Below, piece by piece: positions 1-64,000 of a stretch of DNA of 64,000 nt. Source of the stretch: a bacterium (GTDB taxonomy: Bacteria > CAYTYR01 > UBA6262). Made by a program: the position numbers and the translations under genes. A model generated the notes under the pieces. The model ran no database searches and was not told the origin of the DNA. It worked only from the letters and a program-made list of their open reading frames with translations. The stretch is from positions 5,303 through 69,302 of the forward strand of contig JAQTPL010000002.1 in NCBI GenBank assembly GCA_028712895.1. The letters run 5' to 3'. Numbering within the stretch: the stretch's first letter is position 1; every line of letters starts with the position of its first letter.

Positions 1-383
1 ACTTTGCTGGTCGTATCGTATAAATAACATTCCAAGAGCAGCTGGCTGTCTTTTTTAATAATAGTCCCTTTCACTACAGCGTCCACTCCCTGTTCTTTCA
101 ATTCGTTATAATCAAGGCTGGAAGACTGCAATTTCTGCTCATCCACCCCATCGGCAATAGTGAAATATCCGGATAAGTTCAGGTCATTTTTAATGATCGT
201 GGCTACCTGGACTCCCAGGTTCTCTTCACCCAAGTCTTCTAATTCGCTAAATGGCGCTACGGCAATATTGATCTTACGGGAGTCAAACTTGGAAATATCG
301 ATCGTGACATCTTTGTTTGCAGCGAATAATAAAGAGACTGAAAGCAGGCCTAATAAAACAACAGATAAAGCCTTTTTACTCAT
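1..383 (-). CDS. tolB: TolB (Tol-Pal periplasmic protein), N-terminal part; gene runs off the left window edge
   Basis: ATG at 383-381 (rc) and signal peptide MSKKALSVVLLGLLSVSLLFA. The motif INIAVAPF...GVDAVVKG...LYD resembles the TolB N-terminal domain. Sits 4 nt downstream of the tolA-like stop. Confidence 0.55.
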   Translation of the reverse strand, partial: MSKKALSVVLLGLLSVSLLFAANKDVTIDISKFDSRKINIAVAPFSELEDLGEENLGVQVATIIKNDLNLSGYFTIADGVDEQKLQSSSLDYNELKEQGVDAVVKGTIIKKDSQLLLECYLYDTTSK

Positions 384-387
384 TATT

Positions 388-1050
388 TTATCCTTCTTTT
401 TTAAATTCAAAGCCAAAATGAACCCCCAGAAAATTACCGCTATATTCTCCCGGCAAGGGCGGGAATGGGCTGGAGAGCAAGACAGCCCGCAACGCTGATT
501 GGTCCAAGAAAGCGATTCCGGAAGATTTTTCTATCTTTTGGTCATATACCTGACCGGTCTTGTCAATCTTAAAAAAAACTACGACTTTCTGGTGTACCGT
601 TCCTTCATAATCAAAATTCCAGTTGGCCGTGACTTTTTTCTGGATAATATTCAGGTAATATAAGAATGGGAAATCATTAACATCAGGCACAATAGCCGTA
701 GACTGGGTCTTAACCGGCGCTGGCTGGGCCGCGGCTTTTTCTTCCGGTTTTGGTGCCGCCACTTTTTCCTTGGGCTTGACGACAATAACCTCTTTTTTTG
801 GTTCAGCCCTTTTTTCCGGTATTTTATTTACTTCTTCGGTTTTCTTTTTTTCCGGTGCAGGTTTAACCGGCTCTGCCGGCTTCACTATTGCTTTCTCTGT
901 AGATGGCAATGATACCAGCTCTACCGGAGCTGATATCCAGTAACGTATGGTTTTACGCTGGAATCTCGGGGCTGTTATTGCAAATAAGACCGCATGAAGG
1001 CAGAGGGAAAATAATAACGCCCGTTTGATGGTAATTTCCGGCGTTATCAT
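388..1050 (-). CDS. tolA: TolA/TonB-family energy transducer (N-terminal TM anchor, Pro/Lys/Glu-rich linker, TonB_C-like C-terminal domain)
   Basis: N-terminal hydrophobic helix, PKPEEKAAAQPAPVK-type linker, and a C-terminal block NWNFDYEGTVHQKVVVFFKIDKTGQV...PFPPLP typical of TonB/TolA C-terminal domains. Lies between cpoB and tolB. Confidence 0.6.
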   Translation of the reverse strand: MITPEITIKRALLFSLCLHAVLFAITAPRFQRKTIRYWISAPVELVSLPSTEKAIVKPAEPVKPAPEKKKTEEVNKIPEKRAEPKKEVIVVKPKEKVAAPKPEEKAAAQPAPVKTQSTAIVPDVNDFPFLYYLNIIQKKVTANWNFDYEGTVHQKVVVFFKIDKTGQVYDQKIEKSSGIAFLDQSALRAVLLSSPFPPLPGEYSGNFLGVHFGFEFKKEG

Positions 1051-1829
1051 TACTCCTGCTCCTTTGCCTTTTCCTTTTCCTGCACCTTTGCCTTTTCCTG
1101 TTTTTTAGGTGTTTGCAAGTCTTTCTTTTTTTCGGCGGCGGCTTTGGCTTCGGCAGAATCAGGGTATTGGGTTATAATTTCATCCAGCAGTTTTAAAGCC
1201 TCTTTTTTCCTATCCGTCAAGGCCATGGCTAAAGCTATTTTCAGTTTAGCCGGAGGGACTTTGATGCTTTGGGGAAAGCCCGAGATCACCTTTTTGAATT
1301 CTTCAATAGACTGGTCATACTTATCTTGGCTGAACAGGCACTCCCCTATCCAGTATTGTGAGCTGTCTGCCAGCACCCCGGCCGGATATTTCTCCAGGTA
1401 TTGCCGAAAACCCATTATGGCCAGGTCAAAATTACCTTTAGTATGGTCAATATACGCAGTCTGATATATCTTTTCTGAAGAAACAGCCACTTCAGCTGCT
1501 GTTCTGTCTTCCAAAGCTTTCAGGCGGGACAGCAGGGACGACTCCAGGTTGTCCAGGCGCAAGCTGACTTTATCAATTTTGTTATTACTTTCATCAATCT
1601 TAGCCTCAACCGCTTGTTGGCTTAGTTCCAGCGCGTCCATCCTGGCCCCGATATCTGCCTGGCCGATCTTGATCTTGGAGGTGGACTTATTCATGCCCTG
1701 CTGCACTCCTCCGACCTGTTCTTGCAGCCCGGCCATATCCTCTTTAAGCGTAGCCATTTCCTCCCTGGTGGCAAAACACCCAGGGAGACACAGCAAGCCG
1801 ATGATACCTAAAATAATTATTCTTTTCAT
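1050..1829 (-). CDS. cpoB: Tol-Pal system protein CpoB/YbgF (lipoprotein signal, coiled coil, C-terminal TPR)
   Basis: Lipobox LCLPGC, a long coiled-coil segment, and a C-terminal TPR-like region (YQTAYIDHTKGNFDLAIMGFRQYLEKYP...). Immediately downstream of pal. The TAATG overlap means it shares one base with the tolA-like start. Confidence 0.65.
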   Translation of the reverse strand: MKRIIILGIIGLLCLPGCFATREEMATLKEDMAGLQEQVGGVQQGMNKSTSKIKIGQADIGARMDALELSQQAVEAKIDESNNKIDKVSLRLDNLESSLLSRLKALEDRTAAEVAVSSEKIYQTAYIDHTKGNFDLAIMGFRQYLEKYPAGVLADSSQYWIGECLFSQDKYDQSIEEFKKVISGFPQSIKVPPAKLKIALAMALTDRKKEALKLLDEIITQYPDSAEAKAAAEKKKDLQTPKKQEKAKVQEKEKAKEQE

Positions 1830-1835
1830 GGTTGC

Positions 1836-2393
1836 CTATTTAACCGCCAATGTAAAATGAGCTCTCCGGTTCTTGGCCCAGGCTCCTTCATTATGTCCCG
1901 GATCGATCGGCCGTTCTTTGCCGTAGCTGATCGTGAAGATACGCCCCGAGTCGATGCCGGCATTGATCAGATACGTACGCACGGCAGAAGCTCTTTTCTG
2001 CCCCAGCGCCAGGTTATATTCAACCGTTCCCCGTTCATCAGCATGTCCTTCTATTTGGACTATGATCTTGGAATTGCTCTTCAATATTTCTACATTTTGG
2101 GCCAATGTACCCAAAGCCGCTTTGGTCAAAGTATATTCGTCAAACCCGAAATAGACATCTTCCAAGGCAACATTGACAATGGCACCAAAATCTAAACCAC
2201 GGGCGCTATTTTCAGGAGGAATAGCTCCTGAATTCACATTGTCGGAGTCTGTTTCTGTATCGTCACCTGACATCGTTGGTCGTGATGTACCGGCCTCATC
2301 AGGGGTACTTCTTACTGCTTTTTTAGTGCATCCACCCAACAAGAATAGCGCTAACACCATAATACAGCCGCTCAATAATAACCTTTTATTCAT
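1836..2393 (-). CDS. pal: Peptidoglycan-associated lipoprotein Pal (OmpA-like domain)
   Basis: Lipobox LLGGC and an OmpA-family C-terminal domain (NVEILKSNSKIIVQIEGHADERGTVEYNLALGQKRASAVRTYL...). Confidence 0.8.
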   Translation of the reverse strand: MNKRLLLSGCIMVLALFLLGGCTKKAVRSTPDEAGTSRPTMSGDDTETDSDNVNSGAIPPENSARGLDFGAIVNVALEDVYFGFDEYTLTKAALGTLAQNVEILKSNSKIIVQIEGHADERGTVEYNLALGQKRASAVRTYLINAGIDSGRIFTISYGKERPIDPGHNEGAWAKNRRAHFTLAVK

Positions 2394-2453
2394 GATTTCC
2401 CTCCTTATTTGTTATATTATACAACCGTCGAATATAAAGTCAAGCTAAATACA

Positions 2454-5243
2454 CTACAGGAAATCTTTCAAATAGTGCCCGGTATATGAACGCTGCTCTT
2501 TAGCTACTTCTTCCGGTGTGCCGGCAGTGATCAGTTGCCCTCCAGCCTCTCCTCCCTCCGGGCCCAGGTCAATTATATAATCAGCAGTTTTGACCACATC
2601 CAGGTTGTGCTCAATGATCAATACCGTATTTCCTTTAGCGGTTAACCGATGCAAAACGTCCAGTAAATTATGGATATCGGCAAAATGCAGCCCGGTAGTC
2701 GGTTCATCGAGAATATAGATGGTTTTCCCGGTACTGCGCCGTCCTAATTCTGCCGCTAATTTGACCCGTTGCGCTTCCCCGCCAGACAAGGTGGTAGCTG
2801 ATTGGCCCAGTTTTATATAGCCCAGCCCGACATCAAAGAGTGATTGCAACGACCGGTGGATCTGGGGTATCATTTGGAAGAAGGACAAAGCTTCTTCTAC
2901 GGTCATAGCTAATACTTCAGCAATAGTTTTTCCTTTAAATTTAATTTCCAGTGTTTCCTGGTTGAATCGCGCTCCCTTGCATTCTTCACACTTAATATAG
3001 ACATTGGGGAGAAATTGCATCTCTATTTTAATAACACCGTCTCCCTGGCAGGTTTCGCATCTCCCACCCTTGACATTAAAGCTGAATCTCCCCGGTTCAT
3101 AGCCCCTGACCCGGGCATCAGGCAACTGGCTGAATAATTCCCTGATCGGGGTGAATACGCCGGTATAGGTAGCGGGGTTAGACCGCGGAGTCCGTCCGAT
3201 CGGGGATTGGTCAACCATGATCACTTTATCGATCAGGTTCAGTCCCTTGATCGCGGTGAATTTACCTGGTTTTTCCTTAGCGCTCCCTAATTTTTGGGCC
3301 AGGGCTTTATAAATAACTTCATTAACCAAGGTGCTTTTCCCTGAACCGCTCACACCGGTTACACAGACAAATAGTCCCAGCGGTATCTTGACCGTGATGT
3401 TTTTCAAATTAAAATGGCTGGCCCCGATTATCTCCAGATATCTGTTCCCCGGGTTCCGTCTTTCCGGAGGAATAGGAATCTTTATTTTGCCGCTTAAATA
3501 TTTACCGGTTGAAGAAGCATCACAGTCTAAAATATCCTGGTACGTACCCTGGCAAACGATACGGCCTCCATGTTCACCGGCTCCTGGGCCCAAGTCAAGA
3601 ATATAATCTGCTCTTCTTATAGTATCTACATCATGTTCCACAATAAGTACCGTATTGCCCAGTTTTTTTAATTCTTCCAGGCTTGTTAACAGGCGCGCTG
3701 TATCACGGGCATGCAAACCGATAGTCGGTTCATCCAGGACATACAATACGCCAACCAGGCCGGAACCGATCTGGGTCGCCAGCTGTATGCGCTGTGCTTC
3801 TCCGCCGGCCAAGGTGCTCGTTTCCCTGGCTAAAGTAATGTAATCCAGGCCGACATCCAATAAAAACTTCAGTCGGGATTTAATTTCCTTTAATATTTGC
3901 AGGCTGATCTTTTGTTCCTTTTCAGTCAAGGACAGGGTATTAAAAAACTCCATGCACTGCTTGATAGATAATAAGACAATATCAGCGATGGATTTGTTCC
4001 CGATCTTTACGCTCAAGGCTTCCTGGCGCAGGCGCGCGCCTTTGCAAACCGGACAAGGATGGGTCATCATATACTTCTGGTATATTTCCTCACGTACAAA
4101 ATCACTTTCTGTCTCTTTATACCGCCGTTGCAGGTTTGTGATCACCCCTTCAAAAGTACCGGCACTGTCACCATACAGGATAATATCCTGTTTTTCCGGT
4201 GAAAGCTTCTTAAAAGGAACTTCCAGGGAGATCCCGTACTTTTTCGAAACCCCCGACAGCAACTCAAAATACCAGTTGTTCCAAGCCCCTTTCCAGCGGT
4301 GCCGCTTGGTGGTGATCGGCTGGCTCCAGGGAACCAAAGCCCCGTCATAGATAGATAAATTCCGGTCAGGGACCACCAGGTCGGGATCCACTTCGATCTT
4401 ATGCCCTAACCCGGTACACTCCGGACAAGCGCCATGCGGCGCGTTGAAAGAGAAAAACCGCGGCGATATTTCCGGCAGGCTAATACCGCATTTCTGGCAG
4501 GCATGATGTTCGCTATAAACCATATCTTGCCCGGATATATTGACCACGACCATACCCTGCCCAAGTTTCAGCGCTGTTTCCACTGAATCCGCGATCCTGC
4601 TTTTTGATCCCTGGGATACTTCGATCCGGTCCAGCAATACCAGGATATCATGTTTCTTATGCTTATCCAGTTTGATGTCTTCTTCCAGGGCATACTGCTT
4701 ACCATCGATCCGGATCTTGAGATATCCTTCTTTACGTACCCGCTCAAATAAATCCCGGTACTCTCCCTTTCTTCCTTGTACCAGGGGAGCCAGGATCTGG
4801 ACTTTAGTGCCATAGGGTAGCTTGTTGATCTGAGTGATGATTTGCTGGGCGGTTTGCGGTTGTATCGGTGCGCCGCATTTTGGGCAGAAGGGTTTTCCGA
4901 TGCGGGCAAACAGCAGACGCATATAATCATAGATCTCGGTGGTAGTCCCTACCGTGGATCGCGGATTGTGCGACATGGCTTTTTGCTGGATCGCTATCGC
5001 CGGGGACAAACCTTCAATATAGTCGATATCCGGTTTATCCATTTGCTCCAGGAACTGGCGGGCATAAGCGCTTAATGATTCCACATAACGCCTCTGTCCC
5101 TCGGCATAGATAGTATCAAAGGCCAGTGATGATTTGCCTGAACCAGACATCCCGGTGATCACAACCATCTGGTTACGGGGTATTTCCACGTCTATATTTT
5201 TTAAGTTGTGCTCTCTGGCACCTTTAATGATTATCTTATCCAT
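2454..5243 (-). CDS. uvrA: Excinuclease ABC subunit A
   Basis: 929 aa. The N-terminus [65 protein letters not shown] is canonical UvrA. Two ABC ATPase modules and zinc-finger Cys pairs are present. Confidence 0.97.
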
Positions 5244-5265
5244 ATACCTTCCCTAAAAACAAATA

Positions 5266-5290
5266 AAGTCCTCTACAAGTGCTAGGACTT
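5266..5290 (-). terminator. Rho-independent terminator downstream of the tandem-receiver gene
   Basis: Stem aagtcct / aggactt (7 bp) with an 11 nt loop. On the minus-strand RNA it is followed by UAUUUGUUUUU. Confidence 0.6.
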
Positions 5291-5317
5291 CGCTTTGTGC
5301 GATAGTAGATGTTATGC

Positions 5318-6097
5318 TTAAGGTTTGCCGATCAATTCTTCTATTTTTTTCAGTAGCACTTCTGGTTCAAAAGGTTTGGTCATATAGGCATTTGCTCCCA
5401 ATTGCTGTCCGAGGTTCTTGGATTCATCAGCACTGCGGGCCGTCAGCATTATGATCGGGATGGCCTTATACTTATTGTCAAATTTCAGCATCCGGCATAC
5501 TTTAAACCCGTCTATTACCGGCAGTACCAAATCTAAAAGGATCAAATTTGGGACTACTTGATGGACCAGTTCTAAGCCGGCTTTCCCGTCATGAGCCATA
5601 AAGACATTATAGCCATTGGCTTCCAGCCTGATCTTTAACATCCTGGCAATAGGCACTTCATCATCAACGACCACGATCTTTTTGCGGTTATCAGTCTCCG
5701 GCGGCACCTGGCTGGCCTGGGACTCAGTCAGTAATTGCTCGGTCATATATACAATAATATCCGCTGCCGCTGGTTTTTTTGCATACTTAGTAATTCCCAG
5801 CTCCTGCGCCTCAAGTAAAGCATCCTTCTCATTATCATCGGATAATATCAGGATCGGCCAGTTTTTGGTGCGTTCAGTTGTTTTTAACTTGCGGATCACT
5901 TCCACCATGCTGACGATAAGAATTTTATCATCTAGCACTACCGCATCAAAAGTACGTTCAGCGGTCATGACTTCATACAATCCCCGCTTGCCATCACCGC
6001 TCAGGGCCACTTCAAAATTATGCCCGATGAACTTATTTTTAAGTTCTTCTCCCAGGTCATAATTGTCAGTTATAATTAAAACACTTTTGCCGGCCAT
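5318..6097 (-). CDS. Response regulator with two tandem receiver (REC) domains and no output domain
   Basis: The second half ([25 protein letters not shown]...LLDLVLPVIDGF...TKPFEPEVLLKKIE) is a canonical CheY-like REC. The first half is REC-like with an altered acidic pocket (IITDNYD). Confidence 0.8.
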   Translation of the reverse strand: MAGKSVLIITDNYDLGEELKNKFIGHNFEVALSGDGKRGLYEVMTAERTFDAVVLDDKILIVSMVEVIRKLKTTERTKNWPILILSDDNEKDALLEAQELGITKYAKKPAAADIIVYMTEQLLTESQASQVPPETDNRKKIVVVDDEVPIARMLKIRLEANGYNVFMAHDGKAGLELVHQVVPNLILLDLVLPVIDGFKVCRMLKFDNKYKAIPIIMLTARSADESKNLGQQLGANAYMTKPFEPEVLLKKIEELIGKP

Positions 6098-6185
6098 ATT
6101 TATCCTCAGCGGATAGCGGGTAGCGTTAAGCGTATAGAAAAATCTACAAACTTTACGCTATACACTATATGCTATATGCTAATTA

Positions 6186-6551
6186 CTATTTTAGCAATTT
6201 TTTAATCTTTTCCATTAATACTAACGGCTCAAAAGGTTTAGGCATATAATCATCCGCTCCGGCTATCGCCCCAAGATCAGTGGCTTTTTCCTCTGCCTTT
6301 ACCGACAACATAATAACCGGCGTACTTTTTAATGCCGGGTCTTCCTTCAGCTTGCGGCATACCTCGAATCCATCCATTTTCGGCATCATCACATCCAAAA
6401 TGATCAAGTCAGGTTTATACTGCTGGGCTTTGGCTAATCCCTCTACTCCGTCGTGGGCAGTATCTGCCTCATAACCAAAGGATTCCATGCGTATCTTCAG
6501 CATCCTGGCGATCTGTTTTTCATCATCAACGATAAGTATCTTCTTTTTCAT
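6186..6551 (-). CDS. Single-domain response regulator (CheY-like receiver)
   Basis: 121 aa: [19 protein letters not shown]...[13 protein letters not shown]...MPKPFEP. The ATGA overlap shares 4 nt with the upstream histidine kinase. Confidence 0.9.
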
Positions 6552-7987
6552 AGAGGCCGGTCCTGAAAATTATTATGAGCGAACTCCAGCAATTCTTTTG
6601 GTTTATCACTATTATCCGGAAAGGTGGCTTTGCCAATCTTGAACCAGGGTTTCTTATCCTTTACCCGGAATTCTATCTTAGCCAGTGATTCGATGATCCT
6701 GCGCTCTACCGCTTTGACGCCTTCCACATTCGCCTCCGGCAAAACAAGGATCACTTCTTCGCCTTCAATGACCACTTTATCATAAGGCTTGCGCACAGTA
6801 TGGCTGATGACCTGTTCCAGTTTTTTCAGCTCCATCTCTATTTCAAAGCCAGCCAGTTCCTTGAAATTATCAACCCGCATCACCATCACTGAAAACTTGG
6901 ATTGGTAAATAAAAGCGGTCTTGATCGTTTCTTCCAGCACCAGCGTCAGGTAGTTTTTATGCTGGCGTTCTTCCAGGAACAGCTCGTCTTCCGGCTTGAT
7001 CTTGATCTCAGATTCTTTCTGGCCGGCATAACGGGGCAAGGTAAAGATAAATTTACTGCCTTTGCCTAATTCACTTTGCACCGCGATCTTCCCACCATGG
7101 GCTTCAACCAGGCTCTTGGCAATGGACAAGCCTAAACCGCTGCCGCCGCTCTGCCTGGTAAGATGGGATCCGATCTGGTAGAATTTTTCAAAGATCCTGT
7201 CCACCTCATCCTTAGGGATACCTAAACCCGTATCTGCTACGCTAATTTCCACAAACTCATGAGCCGGGTCAGATTCGCTTATTAATAATTTATCACTTGC
7301 AGCAACTGTGATCCTGCCGCCTTCACTGGTGAATTTCAGGGCATTATCTATAAGGTTGGTCACCACCTGGGTTATTTTATCCGTATCGCCAAATACTTTT
7401 GGCAGCTCCCGGGAAATACTAAATTCCAGCGAAATCTTTTTCTCCTGCACCGTGCCTCTGTATCCATCTCTCAGGTTTTCCAGCAGCTTATTGATATCAA
7501 CTTCCCGCTTAGCCAGCCGCAGGCGACCTGCTTCTATACGGCTGACATCCAGCAGGTCACTGATCAGCCGTCCCAAGCGGTTGGCCCCATCCAGGGCCAT
7601 ATTCAGGCATTCTTTTTGCATATCATTCGTTGGCCCGGCGGTGCCATCCAGGTTTAGCCTGATGCCTTCCTTAATAATGGTCAGAGGCGTACGCAATTCA
7701 TGACTGACCATGGAAACAAATTCACTTTTAGTCTGGTTCAAGCGACGCAATTCATTCGTTTGCTGGTTAAGCCGTTCATAGGCAAAACTTAATTCATCAT
7801 TGGCCGCCAACAATTCAGACTGGGCAGCCTGCAACTCTTGCTGGCTGACTGTCAATTCCTTGTTCTTTATCTCACACAATGTATCGCTTTGGCGCTTACC
7901 CCAATAACCGATAGCCAACAATATTACTACTGCCAGCAGCAGGAGCACGAAAACGATCAATAAATAAACATTTACCGGTACATTCAC
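6548..7987 (-). CDS. Sensor histidine kinase (TM, coiled coil, HisKA, HATPase_c) with a C-terminal degenerate GGDEF-like domain
   Basis: HisKA H-box SHELRTPL and an HATPase_c G-box ([16 protein letters not shown]). The C-terminal 160 aa resembles a GGDEF fold ([13 protein letters not shown] ... [26 protein letters not shown]), but the GG(D/E)EF signature is replaced by IEGEE. Confidence 0.8.
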
Positions 7988-8103
7988 TTACCACTCCCAT
8001 GAAGCTTAAAAATCAAAACTTCAATATTAAAACCACAAACTAATGGTTCGCCTTCGCTCACCATCCTGAGCTTGTCGATTGGAATCCAGAGTATGTTCAG
8101 GAA

Positions 8104-9732
8104 TTACCTTAATTTTGATTTCCTATATTTGGTTTTTGATATTTCTTCAACAGTATCTTTTTGCCATTGTAAATCATTTCTCTGGGGATAGTCAATAGTA
8201 TAATGCAAGCCACGGCTCTCCTTGCGCTTAATAGCTGATTTAATGATAATTTCCGCAACAGTGGCAATGTTACGCAATTCCAGCAGGTCACTGGTAATGA
8301 TAAAATTCCAATAGTACTCGGCGATCTCTTTTTGCAGCATCTCGATCCGGCGTTTAGCCCGGGCCAGGCGTTTTTCTGAACGAACGATGCCGACATAGTT
8401 CCACATCAGCCGCCTAATCTCATCCCAGTTATGCGCAACCATGATCGATTCGTCACTTTCCACTGCCTTGCCGCTGTCCCAAGGCTTGACCGGAGGGAAA
8501 GAAACTTTTCTCCGCACATCCAGGATAGCATCCTGCGAAGCATTATGCGCATACACCATAGCTTCCAGCAATGAATTGCTGGCTAAGCGGTTAGCGCCAT
8601 GCAAACCAGTATGCGCCACTTCCCCGATGGCGTAAAGCCGGTTAATCGTTGTTTGGCCGTTCACATCAGTCATAATGCCGCCGCACATATAATGAGCCGC
8701 CGGAGCTACCGGAATCGGCTGTTTGGTCATATCCATACCAAAGGACTGGCATTTCTTATAAATATTAGGGAATCTCTTTTTAACATATGCTGCCGGCTTA
8801 TGGGTAATGTCCAGATACACGCACTCAGCCCCGGTCCTTTTCAGTTCCGCATCGATCGCCCTGGCCACTACATCCCGCGGTGCCAGGTCTTTCAACGGAT
8901 GATATTTTTTCATAAAAGCAGTGCCGTCTTTCAGCCGCAAAATCCCGCCCTCACCACGCACTGATTCACTCACCAGGAATGATTTTGCCTGCGGATGATA
9001 TAAACAAGTCGGATGGAATTGGATAAACTCCATATTGGCGATCTTGGCCCCCGCGCGATAGGCCATGGCCACACCATCGCCTGTTGCGGTATCAGGATTG
9101 CTCGTGAGCAGGTACACTTTCCCTGCACCGCCGGTAGCCAGCACTGTTACTTTAGATAGGAACGTAATTACTGCTCTCTTGCCGATATCCAGGACATAGG
9201 CACCCCAACATGTATGGTCATCACTATTTTTAATTAGGTTAATGGCTATCTGGTCTTCAAAGATACTGATATTCTTTTCCCGTTTGACCCGGGCCAGTAG
9301 TTTTTCTTCGATCTCTCGTCCGGTCAAATCCTGGGCATGGACAATGCGCCGCTTGGAATGGCCACCTTCCCGGGTCAGGTCCAGATACTCTTCATCCTTA
9401 TCCCAGCGGGAAAATTTGACGCCATAGTTTAATAATTCCCGGATGCGCGCCGGAGCACTTTTAACAACCATAGCCACGACATCTGGATGACACAGCCCAT
9501 CCCCGGCGATCAAAGTATCTTTTATATGCATCTGAAACGAGTCTTCACTGCTTAATACCGCCGCAATTCCACCCTGGGCATAAAACGTGGAAGATTCAGT
9601 GGCCTGTTTTTTGGTAATAATGGCTACCGTGCCATAGGGAGCCACTTTCAGGGCGAACGAAAGCCCCGCCACCCCGCTGCCAATGACCAGAAAATCAAAC
9701 TGTACTTGTTTATGGATTAGTTTTTTACTCAT
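8104..9732 (-). CDS. nadB: L-aspartate oxidase
   Basis: FAD-binding N-terminus [16 protein letters not shown] and a fumarate-reductase/succinate-dehydrogenase flavoprotein-like fold throughout. The 4-nt overlap with panC suggests co-transcription. Confidence 0.85.
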
Positions 9733-10571
9733 CCTATCACCATATTATCGATCAATCGTGTTTTACCGATGTAAACAGCCAAAGCGATCACAACTTTCCC
9801 TTTAATCATTTTTGCTGGTTCAAGAGTTTCCGCATCCACAATCTCAATATAATCAACTTTAGCTAACAAATTACTTTCAATAATATTTCTAACCTCTTTT
9901 TTGATCTTAGCCGTCTCTTTTATCTTGCTCTTAATCATTGCTTTTGCGACTTTCAGCGCTTCATATAAACAAGCCGCTGACTTTCTTTCCTCAGCGTTCA
10001 AATACTGGTTACGAGAGCTCATAGCCAGGCCATCTTGTTCCCGGATGATCGGGCAGATGACAACTTGCACCGCTATATTTAAATCTTTCACCATCTGCTG
10101 AATGACTCGCGCTTGCTGGTAATCTTTCTGCCCGAAATAGGCTTTATCTGCCGGCACTGCGTTAAATAATTTGTTTACAACCGTGGCTACGCCGCGGAAA
10201 TGCCCTGGACGCGACGCCCCGCACAATCCCTGGGTTATTTTGCCCACTTCCACAAATGTCTGATATCCTGCCGGGTACATTTCATCGGCACTGGGATTGA
10301 AGATCACACTTGCTCCGGCACTCTTTGCCAGACGCACATCTTTCGCCAACGGCCTGGGATATTTTTTAAAGTCCTCTTGCGGCCCGAATTGGGTAGGATT
10401 CACAAAAATGCTCACTGCCACTATATCGTTTTCTTTCTTGGCCTGGCGGATCAGGCTGAGATGCCCCTCATGCAAGGCCCCCATCGTTGGGATGAATCCA
10501 ATGGTTCTGCCAGCTTTACGCTGCCTTTTCACATATTCCTGCATCAATTTTATTTTACGAATAATTTTCAT
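9729..10571 (-). CDS. panC: Pantoate--beta-alanine ligase
   Basis: [21 protein letters not shown]-type motif and PanC-like length (280 aa). Confidence 0.9.
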
Positions 10572-10785
10572 TTAACAAAACATTCCTTTTTTAAGTACCT
10601 CGGGGAACTGTTAATATTTTTGAGCGGCATTGTCGATTTTAGCCAATCCTCCAAAAAGATCGGCGGATCAGCCTGCGGCTGAAGCAATCTTTGTGCAATT
10701 AAAGACCTCTGGCAAGCGCGACCATAGGGAGTCCGCCAGTCTCTTTGGCGGAAACAAAAATAACCAGTTACCCGAGGAATAATCC

Positions 10786-11679
10786 TTATTTTAGGTATTT
10801 GTCAAAAAAGGTCATGACCTTTCTCTCATATTCCCTCGGCCACAACCCACGCGCCTCCAGGTGATCCGCCTCCGGCGCTATCCACAACTGCTTTGGTTCG
10901 CCTGCCGCTTTAAACAAATCATCCTGGTTCACCGGCGGTATCCGTACATCATTGGCTCCGCCGATAATAAAGACCGCCCGCGGCGAGATCTTCCCGATAT
11001 ATTTTGTGGCATCAGCTTTTTTGGCGTTAAAGCCTGCCCGCAGTTCTGCAAACCATATAGCCGGCGGTACGAACGGATATTTGGGCAGGTTATAAAACAA
11101 TTTGGCAAATCTGGTAACTGTTTTTTCAAAAGAAGCAAAACCGCTGTCTGCCACAATAGCTTTGATCCGCTGGTCATTAGCGGCCCCGATAATAGCTACA
11201 TTAGCTCCCATGGAGCAGCCCAGCACACCGATCTTATTCTGGTCAATATCCTTCCGGGTCATCAAGTAATTCACCGCGCCAGACAAGTCCCTGGTCTCAT
11301 TATAGCCCAGGGTGCATTTCCCCTTGGTCTGTCCATGTCCGCGAAAATCAAAAACCAGGACATTATAATCATGATGGTGCAGCATTTCCGCGAAATTCAG
11401 GATATCGCTTTTATTGGTGCCATAGCCATGCAAAACAATGACCGTAGGTTTTGTTTTCTGGCCAGGGATAAAAAAACCAATGGTTTGGATGCCATCGGTA
11501 GAAGAAAAGGTCACGTCTTCATAGGACATATTCAATTCTGAAGGCTTAGTGTCCAGGTCATACCGTGGCGGGGTCAGGATCAATCGTGACGCTCCCCACC
11601 CCCAGATTATCGTCAAAACAACGATAATCACTACTATAGAAGTCCAAACATTAACGTGTATATTAAAATAGTTAGTCAT
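10786..11679 (-). CDS. Membrane-anchored alpha/beta-fold hydrolase
   Basis: N-terminal TM helix, HGYGTNKSD, and nucleophile elbow GCSMGA. Confidence 0.7.
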   Translation of the reverse strand: MTNYFNIHVNVWTSIVVIIVVLTIIWGWGASRLILTPPRYDLDTKPSELNMSYEDVTFSSTDGIQTIGFFIPGQKTKPTVIVLHGYGTNKSDILNFAEMLHHHDYNVLVFDFRGHGQTKGKCTLGYNETRDLSGAVNYLMTRKDIDQNKIGVLGCSMGANVAIIGAANDQRIKAIVADSGFASFEKTVTRFAKLFYNLPKYPFVPPAIWFAELRAGFNAKKADATKYIGKISPRAVFIIGGANDVRIPPVNQDDLFKAAGEPKQLWIAPEADHLEARGLWPREYERKVMTFFDKYLK

Positions 11680-12149
11680 AAAATTAATACTGATTACTTG
11701 TATTATAAAATGTTTTACCGGGGTCCTGTCTCGGGTTGATTTTACAGGGACGTTTGCTCCACCCAGCGGTTCCGCTGCACTTTAGTTCAGCTTTTGCTCG
11801 TCCCGATACAGTACATCGGGACACCATGCTCGCAAAAGCATCAATAACCCTGGCAAAAATCAAACCCTCGCCACCCCCAGTTACTCTGATGATAACGGTA
11901 ACTGTATAGATCAGGGAACTCGTCATTATTTTGAGCGAGCTTGTCGTGTTTTAGCCAAAGCACGCTTGTAGACAACGAGGGTATCTGTTGGTTGCTGGAT
12001 GCCGAGCATGTTTGAGCCCAGGGGGCGAGTTGCGCAGGCACCGAGTTGTCAAAAGACCTTTGGCGCAGGTCCGCCAAGGGCGGACATGGAAACCGACACC
12101 GGAGCGAACAAATAGTGACAGTTCACTGATACGAGGAACATCTATTTTA

Positions 12150-12947
12150 TCAATACGAATGTTTTTTGTCTGGGAATTTGCCGGATTCCACTTCCCGTTT
12201 GTATTGTTTGAATGCTTTTAGCATTATCTTCCCTACATCCGCGTACTTCTTCACGAATTTCGGCTTAAAATCAGGAAACAGTCCCAGCATATCCGGAGTT
12301 ACCAGCACTTGCCCGTCGCAATATTGCCCGGCGCCGCAGCTGATCGTCGGTATATCCAGGCTCTCAGTGATCTCTTTAGCCAACTGCCAGGGCAAACCTT
12401 CCAGCACTATGGAAAAAACGCCTGCTTCCTGCAATAATAAGGCATCTTCTTTTAATCTCTCGGCTTGTTCTTTCTCCCGTCCTTGTACTTTATACCCGCC
12501 CATCTTATGCACTGCCTGGGGAGTCAGGCCGATATGCCCCATTACCGGAATATCCGCGTCAAGCATAGCTCTGACCGTCTTGAGCATTTCCCGCCCACCC
12601 TCGATCTTGACTGCTTCAGCTCCTCCTTCTTTCAGGAACCGTCCGGCATTGCGCACTGCTTCACTGGGCTTGATCTGGTAGGAAAGATACGGCATATCCG
12701 CTACCAATAAAGAATTCGTATTGCCTCTTTTGACCGCTTTGACATGATGCAGCATTTCTTCCATGGTCACCGGCAGTGTCGTCTCGTAGCCAAGCACCAC
12801 CATAGCCAGGGTATCACCTACCAGCAAAATATCAATGCCCGCTTCATTCATCAGCTTGGCTGTTAGATAATCATAGCACGTGAGCACGGTTATTTTTTGT
12901 TGGGCTTGTTTTTTGGTTATTAGTGAAGTTGTCGTTACTTTTCCCAT
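12150..12947 (-). CDS. panB: 3-methyl-2-oxobutanoate hydroxymethyltransferase
   Basis: KITVLTCYDYLTAKLMNEAGIDILLVGDTLAMVVLGYETTLPVT is canonical PanB. The start is chosen at ATG 12947-12945, which overlaps the upstream AAA gene stop by 1 nt (TAATG). The ORF track extends 10 codons further upstream. Confidence 0.9.
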   Translation of the reverse strand: MGKVTTTSLITKKQAQQKITVLTCYDYLTAKLMNEAGIDILLVGDTLAMVVLGYETTLPVTMEEMLHHVKAVKRGNTNSLLVADMPYLSYQIKPSEAVRNAGRFLKEGGAEAVKIEGGREMLKTVRAMLDADIPVMGHIGLTPQAVHKMGGYKVQGREKEQAERLKEDALLLQEAGVFSIVLEGLPWQLAKEITESLDIPTISCGAGQYCDGQVLVTPDMLGLFPDFKPKFVKKYADVGKIMLKAFKQYKREVESGKFPDKKHSY

Positions 12948-14437
12948 TATGCTTTCACTGCCCTTTCTTGAGCCCATTCTCGCAAAAAAGATATCTTTTC
13001 ACTCATGGTGACACTCAAAGGTTTGGTGTTTCGTATTTCTTCCATAATAATTTCTGTGGATAGCTCTTTTTTCTGGCTAAATGCACCGTAAAGCGCGGAA
13101 ATTATACTTTGCTCAATTTCCGCGCCACTAAATCCCTCACTTGCTTTGGTTAATTGCTCCAGGTCAAATTTAGCCGGATCGAATTCCCTCCTGTTGAAAT
13201 GGATCTTGAATATATCTATCCTATCTGCATCATTAGGAAGGTCAACAAAAAATATCTCGTCAAACCGGCCTTTTCTTAATAACTCCGGCGGTAGCATGGA
13301 GATATCATTACTGGTAGCTACTACAAAAACAGACTCCTTCTTATCCTGAAGCCAGGAAAGAAAAGTCCCCATGATCCTGTTAGAAACTCCCGCGTCAGTC
13401 TCGGTATTGGCAGAATAGGAGAATCCCTTTTCAATTTCGTCAATCCAGAGGACTGCCGGTGCAATACTTTCGGTTAAACTCAATGCCCGCCGTAAATTTG
13501 CCTCAGATTCTCCTATATATTTATTATAAAGAGTCCCTGGATCAAGTTTAAGTAAAGGCAAGCCCCATTCCTTAGCGACTGTTTTAGCAAATAAGCTCTT
13601 CCCGCAACCTTGCACTCCTATTACTAATACACCTTTGGGTGGCTGCAGTCCGTATGATCGCGCTTCTTCTACCCGGGTAAACATACATTTTCTTTTATCC
13701 AGCCAGATTTTCAGATTATTCAATCCGCCAATCGCAGTCAACCCTTCTTCTGGTATATAATATTCTAATAACCCTTCTTTTTCGACAATCTCTTTTTTAG
13801 CTCTTAATACCAGCCCCAGATTCTCTTCGGTGAGTTTCCCCTCACCCAAAATAACTTTATTTAAAGCTTTTTCTGCTTCAAACAGAGTAAGACCTTTAAG
13901 GTTATTCACTATTCTATCCAGGATTTCATCACGGCTATCGATAGATAAATACTTTTTGGGTGAGCGGGAAAAATCATAAACTGTTTTCAGCACAACTTCT
14001 TTCAATTCCTGTTCATTAGGCAGAGCCAGTCTAATATGGGCTATTAATTTTTCCAACTCCATAGGAATTTTAAAGTCCATTGCGGAAATAATAATAGTGC
14101 TTTTCGATCCAGACAAGCTTTGAGCTACATCCTTCAGCTTTCTCAGGATTAAAGGGGTTTCAATAAAATGATGCAGGTCTTTCAGCAGGTAAATAGCATT
14201 GATCTTGGCAATTCCAATATGATTTAATACTTTTAGCGGCTCCTTGGTATCATAAACCGGTTCTGGGTAGTTCTTCCTGATCAAACCCTCTGTCGCCGAC
14301 CAGACAAAGAACATTATGCCCATGTTATTAGCCACAGTGTTAATAATTGTTTCGGCCCGGTCTTCTTCCAAGGTTTCAAAATAGACTATTGGATAATGGG
14401 AATTGATCAACAGCTCTAATTCTCTGATGCAGTCCAT
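12947..14437 (-). CDS. AAA+ family ATPase with an uncharacterised N-terminal domain
   Basis: Walker A GVQGCGKS, Walker B VLWIDEIEK, and arginine-finger region SNDISMLPPELLRKGRFD. Confidence 0.8.
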   Translation of the reverse strand: MDCIRELELLINSHYPIVYFETLEEDRAETIINTVANNMGIMFFVWSATEGLIRKNYPEPVYDTKEPLKVLNHIGIAKINAIYLLKDLHHFIETPLILRKLKDVAQSLSGSKSTIIISAMDFKIPMELEKLIAHIRLALPNEQELKEVVLKTVYDFSRSPKKYLSIDSRDEILDRIVNNLKGLTLFEAEKALNKVILGEGKLTEENLGLVLRAKKEIVEKEGLLEYYIPEEGLTAIGGLNNLKIWLDKRKCMFTRVEEARSYGLQPPKGVLVIGVQGCGKSLFAKTVAKEWGLPLLKLDPGTLYNKYIGESEANLRRALSLTESIAPAVLWIDEIEKGFSYSANTETDAGVSNRIMGTFLSWLQDKKESVFVVATSNDISMLPPELLRKGRFDEIFFVDLPNDADRIDIFKIHFNRREFDPAKFDLEQLTKASEGFSGAEIEQSIISALYGAFSQKKELSTEIIMEEIRNTKPLSVTMSEKISFLREWAQERAVKA

Positions 14438-14438
14438 A

Positions 14439-14942
14439 TTATTGGCCTTCTATTACAGCAAGTAAATCTTTTATTTTTTTCTTTAATACCGGATGGATCA
14501 TTTCAGGAGCTATTTCCGTTAAAGGTTTTAGGATAAACCATCTTCTTTCCAAATCCAGATGAGGGATTACTAGTTTTTTAGTCCTTATTATCTTGTTGTT
14601 GTAGAGGAGTATATCTATATCAATGAGCCTGGGACCCCAATGTACAGACTTTATACGTCCCAGAGATTTTTCAATTACCTTGACTTGTTTCAACAGTTGC
14701 AGTGGCGTTAAACTTGTTTTTATTTCCGCGACTGCATTCAGGAAATCAGGCTGGTCCAGGTAACCAACTGGTTTAGTTTTGTAAAATGACGATACTTTTA
14801 ATACTTTTGTTTCCCGCCGCAACAACCTGATCGCTTCTTTAATATTCTTTTTCTTATTCCCCAGATTCGTCCCAAGCCCCAAGTATACGATCTTAACCCG
14901 TGACCCACGACCCGTGACCCGCGACTGCTTCACATTTACCAT
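14439..14942 (-). CDS. folK: 2-amino-4-hydroxy-6-hydroxymethyldihydropteridine diphosphokinase (HPPK)
   Basis: VYLGLGTNLGN...PVGYLDQPDFLNAV...WGPRLIDIDILLY matches HPPK motifs. The N-terminal coding region contains a 14 nt tandem duplication (cccgtgacccacga / cccgtgacccgcga). Confidence 0.85.
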   Translation of the reverse strand: MVNVKQSRVTGRGSRVKIVYLGLGTNLGNKKKNIKEAIRLLRRETKVLKVSSFYKTKPVGYLDQPDFLNAVAEIKTSLTPLQLLKQVKVIEKSLGRIKSVHWGPRLIDIDILLYNNKIIRTKKLVIPHLDLERRWFILKPLTEIAPEMIHPVLKKKIKDLLAVIEGQ

Positions 14943-16102
14943 TTTATCTTTTCAATGCGTTTCAGCGCTTCCTGCAGGCGTTTCTTATCCTGCGTGAGGG
15001 CAAAACGGATGTATCCTTCTCCTGAGGGGCCAAAGCCTATTCCAGGAGTAGCTACGATACCAGCCTTTTCTAATAGCATAGATGAGCAGTGCATTGAGGT
15101 ATATCGCGGCGGCACTTCTGCCCAGATATAGAAGCTGGCTTTTGGCTTATCCACTTTCCAGCCGAGTTTTTGCAAGCCATCCACAAAAATATCACGGCGC
15201 TCCTGGAATACTTCCCTCATTTTATCCACGCATTCCTGGTCACCGGTCAAGGCTGCTATGCCGGCATATTGCACTGCCTGGAAAACTCCTGAATCTACAT
15301 TTTCTTTAACCTTGGATAATCCCTGTAATACCCTGGCATTGCCGCAAGCCCAACCCAGGCGCCAGCCGGTCATGCAATATGTTTTCGATAAGGAATGGAA
15401 TTCAATGCCGACTTCCTTGGCCCCTGCCACTTCCAGGAAACTGGCCGGCTTCTCGCCATCATAATACATCTCGCTATAGGCCGCATCATGGCAAACAATA
15501 ATATTATGATGCTGGGCGAACTTCACTGCTGTTTCAAATAATTTCTTATCACAACAGGCAGCAGTGGGATTGTTAGGATAATTAATGAACATCAGGGATG
15601 CTTTTTTAGCCACAGTTTCGGGAATAGCATGAAAATCAGGCAGGAAATGGTTTTTCTTTTTCAAGGGCATAAAATAATTTTGTCCCCCGGCAAAAACCGT
15701 CCCATTAGCATAAACCGGATAGCCTGGTTCAGGCACCAGCACATCATCACCGGGATCAACGAAAGCGTCATGGATATGGTAAATACCTTCCTTGGAACCA
15801 GCCAAAGCAACGACTTCTGTCGCCGGGTCCAGGACAACATTAAATCTTTTTTTGTACCAGTCAGCTACCGCCTGCCGGAACTCCAGCAACCCAATACCGA
15901 AAGGATATCTTTGGTTATCCAGTATGCGCATCGCTTTATTCGCGGCTTCCACTATATGGCCAGGGGTCGGTAAATCAGGGTCGCCGACTCCCAGGTCGAT
16001 CACGTCCACGCCTTGGTCTTTGGCTTGTTTCTTTTTCTTGTCAATTTCAATAAACAAATAAGGCGGTAATTTCTTTAATTTCTCGCTGAAATCGATCTGC
16101 AT
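14936..16102 (-). CDS. dapL: PLP-dependent aminotransferase, LL-diaminopimelate aminotransferase (DapL)-like
   Basis: The N-terminus KLPPYLFIEIDKKKKQAKDQGVDVIDLGVGDPDLPTPGHI matches the DapL family signature. The PLP lysine lies in SLSKTYCMTGWRLG. The gene sits in a dapB-dapA-dapF-lysA neighbourhood that lacks dapD/dapC/dapE. Confidence 0.65.
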   Translation of the reverse strand: MQIDFSEKLKKLPPYLFIEIDKKKKQAKDQGVDVIDLGVGDPDLPTPGHIVEAANKAMRILDNQRYPFGIGLLEFRQAVADWYKKRFNVVLDPATEVVALAGSKEGIYHIHDAFVDPGDDVLVPEPGYPVYANGTVFAGGQNYFMPLKKKNHFLPDFHAIPETVAKKASLMFINYPNNPTAACCDKKLFETAVKFAQHHNIIVCHDAAYSEMYYDGEKPASFLEVAGAKEVGIEFHSLSKTYCMTGWRLGWACGNARVLQGLSKVKENVDSGVFQAVQYAGIAALTGDQECVDKMREVFQERRDIFVDGLQKLGWKVDKPKASFYIWAEVPPRYTSMHCSSMLLEKAGIVATPGIGFGPSGEGYIRFALTQDKKRLQEALKRIEKIKW

Positions 16103-16114
16103 CCCCAGCTCCTT

Positions 16115-16402
16115 TTACTTTTTAAAAATATAGATGACCTCCCCGGTCACGATCAAGAGCACAACAGCAGCAATAATATTGGTAGTCAGGCTATGAGCTA
16201 CCATTAAAGACCAGAATAGCCAAAACAATAAACCAATACAAACAATAACAATCACTATTGTCGCGGCTACATTAGCCGGATCCCAACCTTCTTCTGTCTC
16301 CGGGGTGTTTACGGTTTGATCTTCAATCTTCGGTTTCTCGTCTCCGGCCATCTTCTCCCCCAAAATTAGTATGTTTTGTTTTTTTGCAGCCAATTCTGCC
16401 AT
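16115..16402 (-). CDS. Small membrane protein (one or two TM helices), hypothetical
   Basis: ORF with hydrophobic segments IVIVIVCIGLLFWLFWSLMV. The start is uncertain because the listed ORF overlaps the upstream HEAT-repeat gene by 37 nt. An internal ATG (MAGDEKPK) would avoid the overlap. Confidence 0.4.
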   Translation of the reverse strand: MAELAAKKQNILILGEKMAGDEKPKIEDQTVNTPETEEGWDPANVAATIVIVIVCIGLLFWLFWSLMVAHSLTTNIIAAVVLLIVTGEVIYIFKK

Positions 16403-18408
16403 CTATCTTTGTCTTCACCATAACTCTTGCCGGTGATCTTCTCGAGCGCCACTGCAGCTACCACCCGTACGCTGGGAAACTTATCATTCAGCGCTTCAAT
16501 AAGCGGTTTAATTGCCTGTTCATCTTTAATTTCCCCTAAGGACCAGGCTGCTTTTTCCCGGACTCCCGAATTAGGATCTTTTAGAACCTTGACCAGCGGC
16601 ATAGTCGCCTGGTTATTGCCAATCTCACCCAGTGATTTGGCTACCTGCTCACGCACTAATTCACTTTCATCTTGCAGGGTTTCTATTAATGGTTGGACAG
16701 CCCTTGAATCCCTGATCTTGCCCAGGGCAAAAGCCACATCAGTCCGCACTTCTTTTTTTTCATTCTTTAACGACATGATCAATGGTTCTACCGCCCGGCT
16801 GTCGCAGATGATACCAAGAGTTACCGCTGCGACTATACGCACATTTTTATCCATATCCCTGAGCGCGGCGATCAACGGCTCCACGGCACGGGGATCTTTT
16901 ATTTTTCCCAAAGACAAGGCAGCATTCCAGCGCACCATATCATCATGGTCTTTCAACAACCTAATAAGGGATTCCGTAGCCCGGGAATCCCGCAACTCAC
17001 CGAGAGTCAAAGCCGCATACCGGCGCTTCACTTCATTACTATCGCTTAAGGAGATGATCAGCGGATCAATTGCCGCTTCTCCTATCTTGACCAGCGCTTC
17101 TGAAGTACTTTCGCGCACATTTTCATTTTTATCTTGCAAAGTCCGGATCAGCGGATCAACAGCCCGGCCATCCCGGATTTCCCCTAGAGCCTTAGCCGAA
17201 TTTTTTCGCACTTCCGCATTTTCATCTTTTAAAGCTTCAATCAGGGCTTCAACAGCCCGGTTGTCCCGCACCTCTCCCAATATTATAGCTACATTTTTGC
17301 GCACATTTACATTACTGTCTTTCAGCGCTGAAATGAGTGGATTTACAGCTGGGTTACCGATAATCTGGGTAATAGCTTCAGTTACTGAATTTTGGATGAA
17401 CTTAAAATTCTTTTCATCTTTCATGGCTTCGATCAAAGGCAATACAGCGCGGGTATCGCGTATTTCCCCCAAGGCCCGGGCCGCCTGCTCGCGGACCATC
17501 TCCCCTTTATCATACAAAGCCGAGACTAAAGGATCAACTGCCCGGTTATCCCTGATCTTGCCGAGCGCTTTAACCGCTTCTTCACGGACAATGGCATTTT
17601 CATCTTTTAAAGCCCTGATCAATGGCTCTACTGCCCGCCCATCACCGATTTCACCAAGAGCCTTGGCCACATATTTCCGTATAAACCACTTATCTTCACT
17701 TAAAGCAGTAATTAACGGGTTCACTGCCGATTTACCGATCTTGACCAGGGACCTGGACGCATAACGCCGGGCAATATCATTCTTGTCCTTCAAAGCAGTG
17801 ATCAAGGCTGAAACCGCCGGCTCGCCAATTCTCTCCAGGGATAAGATCGATTCCCTGAGCACGAACCCATCATCATCTTTTAATCCGGCTACCAGTGCTT
17901 CCACCGCCCGGCTGTCGCCTATATCTCCAAGCGCTTTAGCCGCATGCTCCCTGACCGTGGAATTCTCATCTCTCAGTGACCCGATCAGGGCTTCTACCGC
18001 CCTGGTATTCTTTAACGCCCCAAGAGCTCGGGCAGCCTGGTCGCGCGCATACCATTTTTCCGCCTTGAGCGTGCTGATCAACGGATCAACGGCTGCTTCA
18101 CCGGTAGCCACCAGCGCCTGCTCCGTAACTTCGATAAATTCACGTGAATTTGTATCGCTTAATAATTGTATTAAATAAGGAATTGCCGGTGCAGCTTTTT
18201 CTCCCATATCCCTGAGTGCCAGAACAGCCTGTTGCCTCTCATCAGGATCTGTTGCATATAATCTTTCGATGTGGATCCTTAAGTCTCCGGTGACAGAAGC
18301 AGGGATATTGGCAGGAATCTTTGATGTCTGGGCATTCACTGGGCTGACAATGAACATAATGATTCCGATTAACACTCCGCGTCGAACTATGGAGTTAATC
18401 GTGGTCAT
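16366..18408 (-). CDS. Secreted HEAT-repeat (PBS-lyase-type) protein, about 20 tandem repeats
   Basis: Signal peptide, then repeated units of the form AVxPLIxALKDxNxxVRxxAAKALGEIxDxR along the whole protein. The underlying DNA is visibly periodic. Confidence 0.85.
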   Translation of the reverse strand: MTTINSIVRRGVLIGIIMFIVSPVNAQTSKIPANIPASVTGDLRIHIERLYATDPDERQQAVLALRDMGEKAAPAIPYLIQLLSDTNSREFIEVTEQALVATGEAAVDPLISTLKAEKWYARDQAARALGALKNTRAVEALIGSLRDENSTVREHAAKALGDIGDSRAVEALVAGLKDDDGFVLRESILSLERIGEPAVSALITALKDKNDIARRYASRSLVKIGKSAVNPLITALSEDKWFIRKYVAKALGEIGDGRAVEPLIRALKDENAIVREEAVKALGKIRDNRAVDPLVSALYDKGEMVREQAARALGEIRDTRAVLPLIEAMKDEKNFKFIQNSVTEAITQIIGNPAVNPLISALKDSNVNVRKNVAIILGEVRDNRAVEALIEALKDENAEVRKNSAKALGEIRDGRAVDPLIRTLQDKNENVRESTSEALVKIGEAAIDPLIISLSDSNEVKRRYAALTLGELRDSRATESLIRLLKDHDDMVRWNAALSLGKIKDPRAVEPLIAALRDMDKNVRIVAAVTLGIICDSRAVEPLIMSLKNEKKEVRTDVAFALGKIRDSRAVQPLIETLQDESELVREQVAKSLGEIGNNQATMPLVKVLKDPNSGVREKAAWSLGEIKDEQAIKPLIEALNDKFPSVRVVAAVALEKITGKSYGEDKDRWQNWLQKNKTY

Positions 18409-19208
18409 ACATTGCTCTCCCCTATTACATTATTTTTTAAAGTGCCGACACCGGGGATAGTCACTTCTACCGTATCGCCGACCTTCATAGTGCCCACGCC
18501 TGGCGGTGTTCCTGTGGTTATTACATCACCAGGTAAAAGGGTCATCACGCGGGATATAAAACTAACCAGTTGTGGAATGGGAAAAATCAGGTTTTTCGTA
18601 CTGGCAGACTGCTTAACCTGTCCGTTCAGGCGCAGTTCCACTGCTATATCTGCCAGGTTCAGGCCACTGGCAATAAATGGTCCCAGCGGACTGAATGTGT
18701 CAAAACTCTTGGCTCTGGTCCACTGCCCGTCTTTCTTTTGCAGGTCCCGGGCAGTAACATCATTAAAACAGGTAATCCCGAGAATATATTCGTTAGCTTT
18801 TTCCGGTGTAATATACCGGCAAACTTTTTTAATGACTATAGCTACTTCACCCTCGTAGCCCAGTTGGGCACACATCTTAGGAAATATTATCTTGTCACCA
18901 GACCCGATCACAGATGTGCTGGGCTTAATGAATAAAACTGGTTCTTCAGGAACCGGCATTTTCAGCTCTTTGGCATGGTCAGTATAATTCAATCCCACAG
19001 CCACGATCTTGGAAGGCAAACAGGGCATTAAGATCTTGCACTGGGATAATGGGTGTTTATGGTGGCCAGGATATGAACCATAATCACCTTCCAGTTCCAA
19101 GATAATATCATCCTTTTCCAGTATCCCGTATTTTATTTCATTATTATGCGAGAATCTTAGATATTTCACGATTTCCCCTTTTCCCGCTTTTAATGTTTTC
19201 TCTATCAA
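18405..19208 (-). CDS. Fumarylacetoacetate hydrolase (FAH) family protein
   Basis: IVAVGLNYTDHAKE...YEGEVAIVIKK...FNDVTARDLQ...VITTGTPPGVG are FAH-family motifs. Confidence 0.8.
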   Translation of the reverse strand: MIEKTLKAGKGEIVKYLRFSHNNEIKYGILEKDDIILELEGDYGSYPGHHKHPLSQCKILMPCLPSKIVAVGLNYTDHAKELKMPVPEEPVLFIKPSTSVIGSGDKIIFPKMCAQLGYEGEVAIVIKKVCRYITPEKANEYILGITCFNDVTARDLQKKDGQWTRAKSFDTFSPLGPFIASGLNLADIAVELRLNGQVKQSASTKNLIFPIPQLVSFISRVMTLLPGDVITTGTPPGVGTMKVGDTVEVTIPGVGTLKNNVIGESNV

Positions 19209-19222
19209 CTATCAACAACTAA

Positions 19223-20005
19223 CTATTTTAGTCCTAAAACATCCTGCATATCATAAAAGCCGGTTTTAGCCGTGGCCATAAACCTGATAGCCCGCACTAC
19301 GCCGCGGGCCAGCGTGTCACGGCTGGAAGCGCGATGAGTTAATTCTATCCTTTCGCCGTGCCCGGCAAAGATTACAGTATGGTCACCGACAATATCCCCG
19401 CCGCGGATCGAATGGATACCGATTTCCTTGGGCAGGCGCTCTCCCACATTTCCTTTTCTGCCATATACCAGGTCTTCCTTGACATTACGGTTAAGAGCCT
19501 TGGCAATTTCCTCAGCCAGGGTCATAGCTGTCCCGCTGGGAGCATCTTTTTTCCGGTTATGATGCGCTTCCACAATTTCTACATCATAAGAATCTCCCAG
19601 GATCGGGGCAACATCGCGTACCAACCGGAACAACAAATTCATGCCAATGCTCATATTGGAAGCTAATAAGCACGGGAAATTCTGCGTAATGAATTTGATG
19701 TTCTTAATTTCATCTTCAGTAAATCCGGTAGTGCCAATAATGAACGGCTTTTTCAGCCGTGATAGGACCGCCAAAAAATCCAAAGTGGCTTTGGGTGAAG
19801 TAAAATCCACCACTACATCAGCCAGCGGAGCAACTTCTTCCAGATTATGAATGATCTTGACATCAGGACTTATCCGCGTACCCAGCATTGGATTATGGGA
19901 TCCCTCAATGGCTCCTACTAATTTTATATCTTTTTCCTCTTGGATGATACTAATGATCTTCTGCCCCATCCGGCCGGCAGCACCGCAAATCACTACTTTA
20001 ATCAT
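19223..20005 (-). CDS. dapB: 4-hydroxy-tetrahydrodipicolinate reductase
   Basis: MIKVVICGAAGRMGQKII Rossmann N-terminus and the HHNRKKDAPSGTA motif. Confidence 0.9.
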   Translation of the reverse strand: MIKVVICGAAGRMGQKIISIIQEEKDIKLVGAIEGSHNPMLGTRISPDVKIIHNLEEVAPLADVVVDFTSPKATLDFLAVLSRLKKPFIIGTTGFTEDEIKNIKFITQNFPCLLASNMSIGMNLLFRLVRDVAPILGDSYDVEIVEAHHNRKKDAPSGTAMTLAEEIAKALNRNVKEDLVYGRKGNVGERLPKEIGIHSIRGGDIVGDHTVIFAGHGERIELTHRASSRDTLARGVVRAIRFMATAKTGFYDMQDVLGLK

Positions 20006-20045
20006 AATTCCTCCAAACTATCCACCATACGCTATACGCTGTAAA

Positions 20046-20918
20046 TTAAATCAATCCGTAGTCTTTCATTACTTTCTTTAGCTTCGGCACATTACTTTCC
20101 GCCATTGGTGATAATGGCAACCGCATTTCAGGGGAACATATTCCCATAATACCCATGGCTGTTTTCACCGGGATGGGATTAGTTTCAATGAACATAGCTT
20201 TCATCAGCTCAAACATCTTAAAATGCAATGCGCGGGATTTGGCCAGATCCCCTTTTTCAAAGGCGCTGGTCATGGCGGCAATATCAGCGGGAATAATATT
20301 AGAAACGACAGAAATTACTCCCTTGCCACCCAGGGCCAGGATCAGGAAAGTAAGCGAATCCTCACCGCTTAATACCGTAAAATCAGCGGCGACGTTTTGC
20401 ACGATCTGACTCACCTGCTCCAGGTTCCCGCTCGCTTCCTTTATACCTACAACATTTTTCACCTTGGATAGCCTGATGACAGTTTCCGGAAGCAAGTTCA
20501 CACTGGTTCGTCCAGGCACATTGTACAGCACTTGGGGGATATCCACCGTCTCAGCTATTTTCTTAAAATGCAGGTACATTCCTTCCTGTGTAGGCTTATT
20601 ATAATATGGGGTGATCAATAAAGCTCCGTCTGCCCCGGCATCTTTGGCATACTGGGTCAAGGTTATGGCTTCATCGGTACTATTAGAACCAGTGCCAGCC
20701 AGTATTTTCACCCTCTTCTTAGCCTGCTGTACACAGAACTTTATTACCTGGTCATGTTCTTCGTAGGTCAAGGTGGCTGATTCCCCGGTTGTACCGCAGG
20801 GGACCAACACTTTGATGCCATTCTTTATCTGGGATTCTATTAATTTTCCCAGTGCCTCATAATCTACTTTACCGTTGGCAAAGGGTGTTACTATTGCTGT
20901 TCCTGAACCGCTAAACAT
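20046..20918 (-). CDS. dapA: 4-hydroxy-tetrahydrodipicolinate synthase
   Basis: TAIVTPF...LVPCGTTGESATLT...ILAGTGSNST and the Schiff-base lysine context GVKE. Confidence 0.9.
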   Translation of the reverse strand: MFSGSGTAIVTPFANGKVDYEALGKLIESQIKNGIKVLVPCGTTGESATLTYEEHDQVIKFCVQQAKKRVKILAGTGSNSTDEAITLTQYAKDAGADGALLITPYYNKPTQEGMYLHFKKIAETVDIPQVLYNVPGRTSVNLLPETVIRLSKVKNVVGIKEASGNLEQVSQIVQNVAADFTVLSGEDSLTFLILALGGKGVISVVSNIIPADIAAMTSAFEKGDLAKSRALHFKMFELMKAMFIETNPIPVKTAMGIMGICSPEMRLPLSPMAESNVPKLKKVMKDYGLI

Positions 20919-21016
20919 CTTCTTCCTCCTACCTTTCTATTACTTTTCTTTAATTGTTCTTGCTTTTTCTATCAACTACCACCCGCCAGAGTCCGTTGGC
21001 GGGGTCCTATCAACTA

Positions 21017-21859
21017 TCAACTTTCTTTTAACTCCCCTTCAAATACGAACTTTACCCGGCCTTCCATATATACATCATAAAACGTTTTTCCCGCCCCCTT
21101 CATACCCGCATTGAAGGTGGACTGGAATTTAAAATACACTGTCAGGATATCGCCGCCACGGGTATGTACCTGCACTGGTGAAGATAAGTTCCTGGCATAG
21201 GCGCTGACTATAGCCGCAGCTACCGAGCCTGTACCGCAGGCCAAAGTTTCATTCTCCACGCCGCGTTCATACGTCCTGATGGCTATGGTGTGCTGATCCA
21301 TCTTACTGACAAAATTCACATTGGTACCGGCTGGTTTAAAAAGCCGGTGATAGCGAATTATCCTGCCCCATTCAAAAACAGGCACCTTATCGATATTATT
21401 AACAAACATAATGGCATGAGGCACTCCGGTATTAATAAATAATACTTTTCGGGATTGGCCACCCAGCTTGACCGACAGGTTATCCTTCAAGCTGTGCGGA
21501 TCGCTCATGTGCAATTTAACATCTCTGTCTTTGACTTGAGCGCTGATCAATCCAGCCATGGTTTCAAAAATCATTTTAGCCGGAGCGATCTTTTTCAGGG
21601 AAGCGAAGCGGGCTATACAACGGGCGCCGTTGCCGCACATTTCTGCCTCGCTGCCGTCCGGGTTGAAGATGCGCATCCTGAAATCAGCCTGAGCCGATCT
21701 TTCCAGCAAAATCAGTCCGTCAGCGCCTATCCCAGTCTTAGGCTGGCATAATTTTACCGCCAGCCTCACTGCTGCTGACGGCACGATCTTCCGCCGGTTA
21801 TCGATCACGACGAAATCATTTCCCGCGCCGCTAAATTTAGCAAATTTAATTTTTCTCAT
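21017..21859 (-). CDS. dapF: Diaminopimelate epimerase
   Basis: MRKIKFAKFSGAGNDFVVIDN and the second catalytic Cys in ACGTGSVAAA. The start is placed at the internal ATG (21859). The 21 upstream codons in the ORF track overlap a perfect palindrome. Confidence 0.85.
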   Translation of the reverse strand: MRKIKFAKFSGAGNDFVVIDNRRKIVPSAAVRLAVKLCQPKTGIGADGLILLERSAQADFRMRIFNPDGSEAEMCGNGARCIARFASLKKIAPAKMIFETMAGLISAQVKDRDVKLHMSDPHSLKDNLSVKLGGQSRKVLFINTGVPHAIMFVNNIDKVPVFEWGRIIRYHRLFKPAGTNVNFVSKMDQHTIAIRTYERGVENETLACGTGSVAAAIVSAYARNLSSPVQVHTRGGDILTVYFKFQSTFNAGMKGAGKTFYDVYMEGRVKFVFEGELKES

Positions 21860-21874
21860 ACATCCTCTTAAGAA

Positions 21875-21896
21875 CCCTGCCTGCCGGCAGGCAGGG
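21875..21896. promoter_or_regulatory. Perfect 22 nt palindrome (ccctgcctgcc|ggcaggcaggg) between lysA and dapF
   Basis: Perfect inverted repeat 16 nt upstream of the dapF ATG and about 75 nt downstream of the lysA stop. Terminator, attenuator or protein-binding site are all possible. Confidence 0.5.
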
Positions 21897-21913
21897 ATTA
21901 CACCGATTACAAG
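21896..21913. repeat. 18 nt GATTACA-type direct-repeat motif (gattacaccgattacaag), copy 1
   Basis: An identical 18-mer recurs at 41666-41683. Both copies lie about 40 nt upstream of minus-strand start codons (dapF here, hcp there). Confidence 0.6.
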
Positions 21914-21971
21914 CAAAAACAATATTTGATTTTAATCTGTGTAATCAGGTTTGCTGGATTTTCAGCAGACC

Positions 21972-23228
21972 TCATTTTATGTCTAGTAGTCTCTCATTGC
22001 TGACCAGGTCGCCAAAAGTTTCCCTGTCCCTGACCATATAATACTTGTTCTTACTGACCACAACCTCACAAGCCCGCGGACGGGCATTATAGTTGGAAGC
22101 CATGGAAAAACCATATGCACCGGTATTAAAGATCGCCAGCAGATCACCCTGCTCTACCAGCGGCAAACTGCGCTTCTTGGCGAAATAGTCGCCACTCTCG
22201 CAAATCGGCCCGACTACATCCACGATCATTTCGTTCTTGCCGGATTCCTTGACCGGCTTGATCTCATGATAGGCGTCGTATAATACCGGACGGGAAAGGT
22301 CATTCATTCCCGCATCTACGATCACGAATTTCTTGGTCTGGGATTCCTTTAAATACAGGATCTTGGTTACCAATATACCTGCGGTCCCGGCAATATACCG
22401 GCCTGGCTCAAAAATATACTGATAATGAGTTTTTCTGATCAGGGGCATCAGCGCCTTAGCTAACTCTTGCGGGGTCGGCGGTTTCTCATCATAATAATTA
22501 ATCCCTAATCCTCCACCCAAATCTATATATCTCAGCTCAATGCCCAGATCCTTGAGCATTTTCAACAACTTGAATACTTTTTCCACTGCTTCTACAAATG
22601 GCTCAACCGTAGTTATCTGTGAACCGATATGAACCTGTACCCCAACCACTTCCAGCGACTTGTCCATACTGGCGCGTTCATAGGCCTCAGCCGCATGATT
22701 AATACTTATGCCAAACTTATTCTGGGCCAAGCCAGTGGATATATGATGATGCGTTTTGGGATCAATATCCGGATTTACCCGGAACGAGATCCTAGCTCTC
22801 TTGTTCACCTTCTTCGCTACCGCGCTGATCAATTCCAGTTCCGGCAGGGATTCCACGTTAAACATCAGGATATCATTCTTTAACGCATAATATATTTCAT
22901 CTTCAGTCTTACCGACCCCGGCAAATACTATCTTTTCCGGTTTGAATCCGGCGGTGACCGCGCGATATAATTCACCCGCACTGACGATATCAGCTCCTGC
23001 GCCTAGATTAACTAAAGTCCGCAAGATCGATAAATTCGCATTTGTCTTCACGGCATAGCAAACCAGATGCTTCACTGAAGTAAAAGCCTCGTCAAAAGCC
23101 TGATAATTTTCTACCAGGGTCTTGTGGCTATAAAGATAACAAGGGGTCCCTACTTCCCTTATAATCTCACTGACTTTCAGGCTTTCACAGTAGAGTTCAC
23201 CCTTTTTGTATTCAAACGCTCCCATCAA
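21972..23228 (-). CDS. lysA: Diaminopimelate decarboxylase
   Basis: Alanine-racemase-fold PLP decarboxylase. Motifs CYAVKTNAN, HIGSQ, EPGRYIAG and CESGD. Confidence 0.9.
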   Translation of the reverse strand: MMGAFEYKKGELYCESLKVSEIIREVGTPCYLYSHKTLVENYQAFDEAFTSVKHLVCYAVKTNANLSILRTLVNLGAGADIVSAGELYRAVTAGFKPEKIVFAGVGKTEDEIYYALKNDILMFNVESLPELELISAVAKKVNKRARISFRVNPDIDPKTHHHISTGLAQNKFGISINHAAEAYERASMDKSLEVVGVQVHIGSQITTVEPFVEAVEKVFKLLKMLKDLGIELRYIDLGGGLGINYYDEKPPTPQELAKALMPLIRKTHYQYIFEPGRYIAGTAGILVTKILYLKESQTKKFVIVDAGMNDLSRPVLYDAYHEIKPVKESGKNEMIVDVVGPICESGDYFAKKRSLPLVEQGDLLAIFNTGAYGFSMASNYNARPRACEVVVSKNKYYMVRDRETFGDLVSNERLLDIK

Positions 23229-23258
23229 CGATCTCCTTTTGTCCTAAGCTCCAAGAAA

Positions 23259-24320
23259 CTAGGGCACAGTCGATGTCAAAATTGTAATATTGCTCTGGGC
23301 CACATCTCGCATCCAAGATTCGTTTTTTAATTCTAAGACTTTTTGAAAATCAGCAATGGCGTTCTGGTTTTGCTGCAATTGTCTTTCGCACCACCCCCGG
23401 CCTATCAACACCAAAGCGCTCTGGGGATTCATATCCAGTGACCTGGTAAACTGGTTCTTGGCATTCTGCCAGTCAGCGGCAGTACTATAGACCAAGCCCC
23501 CGATGGCGTAATTTAAATATTCATTTGGTTCAATTTTAATCGCTTCCAGCAATGTGGCGATAGCTTTTTCCTCTTCCTGCAGGTAAAACAAGCAGAGGGC
23601 TATATAACGAAATATCTTACCCTGCGGCTGCAGGCTGGCGATATATTGCAGTTCACCCAAGGCCTGGCTATATTCCTTCTTACGATAATAAATATCAGCC
23701 AATGCCAGATGCGCTTCTATATTAGTTGGTTCCTTACCGATCACCTGCAACAGAGCTTTAAGCGCTTTTTGATAAAGCCCCCAGTCCCGATATAGTAAAC
23801 CAATGGTTAAGTTATATTCGGATTTCAATTTCTTGGACTTGCTGATCTTTTCCAGTTCCTGCAAAGCTTCCGGATACATCTTCACATCTTTATATATCTT
23901 CGCCAGGCCTAAATAGGCTGGTTCATAATTCCGTTTCAGCTCAAGACAGTCTTTGAAATGTCCCATAGCCTGGACAAAGTTCTGCTGGTGATAATTTACC
24001 GTACCAAGCAGTTCATGAGCAGAGAGTTGATCCCCTTTATGCAGCTTTTGGCCCAAGGCCTTGAGTAGGTGCTTTTCAGCCTCCGTGTCATTTCCCACCG
24101 CCAGATACAGCCGGCCTAAGGCGAGATTTATTTTCCCGGGCTGGTAGTCTTGATCCAAGGCTTTCTGATAATATTCTATAGCTGCAGTAAAGTCTTTTTT
24201 CTGTTCTGCCTCTTGCGCCTGAACCAGCAAAGCTTTTAACTCACGGTCTGCCGCGACAGAAATATGAACAGGCATAGCCAGCAACAAGAATATTAAACAC
24301 AGCCAGGTATTTTTATTCAT
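23259..24320 (-). CDS. Secreted TPR-repeat protein
   Basis: Signal peptide plus repeated TPR units (AxxYYxKALxLxP-type helices). Confidence 0.75.
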   Translation of the reverse strand: MNKNTWLCLIFLLLAMPVHISVAADRELKALLVQAQEAEQKKDFTAAIEYYQKALDQDYQPGKINLALGRLYLAVGNDTEAEKHLLKALGQKLHKGDQLSAHELLGTVNYHQQNFVQAMGHFKDCLELKRNYEPAYLGLAKIYKDVKMYPEALQELEKISKSKKLKSEYNLTIGLLYRDWGLYQKALKALLQVIGKEPTNIEAHLALADIYYRKKEYSQALGELQYIASLQPQGKIFRYIALCLFYLQEEEKAIATLLEAIKIEPNEYLNYAIGGLVYSTAADWQNAKNQFTRSLDMNPQSALVLIGRGWCERQLQQNQNAIADFQKVLELKNESWMRDVAQSNITILTSTVP

Positions 24321-25258
24321 TGCAGTTTATCCCATACTTTGTTCAGGATCACTTTCTTTATCTGCCTGGCCTTAGCCCTGGCCGCTATGATCCCGGCATC
24401 TACGCATTCGGCACCGCGATTCAGCTCAGATACCGTTATATTCTTAATATCCGGGCTGATCACCAGGTCAGCCAGCTTAAGCTGTTCCTCGGCTAAAAAA
24501 TTTCCCCGGATATATATAACCTGGCTCAAAATTAAAAGAGCGTTATTAGTTTTAGCGATCCCTACCTGTGCGGTCACATCGATGACAATGATAATATCCG
24601 CGCCCATAAGCTTAGCCACATCTGCCGGCACATTATCGATGATCCCGCCATCCATAAGCAACCGGTGCCGGTATTCTACCGGCTGGAACAAACCAGGCAT
24701 GGTTGCGCTCGCCCGGACCGCCGGCGCAACTTGCCCTTCCTTCAAAATGATCTTTTCCCCGTTACGGATATCCACGGCAACGCAAGCAAACGGTATTTTC
24801 AGTTCATCAAAACGCTTATTGCCGATATATTTAGTGACATATTCTTCTATTCTTTTAGTAGAATACAGGCCCACTGGAGAGATCTTAAAGCTCACTAGTT
24901 TATTCCAGGTCATATTCTGGGCCATATCCACGATGGTATCGGCAGGCACATCAGCGGCATACAATGAGCCGATCAATGCCCCGACACTGGTTCCGACAAT
25001 TATATCTACCGGGATATGTTCTTCAGAAAACACCTGGATGACCCCGGCATGAGCCAAACCTCTGGCTCCGCCGCCACCCAGCACTAAGGCTACTTTCGGC
25101 CTTTCTGCCGCCGGCAATAATAAATATTTTTGCCATAAAAAATCGATCAGCAATTCTTCTTCGTCCATTGTGGCGGCTACGACCGTCATTGCCTGAAACA
25201 GGAGAAGAAACCCCAGGAAAAAATAAACTATAGGTTTTTTACTTGTGAACAGGGCCAT
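24317..25258 (-). CDS. Patatin-like phospholipase
   Basis: Oxyanion hole GGGGARG, nucleophile GTSVG and catalytic DGG. N-terminal signal/TM segment. Confidence 0.85.
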   Translation of the reverse strand: MALFTSKKPIVYFFLGFLLLFQAMTVVAATMDEEELLIDFLWQKYLLLPAAERPKVALVLGGGGARGLAHAGVIQVFSEEHIPVDIIVGTSVGALIGSLYAADVPADTIVDMAQNMTWNKLVSFKISPVGLYSTKRIEEYVTKYIGNKRFDELKIPFACVAVDIRNGEKIILKEGQVAPAVRASATMPGLFQPVEYRHRLLMDGGIIDNVPADVAKLMGADIIIVIDVTAQVGIAKTNNALLILSQVIYIRGNFLAEEQLKLADLVISPDIKNITVSELNRGAECVDAGIIAARAKARQIKKVILNKVWDKLQ

Positions 25259-26569
25259 TTATTTTATTACCAGGTCCAATCCCGTAGCTATTTTCAATTC
25301 CTGCTCACCTAAGGTATATTCATAATAATTATCCAAAGCTTGCATCCTGGCCTCTAAAGCTTTCTTTTGTATCGCCAGTAATTCTGTGCAGGATATCTGG
25401 TTATCTTTGTAGTAACCCAGCGCCGATTCCAGGACTTTTTGAGCCTGGTCCTTGTTTTTGGACATTTCTTCCAGATTTTTCCCGGCACGAATATAGCGCC
25501 GATAGCTTTCTTCGATGCTCATTTTTAGCTCATCGCTGGCCCGTACCTTTAGCAGATTAGTAGATTTCAACTCACTGCGCATCTGCCTGACCCTCGCCCA
25601 ACTCAGCCAGCCGTTAAACAACGGATAATGCAGCGCCAGTGTGGCTGTCCAGTTCCGGCCGGCCAGTTCAGAGTTCAATCCGCTGCGTTCATAATCAGCT
25701 CCCAGCACAATAGTCGGGTAACGTTCACTGAACGCCTGGCTGATCTGGTGATTTATCTTTTTTTCTTCCAAAGACAGTCCTTGCAGGAGCGGGGACCGGT
25801 CGATCGCCTGGGCAATAAAGGTATTGCATCCCGGGCAGTCCTCTCCGGGCAATACTGTCTTAAAATCACCGACCAGTTTTACCTGGGCATCCAGTTCAAA
25901 CCCGACTGCTTTATTAAAAGCCGTGTACATCAGGTCAAGTTTTTCTTCCTCATTGGCCAGCTGCATCTCCAACCGGGAACGTTCAATCTCAAACAGGGTG
26001 ATCTCATAATCTTTTGTCCTGGCTTTACGTTTGGCTGTTTCAATAAAGGTCTTGACTTGGGCCAGGGATTCCTGGTTAAACTCCAACACTTGCAGCTGGT
26101 AGAATACATCATAAAATTTCCGGGTTACTTCCAGGCAAACTCTCCGCCGACTGGTTTCAAACGACCGATTGGTTATGTCCAGGTCCTTATTGGCGATTTT
26201 AAGCTGATTAGAGAGATACCCGCCGGTAAATAGATACTGATTAACGGAGATCCTGGCAGCATAGTGATTGCTGACCCCTACTGCCAGGCTGGATCCCCCT
26301 AAGCTGGGCGGCAAGGTCGTAGGTGTACTCACGTTCAAACGGGTATAAGCACCAGACAGGTTGACCTTTGGGAAGAAGTATGAATTTGCTTCTTCCACTT
26401 TCTGTTCGGCTACATACCTTCTCTCAGAGGCAGCCAGCAGTTCCTGGTTATTGGTCATGGCCCATTTGATACTATCTTCCAAAGTCAGTATCTTCTCAGG
26501 CTGTTCCAGCGCCCAGGCTGCCGCACCCCAAAACACTAAGCATAATGATAAAAGTATCTTTCTCACCAT
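25259..26569 (-). CDS. TolC-family outer-membrane efflux protein
   Basis: Signal peptide and two repeated coiled-coil/beta halves typical of the OEP family. Overlaps the argH stop by 7 nt. Confidence 0.75.
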   Translation of the reverse strand: MVRKILLSLCLVFWGAAAWALEQPEKILTLEDSIKWAMTNNQELLAASERRYVAEQKVEEANSYFFPKVNLSGAYTRLNVSTPTTLPPSLGGSSLAVGVSNHYAARISVNQYLFTGGYLSNQLKIANKDLDITNRSFETSRRRVCLEVTRKFYDVFYQLQVLEFNQESLAQVKTFIETAKRKARTKDYEITLFEIERSRLEMQLANEEEKLDLMYTAFNKAVGFELDAQVKLVGDFKTVLPGEDCPGCNTFIAQAIDRSPLLQGLSLEEKKINHQISQAFSERYPTIVLGADYERSGLNSELAGRNWTATLALHYPLFNGWLSWARVRQMRSELKSTNLLKVRASDELKMSIEESYRRYIRAGKNLEEMSKNKDQAQKVLESALGYYKDNQISCTELLAIQKKALEARMQALDNYYEYTLGEQELKIATGLDLVIK

Positions 26570-27936
26570 AATTGCTTATTCTCTTTCTTGATACTGGCCA
26601 GTACCTGTAAGGGCGCGGTACCGCCGGTTGATTTTTTCCGCTTGAGACAATTCTCTATTTTAATGAAAGAGAAAATATCCTGGCTGAATTTAGGACTAAA
26701 CTGCCGGTATTCTTTCAGTGTCAAGTCGTGGAAATCCTTATGCTGGCCCAGGCAATACTTCACCAGGCTGCCGACAACAAAATGCGCCTGCCGGAATGGA
26801 ATGCCTTTTAGGACCAGGTAATCAGCGATATCAGTGGCTTCCATCAAACCTTTGGCCATTTTTTGCGCCATGTTCTTCGACCGGACTTTCATGGTCTTGA
26901 CCAATTCGCCGGTAATAGCCAAAGTATCATTGACCGTATCTACCGTATCGAACAACGGCCCTTTATCCTCCTGCAGGTCCCGGTTATAGGATAACGGCAA
27001 CCCTTTCAATAAGGTCAACAAAGCCATCAGGTTACCGTAGATCTTGCCGCTTTTACCACGGATCAGCTCTGCCACATCAGGGTTTTTCTTCTGCGGCATG
27101 ATGGAAGAACCGGTGCAAAAAGCGTCAGCCAGCTCCACAAATTCAAACTCACTGGAACTCCACAGCACCAATTCCTCTGCTAACCGCGAAAGATGCATGA
27201 TCAGGATCGAAGAAACAGCCAGGAACTCGATAATAAAATCCCGGTCACTGACCGTGTCAACGCTATTCTCGCTCACTTTCGGGAAATTGAGCAATTTGGC
27301 GGTAAATTCCCGCTGCACAGGATAATTTACCCCGGCTAATGCTCCCACGCCTAAAGGTAAGACATTGGTCCGTTCTAAACCCTGGGTAAAACGCTCCTTA
27401 TCCCGCTTGAGCATATAATAATAGGCCATTAGGTAATGACTAAACAAGATCGGCTGGGCGTGCTGCATATGTGTATATCCCGGCATCACGATCGTAATAT
27501 TTTTTTCAGCTACATTCAGTAATATTTTTTGTAGTTGGTTTATACCGGCGATAATATGCTCTGTCTCGGAACGTAAAAAAAGACGTACATCTAAAAGTAC
27601 CTGGTCGTTCCGCGACCGGGCGGTATGCAGTTTCTCCCCTACTGGCCCGATCTTGGCGATCAGTTTCTTCTCGATGGCCATATGAATATCTTCATCAGTC
27701 TGTTTAAAAATAAACTTTCCGGCTTCAATCTCTTTCAGGATGGCTTTCAAGCCAGCGTTGATCTTAGCCGCCTCTTTTTGGGAAATAATCCGGCTCTTTG
27801 CCAACATAGTCGCGTGCGCGATACTACCCGCGATATCATAGGCATATAGCCGTTTATCAATATCAATCGAGGCAGTATAGTCTTCGCATTGTTTGTTCGT
27901 TGATCCTTTAAACCGCCCACCCCATAATTTTTTCAT
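26563..27936 (-). CDS. argH: Argininosuccinate lyase
   Basis: MKKLWGGRF...HTARSRNDQV...GSSIMPQKKNPD fumarase/ASL signature. Confidence 0.92.
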   Translation of the reverse strand: MKKLWGGRFKGSTNKQCEDYTASIDIDKRLYAYDIAGSIAHATMLAKSRIISQKEAAKINAGLKAILKEIEAGKFIFKQTDEDIHMAIEKKLIAKIGPVGEKLHTARSRNDQVLLDVRLFLRSETEHIIAGINQLQKILLNVAEKNITIVMPGYTHMQHAQPILFSHYLMAYYYMLKRDKERFTQGLERTNVLPLGVGALAGVNYPVQREFTAKLLNFPKVSENSVDTVSDRDFIIEFLAVSSILIMHLSRLAEELVLWSSSEFEFVELADAFCTGSSIMPQKKNPDVAELIRGKSGKIYGNLMALLTLLKGLPLSYNRDLQEDKGPLFDTVDTVNDTLAITGELVKTMKVRSKNMAQKMAKGLMEATDIADYLVLKGIPFRQAHFVVGSLVKYCLGQHKDFHDLTLKEYRQFSPKFSQDIFSFIKIENCLKRKKSTGGTAPLQVLASIKKENKQLW

Positions 27937-27950
27937 ATCTTGGCTCCTAA

Positions 27951-29192
27951 CTAGACTCGCGGACTCGGGACTCGCGACTTAGTACTTTTATTATTGACCA
28001 GTGCCTGCACTTTTAACGGCAATCCCAACAGGTTAATAAATCCTTCTGCATCATATTGGTTATATACAGTATCTGCTTCAAATGTAGCCAAGTCTGGCTG
28101 GTATAGAGACTTATCTGCTTTCCGGCCAACTATTGTACAATTTCCCTTGTACAATTTCACCCGTACCGTTCCGGTCACCGTAGCCTGGGTTTTATCGATA
28201 AAAGCATCCAGGGCTTCACGCAGCGGAGAGAACCAGAACCCGGCATAGATCAATTCAGCGTATTTATCACTGACCTTCTTCTTCCAGACCATAGTCTGCC
28301 GGTCCAGGCAAAGCGTTTCCAAAGCCTGGTGCGCAGTCATCAGGATCGTGCCGCCTGGGGTTTCATATACGCCACGAGACTTCATTCCCACGACCCGGTT
28401 TTCTACAATATCCACCCGGCCGATCGCATTGGCTCCGCCGACTTTGTTTAACTTTTCGATCAGTTTGACCCCGTCATATTTAACACCATTAATGCTGACC
28501 GGAATGCCTTTTACAAACCCGATCTCAACATAGGTTGCCTTATTGGGCGCTTTTTCCGGAGACACAGTTAATAAGAACATATCTTCTGGCGGTTCATTCC
28601 AGGGATTCTCCAAGATACCGCCTTCAAAGCTGATATGCCAAAGATTCCGGTCGCTGGAATAAGGTTTCTTTTTGGTAACCGGCACAGGAATACCATACTT
28701 CTTAGCATAAGCGATTTCTTCTTCCCGAGATTTCAGGTCCCAGGTCCGCCACGGGGCAATGATCTTGATCTTCGGGTCAAGAGCTTTAAAGGTTAATTCA
28801 AACCGCAGCTGGTCGTTCCCTTTACCGGTGCAACCATGTGCCACGGCGTCAGCATTTTCCTTTTTAGCGATCTCTATCTGCTTTTTCGCGATCAATGGCC
28901 GGGCGATACTGGTCCCAAGCAAATATTTGTCTTCATAGATGGCTCCGGCTTTGAGCATCGGCCAAATATAGTCTTCCACAAATTCCTTGGTCAGGTCTTC
29001 AATATATATTTTGCTGGCACCGGTTTTCAGGGCTTTTTGCTTGAGTCCGCTCAATTCTTCATTCTGGCCGACATTAGCGGCAAAAGCCACTACTTCACAG
29101 CCATATTCTTTTTTTAGCCAATGGATAATGATAGACGTATCCAGCCCGCCTGAGTAGGCTAATACAACTTTGTTAATTTGTTTGGACATCTT
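27951..29192 (-). CDS. argG: Argininosuccinate synthase
   Basis: [11 protein letters not shown]-loop. Start at ATG 29192-29190 with an AGGAGA Shine-Dalgarno. The longer ORF-track start would run into tRNA-Leu. Confidence 0.9.
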
Positions 29193-29257
29193 AATTTCTC
29201 CTGCTATTTTATAAATTTGAAATTTGAGATCTGAGATTCCTGCTATAGACAGGATAA

Positions 29258-29344
29258 TGGTGCCGCGGAAGGGATTTGAACCCCCAAGTCCTTGCGGACA
29301 CATGGTCCTAAGCCATGCGTGTCTGCCAATTCCACCACCGCGGC
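29258..29344 (-). tRNA. tRNA-Leu(TAG), CCA encoded
   Basis: Cloverleaf folded by hand: acceptor GCCGCGG/CCGCGGC, anticodon loop CTTAGGA, long variable arm, T-loop TTCAAAT. Confidence 0.85.
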
Positions 29345-29452
29345 ATCGCCTTCGGCGAGTTCATAGCTCGTAGTTCATAGTTCGTAGCGATTTATGATTT
29401 TGCTTTTCCTACCAGCTATGAGCTACCATCTCAAATTTCGCTATGCGAAATT

Positions 29453-29524
29453 TGGGCCGTAGAGGACTCGAACCTCCAACCTTATCCTTAAGAGGGATCT
29501 GCTCTACCATTGAGCTAACGGCCC
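29453..29524 (-). tRNA. tRNA-Lys(CTT)
   Basis: Acceptor GGGCCGT/ACGGCCC, anticodon loop CTCTTAA, T-loop TTCGAGT. No CCA encoded. Confidence 0.8.
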
Positions 29525-29528
29525 ATAT

Positions 29529-29622
29529 ATAAAACAGCTCGTAGTTCATAGCTCGTAGTTCATAGGGAAGAATTTATTCTACAATCCCCTATCAGCTAAG
29601 AGCTACGAGCTTATTGCTAATT
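29529..29622. repeat. About 90 bp tRNA-leader repeat, copy A (contains an internal imperfect palindrome agctcgtag...ctacgagct)
   Basis: About 90 percent identical to 29706-29800, with partial copies at 29345-29450 and near the second tRNA array (62.1-62.76 kb). Confidence 0.7.
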
Positions 29623-29698
29623 TGGCGCGCCTGCTGGGACTTGAACCCGGACATCTAGCTCCGGAGGCTAGCGCTCTATCCAATTGAGCTACAGGCGC
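29623..29698 (-). tRNA. tRNA-Arg(CCG), CCA encoded
   Basis: Acceptor GCGCCTG/CAGGCGC, anticodon loop CTCCGGA, T-loop TTCAAGT. Confidence 0.8.
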
Positions 29699-29705
29699 GT
29701 ATCAA

Positions 29706-29800
29706 TAAAACAGCTCATAGTTCATGGCTCGTAGTTCATAGGGAAGGATTTATTTGATAATTCCCTATCAGCTAAGAGCTACGAGCTTATTGCTAACTTG
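29706..29800. repeat. About 90 bp tRNA-leader repeat, copy B
   Basis: Direct repeat of 29529-29622. Confidence 0.7.
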
Positions 29801-29977
29801 ACCCTTTGGGGAGTTTCCGGGACTTCCCAAAAGCGTATAAAAACCCGTCTCTTTACTTAGTACATAGTAGTAAAGAATACTGATTTATTATCTATTTTTT
29901 ATACCATAAATGGGGAATTTTAGCAAGTACTTATACAGAGGAAAAGGAAGATATTGCTAGGCAGGTTTTATACGCTC

Positions 29978-31390
29978 TTATTCGAACTTAAACCCTTCTT
30001 TGGAAACTACTCTTATGCAGGCATCCACTACTACTGGATCATACAGTGTCCCTTTATTCTGGGAAATATGTGCCAGTGCTTCACTCATGGATAAAGCCGG
30101 CCGGTAAGGACGATCCGAGGCCATAGCCTCAACAACATCAGCTACTCCCAATATTTTGGCTTCCAGTAATATCTGGTCACCGACCAGTCCTTTAGGATAG
30201 CCTGAGCCATTGGGCCTTTCGTGATGCTGGACCACGATCTTGGCGATCGGCCAGGCGAAATCAATATTTTTCAATATGTCAAAAGCAACCTGAGGATGCA
30301 GTTTCATCAGGTTAAATTCATTCTTATCCAAAGCCCGGGGCTTGGTCAATATCTCTGCCGGCACGCATATCTTGCCAATATCATGCAAGACACCGGCTAT
30401 GCGGATCATTTCCACCTGGTCTTCGCTGAGATTCATCTCCTTGGCAATAGCACTGGCCAGGTTGGCGACGCGGCGCTGGTGGCCGGCAGTATACGCATCC
30501 CGCATTTCCAAGGTCAGGGCCATAGCATTAATAATACCCTCTAAAACCTTTTTCTGCTGGGCCAAGCTCTGATGGACTTTTTCTTCCGCCATGGTACGTT
30601 CAATGATCTCTTTGACCAGTTTTTCATTGATCTCACTGAGCTCGGCGGTACGTAATTCTACTTGTTTTTCCAGGTAATCCCTGGTCACTGTGATCTTCTG
30701 CAGGTTTTCAGCCATTCTATTAAAAGAGCTCGCCAGTAAACCGATCTCATCATTAGTTTTAACAGGTACTTTATAATCCAAGTCGCCACGCGCAATATTT
30801 TGCGTACCGATGACCAACTGGTCGATCGGCTTGCCCAGCATGATCCTGATGAACCAGGAACTGCCGATAGCGGCCAGCAGCATACCAATAGCGCCGATGA
30901 TCCAGATCGTTTTATTAGCTAATTCCAATTTACTGGTCACACTATCCAGGGAAAACACTAATCTCACGTTACCGATAGATTCCATTTCCTTTTCTACCGG
31001 GGCTGTTCCCAGGATCAATTCTTCAGCGCCAGCCGACGATTTGATCTTCTCGGTAATAATGGTCTTGGAAAAAGACCTTGTCTGCTGGCCGGTTTTTTTG
31101 CTGTCTTTAAATAGCATCTTCCCTGATCTATTCTCGATCTCACAGGAAATGACGTCTTTTTGCTGCATGGCTCCTTTGGCAATCCTGGAGATGGAGTCTT
31201 GATCAGCGATCAGCACAGGATATTCACAGCTATTGACTACGCTGTTAAGGAGTGTATAAGCCCTTTCATCCAATTCTACCAGCAAAGCTTTCTTTTCCTG
31301 GTTAATGAAATAGATCGAAAAAAATCCTCCCAGGATGCCGATCACCAGGGTAACCAATATAATTATTTTTTTGTCGATGCCAAATCTCAT
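29978..31390 (-). CDS. Membrane-bound HD-GYP c-di-GMP phosphodiesterase with a periplasmic sensor domain and HAMP
   Basis: Two TM helices flank a periplasmic region of about 150 aa, followed by a HAMP/coiled coil. The HD-GYP motifs are HD in YTAGHQRRV and HHERPNGSGYP. Confidence 0.85.
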   Translation of the reverse strand: MRFGIDKKIIILVTLVIGILGGFFSIYFINQEKKALLVELDERAYTLLNSVVNSCEYPVLIADQDSISRIAKGAMQQKDVISCEIENRSGKMLFKDSKKTGQQTRSFSKTIITEKIKSSAGAEELILGTAPVEKEMESIGNVRLVFSLDSVTSKLELANKTIWIIGAIGMLLAAIGSSWFIRIMLGKPIDQLVIGTQNIARGDLDYKVPVKTNDEIGLLASSFNRMAENLQKITVTRDYLEKQVELRTAELSEINEKLVKEIIERTMAEEKVHQSLAQQKKVLEGIINAMALTLEMRDAYTAGHQRRVANLASAIAKEMNLSEDQVEMIRIAGVLHDIGKICVPAEILTKPRALDKNEFNLMKLHPQVAFDILKNIDFAWPIAKIVVQHHERPNGSGYPKGLVGDQILLEAKILGVADVVEAMASDRPYRPALSMSEALAHISQNKGTLYDPVVVDACIRVVSKEGFKFE

Positions 31391-32316
31391 TGTTTATTCT
31401 CGCCAAAAACATTTTCAGTATTTTTAATGATCTCTGAAGAAAATCTTATATCCAGCCGCGCGGCGGTAGACAGGTTCAAGGAAAAAGTTGTTCTCCGTGG
31501 TTTGACCGGTTTAATATCGCCGGGTTTTTCCCCATTCAGTATGCGCAAAGCTATTTCCCCGGCCTGCCGGCCCAGGTCCACATAGTCGCAATCAATAGAG
31601 AGCAAAGCGCCGGATTTAGAATGATACTTGGATAATCCAATGACGGGGAATCTTTGCCGCAGGCTTTCCAGCAGGAGGTATTTTACAGACTGGGGGAAAT
31701 AGATCTTAGCATCCGGGACCATCAGCAGGCAATTGATCTGCCAGGTTATATCTGCCAACGCTGCTGGTAATTCTTTTTCATTATTTACTTTACGCTTAAC
31801 CAGTTGCAGACCAAGTTCAGCGCTGGCCTGGGTCAAGTCCGCGATCCTGTTGGCTGAATCCGCGGTATAGATCACGCCTATTTTTTTACCTTCAGGAAAT
31901 ACTTTTTGCAGGGATTCCAACTGCATTTTCACTGGCACATCCAGCAGTACCCCGGCAATATTTGTGCCGGTTAATTTTTCCGGATTCAGAACCATGGAAT
32001 ATACTATGGGCTTGTTTTTAAATGACTGCTCAGCTAGTTTGGCGGCCTTGGTGCCGATCGCAAAAATAATATCCGGTTTTTCGGCTATTACCTGGTCCAC
32101 GATTTTCTGCTGATTATTATCCTGCAAAAAATACTCGGTAAACCATAAAGCCATTTTTTTTCCCTTGATCAGCTCTTTAAATCCCGCCCAGGACTGCAAA
32201 TATGGTTCTATATCTGAAGAATAAATAACCGAAACCAGTGCCCGCTCTACCGCCCAGCACTGGCTCCAGGTTAATACCAGTATAATTATGGATAGTAGTA
32301 TCGCTTTAATCTTCAT
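31387..32316 (-). CDS. Periplasmic substrate-binding protein of the uncharacterised ABC-type family (COG2984 / ABC_sub_bind-like), paralog 1
   Basis: Signal peptide. Paralogous to 34533-35480 (shared KPDIIFAIGTKAAKLA..., GVIYTADSA..., LLSIDCDYVDLGRQAGEIA). No ABC permease or ATPase genes nearby. Confidence 0.6.
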   Translation of the reverse strand: MKIKAILLSIIILVLTWSQCWAVERALVSVIYSSDIEPYLQSWAGFKELIKGKKMALWFTEYFLQDNNQQKIVDQVIAEKPDIIFAIGTKAAKLAEQSFKNKPIVYSMVLNPEKLTGTNIAGVLLDVPVKMQLESLQKVFPEGKKIGVIYTADSANRIADLTQASAELGLQLVKRKVNNEKELPAALADITWQINCLLMVPDAKIYFPQSVKYLLLESLRQRFPVIGLSKYHSKSGALLSIDCDYVDLGRQAGEIALRILNGEKPGDIKPVKPRRTTFSLNLSTAARLDIRFSSEIIKNTENVFGENKQ

Positions 32317-32336
32317 TCTTCGGATAAATCCTTTTT

Positions 32337-34511
32337 TTACCAGAGATAGCTTACCTTTACTTCATAATAACAAGGATTGATTTCCTGCATATGGCCGGGG
32401 TCCAAGGAACTGCCGGAAAGATAATGTGCATTAAACACATTCTTGCCAATAACGCTCAGATTAAGATTCTCCCTAAGCACGTTTTTAGCCGTACCAGCCA
32501 GGTCCAGTTGGGTTCCCCCGTTAAAATTATATCCTGACCAGCCGCCACCAGCCCGATCACCGCGCACCTGGATTTTTTGATGGACTTTGTAAACACCAGA
32601 AATACTATATTGATCGGTGAAATCACAATAAGCTCCCAACGCTATATTATAGCGCGGTACCGCTGACTTATTAAAATCTGAGTCTATTTCAGTGTCGATG
32701 ACCCCGGTTCCTCCGGCTAACCCGGAGACAATATTGGCAATTTTGTTCTTCAGTAATTGGCTGCCGGAAATAAAACCTCCCATATTTTTCCAGTCATACG
32801 AAATATTAGCTTCTAATCCCCTTACCTGTTGATCGCCAACGTTAAAGAAGCCACGCAAGTCACCGGTATTCGGCCTGATTGTCGGCCACCCTGGGCCAAC
32901 ATATACAAAGTTGACAAAATCATACAAAATGGCTTGATAATAACTGGCTAGGACTTTCATATTTTTGATCGGTTTCCAATCCACGACCAATTCAGTGGAT
33001 TCTGACGTTGTTGCCTTCTGCGAACCTCTCTTGTTGATATTGTTATATTCTGAATAGCGTTCGTTAGTATTCAATCTGGTAAAAGCCTGTTCATAAATCG
33101 CTTTAAAATACAAATTTTCTAAAGGATTGTAAACGAACGCACTCTTGGGGAAAAATTGGTGCATTTTTTCCCGCTCATCGCGGAACTGGTCCCCGGGATT
33201 GAATTCAGACACATACCGTCCACCGCCAGTCAGGCTGACCTTATCATTCAGTTTATACTTAGCATCAATATATATTTCAGTGGCTGCCACATCATTGCTC
33301 ATTTCAGTCAGAGTCGGTAAATATTCCGGTGGGTCAACGAGATTACCGGTACCAGCCACATTAGGGTCCCAGTTACGCGTAACTGGATTCCATGAAACCA
33401 CAGGGCCTGAGCCTTGGGGGCTCCAGATACTAGCTTGTGCTCCTAAAACGATATTTAATTTATCATTCGGAATAAGTAAAAAACTACTGTCTATCTCATA
33501 TCTTTTTTCCGATTTTAGTTCATAGGAATCAGCATCGTCATTAGCCTTAAAACGAAATACATCATACATCTGATAAAAATTATTAAACCGTATAGTCGTG
33601 GTCCAGTCAGTATTTTTCATAATTTCCGGTTTTTTGATCACAACATTGAGATCATCAGCATAATTTTCTACATATTTGGTTCGGTTAGTACCATCGGCAT
33701 TTGGATGCTCCCGGGCCACCCTTTCTTCCAAGCGCCGATACGCAATAGTAAAATCTTTGTAATTAATATTGGTAAAGATCTGGTAATCCGGCAAAGGATT
33801 GGCTAAATTCGCTCCGTCCATCCGCACATGACTAATAGAACCCCATTCTTCTGCTACCCTGACCGCACCCTTATAGTAAGTCGAATTGATCAGGAATTGA
33901 TAGCTCAAATCTTCCGAAGGATTTTGCGAATAATTAACATTGTATCTGGACATACCATATTCGCCTAAAACGATGCTGGTATTCAAACCCTGGAACGTAT
34001 CCGGGCCCTTATGGATGATATTAATAGTCCCTTGTGTCCCCTGCCCGCCCCAAATTGAAGTACTGGGACCTTTGATAATCTCGATCCGTTCAACATCGTC
34101 AAAAGTGTTAGGCCAGTTATTTTCTCCTAATCCCAAAAAAGTCGGAAAAAGCATGCCATCATAAAGAAAGAGCACTTTATCATTAGCATACCCAGAGACA
34201 CCGCGCAAAGCCAAAACCTCATCAGTTCCCTTAAAAGTATGCCAGCCGCCTTCGATCACCTCAAACAGGTCATTGATATTCCTGATCGCATACCTTTCCA
34301 GAAACTTCCCGGGTATAACCGTAACGTTAGCCGCGGCTTCGTAGGTTTTCTCCGGACGCTTAGTCACGCCGGTGACATTGTCTGAAAATATAAATTCTTC
34401 TTCTGTCCGCTCCTCCAGGCCCTCCGCAGACAATAATTCAGTTTGAACCAAGCTGAATAAAATACCGCAAAATATAGCCGCTAAGATTAACCGGTTGACC
34501 CTGATCTTCAT
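32337..34511 (-). CDS. TonB-dependent outer-membrane receptor, paralog 1
   Basis: Signal peptide and plug domain (ANVTVIPGKFLERYAIRNINDLFE...LRGVSGYANDKVLFLYDGM...IEIIKGPSTSIWGGQGTQGTINII). C-terminal beta-barrel ends ...YYEVKVSYLW (terminal aromatic). Confidence 0.8.
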   Translation of the reverse strand: MKIRVNRLILAAIFCGILFSLVQTELLSAEGLEERTEEEFIFSDNVTGVTKRPEKTYEAAANVTVIPGKFLERYAIRNINDLFEVIEGGWHTFKGTDEVLALRGVSGYANDKVLFLYDGMLFPTFLGLGENNWPNTFDDVERIEIIKGPSTSIWGGQGTQGTINIIHKGPDTFQGLNTSIVLGEYGMSRYNVNYSQNPSEDLSYQFLINSTYYKGAVRVAEEWGSISHVRMDGANLANPLPDYQIFTNINYKDFTIAYRRLEERVAREHPNADGTNRTKYVENYADDLNVVIKKPEIMKNTDWTTTIRFNNFYQMYDVFRFKANDDADSYELKSEKRYEIDSSFLLIPNDKLNIVLGAQASIWSPQGSGPVVSWNPVTRNWDPNVAGTGNLVDPPEYLPTLTEMSNDVAATEIYIDAKYKLNDKVSLTGGGRYVSEFNPGDQFRDEREKMHQFFPKSAFVYNPLENLYFKAIYEQAFTRLNTNERYSEYNNINKRGSQKATTSESTELVVDWKPIKNMKVLASYYQAILYDFVNFVYVGPGWPTIRPNTGDLRGFFNVGDQQVRGLEANISYDWKNMGGFISGSQLLKNKIANIVSGLAGGTGVIDTEIDSDFNKSAVPRYNIALGAYCDFTDQYSISGVYKVHQKIQVRGDRAGGGWSGYNFNGGTQLDLAGTAKNVLRENLNLSVIGKNVFNAHYLSGSSLDPGHMQEINPCYYEVKVSYLW

Positions 34512-34532
34512 GTGCTTCTCCTTTCTGCATGG

Positions 34533-35480
34533 TTATCTATTTGCCTCGCCATAAATATAAGCCGCCTCACGCTTAATAGCCGTTGGTATTTCCAGGGCTA
34601 TTTTTTCAGCTACGGCTAAATTCAATGAAACCTTGATTTGTCTTGGCATTACCGGCGGCATGTCCGACGGCTTGGCTCCGTCAATTATCTTGATCGCTAT
34701 CTCCCCGGCCTGCCGGCCTAACTCCAGGTAATCGCAGTCAAAGGAAATGACCGCGCCATCTTTACTATAAAACCGGGATAATCCCACTACCGGGAATTTT
34801 TCTTTTATACTCTCCTGCAATAAGTACCGTACGGATTGGGAAAAATAAATGGTCGTATCAGGCAACATAATAAAACATTCTATTTGCGGCCGTATATTCC
34901 TGAGCGCATCGGGAAATTGTTTTTCTGAAGCGATCTTTTTAGATACCAGCGGCCAATCCAGCTCCTTACAAGCTTGTTGTAATTCAGCCAATTCGGCTAA
35001 CGACTTATCCGAGTAGATCACGCCGAGCTTTTTACTGGTGCCATAGATCTTCTTCAGGTATTCCAGTTTGAGCTTAGCGGGTATATCCATCAGCACCCCG
35101 GAAACATTGGACGCTTCGATCATTTCCGGCTCGAGCACCAGCACAAAAACAATGGGAATAGCCTTGAAATTGGCTTGAGCCAGTTTAGTGGCTTTGGTCC
35201 CCAAAGCAAGAATAAAATCAGGTTTCTCGGCATTGACCTGGCCTAAGATCTTTTCCGGGGATTGTTCTTTCAAGATATATTTTGAGATCCAAAGAGCCAC
35301 TTTTTTTGCCGTTAAAAATGACTTAAACCCTTCCCAAGCTTGCTGGTATGGTTCACTGTCGGAAGAATAGATAACTGAAACTATGATTCGTTCAGCAGCA
35401 TAGGCACGATCTGCTGCATAAAGCGGACTTAAGCAAAAAACAACTAATAACAAAATCCCAATAAGTGCTACACATTTCAT
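34533..35480 (-). CDS. Periplasmic substrate-binding protein (COG2984-like), paralog 2
   Basis: Signal peptide. Paralog of 31387-32316. Confidence 0.6.
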   Translation of the reverse strand: MKCVALIGILLLVVFCLSPLYAADRAYAAERIIVSVIYSSDSEPYQQAWEGFKSFLTAKKVALWISKYILKEQSPEKILGQVNAEKPDFILALGTKATKLAQANFKAIPIVFVLVLEPEMIEASNVSGVLMDIPAKLKLEYLKKIYGTSKKLGVIYSDKSLAELAELQQACKELDWPLVSKKIASEKQFPDALRNIRPQIECFIMLPDTTIYFSQSVRYLLQESIKEKFPVVGLSRFYSKDGAVISFDCDYLELGRQAGEIAIKIIDGAKPSDMPPVMPRQIKVSLNLAVAEKIALEIPTAIKREAAYIYGEANR

Positions 35481-35500
35481 ATATTGATGGTGCTCCTATA

Positions 35501-37657
35501 TTACCAGAGATAACTTGCCTTTACTTCATAATAAGAAGGATTAATTTCCTGCATATGGCCTGGATCCATGGCACTACCCGTCAGGTAATGCGAATTAAAA
35601 ACATTCTTACCTATTATGCTCAGATCCAGGTTCTTAGTACCGACATTCCGGGCTACAGCGGCCAGGTCCAACTGGGAGCCTCCCTCAAAATTATAACCAG
35701 ACCAGCCACCGCCACTGCGATCACCTCTGACCTGTATTTTTTGATGGACCTTATAAACGCCGGAGATACTATAGTTCTGCGTAACATCGTAATATGCGCC
35801 TAGGGAAATATTGTATCTCGGAACCGCTGACTTATTAAAATCTGAGTCTATTTCAGTGTCGATGACCCCAGTCCCACCGGCCAGCCCCGGAACAATGTTA
35901 GCGATCTTGTTTTTCAACAACTGGCTGCCGGAGATGAATCCGCCCATATTCTTCCAGTCATAAGAAATATTCGCCTCCAAGCCCTTTACTTGCTGGTCGC
36001 CCACATTAAAGAACCCACGTAGGTCACCGCTATCCGGCCTGATAACCGGCCAACCCAAACCAACATAAACAAAATTAACAAAGTCAAACAATATCGCCTG
36101 GTAGTAACTGGCCAGGACTTTCATGTTTTTTATCGGTTTCCAATCAATTACCAATTCTGTAGATTCGGTGGTAGTGGCTTTCTGCGAACCACGTTTATCT
36201 ATGTTATTCTGCTCGGAATACCTTTCAAAAGTATTCAACCTGGTGAAAGCCTGCTGATAAATACCTTTAATATAAAGATCGCCCAGTGGATTGTAAACCA
36301 CAGCCATTTTGGGAAAAAACTTGTGCAACTTCTCTCTTTCATCCCGAAACTGGTCACCCGGGTTAAATTCTCCCACATAGCGGCCACCGCCAATGAGGTC
36401 AACTTCTTCTAAAATTTGATACTTTACATCAAGATAGGTTTCAAAAGCAGCGATATCGTTAGCCATTTCTGTAAAAGTCGGCAAAAATTCCGGTGGATTA
36501 AAGATATTGCCCGAATCGGGAACATTAGGATCCCAATTACGGGTAATCGGATTCCAGATAACAGAAGGACCTGATCCCTGTGGACTCCACAACCCAGCTT
36601 GGGCTCCTACTACCAGGTCCAGTTTCTCTGTTGGGACGATCATTAAATTTGAGTCAACTTCGTATCTCTTCTCGGTTTTCATCTCATAAGCGCCGCTGCC
36701 CGCGTTCGGATCAGTAATATGGAACACATCATACATCTGGTAAAAATTATTGAAACGAAAAGTCGAAGTCCATTCTGTGTTCTTAAAATATTCCGGTTTC
36801 TTTAGCACCAGGTTAACATCATCCGCGAAATTTTCAATATAGAGCTTTCTCACTAATCCGGGGGCGGGCATTTCTTCCCTGGTCACCCTGCCTTCCAAGC
36901 GGCGGTACGCCAAGGTCACATCACGATAAACCAAATTAGCAAAAACCTGGTAATCCGGCAGAGGATTAGTTAGATCGGCACCGTCGACTGACCTTATTTG
37001 TATACCGCCCCATTCTTCGGTCATACGCCGAGCGCCTTTGTAAAAAGCAGAGTTCACCAAAAATTGGTAACTAATATCTTCAGTTGGTTTTTTGGCATAA
37101 TTAATGTTATACCGTGACATTCCATACTTACCCACCACCAGGCTAGTTCTTAAACCCTGAAACTGGGTAGCACCTTTATGAATGATGTTGACAGTTCCCT
37201 GCGTACCTTGACCACCCCAAATGGAAGTATTCGGCCCCTTAATTATTTCAATCTTCTCCACATCATCGAAAGTATTCGGCAACCGGTTCTCACCCAAACC
37301 TAAAAATGTCGGGAAAAGCATGCCATCATAAAGGAACAGGATCTTATCATTAGCATACCCGGAGACACCGCGTAGCACCAATACCTCATCTACACCTTTC
37401 ATAGTGTGCCAGCTGCCTTCTAGTATTTCAAATAGATCATTGATATTACTGATCGCATACCTTTCCAGAAATTTTCCGGGGATCACTGTCACATTAGCTG
37501 CAGCTTCATAGGTTTTTTCCTGCCGCTTAGTGACACCGACAACAACTTCTTCGAATAATATTTGTTCTTCGGTCATTTCTTCTTGGGCAAAGGCTGGCGG
37601 ATTTCTTAGCCCTACTATCACTGCTAAAATTGCTATTATTCGTAATCCCTTAAACAT
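35501..37657 (-). CDS. TonB-dependent outer-membrane receptor, paralog 2
   Basis: Same plug and barrel architecture. Long stretches are identical to paralogs 1 and 3. Confidence 0.8.
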   Translation of the reverse strand: MFKGLRIIAILAVIVGLRNPPAFAQEEMTEEQILFEEVVVGVTKRQEKTYEAAANVTVIPGKFLERYAISNINDLFEILEGSWHTMKGVDEVLVLRGVSGYANDKILFLYDGMLFPTFLGLGENRLPNTFDDVEKIEIIKGPNTSIWGGQGTQGTVNIIHKGATQFQGLRTSLVVGKYGMSRYNINYAKKPTEDISYQFLVNSAFYKGARRMTEEWGGIQIRSVDGADLTNPLPDYQVFANLVYRDVTLAYRRLEGRVTREEMPAPGLVRKLYIENFADDVNLVLKKPEYFKNTEWTSTFRFNNFYQMYDVFHITDPNAGSGAYEMKTEKRYEVDSNLMIVPTEKLDLVVGAQAGLWSPQGSGPSVIWNPITRNWDPNVPDSGNIFNPPEFLPTFTEMANDIAAFETYLDVKYQILEEVDLIGGGRYVGEFNPGDQFRDEREKLHKFFPKMAVVYNPLGDLYIKGIYQQAFTRLNTFERYSEQNNIDKRGSQKATTTESTELVIDWKPIKNMKVLASYYQAILFDFVNFVYVGLGWPVIRPDSGDLRGFFNVGDQQVKGLEANISYDWKNMGGFISGSQLLKNKIANIVPGLAGGTGVIDTEIDSDFNKSAVPRYNISLGAYYDVTQNYSISGVYKVHQKIQVRGDRSGGGWSGYNFEGGSQLDLAAVARNVGTKNLDLSIIGKNVFNSHYLTGSAMDPGHMQEINPSYYEVKASYLW

Positions 37658-37684
37658 TTGTTTTTCTCCAATCTCATTTTCGGT

Positions 37685-39832
37685 TTACCAGAGATAACTG
37701 ACTTTTGCTTCATAATATTCAGGATTTATTTCCTGGAAATGACCCGGGTCCATGGCACTGCCGGTACCAAAATGGGAATTAAATACATTTTTACCGATAA
37801 TACTTAAAGCCAATCCCTTAGTTAAAACATCGTGGAAATTGGCCGCCAGGTCAAGTTGCGCTCCCCCGTTAAAATTATAACCAGACCAGCCGCCGCCATT
37901 TAGATCCCCCCGGACCTGTATCTTTTGATGGACTTTATAGACACCGGACAGGCTGCAATGCTTGTTCAGGTCATAGTAAGAGCCTACGCTGATATTATAT
38001 CTGGGTACTGAAGATTTATTGAAATCACTATCTATTTCCGTATCAATGACTCCGGTTCCTCCAGCTAAACCAGGGACAATATTAGCGATCTTGTTCTTCA
38101 ACAGATGACTGCCGGAAATAAACCCGCCCATATTCTGCCAGTCGTAGGATATATGAGCTTCTACTCCTTTGACCTGATGATCACCGACATTGAAGAATCC
38201 TCTTAATTGACCAGGACCCAAAGTCGGCCAGGAAGTACCGGTATACACAAAATTAACAAAATCATAAAGAGTCGCTTGATAATAACTGGCCAGGATTTTC
38301 ATATTATTGATCGGCCGCCAGTCAAAGACTAATTCACTGGATTCACTGGTGGTCGCTTTTTGACTGCCTCTCTTGTCTATATTGATCTGTTCCGAGTATC
38401 TTTCTGTTGTATTCAACCTGGTAAAAGCTTGTTGATATATCCCTTTCACATAGACGTTCGCCAAGGGATTATAAACCACCGCCAATTTCGGGAAAAATTT
38501 ATGGAGTTTTTCCCGCTCATCCCGGAATTGGTCGCCGGGATTAAATTCGCCGACATACCGGCCGCCGGCGGTTAAACTTAGTTCTTTCAAGACATCATAT
38601 TTAGCGTCAAGGTAGGTCTCCACTGCCGCGATATCATTACCCATTTCCGTGAAAGTAGGCAGGAATTCGGGCGGATCGATCACATTGCCGCTACCCGGCG
38701 TATTAGGATCCCAGCTCCTGGTCCAAGGATTCCAGGATGCGGTAGGACCGGAACCCTGCGAGCTCCAAACTCCCGCTTGCGCGCCAAAAATTATGCTTAA
38801 CTTGTCCACCGGGATGATCAATAAATGGGAATCAACTTCATATCTCTTCTCCGCTTTCATTTCATATGTATCGGGAAGATCATTGGGATTAAAATGAAAT
38901 ACGTCATACATCTGGTAAAAATTATTGAACCTGATAGTCGTGGTCCAATCAGTATTTTTGAAATAGTCCGGTTTCTTTATTACCGCGTTCACATCATCGG
39001 CATAATTTTCAATATATTTTTTACGGTAACTGCCGTCATAGTTGGTAATATGCTTGGCCACTCTTTCTTCCAACCGGCGAAAAGCCAGGGTAAATTCTTT
39101 ATAGGTTATATTGGCAAAAACCTGGTAATCCGGCAGGGGATTGGCCATGTCCGCTCCATCTACTACCTGTGACGTCACAGTTCCCCAACCTTCAGAAGAC
39201 CTCCAAGCCCCTCTATAATAAGCAGTATTTACCAGGAATTGATAGCTCAGGTCAGGATCAGGATTCTGGACATAATTTAAATTATAACGGGCCATGCCAA
39301 ACTTGCCGACGACCAGGCTGGTTTTCAAACCCGTGAACTGTTCCGCTCCCTGATGGATAATATTGATCGTCCCCTGCGTGCCCTGCCCTCCCCAAACTGA
39401 GGTATTAGGACCTTTGATGATCTCTATTTTTTCCACATCATCGAATGTATTCGGCCAATTATTCTCGCCCAAACCCAAAAAGGTCGGGAAAAGCATCCCG
39501 TCATAGAGGAAAAGGATCTTATCATTGGCATAGCCGGAGACACCACGTAGCACTAAAACTTCATCCGATCCCTTCCAGGTATGCCAGCCGCCTTCCAGCA
39601 CTTCAAAAAGGTCATTCATATTGCGGATCGCGTAACGTTCCAAAAATTTCCTCGGGATGACTGTAACATTGGCCGCGGCACTAAATGTTTTCTCCTGCCT
39701 CCTGGTAACGCCGGTGACTACTTCTTCAAATAATATCTGTTCTTCCGTCATTTCTTCGGTTATTATTGCCGCTTGGCTGTTACCGCCAATGAAAATCATC
39801 AAGATCAACGCCATGATCGCCTTTTTTATCAT
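37685..39832 (-). CDS. TonB-dependent outer-membrane receptor, paralog 3
   Basis: Same architecture. Ends ...YYEAKVSYLW. Confidence 0.8.
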   Translation of the reverse strand: MIKKAIMALILMIFIGGNSQAAIITEEMTEEQILFEEVVTGVTRRQEKTFSAAANVTVIPRKFLERYAIRNMNDLFEVLEGGWHTWKGSDEVLVLRGVSGYANDKILFLYDGMLFPTFLGLGENNWPNTFDDVEKIEIIKGPNTSVWGGQGTQGTINIIHQGAEQFTGLKTSLVVGKFGMARYNLNYVQNPDPDLSYQFLVNTAYYRGAWRSSEGWGTVTSQVVDGADMANPLPDYQVFANITYKEFTLAFRRLEERVAKHITNYDGSYRKKYIENYADDVNAVIKKPDYFKNTDWTTTIRFNNFYQMYDVFHFNPNDLPDTYEMKAEKRYEVDSHLLIIPVDKLSIIFGAQAGVWSSQGSGPTASWNPWTRSWDPNTPGSGNVIDPPEFLPTFTEMGNDIAAVETYLDAKYDVLKELSLTAGGRYVGEFNPGDQFRDEREKLHKFFPKLAVVYNPLANVYVKGIYQQAFTRLNTTERYSEQINIDKRGSQKATTSESSELVFDWRPINNMKILASYYQATLYDFVNFVYTGTSWPTLGPGQLRGFFNVGDHQVKGVEAHISYDWQNMGGFISGSHLLKNKIANIVPGLAGGTGVIDTEIDSDFNKSSVPRYNISVGSYYDLNKHCSLSGVYKVHQKIQVRGDLNGGGWSGYNFNGGAQLDLAANFHDVLTKGLALSIIGKNVFNSHFGTGSAMDPGHFQEINPEYYEAKVSYLW

Positions 39833-39991
39833 TCGACTTCTCCTTTTTAGTATCCCATTAAAAAACCCGAATAAAGGCTATCTACCCTTACTCAGGTTTT
39901 TAAATTTGATACAGATATATTATCGCTGAACATCAACGTTAAGCGCATATGTTTATATATCACAATGCGTTATAAGATATCAACTAAAATC

Positions 39992-41623
39992 TTATCCCAG
40001 AATATCCTTTAGATCCTGGTCAGGAGTCGTTATTGGCTTGATATTGAATTTATCCACGAGTACCTGCAGGACATTGGGTGTGATAAAAGCCGGCAGGGTC
40101 GGGCCCAAACGGATATTCTTGATCCCCAGCGACAACAAGGTCAATAGAATGCATACTGCTTTTTGTTCGTACCATGATAGTATCAGCGACAACGGCAGGT
40201 CATTCACGCTGCAATTAAAGGCCACGGCTAAAGCTGAAGCGATCTGGATCGCTGAATAGGCATCATTACACTGGCCGCAGTCCAGGAGACGAGGAAAATC
40301 CCCGATCGTGCCAAAATCCAGACGATTGAACCTGAACTTGCCGCAGGCTAAAGTTAAAATAATACAGTCACTTGGCACTTTCTGGGCAAATTCGGTATAA
40401 TAATTCCGTCCCGGCTTGGCCCCATCACAGCCGCCGATCAGGAAAAAGTGCCTGATTTTTTTATCTTTCACCGCATTGACTATTTTGTCGGCCAGGCTCA
40501 AGACTGTTTTATGGCCAAAGCCCACCATGATCTCTTTTTCTATCTTATCTTCAGTAAAACCACCCAGCTTTTTAGCCTGTGCAATGATCACTTTAAAATC
40601 TTTTTTTCCGTTCTTGGCTTCAATATGCACTTCTCCGGGATATTCCACCAAGCCGGTAGTGTAAATTTTCCCACTATACGATTCATTCGGCTTCTGGATA
40701 CAATTAGTGGTCATCAGTATCACCGCCGGGATCCCGTCAAATTCCTTATGCTGGTTCTGCCAGGCGCTGCCGAAATGACCAACCAGGTGCTTATGCTTCT
40801 TCAGTTCAGGATACCCGTGCGCCGGCAACATTTCGCCATGCGTATAGATATTGACGCCAATCCCTTCAGTCTGTTCCAGGAGTTGCTTCAGGTCCAGCAG
40901 GTCATGCCCGGAGACAATGATCGCCGGCCCTTTTTTCACACCCAAAGGTACATTAGTCGGAACCGGTGAACCAAAAGTATCAGTATGCGCTTTATCCAGT
41001 ATTTCCATGCATTTCAAATTAACCTTACCAAATTCCATGATCAGGGAGACATAATCCCCCGCCGTCAACTTTGGATCCACCAACGCGGCCAATCCCTTAT
41101 AGAAGAAAGCATTCACTTCATCATCTGTCCGGCCAAGAACAGCAGCGTGATCAGCATAAGCTGCCATGCCTTTTATCCCAAAAAGTAATATTTCCCGTAA
41201 ACTGCGGATATCTTCATTAGGGCTCGGGTCTGACAACAATCCTACTTCCAATCCCTGGGCGATCAAGCCAGCCATAGTATCAGCCGGCTGCCAATGCACC
41301 GGCTCCGGCGCATCAGCGGGAATTGCTCCCACTGCTTTTTTCAGTCTTTCCATTATTTTGTATGCCGCATATACTCTGACGGCGATCTTCTCTGAATCAA
41401 AATTAACATTAGTAATGGTGGTGAATAAACCTGTTTGCAGGAATATATCTGCTTCTTTATCTTTAATCCCTTTTGCCCGGGCGAGCAGGCCCAGGAAAGC
41501 GATCCCTTTCATACTAAAGATCAGCAGATCTTGCAGTGTGGCAGTTTCATGGGTTTTACCGCACACTCCATGCTGGGTGCATCCAGTACCTTTTGCGGTT
41601 TGCTCACATTGCCGACAGAACAT
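39992..41623 (-). CDS. hcp: Hybrid-cluster protein / hydroxylamine reductase
   Basis: N-terminal MFCRQCEQTAKGTGCTQHGVCGK cysteine motif and an Hcp-like fold along its 543 aa. Confidence 0.9.
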   Translation of the reverse strand: MFCRQCEQTAKGTGCTQHGVCGKTHETATLQDLLIFSMKGIAFLGLLARAKGIKDKEADIFLQTGLFTTITNVNFDSEKIAVRVYAAYKIMERLKKAVGAIPADAPEPVHWQPADTMAGLIAQGLEVGLLSDPSPNEDIRSLREILLFGIKGMAAYADHAAVLGRTDDEVNAFFYKGLAALVDPKLTAGDYVSLIMEFGKVNLKCMEILDKAHTDTFGSPVPTNVPLGVKKGPAIIVSGHDLLDLKQLLEQTEGIGVNIYTHGEMLPAHGYPELKKHKHLVGHFGSAWQNQHKEFDGIPAVILMTTNCIQKPNESYSGKIYTTGLVEYPGEVHIEAKNGKKDFKVIIAQAKKLGGFTEDKIEKEIMVGFGHKTVLSLADKIVNAVKDKKIRHFFLIGGCDGAKPGRNYYTEFAQKVPSDCIILTLACGKFRFNRLDFGTIGDFPRLLDCGQCNDAYSAIQIASALAVAFNCSVNDLPLSLILSWYEQKAVCILLTLLSLGIKNIRLGPTLPAFITPNVLQVLVDKFNIKPITTPDQDLKDILG

Positions 41624-41665
41624 AATTTCCTCCTTTTAAAAACGATTACACAGATTTTTTAAAGC

Positions 41666-41683
41666 GATTACACCGATTACAAG
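41666..41683. repeat. 18 nt GATTACA-type motif, copy 2 (plus a third gattaca heptamer at 41644-41650)
   Basis: Identical to 21896-21913. Lies 43 nt upstream of the hcp start. Confidence 0.6.
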
Positions 41684-41689
41684 TAAAGA

Positions 41690-42502
41690 CTAAAGCCATT
41701 CCTCAGATAGGATTTGTCCTTCAATGCCTACTACTATCTTTTTTACAGGAACTTTACGGGTTACTCCCTCCATTGCTTGTTGTACCAAACGCACCAATCC
41801 ATTACAGCATGGTACCTGCATGATCATGACTGTAAGCGTATTTATCTTTGCTTCCTCTATCCAGGACTTGATCTTAGCTACATACTCATCCTGGCTGCTA
41901 TCCAATTTCGGACAGGCAATAGCGAGTGACTTGTTCTTTAGATGATCAGCATGGAATCCGCCTAATGCATAAGCCACGCAATCCGCTACCAGTAATACAT
42001 CCGCTCCCTGGAAATAGGGAGCTGCCGGAGAGATGAGATGCATCTGAACAGGCCATTGCCTCAACTGGGAACCGATGTCCCCCTGGGCTCTTTCCGTAGC
42101 CTTTGTTTTTTTTCTCATATCCATCATTTTTGTGCCCGGGCAACCACACGGAATAGTATGTTTTATTCCTTTTTCTTTCATATAGCCAAACGCCTGTTTT
42201 AAATATTCCTGCTGGTTATGAGCCTTAAGGTGTTCTAAGTGAGCCTGAAGAACTTCCGGACCTTGCTTCACAATATTGGACATAACTTTTTTTTCTTCAT
42301 ATGGTTCAGCTTCCCGCTCTATAATAGTGATAGCGTCTTCCGGACAAGTCCCGATACAAGCGCCCAAACCGTCACAGAGCAAGTCTCCTACCAACCTGGC
42401 TTTACCTTTGATAATTTGTATCGCGCCTTCAGGACAGCCTGTGGCGCATAATCCGCAACCAGTGCATTTTTTTTCATTAATTGTTATAATTTGTCTTTTC
42501 AC
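41690..42502 (-). CDS. 4Fe-4S dicluster ferredoxin-domain protein with an uncharacterised C-terminal domain
   Basis: Two CxxCxxCxxxCP motifs at the N-terminus (CTGCGLCATGCP, CDGLGACIGTCP). Sits between the Rrf2 regulator and hcp. Confidence 0.7.
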   Translation of the reverse strand: MKRQIITINEKKCTGCGLCATGCPEGAIQIIKGKARLVGDLLCDGLGACIGTCPEDAITIIEREAEPYEEKKVMSNIVKQGPEVLQAHLEHLKAHNQQEYLKQAFGYMKEKGIKHTIPCGCPGTKMMDMRKKTKATERAQGDIGSQLRQWPVQMHLISPAAPYFQGADVLLVADCVAYALGGFHADHLKNKSLAIACPKLDSSQDEYVAKIKSWIEEAKINTLTVMIMQVPCCNGLVRLVQQAMEGVTRKVPVKKIVVGIEGQILSEEWL

Positions 42503-42511
42503 ACGATTCCC

Positions 42512-42913
42512 TTAATCTTTAATGAGATCAGCGATAGAAATCGCCGCTAACTCGTCAATTACTTTTTTTTCTATACCCCGAATCTTATGCCGTAGAGGGC
42601 AGGTCCCGATATCAGGGCATATTTTCTTTTTAAAGATGCAGCGGGTTTTAATAAAGTCTTTCTGGAATACTTCTACCAGGTCTTTCAGCTTGATCTTCTT
42701 CGGCGATTTGCGGAAACTAAATCCACCACCTTTGCCTTTAGCAGACTGCAGTATCCCTTTTTTGCTTAATACTTGCAATAGCCTGCGGGAAAATGCCCGC
42801 GGCATATGCAAATCATCCACCAGAACTTTAGCCGAACTTATCTGCTGCGGCGACTTGGCCATATGCACCAAGGCCCGTACTGCGTAATCTGTGTCACGAT
42901 TGATCAGCTTCAT
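42512..42913 (-). CDS. Rrf2-family transcriptional regulator (NsrR/IscR-like, Cys-containing)
   Basis: MKLINRDTDYAVRALVHMA...ISSAKV winged-helix N-terminus. C-terminal cysteines (CIFKKKICPDIGTC) suggest an Fe-S sensor. Start taken at the internal MKLINRD. Confidence 0.75.
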   Translation of the reverse strand: MKLINRDTDYAVRALVHMAKSPQQISSAKVLVDDLHMPRAFSRRLLQVLSKKGILQSAKGKGGGFSFRKSPKKIKLKDLVEVFQKDFIKTRCIFKKKICPDIGTCPLRHKIRGIEKKVIDELAAISIADLIKD

Positions 42914-42966
42914 AACATAATGATACCAATATAGTATCATTTTGTCAAGAAAAAAAATAATTTATT

Positions 42967-45255
42967 TTAAATGCTCTTTTTTGGCAAAGCTAAAATAACG
43001 CATGTTCCTTTTCCCACTTTGCTTTCGATAGAGACCGTCCCGCCGTGAAAGGTCATTATCTGCCGGCAGACTGCCAGCCCCAGACCTGTGCCTTTGGCCT
43101 TAGTGGTAAAGAACGGGTCAAATACCCTTTCCAAGTGCTCCTTGTCTATACCTATGCCGTTATCACAGATACTGATCCGGACAAGATTCGCATGTTTTTC
43201 CGCAGATACTTCGATCCGCCCTTCGCCATCAGTGACCGCGTCTACCGAGTTATTCAGGATATTGGTGATCACTTCCCTGATCTGCAGAGGATCGATATCG
43301 ATTATTAACTTCGCTACCGGCCCTGTATAAACTTTGATCGAGATCTTTTTATGGCCGTGCGCCAACGCCACTTCCACGCACTCCTTGATCAGGTTTTCTA
43401 TGTTGGCCGGTTCATAATTAGGAGGCCGCAAGCGGGAATAAAACAGCAGGTTGTTGATGATCTGGTCGCTTTCTATTACTTTTTTCTGGATATTATTCAG
43501 GCTCTTTTCGATATCCGGGTTTTGCGCTTTGCGCCGGACATTGGAAACAGCGATATTGATGGCTGCCAGCGGATTACGCAACTCATGGGCCACCGTCGAA
43601 GCCAGGGTGCCGATATCTGAAAGACGTTTGGCCCGCTCCATTTCTATCTGGGTTTCTATTAATTCCCTGGTTCTGTCTTTTATCAGCTTTTCCAGGGTGG
43701 CCTTATCCCTCGTTAAGATCTCCTCTGCTTTTTTCCGGTCGGTAATGTCATGTACCATCCCGACCGAACGGATGATCCGGCCAGCCTTATCCCGGTAATG
43801 TTCGCATTTTTCGTGAACGAAACTAATCTTGCTGGTCAACCTCTTCACTACCCGGTGCTCGATCTCATAACCCCTGAGCCCTTCCTTCACCGAATTAGAA
43901 TAGGCTTTATTGACCATTTCCCTGTCCTCGGGGTGTACCGCTTCCAGGAAAGCATCATAGGTCGCCCCGAATTCCTGCGGTTTCAGGCCAAATATGCGGT
44001 AGACTTCATCCGACCAGGACAAGCGGTTGTTTTCCAAGTCCAGCTCCCAACTGCCGATATGGGCGATCTCCTGCGCCTTTTTCAATGTTTCTTCGCTGGC
44101 ACGCAAATCTTCTTCAGTTTCTCGCCTGTGTTCTGTTTCCGCCACAAGCTCTTCATTGGTCGAAGCCAGCTCCTCATTGGTGGCAGAGAGCTCTTCGTTG
44201 CTGGAGATCAATTCTTCATTCAGCGACTTCAACTCTTTTTCATTCTCCATACGCTCGGTAATATCATTGAAGGTTACGGCAAAATAGCCCCTTTGCGCGC
44301 TAAAAGCGGAGACCATATAATATTTCCCTATTCCCTCTGAATAACTCTCAAAACGTATCGGTTTCCCGGTCAGCGCGACTTTTCCGTATTGACCGATCCA
44401 GTCAGTCGGGTCTTTCTCTATGCCAGGCAGGACTTCGGTGACCCTCCGGCCGATAATATCTTTTCCTTTCAACCCGGTAAGTTTTTCAAAAGCCTCGTTC
44501 ACTTCCAGAAAGATATAGTCAAAAGGCTGCCCTTTCTCATTCAGCATTATCCGGTGAAAGGCAAATCCCTCCGACATATTAGAGAAAAGGGCATGCAGCT
44601 TATCCTCGGTCCTTTTCAAGGCATCTTTGGTTACCTGCGCCTCAGAACTCTCGATCACTTCCCATTTGCCGGCGTTGCGCACGAGGGCGAACCTGTGCTT
44701 CTTGACCACATCCATGAGATCGATCGCACTAAACTTATCCCGGGGATACGCAAAAGCCGCGACCATATTATGCCTGCTTATTTCCTCTATCCCGATGCAA
44801 GCAAAACCTTTGCCGCCTTTCTTGGGGACAGCGCTGCTGGCCAATCGCAGCCCGTCAAATCCCAGGGAAATCGCTTTGTCCAAGCCGGCAATCACCGCCT
44901 GTCCTGACCTGCCGCCATTAGCGTTCCATTGGCGGTCGGGAATTATCTCTATCTGTTTTCTATCCAGGAATTTATTAAAACCAGGAATGGCTTTTTTTAA
45001 AGCCTTTTTAGCAGTGTCAATACTTAACGGCGAAGAGATTACCCAAACGCAGTATTCATTGTGCTGCAGGCCGGCTTTGAAATAAGGAATAAAAATATCC
45101 AGCAAGTCTTTTTGCGTTTCATAGAACTGGCAGAAATGACTGCCCCATTGCAAATTATCCACTAAAGGGAAGCCTAATTTTCGTTTATCAGAGTGAACAT
45201 ACATATTGCCTCTTTTTAATGGCCACCGCAACCAGGCATAGTGACTATCTGCCAT
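42967..45255 (-). CDS. Sensor histidine kinase: N-terminal MEDS domain, PAS domains, coiled coil with NEEL heptad repeats, HisKA, HATPase_c
   Basis: The N-terminus (WGSHFCQFYETQKDLLDIFIPYFKAGLQHNEYCVWV) is paralogous to the adjacent stand-alone MEDS protein. H-box AHELRNPL and G-box GTGLGLAVC. The start is uncertain because the listed ORF overlaps the upstream gene by 40 nt; an alternative ATG lies at 45204. Confidence 0.8.
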   Translation of the reverse strand: MADSHYAWLRWPLKRGNMYVHSDKRKLGFPLVDNLQWGSHFCQFYETQKDLLDIFIPYFKAGLQHNEYCVWVISSPLSIDTAKKALKKAIPGFNKFLDRKQIEIIPDRQWNANGGRSGQAVIAGLDKAISLGFDGLRLASSAVPKKGGKGFACIGIEEISRHNMVAAFAYPRDKFSAIDLMDVVKKHRFALVRNAGKWEVIESSEAQVTKDALKRTEDKLHALFSNMSEGFAFHRIMLNEKGQPFDYIFLEVNEAFEKLTGLKGKDIIGRRVTEVLPGIEKDPTDWIGQYGKVALTGKPIRFESYSEGIGKYYMVSAFSAQRGYFAVTFNDITERMENEKELKSLNEELISSNEELSATNEELASTNEELVAETEHRRETEEDLRASEETLKKAQEIAHIGSWELDLENNRLSWSDEVYRIFGLKPQEFGATYDAFLEAVHPEDREMVNKAYSNSVKEGLRGYEIEHRVVKRLTSKISFVHEKCEHYRDKAGRIIRSVGMVHDITDRKKAEEILTRDKATLEKLIKDRTRELIETQIEMERAKRLSDIGTLASTVAHELRNPLAAINIAVSNVRRKAQNPDIEKSLNNIQKKVIESDQIINNLLFYSRLRPPNYEPANIENLIKECVEVALAHGHKKISIKVYTGPVAKLIIDIDPLQIREVITNILNNSVDAVTDGEGRIEVSAEKHANLVRISICDNGIGIDKEHLERVFDPFFTTKAKGTGLGLAVCRQIMTFHGGTVSIESKVGKGTCVILALPKKSI

Positions 45256-45827
45256 TTACCCTGGCTCATGGCCAACGCGAACTCATGGTTCTTGACCACA
45301 TCCATGATCTCCGGTACACCGCATTTTTTCAGCGAGTAAGTGCACAGCACCAGTAGTTTCGTGCCGCCGATCACTTTATTGATCTCCGCCTCATAGGCGG
45401 CAAAATCATCCCAATCCTTTTTATTATCGATCCAGTAGGGATTGCCGCTCACTCGCAGTCCGGCATAGCCGCTGACTAAAGCCTGGTTATGCTTTTCCAT
45501 CCACATATCCAGGGTACGTTTAAGATCGAAATTCCCGCCGATCAGGTACCAATCTGTGTAAGGAAAAATTTCCATTTGTCCTTTATCCAGGTATTGGGAG
45601 AAATTGGGGATGGCTTTTTTGAGGGCCTTAATGGCTTCTTCTTTGGTCAGGAAATCTGAGGTTACCCAAACACAGGATTCGTTGTTTTCCAGGCCGGCCT
45701 GGAAATAAGGGATGAGAACGTCAAGCAGGTCTTTCTGAGTGGTATAGAACTGGCAAAAATGACTGCCCCAGGGCATGTCGCCGATCAAAGCGATCCCTGA
45801 TTTTCTTTTCGCCTCTGCTGTTGCCAT
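45216..45827 (-). CDS. Stand-alone MEDS-domain protein
   Basis: 203 aa: MPWGSHFCQFYTTQKDLLDVLIPYFQAGLENNESCVWVTS... matches the MEDS (DcmR-like sensory) domain and is a paralog of the kinase N-terminus. Confidence 0.65.
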   Translation of the reverse strand: MATAEAKRKSGIALIGDMPWGSHFCQFYTTQKDLLDVLIPYFQAGLENNESCVWVTSDFLTKEEAIKALKKAIPNFSQYLDKGQMEIFPYTDWYLIGGNFDLKRTLDMWMEKHNQALVSGYAGLRVSGNPYWIDNKKDWDDFAAYEAEINKVIGGTKLLVLCTYSLKKCGVPEIMDVVKNHEFALAMSQGKWQIVTMPGCGGH

Positions 45828-46101
45828 TTTATCCTCCTCGATCTTAAAATGTTCAACGCAAATTATTGGGGTCCCAGTCTGGGTTAAAGATAGAACTTTT
45901 AGGATAAAAGCTTCCCTACCGCTTTGAATCTATCAAATAGCCTTAAAGCGTCCCCTCAAAAGATTGCTTAATCAAAGCAAAAACATCCTTAATATCTGTA
46001 ATTCGAAAGCACAAATTGGTTAAAAGCAATATTTTAACTCTTTCGGCATATCTATAATTATACCTAATTAAAGAACTTCAAAATGATTCTTTATAGCTTA
46101 C

Positions 46102-47064
46102 TCAAAATAGAGACAAATAATTCACCGTGCTTTTTTCTGCATTTAAAATATGCTTAATATCTTTTTTTAGCTTTTCTTCCCAATTATTATCCCCCTTAAT
46201 AATAAAATATTGCCCTCCCAAATCCGAAAGACCCTTGATATCTCCTTCGTAACTATTTAGTAAATGTATTGTTGGTATATTATGTGAATGAGCAATCCCA
46301 GTTTCATACGCAACATTAGGACGTAATTCACCTTCACTAAAATCAGAAATCACAAAATCTACATCAATAATTTTATTCATAATAGATTGCATTAAGCCGG
46401 GGTAAGTCACAATGGAAGTTGAATCTATTATTTCATTTATTTTGATACCATTAGCATCTAATATCTTTTTTATATCGTTAATTCTCGATTGGGAATCTAA
46501 ATCTATTCTATGCAAAACAAAACAACTTAATCCTAAATCTTCCTCTTCTAATATTTCTAATTCTCCATCAGTAAAATCATAGGCATATAAGCCATAATTA
46601 CCCCTTAATAAAGCATTTCTTAAAAGCATATTTTCAAAGATTATTTCACCATCGCATTTTAATTCTTTTATTTTATTCGACTTAAATACAATTTCAAATT
46701 TATAACCTTTTCCAGCTTGAATACGATCCGATAAACCTATGGAGCTTACGCTATAAATATATTTATTTTTAACCTCAAAAAAACTAACATAACTCTTCCA
46801 TCCACCAAGGCCTATACCATAACAATCACCCCCAGGATTTTTTCTTATAGTCATCGCAATATGCGAGCCTTTTGGATCTGAATCATTAATCTTAATTCTA
46901 AATATTATTTTTAAATTTCGGGCTAACTTATCTCTATGTGGCCCATCCAGTAAATCAGAGAAATGGAATCCATCTCCTTCTTTACGTTCCTTTGCTTTAT
47001 AACCTTTATCAACTTTATGGATAAATATATTATCTGAGCTTGTCCAATAATTACTCACAAGCAT
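46102..47064 (-). CDS. Two-domain protein: unknown N-terminal domain plus a C-terminal nucleoside-2-deoxyribosyltransferase-like / TIR-like (SLOG-type) domain
   Basis: The C-terminal segment VDFVISDFSEGELRPNVAYETGIAHSHNIPTIHLL matches the A-D-x-x-I-A-D-(5-8)-R-P-N-V-x-Y-E-x-G-x-A-x-x-x-x-K-P-x-I-x-L hallmark of NDT-like/TIR-like flavodoxin-fold domains. The N-terminal 190 aa is beta-rich and unassigned. Confidence 0.5.
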   Translation of the reverse strand: MLVSNYWTSSDNIFIHKVDKGYKAKERKEGDGFHFSDLLDGPHRDKLARNLKIIFRIKINDSDPKGSHIAMTIRKNPGGDCYGIGLGGWKSYVSFFEVKNKYIYSVSSIGLSDRIQAGKGYKFEIVFKSNKIKELKCDGEIIFENMLLRNALLRGNYGLYAYDFTDGELEILEEEDLGLSCFVLHRIDLDSQSRINDIKKILDANGIKINEIIDSTSIVTYPGLMQSIMNKIIDVDFVISDFSEGELRPNVAYETGIAHSHNIPTIHLLNSYEGDIKGLSDLGGQYFIIKGDNNWEEKLKKDIKHILNAEKSTVNYLSLF

Positions 47065-47106
47065 CTCCTTGAATTCTAATTTTAATACTTGCTCAATTTT
47101 TTTATA

Positions 47107-49743
47107 TCACACTTCTAATTTTTCCTTAAACTTATCTGTAAACTCCTGTTTCTTCAAAACCTCGTTATAAAAAGGCAAGCCTACGAGCTTGTATCTATCA
47201 GATTCAAATAAATCAATAATCTCGAAATGGATTTCTATTTCCTTAAGAAAAATTTCTTTCCATTGATCATGTACGATATAAGGCTGGCCTTTTGCCTCAA
47301 CGAATAACTGAAAGGACAATGCTTTCTTTGTGTCTTTTTCGGTTAGGAATAAAACAAAATCCGGCTCAATAGCCTTCCCATCAGAGAACCGGTATATTTT
47401 GAATATTCGCTCATTCCGTAGAAGATAAATATCCGTGTATTTCTTTTTAAGCTCATCCACTGCCTGCCGGACAAACTGAATAAAATACTTCTCCTCAGAA
47501 GTGCCATAATTCTCATCATACATATACCAGTCGTAATCTTTAAGGTGCAACCGTAAGTCGTCTTTTGTCGTTTCGCTCATGGCGATACCAAACTCTTTAT
47601 CATCGCCACCGATTAAAACATCACCTGTCTTTGATGGCTCAACTATCTTGCAAATGTTATAGCCCTTAAATTCTTTTGTCCCAATATATTCTGTTGTGCT
47701 TAACTCAATCTTAGTTGCTAATTCCTTAAAAACATCCAAAGCGACTTCATACTTATCGTGATTGCTGAGATTATCAATCTGGTCTTTTAAGCCATAAATC
47801 TCAATATCAACTTCGCCAAGATAATCATCTGAAGTTAAAAACTCATCCACTGATTTTAAAGAAGGGAAAAACTGCTTTAGATTAACAAACCGATAAAATT
47901 CAACCTTATCCAGAGCTTTTCTGTTTATATGCTTCTCAATCCGGTTAAACTTAATCGTCCGTTTATCTAAATCTTGATCCTGCCCGCCGTTTGCCTTTGC
48001 CTCATCAAAAACGCCTATTTCAGTCGTTTTACCGATTCTGAGCTTGTGCTTAAAAATAGTCTCCGAAATAAGATCTCGCATTCGCTTAACTTTTTCCAAG
48101 CTGTTTCTCTTCTGTTCGTTTACGAAAAGAAGCCCATTCTTCCAAAACCTTGTTTATTTAATACTGTCTTTGACAGAAACAGTTATTTGTCTCCGTCTGT
48201 CATCCGGGGGAGTAATGCCACTTTTGACTAACTCTGCTTTTATTTCAGCAATATAGCGGGAATCGTTAAGGCTATGATAATGAAGCTCCTCTAAAACTCT
48301 TAATTCACTGTTTATATCCTCATCATATTTGCGTTTAAACCTGTCTTGACCTTCCTCAATGACAAAAGGATAATACCTCGCACCACGCCCAATAAGCTGT
48401 GCCTCTGATACGGTAGTTTTCCCGGCTTTACCGTGCTTTGTATCTCGTGTTTCGTAAAGCCTTACAATATCATAAAGATTAAGGACATCCCACCCCTCAT
48501 TGAGCATATTTACAGTAAAAATAACCCGGGCTTCATTATGCTCAGCCTCAAGGGTGTTTACCTTAATCTGTTTTTCTTCACTGTCCGCCTTTGAATTAAC
48601 CGCAATACACTTTTCCTCTGAGAAATCGGCTTTAATTTCCCGGACTAAATTATCATAGGTTATGCTGTTATCCTTAAAGAAGGTAAACGCCTTTGTAATG
48701 ATACCATTTGAATTACTTCGCTCAACCTTCTTAATATCGCTTACCTTGAGCCGTTTAATCATCTCTTTAAAATCTTTCTCGGCTTCTTCTGACTGATGAA
48801 TAGTCTTTTGAGCTTTGATCAAGATGACAGGTTTAAGCTGGATTTTATTTTTTTCGGCAACTTTACGCCTATACTGGCTCAATATAACTGCCTGCAAAAC
48901 CCTTTCCATAAGGGCAAGGTCGGACTGTATGATCTGAACATCTTTGGAAAACTTATCTTCCCGAAATTCCTTGAGCGTGTATTGATAAATGATCTTATCT
49001 TCATACTTTGCTCGGATAGCCCGATCCTCAAGGTCAATTGTTGCCGTGTATTCCAGCATGATATTTCTGCTATCACTCTGAAACGTCTTATTGATGGTAT
49101 TTTCCCAGCTTGTGCTTTCTTCAAGTTCTTCTTTGGACATCTTCGCAATGTTTTTAGTCAAAGCGTTTATATGATGCGCTTCGTCTGAGAGAAAAACTAT
49201 TTTCCTATTCTTGAAATCTTCCAACGTGATCGCATTCTCCTGCGGAGTCCATATTCTGGAATGAAGCCCTTGAATAGTCGTGAACAGGATATTGATATTG
49301 TCCTTACTAACACCTTCAAAGTTATCAACCTCTTGAATATGCACCTCTTTGTCATTAAAGACAACCTTTTCCGAAAAGAGATACTTAGGAGAGGCTTTAT
49401 CAAGAAAGTTTGCTTTTGTCTTTTCTATAATGGTCGTGCTGTTAACAAAGAATATGAAATTCCGGTATCCTAACTTGTAAAGGTAAAGGATATTCGACGC
49501 CATCAGAAATGTTTTCCCGCTTCCGGTCGCCATATTAAAAAGCAGGTGAGTGGGAAGCGTCTTATCTGGGTAATCGGTCAAATAGTAAAGAAGCCGGGCA
49601 ATAGCTTCTTGTTGATATTCTCTGATCGAAAATCGTTGGTTAAGATTTTTAACAATATAGCCTGGTAGAGCTTTATATTGTTTGAGAAACCCTAACTGCG
49701 ATACCGAATTTAATTTTTCAACTAATGTCTGACCGTTTGTCAT
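47107..49743 (-). pseudogene. res: Type III restriction endonuclease Res subunit interrupted by one in-frame TAA (48154-48156)
   Basis: The upstream ORF 48154-49743 carries the helicase motifs (ATGSGKTF, SDEAHH). The downstream ORF 47107-48099 carries a PD-(D/E)xK-like motif (EPDFVLFL ... FVEAKG). Both ORFs are in the same frame. Only 18 sense codons and one TAA separate them, giving 879 codons in total, which is typical full-length Res. Confidence 0.75.
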
Positions 49744-49745
49744 AT

Positions 49746-51761
49746 TTACACAACCGTTTTATAAAATTCTTTATTGAGCTTTCTATCGTCCGCATTAACC
49801 TTGTAAGTGGCGTCATCTATCTCGCTCAAATTAACATAGAGATGATTTTTGTCGAGGCACTCGAACAAGACCTGCTTCTGCTCCTTGAGAGTTAATTTCT
49901 CAAATTCTTTTTCCTCAAAATTAGAAAGGTCAACATTATAACAAAAGAAGGCTTCCTTTTTCATCCTATCGTAGATATTTAAGAGCTTGCGAGTGGTGTC
50001 GGCTTCTTTTATTTCTGTCATGTATTGTTCGTTCCATTCTTTAAGCTCGGCATAGACAAAAGAACCGCCACCTTTCCAGTTAATAATCTTTGATACCCCA
50101 GTATCATCCCCCTTAATGACGTTATTTAGCCTAATAATAGAGTCATTTTCTTCATAATCCAACTGTTCTATGCCTATATACCTACGACCCATTTTATGCG
50201 CAACGGCACAAGTCGTTCCGCTTCCCAAGTGATAATCCAAAACTAAATCATCATTATTCGTCATAAGTTCTATGATCCTTTGAAGCAACCTTTCAGGTTT
50301 TTTACCGCTTTTAAATTTAACTCCACCTTCAATATCTAATCTACCCCAAGAAATATCTGTCCACATAGAACCTATTTCTTCTAATTTACTTACCTCATTA
50401 TTATTAGAAACTGCACTATCTGAAAACCAAACAACCAATGTTTTATTCCAAACATACTTAATGACGCTTTTATTTTTATTTCTCCCAGTTTTAGGAACAT
50501 ATTCGTAAGAAATTAGTTTATCCTTTTCGGGAACAATATTATTAATCTTAGTCAAGATAGATGTTTGTGCATTTGTCACCATGAATATTTTATTGAAGTA
50601 TTTCAAATATGCCTCATTATATGATAATCTGTGCTTTTTCATAACGTTGCTTACAGTATCAAATTTGAAATCACAATGTTTATATACTTTAATATTATCA
50701 ACCTCTTTAATTAATTTTTTAGAACCTATGTCCGTTAAAATTCTGGTATAATAAAAACCAATGTCATCCTGTTTGTGTTCTTCAATATGTTTTTCTATCG
50801 GAATTGAATTATACATGGGCTTGTATTCAAAATATGCCTTATCCTTACAGTAAAATAATATAAATTCATTATTTTTTTTCATTTTTAAATCCTCACCTCC
50901 GCCACTTGCACCGGAACTAACCTTAGACTTCACGGAAATTGTGTTAATAAAATTATTTCTTCCAAAAATTTCATCCATTAATACTTTTAAATAAGACTGC
51001 TCATTATCATCGCACTGAACAAAAATAGAGCCGTCTTCTTTTAATAACTCTCTTGCTATTTCGAGCCTATTTTTCATAAATACAAGCCAAGCAGAATGAT
51101 TAAATCTATCGTTATATTTAAAATCATCGTTTCCTGTATTATACGGGGGATCAATGTAAACAAGTTTTACTTGTCCTCTGAATTTCTGCTTCAAGCAGTG
51201 CAAGGCGAGAAGATTATTCCCTTTGATAATCAAGTTATCATTAGCGCTAAGCTCCGTGACTTTGTGCTTGCCCTTGCTATCATATTTCTTGAAATTCGTT
51301 AAGACTTTCGGCTCAATTAACCTATCTATTTCATCCGGAGAGAGCGTTTCATTGTAAAATATCTCATCCCGCTTTTGATCTTCCTTCTCCTGGCCACCTT
51401 CAAGCACACAATCCTTATATGCCCACGCCAAAACAACGTCGTCTCTTTCTTTCAAATAGTCACCGTTTGACATTAGACCGATCTTATTTTCAAAGCTGGT
51501 AAACGAGCCCGGGAGAAACTCTTTGTCATTAACAAATGCGATGAATTTATCCTTGTCAAAAACAAGAACCTTTTCTTTTTTAACGATCTTTTCAATGAAG
51601 AAATGCTCTTTTGCCTTATTATCAGAAAGAAGCAGTTCAATAAGAGGATGGTCGAGCTTGAGAGCCAATTCAGTGAGTTTATTTTTAAGCAGTTTTCCAT
51701 CAGCGAAGATGCGTTCGTCTTTCTGGAATAATTTCGTCAAATCAGTCATCAGATTTTGCAT
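49746..51761 (-). CDS. mod: Type III R-M DNA methyltransferase Mod subunit (N6-adenine, DPPY motif)
   Basis: VKLVYIDPPYNTGNDDFKYNDRF (motif IV DPPY) and a later FGGSGTT-like AdoMet motif (GSGTTCAVAHKMGRRYIGIE). The ATGA overlap with res gives the canonical mod-then-res order. Confidence 0.88.
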   Translation of the reverse strand: MQNLMTDLTKLFQKDERIFADGKLLKNKLTELALKLDHPLIELLLSDNKAKEHFFIEKIVKKEKVLVFDKDKFIAFVNDKEFLPGSFTSFENKIGLMSNGDYLKERDDVVLAWAYKDCVLEGGQEKEDQKRDEIFYNETLSPDEIDRLIEPKVLTNFKKYDSKGKHKVTELSANDNLIIKGNNLLALHCLKQKFRGQVKLVYIDPPYNTGNDDFKYNDRFNHSAWLVFMKNRLEIARELLKEDGSIFVQCDDNEQSYLKVLMDEIFGRNNFINTISVKSKVSSGASGGGEDLKMKKNNEFILFYCKDKAYFEYKPMYNSIPIEKHIEEHKQDDIGFYYTRILTDIGSKKLIKEVDNIKVYKHCDFKFDTVSNVMKKHRLSYNEAYLKYFNKIFMVTNAQTSILTKINNIVPEKDKLISYEYVPKTGRNKNKSVIKYVWNKTLVVWFSDSAVSNNNEVSKLEEIGSMWTDISWGRLDIEGGVKFKSGKKPERLLQRIIELMTNNDDLVLDYHLGSGTTCAVAHKMGRRYIGIEQLDYEENDSIIRLNNVIKGDDTGVSKIINWKGGGSFVYAELKEWNEQYMTEIKEADTTRKLLNIYDRMKKEAFFCYNVDLSNFEEKEFEKLTLKEQKQVLFECLDKNHLYVNLSEIDDATYKVNADDRKLNKEFYKTVV

Positions 51762-51907
51762 ATTATACCTTATCCTTTAAAGATTATCCAACTGTAATTA
51801 TTAAGCTCTATTGTGGCTTATTTTACAATAAAGAAATGTCAAAGGCAAGCTATTTCCCATTGAAACCTGAAGACATACAAAAATAATTGGAAAAACAAAG
51901 CCAATTA

Positions 51908-52840
51908 TTAAGGCTGGCCAGCCTGGTCCGGGCTGTTATCAGGAAGGAATTGGAGCTTTTTTAATGTAGCAAGGTTCTGGAATATTGACTTCTGAATGGA
52001 TTTCTCATACCGCATAACCTTCTCGGCGTTATCGCCAGCCGGGAGTGAGCATATCTTGATATTAACTTCCTCGGCAATTTTGTTTTTAAGCTTCTTCTGT
52101 TCAAGGTCATATATCTCCTTTTTATACCCTTTATTCTGCCTATCTAACTTCTGGACAAGCTCATCAGCAATATCTTTGTCCGTATAACCAGCTTTCTTTA
52201 ATATTGCCTTTACTTCTTCAAAAGGGAGCCCGCCATCTTCAAACCTCAAAGATTCATCTTCTGACATAGCCTTTTCTTTTATAGCTTCGGCAACCATAGT
52301 CAAATCTGCCTCAATATCGCTTTCCAATCCTTCGCCTGACCATGTAGGATTGTTAAAGTTGACAACACCTTTTTTAAGGGCTTTGATATAGGCATTATTC
52401 CAGTCGAAATACTCCTGTTGTTGCCTTATTTCTTCGTCAAGTTCGTCATTTGTCTTGTTTTCTCTCTTCCCCAGATCATCTTCCTTGTTGTAATAGTCAT
52501 AAATGACCATATCAAGGTATTTGCGAATGCTTCCGGTCTCAAAGCGTAGGACCCGGCGTAAACGCCAAAAGTCAACGGCGATCTTCTCAACCAGCAAATG
52601 CTCCAGCTGGCCGGAAGGACTAAGGCTCTGCGCGAGATTAGAAAGTAACTGCCGATATTCTTCCTCACTCTCTCTGCCATCACCGCTTGAGATAATCAAA
52701 TCTCGGGCAAATACGCCATGTTTAACGGCATTCTGGGAGACAATAACCTTCCCTTCATCCGTCACTGCCCCTGTTGACACTAAGGCATTCTTTTTATTTG
52801 CTTCAATCTGTTTTTTTGTCGTCATAATAACCCCCCTCAT
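51908..52840 (-). CDS. Hypothetical protein (element cargo)
   Basis: 310 aa ORF whose start overlaps the stop of 52837-53331 by 4 nt (translational coupling). No recognisable motif. Confidence 0.45.
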   Translation of the reverse strand: MRGVIMTTKKQIEANKKNALVSTGAVTDEGKVIVSQNAVKHGVFARDLIISSGDGRESEEEYRQLLSNLAQSLSPSGQLEHLLVEKIAVDFWRLRRVLRFETGSIRKYLDMVIYDYYNKEDDLGKRENKTNDELDEEIRQQQEYFDWNNAYIKALKKGVVNFNNPTWSGEGLESDIEADLTMVAEAIKEKAMSEDESLRFEDGGLPFEEVKAILKKAGYTDKDIADELVQKLDRQNKGYKKEIYDLEQKKLKNKIAEEVNIKICSLPAGDNAEKVMRYEKSIQKSIFQNLATLKKLQFLPDNSPDQAGQP

Positions 52841-53331
52841 TTGAATAGTTTATTTGCCATCTTTGGTGAAACACCCATTTTTAGAAACAATCTGTCAAAT
52901 TTGTGGCTTTCCTTTGAGCTTTCATAGGTAAGGTTATAACAATGCCTGCACCCGAAGTATTTACCTCTCCCTATATGAAGCGATCCGACCCGGTGACCAC
53001 ATACACACCCATTGACCATAATAGGACAGGTAAACCACCACCGGTGCCCCCCAAAATGGCAAGGTGTCCAGACAAGCCGTGTCTGATAGTCAAGCTCGGT
53101 CTTTTCGTTCGTATTCCTGTCAGTCTGGGTGTATTGGAAGCGGATATATTCGTCACCTTCCACCGTTGAGACCATAAAGCTAATACTGCCTGTCTTTTCA
53201 CCGTTGCGACTCCAGTTCATACCACCCGAGCGGACACCGCCGTCAAAGTAGTGATGTTTGTTAAGGAATTTCGCTGTGATTGTCTTACATTCCTCAATTG
53301 TCAATCTGCTTGAATATGACCATCTGCCCAT
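52837..53331 (-). CDS. Hypothetical Cys-rich (putative zinc-ribbon) protein (element cargo)
   Basis: 164 aa. C-terminal cluster CHFGGHRWWFTCPIMVNGCVCGH...CRHC. Coupled to the downstream 310 aa ORF. Confidence 0.45.
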   Translation of the reverse strand: MGRWSYSSRLTIEECKTITAKFLNKHHYFDGGVRSGGMNWSRNGEKTGSISFMVSTVEGDEYIRFQYTQTDRNTNEKTELDYQTRLVWTPCHFGGHRWWFTCPIMVNGCVCGHRVGSLHIGRGKYFGCRHCYNLTYESSKESHKFDRLFLKMGVSPKMANKLFK

Positions 53332-53385
53332 TGAAAATAATTTTTCTCCCTGGATTTTTCCTAAATCAATAAGGGAACATAACCC

Positions 53386-53742
53386 TTAAACAAGGCTGAC
53401 AACCGTTCCGTCAAATATATCAAGGGCCTGTTTGACTATCCCGGGAAGCAACCCCTTCTCAAGAAGCCGGCCAACAAGCTCTTTCTGTTTATCTACTGAA
53501 AGGTTATTCCAGCGCAATGAAAATGACTTTTCCATCCGTTCAAGCTCTGCCTTGTCTTGATCCGTTGCCGTGCTGTTCTCACCTTTCACAAGTTCTGACT
53601 GCGCGCCAATAGCCGAATAAAACGTAATAAGCTCTACTACCTCATCCGGCCTGTCGGCAATTGCACTGATTACCTGTAATGCTTCCTGCCTCCTGGCTTT
53701 TAATTTCCTTATACCATCCAATAAACTAAACATCTTCTTCAC
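53386..53742 (-). CDS. Hypothetical protein (element cargo)
   Basis: 118 aa ORF in the AT-rich element. No motif recognised. Confidence 0.4.
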   Translation of the reverse strand: MKKMFSLLDGIRKLKARRQEALQVISAIADRPDEVVELITFYSAIGAQSELVKGENSTATDQDKAELERMEKSFSLRWNNLSVDKQKELVGRLLEKGLLPGIVKQALDIFDGTVVSLV

Positions 53743-53951
53743 CCCTTACTTTATTTGAGACTTTAAGGCGTTTACGCTTAATCCCATATAAAACAAGCAC
53801 TTTTACTGCCTTAAAACCTGTCTTGAAACCGCCTTGAGTCTTTTAGACCATATCAAGGCGTCATAACCCATTGAAAACAAAGGGAAAACCACTATTTGGC
53901 TTAAAGTCTTAATTTTATTTCCACCTGATAAAAGAAACATTTTTGATACCC

Positions 53952-56429
53952 CTATATTTTGAACCTCTCGCATAGATCTTGAAACACCGTAACGTCCATG
54001 ATATAAACCCGTTTCTTTTCGCCGTCTATGCGTTTCTGCTCGGATATAATCTTTACCTTTTTAAGCCTGCGGGTGAGGACGTTCGTTCTCTGTATCCAGT
54101 CAAAATCCTCGTTCGCCTTGAAATAATCAAGCACCGCCTGAGCGTCAAATACCTTGATATTACCGTCCTCTTGAATAGCAGGAATCTCATCAATCATCAC
54201 CTTAACCACGTTAAGCAGTTTATAGGTCTCGTTCTGGGAAACACTATCAGACTGCTTCTCAGCAACGGACTTTTGGCTTAATACTTCCATTTTATCGGTT
54301 AGATTGGTATTTTCGCCCTGCGAGTCAATGACATTGGCAAGAAGAAACACCGGCTCCCAAATATCAAGCTCCCGGTTATTCAAATGACTCATACCCTGAA
54401 TAACGTCTCCCGGGGCATAATAGACTTCCGCAATCTGCCGGGCATAGGTAAGGGCAAACATATAAAGATCATCCCGAATGCTTCGCTGTAAGTCAATAAT
54501 CTCCCCCGTCTCTTTATACCGCTGGACGGTTTCGTCATCTTTCTTGCGTAATAGCGGAATACGGACAGTGCGATCTTGCAATACATCATCAATGTCGTTT
54601 ATCCCGGCAAACATCTTAGGCGAATAGGCACTGTATGACTTAACCACAAAACCGCCCTGACCAGTGCTTTCCGTCCGCTTCACAACGCCCGCTTTATTAA
54701 ACCCGGCATTAAGAACACTGATAAGCGAGCCATAAGTATCTTTATCCCGCTTACGAAGCTGTTCTACCTCATCAATAAACATTGTTATAAGGTTATTGGA
54801 AATATCCCGAAATATAACCGACTCCGTAGGATTGGTAATAAGCTCACCGTTAAAGGCAATACTTGCGAGTATTTCCATTAAAAGCGTCTTGCCCGATCCT
54901 TTCTCGGCGTTAAGCCACACATAAGGGTAATAGCGAAAAATCATAAAAAGGTATGTCCCCATAACCCATAGCGTGACAAAGCTCAAATACGCTTCATCCG
55001 GGAAGCAGATAAACCGCTTTATGTAGTTATAAACTTTTGAGTAAACCCCGGGAATGTCGACCGTGTAATTGTCCTCAATAAAGGTGCGTATACCCTTATA
55101 GGAAAAACGGGCAGTATCAACGGTCGTATGCTTTAGCATGATGCCTTCGCTTTCGGCGTCTTCAAAAGAGCATAACTGCTTATCAGAAGTCACAAGGCAG
55201 TGCGTATTTTTAATCGCCACCGCAAATGACATAATGCCTTCGTTAAAATCCTGTGCCGGATGAACGGTGCGTGAGCCTTCCTTATCCCGGAGTATTTCAA
55301 TCAAATCTTCTTTATTCAAGCGCTTTGCCTCTGTGTTTTTTGGCTCTTTGCGATAACTTTTAAGGACTTTCTCATAGCTCTTAAGATCATCATTCGTGAA
55401 GCTGAAATGATCTTTTATCGTATATTTAAGAATTGCGTCTGTCTGTGCCGGATTAAGCCCTGCTATTTCTTTAAGGATGGGGTCAAGCAGAGCAGGTATT
55501 TTCGACTTGTGCGTGTCTTTCGGGATTGCTTTTATCTTCTTCTCAAGCTCGGCAAGTTTGTCCTCTGAGAGGATCGGCTCTGCGGTGCCTGCCGGTGGAA
55601 TCTTAATATCAATACCGTATTTTTCTTTGGCCACTTTCAATGCTTGTGTAAATTTATCACCCCTTAGGCTACCTGGCATAGCTTCCCGGCAATCAATAAT
55701 CCCTTCCAATACGGCGATAAGAGATATTGCCCCGCCCCCCGAGTTGCAACGGAAACAGTGCCACACATTTTTATCAGGATGGACAACTAAATTACTATTA
55801 TTCGTTGAACCGTGAACAGGATGACCACATACATACTGGCTTCCGATCCGCTTCGTCTGGACACCAGTTTTATTCAACACTTCAACAACGCTTATATCGC
55901 CTGCCTCTGTTTCAACGTCTTTTTGCGGATAATCAAAAGTGATATATGCCAGAAGCTCGGAGTAAATCTGTTCTCGCGTTATTTCTGAAATATTAACATC
56001 ATTAACAACCTCATACATAACGCCAGTATCAGGATGAATACTACCCGGGGCAACCACCTGCGAACCGCTTGAAATAATTTCCCCATAATGCATATCGTCC
56101 TTTTTTAACACGATCTTCTTTGGGATATCTTTTGAAAGGTAATAATAATGAAACCCTTTGCGAGTCTTGACCGTGAGAGTATCCGGGAAACGCTCTTTTA
56201 TGACAGTGCTTATTACTTCTGTATCGGCATCAATAATGATAAGATTGCCATATCCACCAAGCACACCGTAATTACCACCTTGATCAATCCATGATTGAAT
56301 TTCGGCAAACGAATAAGGTTTATTCTGCCAGTCTGGTTCAAAGGGGATTTTTGAGCGGGCTTTCAGCTTCACGAATCCGAAGCTGTCTATTTGTAACTGC
56401 TTAGGTATTCTTTGCTTTACCATCTCCAT
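53952..56429 (-). CDS. Replication protein: N-terminal bifunctional primase-polymerase (Prim-Pol) domain, Zn-binding region, C-terminal P-loop helicase-like domain
   Basis: Prim-Pol motifs GNYGVLGGYGNLIIIDADTE. Zinc ligands CGHPVHG...HCFRCNSGG. Walker A NAEKGSGKTLLM and Walker B FIDEVEQ. Confidence 0.75.
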   Translation of the reverse strand: MEMVKQRIPKQLQIDSFGFVKLKARSKIPFEPDWQNKPYSFAEIQSWIDQGGNYGVLGGYGNLIIIDADTEVISTVIKERFPDTLTVKTRKGFHYYYLSKDIPKKIVLKKDDMHYGEIISSGSQVVAPGSIHPDTGVMYEVVNDVNISEITREQIYSELLAYITFDYPQKDVETEAGDISVVEVLNKTGVQTKRIGSQYVCGHPVHGSTNNSNLVVHPDKNVWHCFRCNSGGGAISLIAVLEGIIDCREAMPGSLRGDKFTQALKVAKEKYGIDIKIPPAGTAEPILSEDKLAELEKKIKAIPKDTHKSKIPALLDPILKEIAGLNPAQTDAILKYTIKDHFSFTNDDLKSYEKVLKSYRKEPKNTEAKRLNKEDLIEILRDKEGSRTVHPAQDFNEGIMSFAVAIKNTHCLVTSDKQLCSFEDAESEGIMLKHTTVDTARFSYKGIRTFIEDNYTVDIPGVYSKVYNYIKRFICFPDEAYLSFVTLWVMGTYLFMIFRYYPYVWLNAEKGSGKTLLMEILASIAFNGELITNPTESVIFRDISNNLITMFIDEVEQLRKRDKDTYGSLISVLNAGFNKAGVVKRTESTGQGGFVVKSYSAYSPKMFAGINDIDDVLQDRTVRIPLLRKKDDETVQRYKETGEIIDLQRSIRDDLYMFALTYARQIAEVYYAPGDVIQGMSHLNNRELDIWEPVFLLANVIDSQGENTNLTDKMEVLSQKSVAEKQSDSVSQNETYKLLNVVKVMIDEIPAIQEDGNIKVFDAQAVLDYFKANEDFDWIQRTNVLTRRLKKVKIISEQKRIDGEKKRVYIMDVTVFQDLCERFKI

Positions 56430-56449
56430 ATCAATAATTTCCTTTCTTA

Positions 56450-56737
56450 CTATGTATTAAAAACCATTGTCTTTAAATCTTGAATTGCATTTTTAAAAGC
56501 CGTTATATTCACAAGCCCGTCATTAAAAAATTCCTGTATAAGCTCTTTGCGGTCATCCCGGTCATCAAAGACAAAAACAAACTTGTTGCCATTTCTGCAT
56601 TTATCCCTTAGTTTCATGCCTTTTGATTTTAAGTATGCTGAAAGGTAAAGGTCACTTGTCCTGTATGTGCCCATTATTTGCACTGTCACTTTTGCAATCT
56701 CCATCCACCACCTGTTTTGATATAAAATCACGGGCAA
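56450..56737 (-). CDS. Hypothetical small protein (element)
   Basis: 95 aa ORF immediately upstream of the replication gene. Confidence 0.4.
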   Translation of the reverse strand: MPVILYQNRWWMEIAKVTVQIMGTYRTSDLYLSAYLKSKGMKLRDKCRNGNKFVFVFDDRDDRKELIQEFFNDGLVNITAFKNAIQDLKTMVFNT

Positions 56738-56835
56738 TGATCCTCGTCAGTATGCGAAGCCCAGTGTCTAATTCATTTGTATTATTATTACTAATCAAAA
56801 CTGTTTCGTTGCTAATAGTCATTACATTCATCTGT

Positions 56836-57081
56836 TTATTCCACGATTTTATAAATATCGTTAAACTCATTTATCTTTAAGTATTCCATCATTTTCTGTC
56901 TTAATTCTGGCGAAGGGTATCTATACCCACTCATAAGCTGGGACATATACCCGCTTGTAATGCCTATTCTATGGGCAAAGTTGTTTTGTGAAATATTTTT
57001 CAGTAGAAGGTATTTCTTAATCCTTGTAGATTTTAGCAAAGCTCTCATTTGTATTTCTCCTTTCTTGCTATTGTTATGCAA
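56836..57081 (-). CDS. XRE-family helix-turn-helix regulator (Cro/CI-like)
   Basis: NISQNNFAHRIGITSGYMSQLMSG is an HTH_3 motif. Divergent from the plus-strand XRE gene. Confidence 0.7.
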   Translation of the reverse strand: MHNNSKKGEIQMRALLKSTRIKKYLLLKNISQNNFAHRIGITSGYMSQLMSGYRYPSPELRQKMMEYLKINEFNDIYKIVE

Positions 57082-57196
57082 GTTAATTATATAACACTTT
57101 TTATATCATGTCAACTGTTTAGCAAAAATAATGCTTGCTAAAGTATAGCACTTATGATATTATGTTTTTACAGATACATAAAAAGGGGGACAGGTT

Positions 57197-57556
57197 ATGG
57201 CTAATGAATTTGGCGCTTACCTGAAGAAATTAAGAGAGGATAGGGAACTTACTCTTAGGGAAGTTGAGGCAAAGGCAAAGATTTCCAATGCCTATTTATC
57301 TCAATTAGAAAGGGGTGAAAAAGGAATACCTACAATCAAAGTCCTAAGCAGACTTGCAAAAGCATACGGCGTTCTTATAAACGAAATGATGGCAAAAGCC
57401 GAAAGTGCTTTTAAAGATGAAAAAATAGATATTACTGCTACTACTCCTAATGGTGAATTTGTTGCAAGAGGATATGATAAATTACCAGAAGATAAAAAGA
57501 TGGCTTTACAAAGTTATCTTCAACATCTCTTAAGTGAGGCGAAAAAACAAAAATGA
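57197..57556 (+). CDS. XRE-family helix-turn-helix regulator (ImmR-like)
   Basis: LREVEAKAKISNAYLSQLERGEK is an HTH_3 motif. GGGGG Shine-Dalgarno upstream. Overlaps the ImmA-like gene start (ATGA). Confidence 0.8.
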   Translation: MANEFGAYLKKLREDRELTLREVEAKAKISNAYLSQLERGEKGIPTIKVLSRLAKAYGVLINEMMAKAESAFKDEKIDITATTPNGEFVARGYDKLPEDKKMALQSYLQHLLSEAKKQK

Positions 57557-58512
57557 CCAAGACTTTTGACGATTATCTTGGAGCAAGACCTTCCCTGTAT
57601 GGAAGAAACCTACTTAAGCGATTAGGTAACCAAAAATATTATGTTAATGAATATGACGTAATAGATTTTCTCGGTTATGAAATAAAACCGCTTAACCCTG
57701 AAGAACATAAAGGGATTTTGGAGTATAAAGGCATAGGCGATATTTTTGATGACCTTTGCGCAATAACATTTTACCGTGACAATATCATGTTTATTTCTGA
57801 ATCTATGCCCCCTACAAGGAAAAGATACACTATTTTCCACGAAATTGGCCACGAAATAAATGAACATCATCCGAAGGGATTAGTTTCAATAGGCAAAAAC
57901 AGTGATATAGATACTACTTCATATAAGCTTGCCGAGAGAGATGCTTTTTTAGCAGGTGCGGAAGTAATGTTTCCGCTAAAAAACTTTATTAATGATTCAA
58001 CCAGTCTTTCTTTGCAGTTTTCTTCTATTGAAAGTATTGCCCAAAGATATTGCGGTTCTTTTGAAGCTACGGCGATAAGGTATACTCTTACCAATCAAAA
58101 TATTATGGCTATTGTAGTAGTAAAAGAGAACGATTTAATTGACAACATAGAGAAGTTCACAAATAATTCATCTCCTAATGAATATTTATTGCCTTTACAA
58201 ATACCATTTTCTCAAAAACCAAATCTATCACCTACGCCTATTGCACCCCTGAGGGTTCAATATTGCATTCGTTCTTATCTTTTCCCAAAATTCATAAAAT
58301 CCGGCATTGAAATCGGTGAAGATAACCTTATATATAAATCATGGAAATCAAATATTTCTTTAACCGGTGAAATCCCCGCTTCGGTATTTGGTTCTTCTGC
58401 TAAGTTCAACTATACAGCGGAATGCAGACCGATTAACGGCAGAGTCTTTGTTTTATTATCACTTCCTGACAATCAGTTAAAACTATTTAATGGAGTCTCA
58501 TTATGCGGGTAG
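57553..58512 (+). CDS. ImmA/IrrE-family zinc metallopeptidase
   Basis: HEIGHEINEHH (HEXXH). Typical partner of an XRE repressor in ICE and prophage switches. Confidence 0.8.
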   Translation: MTKTFDDYLGARPSLYGRNLLKRLGNQKYYVNEYDVIDFLGYEIKPLNPEEHKGILEYKGIGDIFDDLCAITFYRDNIMFISESMPPTRKRYTIFHEIGHEINEHHPKGLVSIGKNSDIDTTSYKLAERDAFLAGAEVMFPLKNFINDSTSLSLQFSSIESIAQRYCGSFEATAIRYTLTNQNIMAIVVVKENDLIDNIEKFTNNSSPNEYLLPLQIPFSQKPNLSPTPIAPLRVQYCIRSYLFPKFIKSGIEIGEDNLIYKSWKSNISLTGEIPASVFGSSAKFNYTAECRPINGRVFVLLSLPDNQLKLFNGVSLCG

Positions 58513-60071
58513 CTTTGTATGCCAGAGTATCATCGGAAAAACAGGCTGAAAAGGACTTATCACTGCCAGCCCAGTTAAAAGCTCTTAGGGAATATGCTCT
58601 AAAACGGCAGTGGACAATCGTTGAAGAATTTATTGATGAGGCTGAAAGTGCCCGGACAGCCGATCGCCCGGAATTTCAACGAATGATTACATCAGCTAAG
58701 CATAAAGACGCCCCCTTCAATGTGATCCTTGTTTGGAAATTGAACCGCTTTGCCCGCAACCGTGAAGATTCTATAATTTACAAATCGCTACTCCGTAAGC
58801 GTGGTATTCAGGTTATTTCAACAAATGAAAACATTGATGAAGGCCCAACCGGTAAGCTTCTTGAGGGCATTATTGAGTCTATTGATGAATTTTACTCAGC
58901 AAATCTTTCACAGGACACTATCCGGGGATTAAAAGAAAATGCTATGCGGGGCTTCTGGAATGGTGGAATCGCCCCCTTTGGATATGACTTTGACTTTGTA
59001 AAGGTAGGAAACAACACAAAGCGGAAACTTAAAATCAATAAAATAAGAGCTTCAATAGTAAAAAAGATATTTAGCTTATCACTTGAGGGTGTAGGGATAA
59101 AAGAAATTGCAAAAGCATTGAACCAGGAAGGCTTTAAACGTAAAAGCGGTCAACCGTGGACAAACTCAAGTATCAGTTATATCTTAAATAACCCTATTTA
59201 TACTGGGTGTCTATTCTGGGATGAAGGCAAACACAATCCAAAAGCCGGCAAGCCCGTGATTAAGGTGCCAAATACTCACCCGGCCATTATTTCTGAAGGA
59301 GATTTCAATGAAGCCAGAAAACAGATAAGCTCCCGGTCAAGAAAAGTCATTCATCCAAGGGCATTAGGATCAAGATATCTTCTAAGCGGTATTTTACGGT
59401 GCAAAAAGTGCGGGAGTGCCATGACGGCATGTAGTGCTAAGTCTGGGAAGTTCCATTATTATTTCTGCCAGACATACCTCAAAAAAGGCAGGGAATACTG
59501 TGACCAAAAGCTAATCCCTGTTAATAAAATTGAGCCTTTAATCATTCAGACCATTAACAAGAGAATACTCACAGAAGAAAATATCAGGAAACTGCTTTTA
59601 ATGCTAAACGCTGAATTGCGGAAATTTGACGTTGAATACAAAACAAAACTTGATCTTATTGATGAGGGGTTAGAGGATAAGTTAAAACGCAGAGCTAAGA
59701 TATTCGAGGGTATAGAAACAGGAGCTATTAATCTACAAGATATCGCCCCAAGATTGAAAGAGCTTAATACTGAAATTGCCGAATTAGAACAGCATAAGCA
59801 GGATATACTCGAAAGACATCAGAATGGCGATGGCTTAAATATAAGTGATGAGCAGTTAAAACCATATACGGATGACCTCATTGAAACACTGTCAAAAGGA
59901 GCAATATCGGAAAGAAAGAGCTTTATACGCTCGTTCGTCAAAAGAATTACCGTCAATTACCCGCAATTAGAGCTTGAATACACTTTTCCCCTACCTATAA
60001 AAGGAAAAGACAGAACATCTACAAGAGAAGTTCTGTCTTTGAGTCAGTTTGGGGTGGCTAACGGGATTTGA
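58503..60071 (+). CDS. Large serine recombinase (integrase)
   Basis: Resolvase catalytic N-terminus MRVALYARVSSEKQ...SLPAQ, recombinase domain, and Cys zinc-ribbon (CKKCGSAMTAC...YFCQ). The C-terminal 7 codons overlap tRNA-His. Confidence 0.9.
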   Translation: MRVALYARVSSEKQAEKDLSLPAQLKALREYALKRQWTIVEEFIDEAESARTADRPEFQRMITSAKHKDAPFNVILVWKLNRFARNREDSIIYKSLLRKRGIQVISTNENIDEGPTGKLLEGIIESIDEFYSANLSQDTIRGLKENAMRGFWNGGIAPFGYDFDFVKVGNNTKRKLKINKIRASIVKKIFSLSLEGVGIKEIAKALNQEGFKRKSGQPWTNSSISYILNNPIYTGCLFWDEGKHNPKAGKPVIKVPNTHPAIISEGDFNEARKQISSRSRKVIHPRALGSRYLLSGILRCKKCGSAMTACSAKSGKFHYYFCQTYLKKGREYCDQKLIPVNKIEPLIIQTINKRILTEENIRKLLLMLNAELRKFDVEYKTKLDLIDEGLEDKLKRRAKIFEGIETGAINLQDIAPRLKELNTEIAELEQHKQDILERHQNGDGLNISDEQLKPYTDDLIETLSKGAISERKSFIRSFVKRITVNYPQLELEYTFPLPIKGKDRTSTREVLSLSQFGVANGI

Positions 60072-60127
60072 ACCCGCGACCTCTAGTGCCACAGACTAGC
60101 GCTCTAACCAGCTGAGCTACAGCCACC
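60050..60127 (-). tRNA. tRNA-His(GTG) with G-1 and encoded CCA
   Basis: G-GTGGCTGTAGCTCAGCTGGTTAGAGCG-CTAGT-CTGTGGC-ACTAG...GGGTTCAAATCCCGTTAGCCACC-C-CCA. The extra 5' G is characteristic of tRNA-His. Confidence 0.85.
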
Positions 60128-60327
60128 ATATTAAGGAAAGTTATAAGTTTTGAATTTTGAGTTTTGAATTTAGGTAAAATTACCTTAACTCATAACTTAC
60201 CTGTCCCCGCGTCTTTGATTTGTCCTTTAAGACAAATCAGCAGGGGAAAACTTAACACTCAAAACTTAAAACTGTTTTTATATTTAAGCGTCCCTGGCGT
60301 GATTCGAACACGCGACCCTCTGCTTAG

Positions 60328-60963
60328 CTTACCGCACTGGATTACTCCAGCCACCGAATTACTGGTGTTGCAAGTCTGGACTATGTCTTCACCGTTTCAG
60401 GTGTGTGGCATATAGTCTCTGAGGACTCTCGCTTGATTTCCAAGTAGTCATTTGCCCATTTAATAAATTTAGTTTGATTATTAGTGGGCTTATCAAAGCG
60501 AATAGCTTTCGGATAATTTGAACTATTTGGTATATAAAGCACTTTCTCTTTATCAGGGCAATAGATTGCATAGTAATCAAAATCATCCTGTTTATAATGC
60601 TTTATATGGGTACCATTTTTATCTGCCCAACTAGTTCTAAACTTAACTTCTATTGTACCGTTTCTCTTTAAAGTGGCATATTTTACTTGTATTTTATAAG
60701 TACTACCATCATCCAAAACAACAACTATATCATACGGTTGGTGCTCAGACAGTGGTAAACAAGGAACATACCCTTTTAAAGTCAAATCGGCTATAACCTT
60801 GGCTACTCCAATATCCGCTTTGACTTTCGTGTGGTGCAATGCTCACTCCTTTCTTTTATGACGACCTGGACCCAGCGGTTGCCTGCAAATTGTCCTGATA
60901 TTTCATCAGGAGTTCCTTGCATATAGCCACATCCACTCTACCTGTTCTTTTCCAAGTAGAGGC
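60328..60963 (-). ncRNA. Group I self-splicing intron (636 nt) in the tRNA-Arg(UCU) anticodon loop, inserted between positions 34 and 35
   Basis: The 3' region reads ...UCAGAGACUAUAUGCCACACACCUGAAACGGUGAAGACAUAGUCCAG..., which contains R-like (CAGAGACUA), P8 hairpin (CACC-UGAAAC-GGUG) and S-like (AAGACAUAGUCC) elements. The last intron nucleotide is G and the last exon-1 nucleotide is U. P2-like hairpin CUCUAC...GUAGAG near the 5' end. Confidence 0.7.
60381..60839 (-). CDS. Intron-encoded ORF (152 aa), putative homing endonuclease (possibly PD-(D/E)xK-like)
   Basis: TTG start 6 nt after a perfect AAGGAG Shine-Dalgarno inside the intron. The stop codon UAG is the UAG of the P7 3' strand. The basic protein contains PYDIVVVLDDGSTYKIQVKY. 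Confidence 0.55.
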   Translation of the reverse strand: MHHTKVKADIGVAKVIADLTLKGYVPCLPLSEHQPYDIVVVLDDGSTYKIQVKYATLKRNGTIEVKFRTSWADKNGTHIKHYKQDDFDYYAIYCPDKEKVLYIPNSSNYPKAIRFDKPTNNQTKFIKWANDYLEIKRESSETICHTPETVKT

Positions 60964-61032
60964 TCCTATTTTGAAGGCAGATGCTCTATCCAGCTGAGCT
61001 ACAGGGACAAATATAATATTTTCAATTATATA

Positions 61033-61395
61033 TTACAGTAATTCTTTAATTTTAGCAAGGAGGGCTTCCGGCTCGAAAGGCTTAGTAATATAAGCATCTG
61101 CCCCCAAGTCCTGGCCAAGCTTCTTATCTTCTTCTACACCTTTGGCGGTCAAAACGATTATAGGAATTGCCTGATAGCGACCGTCAAATTTAAGCATTCT
61201 TAAGATCTGATAACCATTCATGGTGGGCAACATGATGTCCAGGATAATAAGATCGGGAGCTTCTTCCCGCGCCATGTTTAAGCCTTTTTGCCCATCCGTA
61301 GCGAAAATAACCGCATAGCCGTTTGCTTCCAGCCGGATCTTGAGCAAATTGACTATTTGCTGTTCATCTTCGATTATCAATATCTTCTTAGCCAT
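61033..61395 (-). CDS. Single-domain response regulator (CheY-like), paralog of 6186-6551
   Basis: MAKKILIIEDEQQIVNLLKIRLEANGY...LDIMLPTMNGY...TKPFEPEALLAKIKELL. Confidence 0.9.
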   Translation of the reverse strand: MAKKILIIEDEQQIVNLLKIRLEANGYAVIFATDGQKGLNMAREEAPDLIILDIMLPTMNGYQILRMLKFDGRYQAIPIIVLTAKGVEEDKKLGQDLGADAYITKPFEPEALLAKIKELL

Positions 61396-61455
61396 ACTAC
61401 CTCTATTTATAGCAGCTTCGCTGGAATGGATCTTTTACATGAGAGCGATAAAAAA

Positions 61456-61528
61456 TGCCTCGGGACGGAATCGAACCGCCGACGCCAGCCTTTTCAGGGC
61501 TGCGCTCTACCGACTGAGCTACCGAGGC
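61456..61528 (-). tRNA. tRNA-Phe(GAA)
   Basis: Acceptor GCCTCGG/CCGAGGC, anticodon loop CTGAAAA, T-loop TTCGATT. No CCA encoded. Confidence 0.8.
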
Positions 61529-61552
61529 ATGTAAATATACTGCAATATAGGA

Positions 61553-61882
61553 TTAATCTTTCTTGGCTTTCTTTTTCCTTACATCTTTTATTAAGTTTAA
61601 GCCTTTAATAATAGTGGTCACAATTCCTATTATCTTGACCATGGAAAAAGCAGCCGCCTTACCGGTTACTTGTTTTAGGTGATCAGAAGTTTCCTTGATA
61701 TTCTCCACAGCAACATCAATTTTCATAACTTCCGTGTTTATCTGCTGAGCCAGGGAATCAACACTTTGCAATGTGTTTTTCAACTGCTTAAGAACCTGCA
61801 CTAAATATACTAACAGGACCACTACGGCAACTGACAACACCGCAAACAAAACACTCTGGAAAAAGTAAATATTCATTCTCAA
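61553..61882 (-). CDS. Small membrane-anchored coiled-coil protein (DUF948-like)
   Basis: N-terminal TM helix then an amphipathic helical region. Lys-rich tail. Confidence 0.5.
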   Translation of the reverse strand: MRMNIYFFQSVLFAVLSVAVVVLLVYLVQVLKQLKNTLQSVDSLAQQINTEVMKIDVAVENIKETSDHLKQVTGKAAAFSMVKIIGIVTTIIKGLNLIKDVRKKKAKKD

Positions 61883-61914
61883 GCCCTCCTAGCGGTTCGA
61901 CAAGCTCACCATTT

Positions 61915-62124
61915 TCAACAGTGTGAGCAATGGCCGCTGGAACAGGAAGAACATTTACCGCTGCCGTTGCTGGCAGATCCTGTGCCGGCTCCCAGGCTCA
62001 CCCGGGAAATAAGTTTGGATAGTTCCTGAGACTTACATGTAGGGCATTCCGGTATATCGCTACTGTAAACTAATAGCTCAAATTGGTTTTTGCATTTTTT
62101 GCAGATATATTCGAAGATAGGCAC
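61915..62124 (-). CDS. FmdB-family zinc-ribbon protein
   Basis: MPIFEYICKKCKNQFE...CPTCKS matches the FmdB zinc-ribbon signature. Cys/Ser-rich C-terminal tail. Confidence 0.7.
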   Translation of the reverse strand: MPIFEYICKKCKNQFELLVYSSDIPECPTCKSQELSKLISRVSLGAGTGSASNGSGKCSSCSSGHCSHC

Positions 62125-62233
62125 TGTGTCGTTTCACTCCACCGTTCGTAGTTCGTGGTTCATGGTTAGTAGTAAAAGCTCTTTTTAATTTTTACGACGA
62201 ACCACTAATGATTAACCACCATCGGTATTAAAA

Positions 62234-62309
62234 CGGGGACGACGGGATTCGAACCCGCGATCTCTGCCTTGACAGGGCAGCGTGTTAAACCAGGCTACAC
62301 CACATCCCC
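62234..62309 (-). tRNA. tRNA-Asp(GTC)
   Basis: Acceptor GGGGATG/CGTCCCC (one G-U pair), anticodon loop CTGTCAA, T-loop TTCGAAT. Confidence 0.8.
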
Positions 62310-62406
62310 ATAGATACAGCTAAATGTAATTAGCTAGATGCTTAAAGTAACTACACATAAATGATTTTTAACTTTTAGCTTCCAGCATTCAGCTTTCAGC
62401 TAAAAA

Positions 62407-62482
62407 TGGTGGGCAGTATAGGATTTGAACCTATGACCTCCGCCTTGTAAAGGCGGCGCTCTCCCAGCTAAGCTAACTGCCC
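62407..62482 (-). tRNA. tRNA-Val(TAC), CCA encoded
   Basis: Acceptor GGGCAGT/ACTGCCC, anticodon loop TTTACAA, T-loop TTCAAAT. Confidence 0.8.
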
Positions 62483-62607
62483 GTCGCTTGAGCAAATACC
62501 GTTCGTCGTTAATCGTTCGTTGTTCGTCGTAAAAGCTTTTGTATTTACTACCAACTATCAACTCCGAGACCGATTTTATCGGTCGGACGATTAACGGCTT
62601 CTAAAAA

Positions 62608-62679
62608 TGCGGCCCCAAGGGGAATCGAACCCCTATCGCGTCCTTGAAAGGGACGTGTCCTAACCGTTAGACGATGGGG
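62608..62679 (-). tRNA. tRNA-Glu(TTC)
   Basis: Acceptor GGCCCCA/TGGGGCC, anticodon loop CTTTCAA, T-loop TTCGATT. Confidence 0.8.
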
Positions 62680-62790
62680 CCAGTTTTTAAAAAGCAACTT
62701 CAGTTAAAAGTTGGGAGTTTGTAGTTAGTAGTAAAAACTACAAACTATTGGCCCCCTAACCACTAACTCTTTTCTCTGAAAAGAGAAAAG

Positions 62791-62863
62791 TGAGCCGGGT
62801 GAGATTCGGACTCACGACACCTGCCTTAAAAGGGCAGTGCTCTACCAGCTGAGCTACCGGCCC
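62791..62863 (-). tRNA. tRNA-Lys(TTT)
   Basis: Acceptor GGGCCGG/CCGGCTC (one G-U pair), anticodon loop CTTTTAA, T-loop TCCGAAT. Confidence 0.8.
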
Positions 62864-62921
62864 GGTAAAGGAAATAATATCTTATATATATACCCTAATA
62901 TCAGGGTTCTGTCAATCAAAT

Positions 62922-64000
62922 TTAGTCCAGTTTATTTATTACTAAGCCAGTGATCAGCTTGGGATAAAAATATGTTGATTTCTGCGGCATACGCTCGCCG
63001 GCATTGGCTACTTCAATGACCTGTTCTATCTTGGTCGCATTCAGGAATAACGCGATAGAGTATTTGCCTCCATCCACCATTTTAGCGGCGTTTTCCTCAT
63101 CCCTGGTGTAGGCAAAGCCTTTTTCATTAGCAATCATTTCCGCAGTTACACACAGTACCTTTTCAATGATCACTTTTTGCAGGATAGTCACATCCAGGGA
63201 TTTCCAGGCCAGCGGTTTTTTATCTTTTATCAATGTGTCGATATGGGTTTCCGGCTTTAAGATAAATACATAATATACATTGCCGCAATAAGCGCCGAAA
63301 GCCTTTTTGTCCTTGTTTGCTTCCATGACTTTCAACATCGCCGGCATGTTTTCGACTTCTTCCAGCTCGAATATTCGGCTCATTTTTTGCAGGAATTCCC
63401 CCTGCTCAAAGCCCGGCACATGCAGTAAGCGGTGTGTCGGGAAGATCACTAATCCCGGGTCATCAGCAGCCACGAACATGGACATGACATAATCGTAGGT
63501 ATGCGTCCCGGGTTTCCCCTCGTCTGCTTTCTCCCGCTCTTTTTTGTAATTTAAAGCCGCTTCATAACGGTGATGGCCATCAGCGATAAAAACCTCTTTG
63601 TCTTTCATTGCCGTTATCAGCCGGTGCGCCATAGAGCTGGGCAACCGCCATAATTTGTGCTGTACACCTTTTTCATCCCGGACCTTGACCGCCGGCAGTT
63701 CCCGGCTCACTACCTTCATTATCCCGGCCACCTTTTTATCTTCATCCCTGTACAGGTAGAATATCGGGCTAAAATTCGCGGCGCAGGCCTGCATCAGGTG
63801 TAATCGTCCTTCTTTGGGTTTGGTCAAGGTAAACTCATGGGCATGCACTTTTGACTTCTCGCCAAACTCTTCCAGGAAAGAAGCAGCGATAAAACCAGTC
63901 CGGGTCATGATCTTACTCTTTATCTTGAATTCCTGCTGGTAAATATAGATGGTCGCGTCCCCGTCCCGCAGCAACACCCGCTCTCCCTGCCATTGCCGGA
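62922..64000 (-). CDS. DUF1015-family protein (conserved DGHHR motif), partial at the window edge
   Basis: FIADGHHRYEAAL and the overall pattern match the DUF1015 family. The ORF may start beyond the window end. Confidence 0.6.
   Translation of the reverse strand, partial: RQWQGERVLLRDGDATIYIYQQEFKIKSKIMTRTGFIAASFLEEFGEKSKVHAHEFTLTKPKEGRLHLMQACAANFSPIFYLYRDEDKKVAGIMKVVSRELPAVKVRDEKGVQHKLWRLPSSMAHRLITAMKDKEVFIADGHHRYEAALNYKKEREKADEGKPGTHTYDYVMSMFVAADDPGLVIFPTHRLLHVPGFEQGEFLQKMSRIFELEEVENMPAMLKVMEANKDKKAFGAYCGNVYYVFILKPETHIDTLIKDKKPLAWKSLDVTILQKVIIEKVLCVTAEMIANEKGFAYTRDEENAAKMVDGGKYSIALFLNATKIEQVIEVANAGERMPQKSTYFYPKLITGLVINKLD

Follow-up and report, generated by a model that had tools for sequence, protein, structure and literature searches.

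A tRNA-Arg(UCU) gene very probably interrupted by a group I intron with an I-Ssp6803I-family endonuclease gene

The split tRNA-Arg(UCU) gene and its intron

The locus at 61008..60289 of the window (the whole 64-kb stretch of DNA that was analysed) is very probably a tRNA-Arg(UCU) gene interrupted by a 646-nt group I intron, which carries a homing-endonuclease gene of the I-Ssp6803I family (PF11645). All features described below lie on the minus strand. Exon 1 (60974..61008; 35 nt) covers tRNA positions 1-34 and ends in CUGCCUU34, with C32, U33, and U34 as its last nucleotides. Exon 2 (60289..60327; 39 nt) covers positions 35-73 and starts with C35, U36, and A37; the CCA is not encoded. When the two exons were joined in silico, ARAGORN returned a clean tRNA-Arg(tct) cloverleaf, as the preliminary description of this locus had proposed for the halves after intron removal. 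Read from the sequence, the cut between U34 and C35 is the only one that restores the anticodon loop and leaves a terminal G on the intron. The preliminary description gave a span of 60289-60998 and an intervening sequence of 636 nt. Its 3' limit stands, but its 5' end fell 10 nt short of the tRNA start at 61008, and the intervening sequence, present as described, measures 646 nt (60973..60328). Insertion at anticodon positions 34/35, likened there to the geometry of the tRNA-Leu(UAA) intron, agrees with the supplement of a recent catalogue (PMC13011429), which gives 34/35 for both.

The same 5' tRNA half (exon 1) was found in 40+ related loci, and exon 2 was identical or near-identical in related loci. 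Both exons are tRNA-like, and their stem changes are compensatory across loci. At default thresholds, ARAGORN and Rfam did not call the split tRNA and intron on the window, and ARAGORN run on the whole 64-kb window detected no further tRNA-Arg(UCU). Since ARAGORN and Rfam (at its gathering score) overlook both the intron and its host tRNA, genomes of this kind appear to be without tRNA-Arg(UCU). In intron mode, ARAGORN returned a tRNA-SeC(tca), which located the outer tRNA with misplaced splice sites. This call was rejected because its anticodon stem is poor, while the U34|C35 cut yields a perfect Arg(UCU) tRNA.

The intron (60328..60973) starts with CAAAAUAGGAGCC and ends in ...GCGGUAAG, with omega-G at 60328. 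GAG of the internal guide sequence 5'-UAG|GAG-3' (60963..60968) pairs with C32U33U34 to form P1, including a U34.G wobble, and its UAG can pair with C35U36A37 of exon 2 (P10). The P2 hairpin (CUCUACUUG / CAGGUAGAG; 60936..60961) showed compensatory changes in 8/9 pairs and was 97.8% paired. The 5' strand of P3 (UGUGGC; 60926..60931) has its partner in GCCACA (60404..60409), the 3' strand, which was included in the covariation test; P3 forms a pseudoknot with P7, showed compensatory changes in 4/6 pairs, and was 98.8% paired. P4 (UGCAAG/UUUGCA) is arranged around P5 (UCCUGAU/AUCAGGA) at 60884..60921, a segment matching positions 60-96 of RF00028 with 20.3 bits. P4 is near-invariant, with five of six pairs constant and the sixth either G-U or G-C, and P5 has compensatory changes in 4/6 pairs.

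The 5' strands of P6 (GG of GGCAAC) and P6a (CGCUGGGU) lie at 60870..60883. The 3' strand of P6a (AUCAAGCG, codons ~133-136 of the ORF), a 5-nt spacer, and the 3' strand of P6 (CC) lie at 60423..60437. P6a covaries at its base with the final codons of the ORF: CG occupies pair 1 in 40/41 loci, pair 2 is GC in 27, AU in 7, and UA in 6, and pair 3 is UA in 22, CG in 8, and AU in 3. J6/7 and the P7 5' strand form the "R" element CAGAGACUA with a bulged A (60413..60421), which agrees with the RF00028 consensus AGACUA, and J8/7 and the P7 3' strand form the "S" element AAGACAUAGUCC (60378..60389), which includes the ORF stop UAG; both are invariant in 41/41 loci. They flank the P8 hairpin CACCUGAAACGGUG (CACC UGAAAC GGUG; 60390..60403), with compensatory changes in 2/5 pairs (AU to GC and CG to UA). 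Together with exon 1 ending in U and the intron ending in G, these R- and S-like elements around P8 were the group I hallmarks named in the preliminary description, and all of them were recovered. The P9 domain (60331..60375) consists of an ACUUGC/GCGGU closing helix, a variable hairpin, and a GNRA-capped CUGGA-GUAA-UCCAG hairpin, with compensatory changes in 8/10 pairs and 99% pairing. The presence of P2, a simple P5, and the absence of P5abc suggest an IC3-like intron, of the compact type seen in bacterial tRNA genes.

After transcription of the pre-tRNA, the intron would fold into P1-P10, with the P3/P7 pseudoknot and the G-binding helix P7 as its core. An exogenous guanosine would attack the 5' splice site, and the 3'-OH of U34 in exon 1 would then attack after the omega-G (60328), giving mature tRNA-Arg(UCU). 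Self-splicing of this intron is a prediction from these sequence features.

Covariation was evaluated on motif-anchored segments of 41 fully parsed loci among 52 genome loci. At register 0, 92.5% of helix cells were paired, compared with 31-45% in slid controls, and 34/64 pairs showed compensatory changes, compared with 9-16 in slid controls; the core alignment was anchored with the structure in mind, and these counts lean towards the proposed structure. In 500 shuffles, the observed values for percentage paired, compensatory pairs, and covariation score were never reached, and 6/500 reached the observed count of further pair types. The covarying helices were P2, P3, P5, P6a, P8, and P9, while P4, P6, and P7 vary little or not at all and are thus uninformative in this respect. 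In P1, C32-G11 was found in 41/41 loci, U33-A10 in 40/41, and U34.G9 in 41/41. P10 was weaker (79% paired in the 41 loci), and the 3' junction "...G|CUAAG" was present in 41/41 parsed loci. Because the arrangement recurs in every parsable relative among the 52 genome loci and its covariation goes far beyond that of slid and shuffled controls, it is not a product of chance.

Two other structural treatments were discarded. MAFFT with RNAalifold on ORF-deleted introns produced a spurious extension of P3, and the P3/P7 pseudoknot is beyond RNAalifold. An alternative P1 register, in which U34 pairs with the base 5' of GGAG, would as a general solution lose the U.G wobble in most sequences. That register had been prompted by a lone odd locus (L022), with A33 in the exon and a G-to-U change in the guide.

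Two pieces of RF00028 flank the ORF, at 60884-60921 (P4-P5, 20.3 bits) and 60362-60594 (the P7/P3'/P8 core, 22.2 bits), and the gathering score of 50 bits was not reached at the locus. Complete ORF-less relatives were also below this threshold, one at 25.9 bits (L045) and one without any score (L041), so RF00028 is insensitive to introns of this type. The lack of an Intron_gpI hit, which the preliminary description had regarded as a refutation, is therefore not a valid one for such introns.

The endonuclease gene and its overlap with the ribozyme core

The endonuclease ORF (60381..60839; 152 aa and a stop) lies in the P6a loop. It begins with TTG at 60839, and a Shine-Dalgarno sequence, AAGGAG (60846..60851), is located 6 nt 5' of this start. 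These elements are all present in the sequence as first described, and the (A)AGGAGG motif is conserved 5' of the start in the related loci displayed. The protein scored 102 bits with PF11645 (PDDEXK_5), whose cut-off is 26.1 (E 3.5e-29; profile positions 1-136/138). A profile search of the PDB returned 2OST (I-Ssp6803I) as the sole match (E 3e-6). The AlphaFold model of the protein is of moderate confidence (mean pLDDT 64; core ~75-83), and in Foldseek its first four matches were chains A-D of 2OST (best chain E 1.2e-8, TM 0.66/0.68), with E values of at least 0.01 for all others. The resemblance to PD-(D/E)xK nucleases such as I-Ssp6803I, earlier seen in a short motif, is thus borne out at the level of family and fold. 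Among 31 homologs, D37, Q51, and K53 were invariant and E32 was at least 90% conserved; they align with YD...QVK of 2OST. By the usual form of the PD-(D/E)XK motif, E32, D37, Q51, and K53 would be the catalytic positions. No NCBIfam model matched the ORF protein; NCBI names its homologs "group I intron-associated PD-(D/E)XK endonuclease."

In the body of the ORF, pN was 0.21 and pS was 0.81, and the endonuclease protein is under strong purifying selection. In the tail that overlaps the ribozyme core, pN and pS were 0.083 and 0.087, respectively. This constraint on the endonuclease holds between sequences so diverged that their synonymous sites are saturated.

The final ~16 ORF codons coincide in frame with the ribozyme core (J6/7, P7, P3', P8, and P7'), and the P7 3' strand opens with the three bases of the stop codon UAG (60383-60381). 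The preliminary description had identified the stop with the UAG of P7, which is correct. Judged by the 10/41 relatives in which the ORF stops just before the core, the overlapping tail is evolutionarily dispensable. It is an instance of "core creep" and no functional part of the protein, and the variable position of the stop codon provides a clear natural example of this process. Competition between translation and ribozyme folding at the 3' end of the ORF is plausible.

The weak TTG start and the ORF's own Shine-Dalgarno sequence, in the loop of the long-range P6a helix, would direct synthesis of the 152-aa endonuclease. If it behaves like I-Ssp6803I, the enzyme should cleave intron-less tRNA-Arg(UCU) genes close to the sequence encoding the anticodon loop, a putative target that the anticodon stem renders pseudo-palindromic. 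Repair templated by an allele with the intron would then insert a copy of it (homing). The ORF is predicted to be translated, the enzyme to act on this target, and the intron to be mobile.

Relatives, empty sites, and other explanations

The endonuclease has 325 homologs, and 101 of the best 120 are 151-153 aa long; the named ones are from Omnitrophota. Homologs occurred mostly in MAGs of Candidatus Omnitrophota, and also in MAGs labelled Elusimicrobiota and Planctomycetes. A cyanobacterial origin, which the analogies in the preliminary description implied, is unsupported by this distribution. Phage carriage was rejected, with no relatives found in viral contigs; no att-type repeat of the tRNA-His 3' end was detected within the window. 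In 41/41 fully parsed loci (of 52 genome loci), the host gene was tRNA-Arg(UCU) split at 34/35, and 39/41 parsed copies had an ORF of intact length. Over 6.5 kb, the window matches a MAG contig (JAQUKR010000090.1) at 99.9% identity.

Intron-less counterparts of the locus were also found. In a syntenic metagenome contig (L134), tRNA-Lys, Glu, Val, Asp, and Phe are followed, in the order seen in the window, by a response regulator (72.5% aa identity), and the tRNA-Arg(UCU) gene is intact and intron-less, with one mismatch to the spliced tRNA of the window. Two further intron-less loci (L060 and L130) have exons identical to those of three intron-bearing loci (L021, L026, and L042). Decayed and ORF-less copies were represented by L031, L049, and L041, and frame-shifted, truncated, and deleted endonuclease copies occur among the relatives. 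Free-standing PF11645 genes adjoin tRNA-Arg(UCU) genes that contain an unrelated ORF-less intron (L041 and L045) or no intron (L050).

We consider it possible, but doubtful, that an Omnitrophota-type lineage preserves, side by side, all the stages that have been proposed for how a mobile intron arises and decays. These stages may comprise a free-standing gene, a gene in the P6a loop that stops before the core, core creep into P7', and frame-shifted, truncated, or deleted copies. If this were true, either homing would be continuous and cross-phylum among uncultured bacteria or the protein would have a host-useful role, and the family would offer a natural setting in which to test the collaborative-homing and core-creep models.

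It is highly improbable that the ORF of this intron has lost its homing role and has been kept as a maturase or for another host-useful function on DNA or RNA, with the intron now inherited vertically. We know of no maturase activity in the PF11645 protein family. Such a role would suit the strong purifying selection over lineages with saturated synonymous sites (a homing gene that is purely selfish is expected to decay once its intron is fixed), the intact length of the ORF in 39/41 parsed copies, and the weak correlation between endonuclease identity and exon identity (Spearman 0.36). However, the PD...QxK positions are invariant, the site is empty in the syntenic contig, and intron-less loci share exons with intron-bearing ones. 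Copies that are decayed or lack the ORF also occur, as expected from the homing cycle, and MAGs carrying the element bear the labels of several phyla, a spread also seen in PMC13011429.

That the tRNA gene is dead, consisting of two fragments around a non-splicing selfish element while a functional tRNA-Arg(UCU) is encoded elsewhere, we regard as extremely improbable. Although tools at default thresholds call neither a tRNA nor a group I intron at the locus, as this explanation would have it, the two exons have a perfect tRNA-like form and are conserved, with compensatory changes in the stems, and the ribozyme helices are maintained by covariation. In addition, the locus is the positional ortholog of the intact tRNA-Arg(UCU) gene in the syntenic contig, the 64-kb window has no second such gene, and PMC13011429 classes related introns at Arg(TCT) 34/35 as group I IC3. 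An interrupted but functional tRNA-Arg(UCU) gene with a homing intron is the reading that we retain.

Comparison with known introns

Group I introns in tRNA-Arg(UCU) were already reported in 2013-2016. PMC13011429 (mSystems 2026) describes IC3 introns inserted at position 34/35 of Arg(TCT) from Bacillota and Bacteroidota; in its supplement, most Arg(TCT) 34/35 introns are labelled IC3, and one of four Bacillota entries is labelled IB3. It includes two 639-nt Arg(TCT) introns with PF11645 genes, from Bacteroidota (GCF_009740285.1) and Campylobacterota (GCF_016593255.1), and in vitro self-splicing was confirmed in that paper for other tRNA introns detected there. The suggestion that the window might hold a new intron/endonuclease pair is thus superseded, since PF11645 genes in 34/35 Arg(UCU) introns appear in PMC13011429 (2026). 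The present intron and endonuclease are a well-documented new example of an already published pair, not a new kind.

Compared with the entries for this pair, the window's intron has the same tRNA, 34/35 site, and PF11645 family, a length of 646 nt versus 639 nt, and an ORF start at nt 135 versus nt 131 and 142. The sequence of the internal guide, P2, and J2/3 in those entries resembles that of the window (GGAGCC...AGUGGAU), and the proteins share ~43% identity over the ~75 residues compared. By contrast, P3-P6 of the ribozyme differs, with a AUGCAAGG-type P4 in the window and an AUCGGUG-type in the two listed introns. The hosts also differ: the window's relatives are in Omnitrophota and in MAGs labelled Elusimicrobiota and Planctomycetes, whereas the listed pair is from Bacteroidota and Campylobacterota, and the sole Omnitrophota entry found in the table of PMC13011429, as available, is an fMet intron. 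Current understanding is unchanged by these findings. They extend the host range of the recently catalogued pair to Omnitrophota-type uncultured bacteria, in which it appears widespread (325 homologous proteins). They also provide diverse enzymes of the I-Ssp6803I family, whose target is presumably a different tRNA gene and which could aid the study or engineering of PD-(D/E)XK specificity.

ORF-less introns in tRNA-Arg(TCT) are known from Bacillota and Bacteroidota (PMC13011429) and from Beggiatoa BOGUAY and Thiomargarita (PMC4853749). They have the same host gene as the window's intron, and the PMC13011429 entries share the 34/35 site and the R/S core (AGAGACUA ... AUAGUCC). Unlike the window's intron, these introns are 213-338 nt long and have no endonuclease gene, with P6 as a simple hairpin where the window holds the ORF. 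The tRNA-fMet intron of Synechocystis PCC 6803 (I-Ssp6803I, 2OST) is likewise a group I intron that interrupts the anticodon loop of a bacterial tRNA gene and encodes a ~150-aa PF11645 PD-(D/E)XK enzyme. Its insertion site is fMet 33/34, in contrast to Arg-UCU 34/35 in the window (sites as listed in PMC13011429). I-Ssp6803I is a tetramer, and its target is a 23-bp pseudo-palindrome (PMC3384342). In a structural alignment, it is ~25% identical to the window's protein.

In the phage T4 td intron, the endonuclease ORF is located in P6a. The td/I-TevI system (PMC3073962) resembles the window's intron in that the ORF projects as a loop from a peripheral helix and has its own translation signals, and the core-creep model (PMC3073962) describes an ORF 3' end that overlaps the ribozyme, as in the window's intron. 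It differs in ribozyme subgroup, in its GIY-YIG enzyme, and in its host gene, a protein-coding phage gene.

A tRNA-Arg(UCU) gene split at the anticodon

With default settings, ARAGORN and Rfam called eight neighbouring tRNAs in the window and made no call at this locus. Reading the sequence directly, we found a 35-nt 5' half of tRNA-Arg ending in CUGCCUU (61008..60974, minus strand) and a 39-nt 3' half starting with CUAAGCAGA (60327..60289, minus strand). Once the halves were joined, ARAGORN recognised a clean tRNA-Arg(tct), its four stems all intact. The cut between U34 and C35 is the only one that gives the anticodon loop CU-UCU-AA together with a terminal G on the insert. The preliminary description, which proposed a split tRNA carrying an intron, was borne out in its qualitative details and required correction in two numbers: the insert measures 646 nt (60973..60328) rather than 636 nt, and the end coordinate given for the feature, 60998, lay 10 nt short of the first tRNA base. 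The final U of the 5' exon and the final G of the intron were both present, as were CAGAGACUA at 60421-60413 and AAGACAUAGUCC at 60389-60378 with the hairpin CACCUGAAACGGUG between them. Likewise, the 152-aa ORF has an AAGGAG Shine-Dalgarno (SD) sequence and a TTG start at 60839, and its UAG stop codon (60383-60381) lies within the 3' strand of P7. One clade of these tRNA-Arg(UCU) genes among the relatives (L002, L009-L011, L013-L015, L017, L018, L020, and L023) shares an anticodon-stem mismatch, U29.C41 (CCUGC / GCCGG), which is kept in many MAGs.

Comparative structure of the intron

The gathering score (50) of the Rfam group I intron model, RF00028, was not reached at this locus. In permissive mode, two pieces were detected, one on each side of the ORF: model positions 60-96 (P4-P5) at 60884-60921 with 20.3 bits, and the P7/P3'/P8/P7' core at 60362-60594 with 22.2 bits. 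The check by this model that had been proposed earlier thus returned values below 50. However, the low score is no argument against a group I intron because the model also misses complete ORF-less relatives; the intron of locus L045, in the same tRNA, scored 25.9 bits, and that of L041 gave no score. Since RF00028 was weak, the structure was tested by comparative analysis.

A protein search yielded 325 homologs of the ORF and a genome scan 52 homologous loci. In every locus free of cuts by contig ends or N runs, the gene was inside a tRNA-Arg(UCU) split at 34/35. An alignment of 41 core sequences (191 nt each, gap-free in MAFFT) was made by excising the ORF interior and variable loops with conserved sequence motifs as anchors, and a hand-derived group I structure was counted on it without per-sequence sliding. 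In these counts, which are biased towards the structure because the anchors were picked with it in mind, 92.5% of cells were paired, compared with 31-45% with slid partners. Compensatory double changes were found in 34 of 64 pairs (9-16 with slid partners), and the covariation score was 0.308 (0.05-0.09 when slid). Of 500 shuffles, none reached the real values for percentage paired, compensatory pairs, or covariation score, and 6 reached the count of further pair types. Compensatory changes were observed in P2 (8/9 pairs), the P3 pseudoknot (4/6), P5 (4/6), P8 (2/5), and P9 with its GNRA hairpin (8/10). P1, in which C32U33U34 pairs with GAG through a U34.G wobble, was essentially invariant; P4, P6, and P7 were invariant or nearly so and therefore uninformative for covariation; and P10 was weak (79% paired). 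The covariation that keeps the core helices across the 41 loci agrees with the earlier group I assignment, and there is good support for the insert being a group I intron in tRNA-Arg(UCU), with splicing predicted from the sequence.

A long-range helix, named P6a here, encloses the ORF. Its 5' strand directly follows GGCAAC (60877-60870, minus strand), and its 3' strand (60437-60430, minus strand) is made up of the ORF codons that immediately precede GAGUCC. The first pairs covary cleanly (CGCU/AGCG, CGUU/AACG, CAUU/AAUG, CUAC/GUAG, CUAU/AUAG, and CUUU/AAAG). Because P6a brackets the ORF, the endonuclease gene is looped out at a peripheral position. In the T4 td intron, the gene is likewise looped out of P6a. 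The ORF continues in frame through J6/7, P7, P3', P8, and J8/7 and ends at the UAG of P7'.

In the region after GGCAAC of L009-type loci, the P6a 5' strand (CGUUAAAUUAC) has two possible partners: GUAAUUAAAUG, a nearby copy that precedes the SD sequence, and GUAAUAAAACG, the distal strand at the ORF 3' end. The two partners resemble a direct repeat around the ORF, which may represent an alternative fold or a remnant left by ORF insertion. In L022 (JACRDL010000108.1, ~1349-2014), exon 1 ends in CCAU, with A at the usually invariant tRNA position 33, and the intron guide is GAUGAGC in place of AGGAGC; this may reflect a shifted P1 register, an error, or a decaying allele. In L025, L038, and L005, insertions of an extra 40-100 nt separate the guide sequence from the 5' splice site; they contain stretches that look self-complementary by eye and bring the introns to 683-743 nt.

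The endonuclease and its reading frame

The ORF matched Pfam PF11645 (PDDEXK_5) with 102 bits (E 3.5e-29). Among all PDB sequences, the sole credible match was 2OST, the homing endonuclease I-Ssp6803I (E 7.7e-4 with the sequence alone, E 3e-6 with a 31-sequence profile). An AlphaFold model had pLDDT values of ~75-83 in the core, below 35 at residues 118-152, and 64 on average. In Foldseek, the four 2OST chains ranked first (best chain E 1.2e-8, TM 0.66/0.68), and nothing beyond 2OST was better than E 0.01. Residues D37, Q51, and K53 were invariant among 31 homologs and aligned with YD...QVK of 2OST. With PF11645, the profile, and Foldseek in agreement, the PD-(D/E)xK likeness to I-Ssp6803I noticed earlier was confirmed, and the ORF is well supported as an I-Ssp6803I-family homing endonuclease gene with a putative cleavage specificity. 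I-Ssp6803I is a tetramer with a 23-bp pseudo-palindromic target (PMC3384342); by analogy, the expected target here would be the DNA coding the Arg anticodon stem-loop (TCTGCCTTCTAAGCAGA).

Over residues 2-132, median differences between relatives were 0.21 (non-synonymous) and 0.81 (synonymous, saturated), with dN/dS of ~0.1 in unsaturated pairs; this part of the protein is under strong purifying selection. At residues 137-152, the two rates were equal and low (0.083 and 0.087), indicating that the constraint on the tail acts on the RNA and not on the protein. The position of the stop codon was polymorphic among the 41 loci (window 60381-60437). As in the window, the ORF ran to the P7' UAG in 26 intact loci and in the internally deleted L049. 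Ten loci stopped 11-15 nt ahead of AGAGACUA with TAA, TAG, or TGA at different codons (at least four different solutions), three stopped inside the core in another frame, and one (L031) had a premature stop at codon 50. This distribution indicates that the ORF tail is dispensable, which fits the "core creep" model, whereby an ORF that has lost its stop codon runs on to the next in-frame core stop (PMC3073962). The preliminary description's idea that translation and ribozyme folding may compete is reasonable. Start codons in the 41 loci were TTG (24), ATG (9), GTG (4), and apparent CTG (4), and a strong AGGAGG-type SD sequence preceded the start in the loci printed. The predominant, weak TTG start would limit any such conflict and may limit expression.

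Distribution and genomic neighbourhood

Intron-less junctions were found at no fewer than 120 loci, at least, in a metagenome scan. Among the matches listed, L134 (metagenome contig Ga0182021_10037887) has the gene order of the window, tRNA-Lys(ttt), Glu, Val, Asp, Phe, and a response regulator 72.5% identical to that of the window, and then an intact tRNA-Arg(UCU) that differs from the spliced tRNA of the window at one D-loop position. L060 and L130 are also intron-less, with exons identical to those of the intron-bearing L021, L026, and L042. Decaying copies were represented by L031 and by L049, in which the intron is 482 nt and the ORF is reduced to 99 aa with the ribozyme parts intact. Empty, decayed, and ORF-less (L041) copies form the pattern predicted by a homing cycle, which is not proof of current mobility. 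MAG labels of the loci were mostly Omnitrophota, with Elusimicrobiota/Endomicrobiales, "Planctomycet*", Ignavibacteria, and Pseudomonadota; no relatives were found on viral contigs.

Free-standing homologs were also observed. In L041 (CAYNTZ010000002.1, 1203-2075), the group I intron at 34/35 of tRNA-Arg(UCU) is a different one, 199 nt long and without an ORF. A PF11645 homolog (TTG ~1501 to 1911) is located 26 nt downstream, between this tRNA and tRNA-His, an arrangement similar to the one proposed for "collaborative homing" and mobile-intron origin. In L045 (CAYYFU010000074.1, 1501-2272), a free-standing PF11645 homolog (match 1501-1902) is found immediately upstream of a tRNA-Arg(UCU) gene that contains a 249-nt ORF-less group I intron. 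L050 (Scytonema sp. PCC 10023, 1348-2154) has a tRNA-Arg(tct) that is intact and intron-less (1348-1422) and, 76 nt further on, a 218-aa homolog, whose N-terminal part is PDDEXK_5-like (50% identity across residues 1-102) and whose C-terminal extension is ~90 aa long.

The preliminary description had regarded the intron and endonuclease as a possibly new pair, and earlier reports overturn this. A putative group I intron interrupts tRNA-Arg-TCT in Thiomargarita (PMC4853749, 2016) and in Beggiatoa BOGUAY, credited there to MacGregor 2013. A survey of complete bacterial genomes (PMC13011429, 2026) describes Arg(TCT) introns at 34/35, mostly IC3, in Bacillota and Bacteroidota; it places PD-(D/E)XK (PF11645) genes in introns of tRNA-Arg(UCU) from Bacteroidota and Campylobacterota and of tRNA-fMet from Cyanobacteriota. 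The two tRNA-Arg(UCU) introns that carry these genes are 639 nt with ORF starts at intron nt 131 and 142 (nt 135 in the window's intron), and their proteins are ~43% identical to that of the window over the ~75 residues compared. The sole Omnitrophota entry found in the accessible part of its table is an fMet intron, and our literature search found no paper on this intron/endonuclease element in Omnitrophota. The architecture is therefore known, and the host lineage and the diverged sub-lineage are new. Since default tools miss this tRNA, the main value is in annotation; the finding also offers a diverse endonuclease set and illustrates core creep in nature.

The window was 99.9% identical over 6,459 nt to MAG contig JAQUKR010000090.1 (GCA_028719005.1), and its neighbourhood of response regulator, split tRNA-Arg, and tRNA-His recurs in the complete Omnitrophota chromosome CP070655.1 (L001). 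From these similarities, the host is likely of Omnitrophota type. The tRNA cluster (60050-62863, minus strand) comprises Lys(ttt), Glu, Val, Asp, Phe, the response regulator, the split Arg(tct), and His. The plus strand at 58503-60126 encodes a large serine recombinase of 522 aa (Resolvase + Recombinase + Zn_ribbon_recom), whose gene shares 22 nt with the 3' end of tRNA-His (60050-60126, minus strand). A search of the window for a second copy of this tRNA-His 3' end found none. The recombinase region is probably an integrated mobile element beside tRNA-His. In the near-identical contig L174, Peptidase_M78 and HTH genes follow the recombinase.
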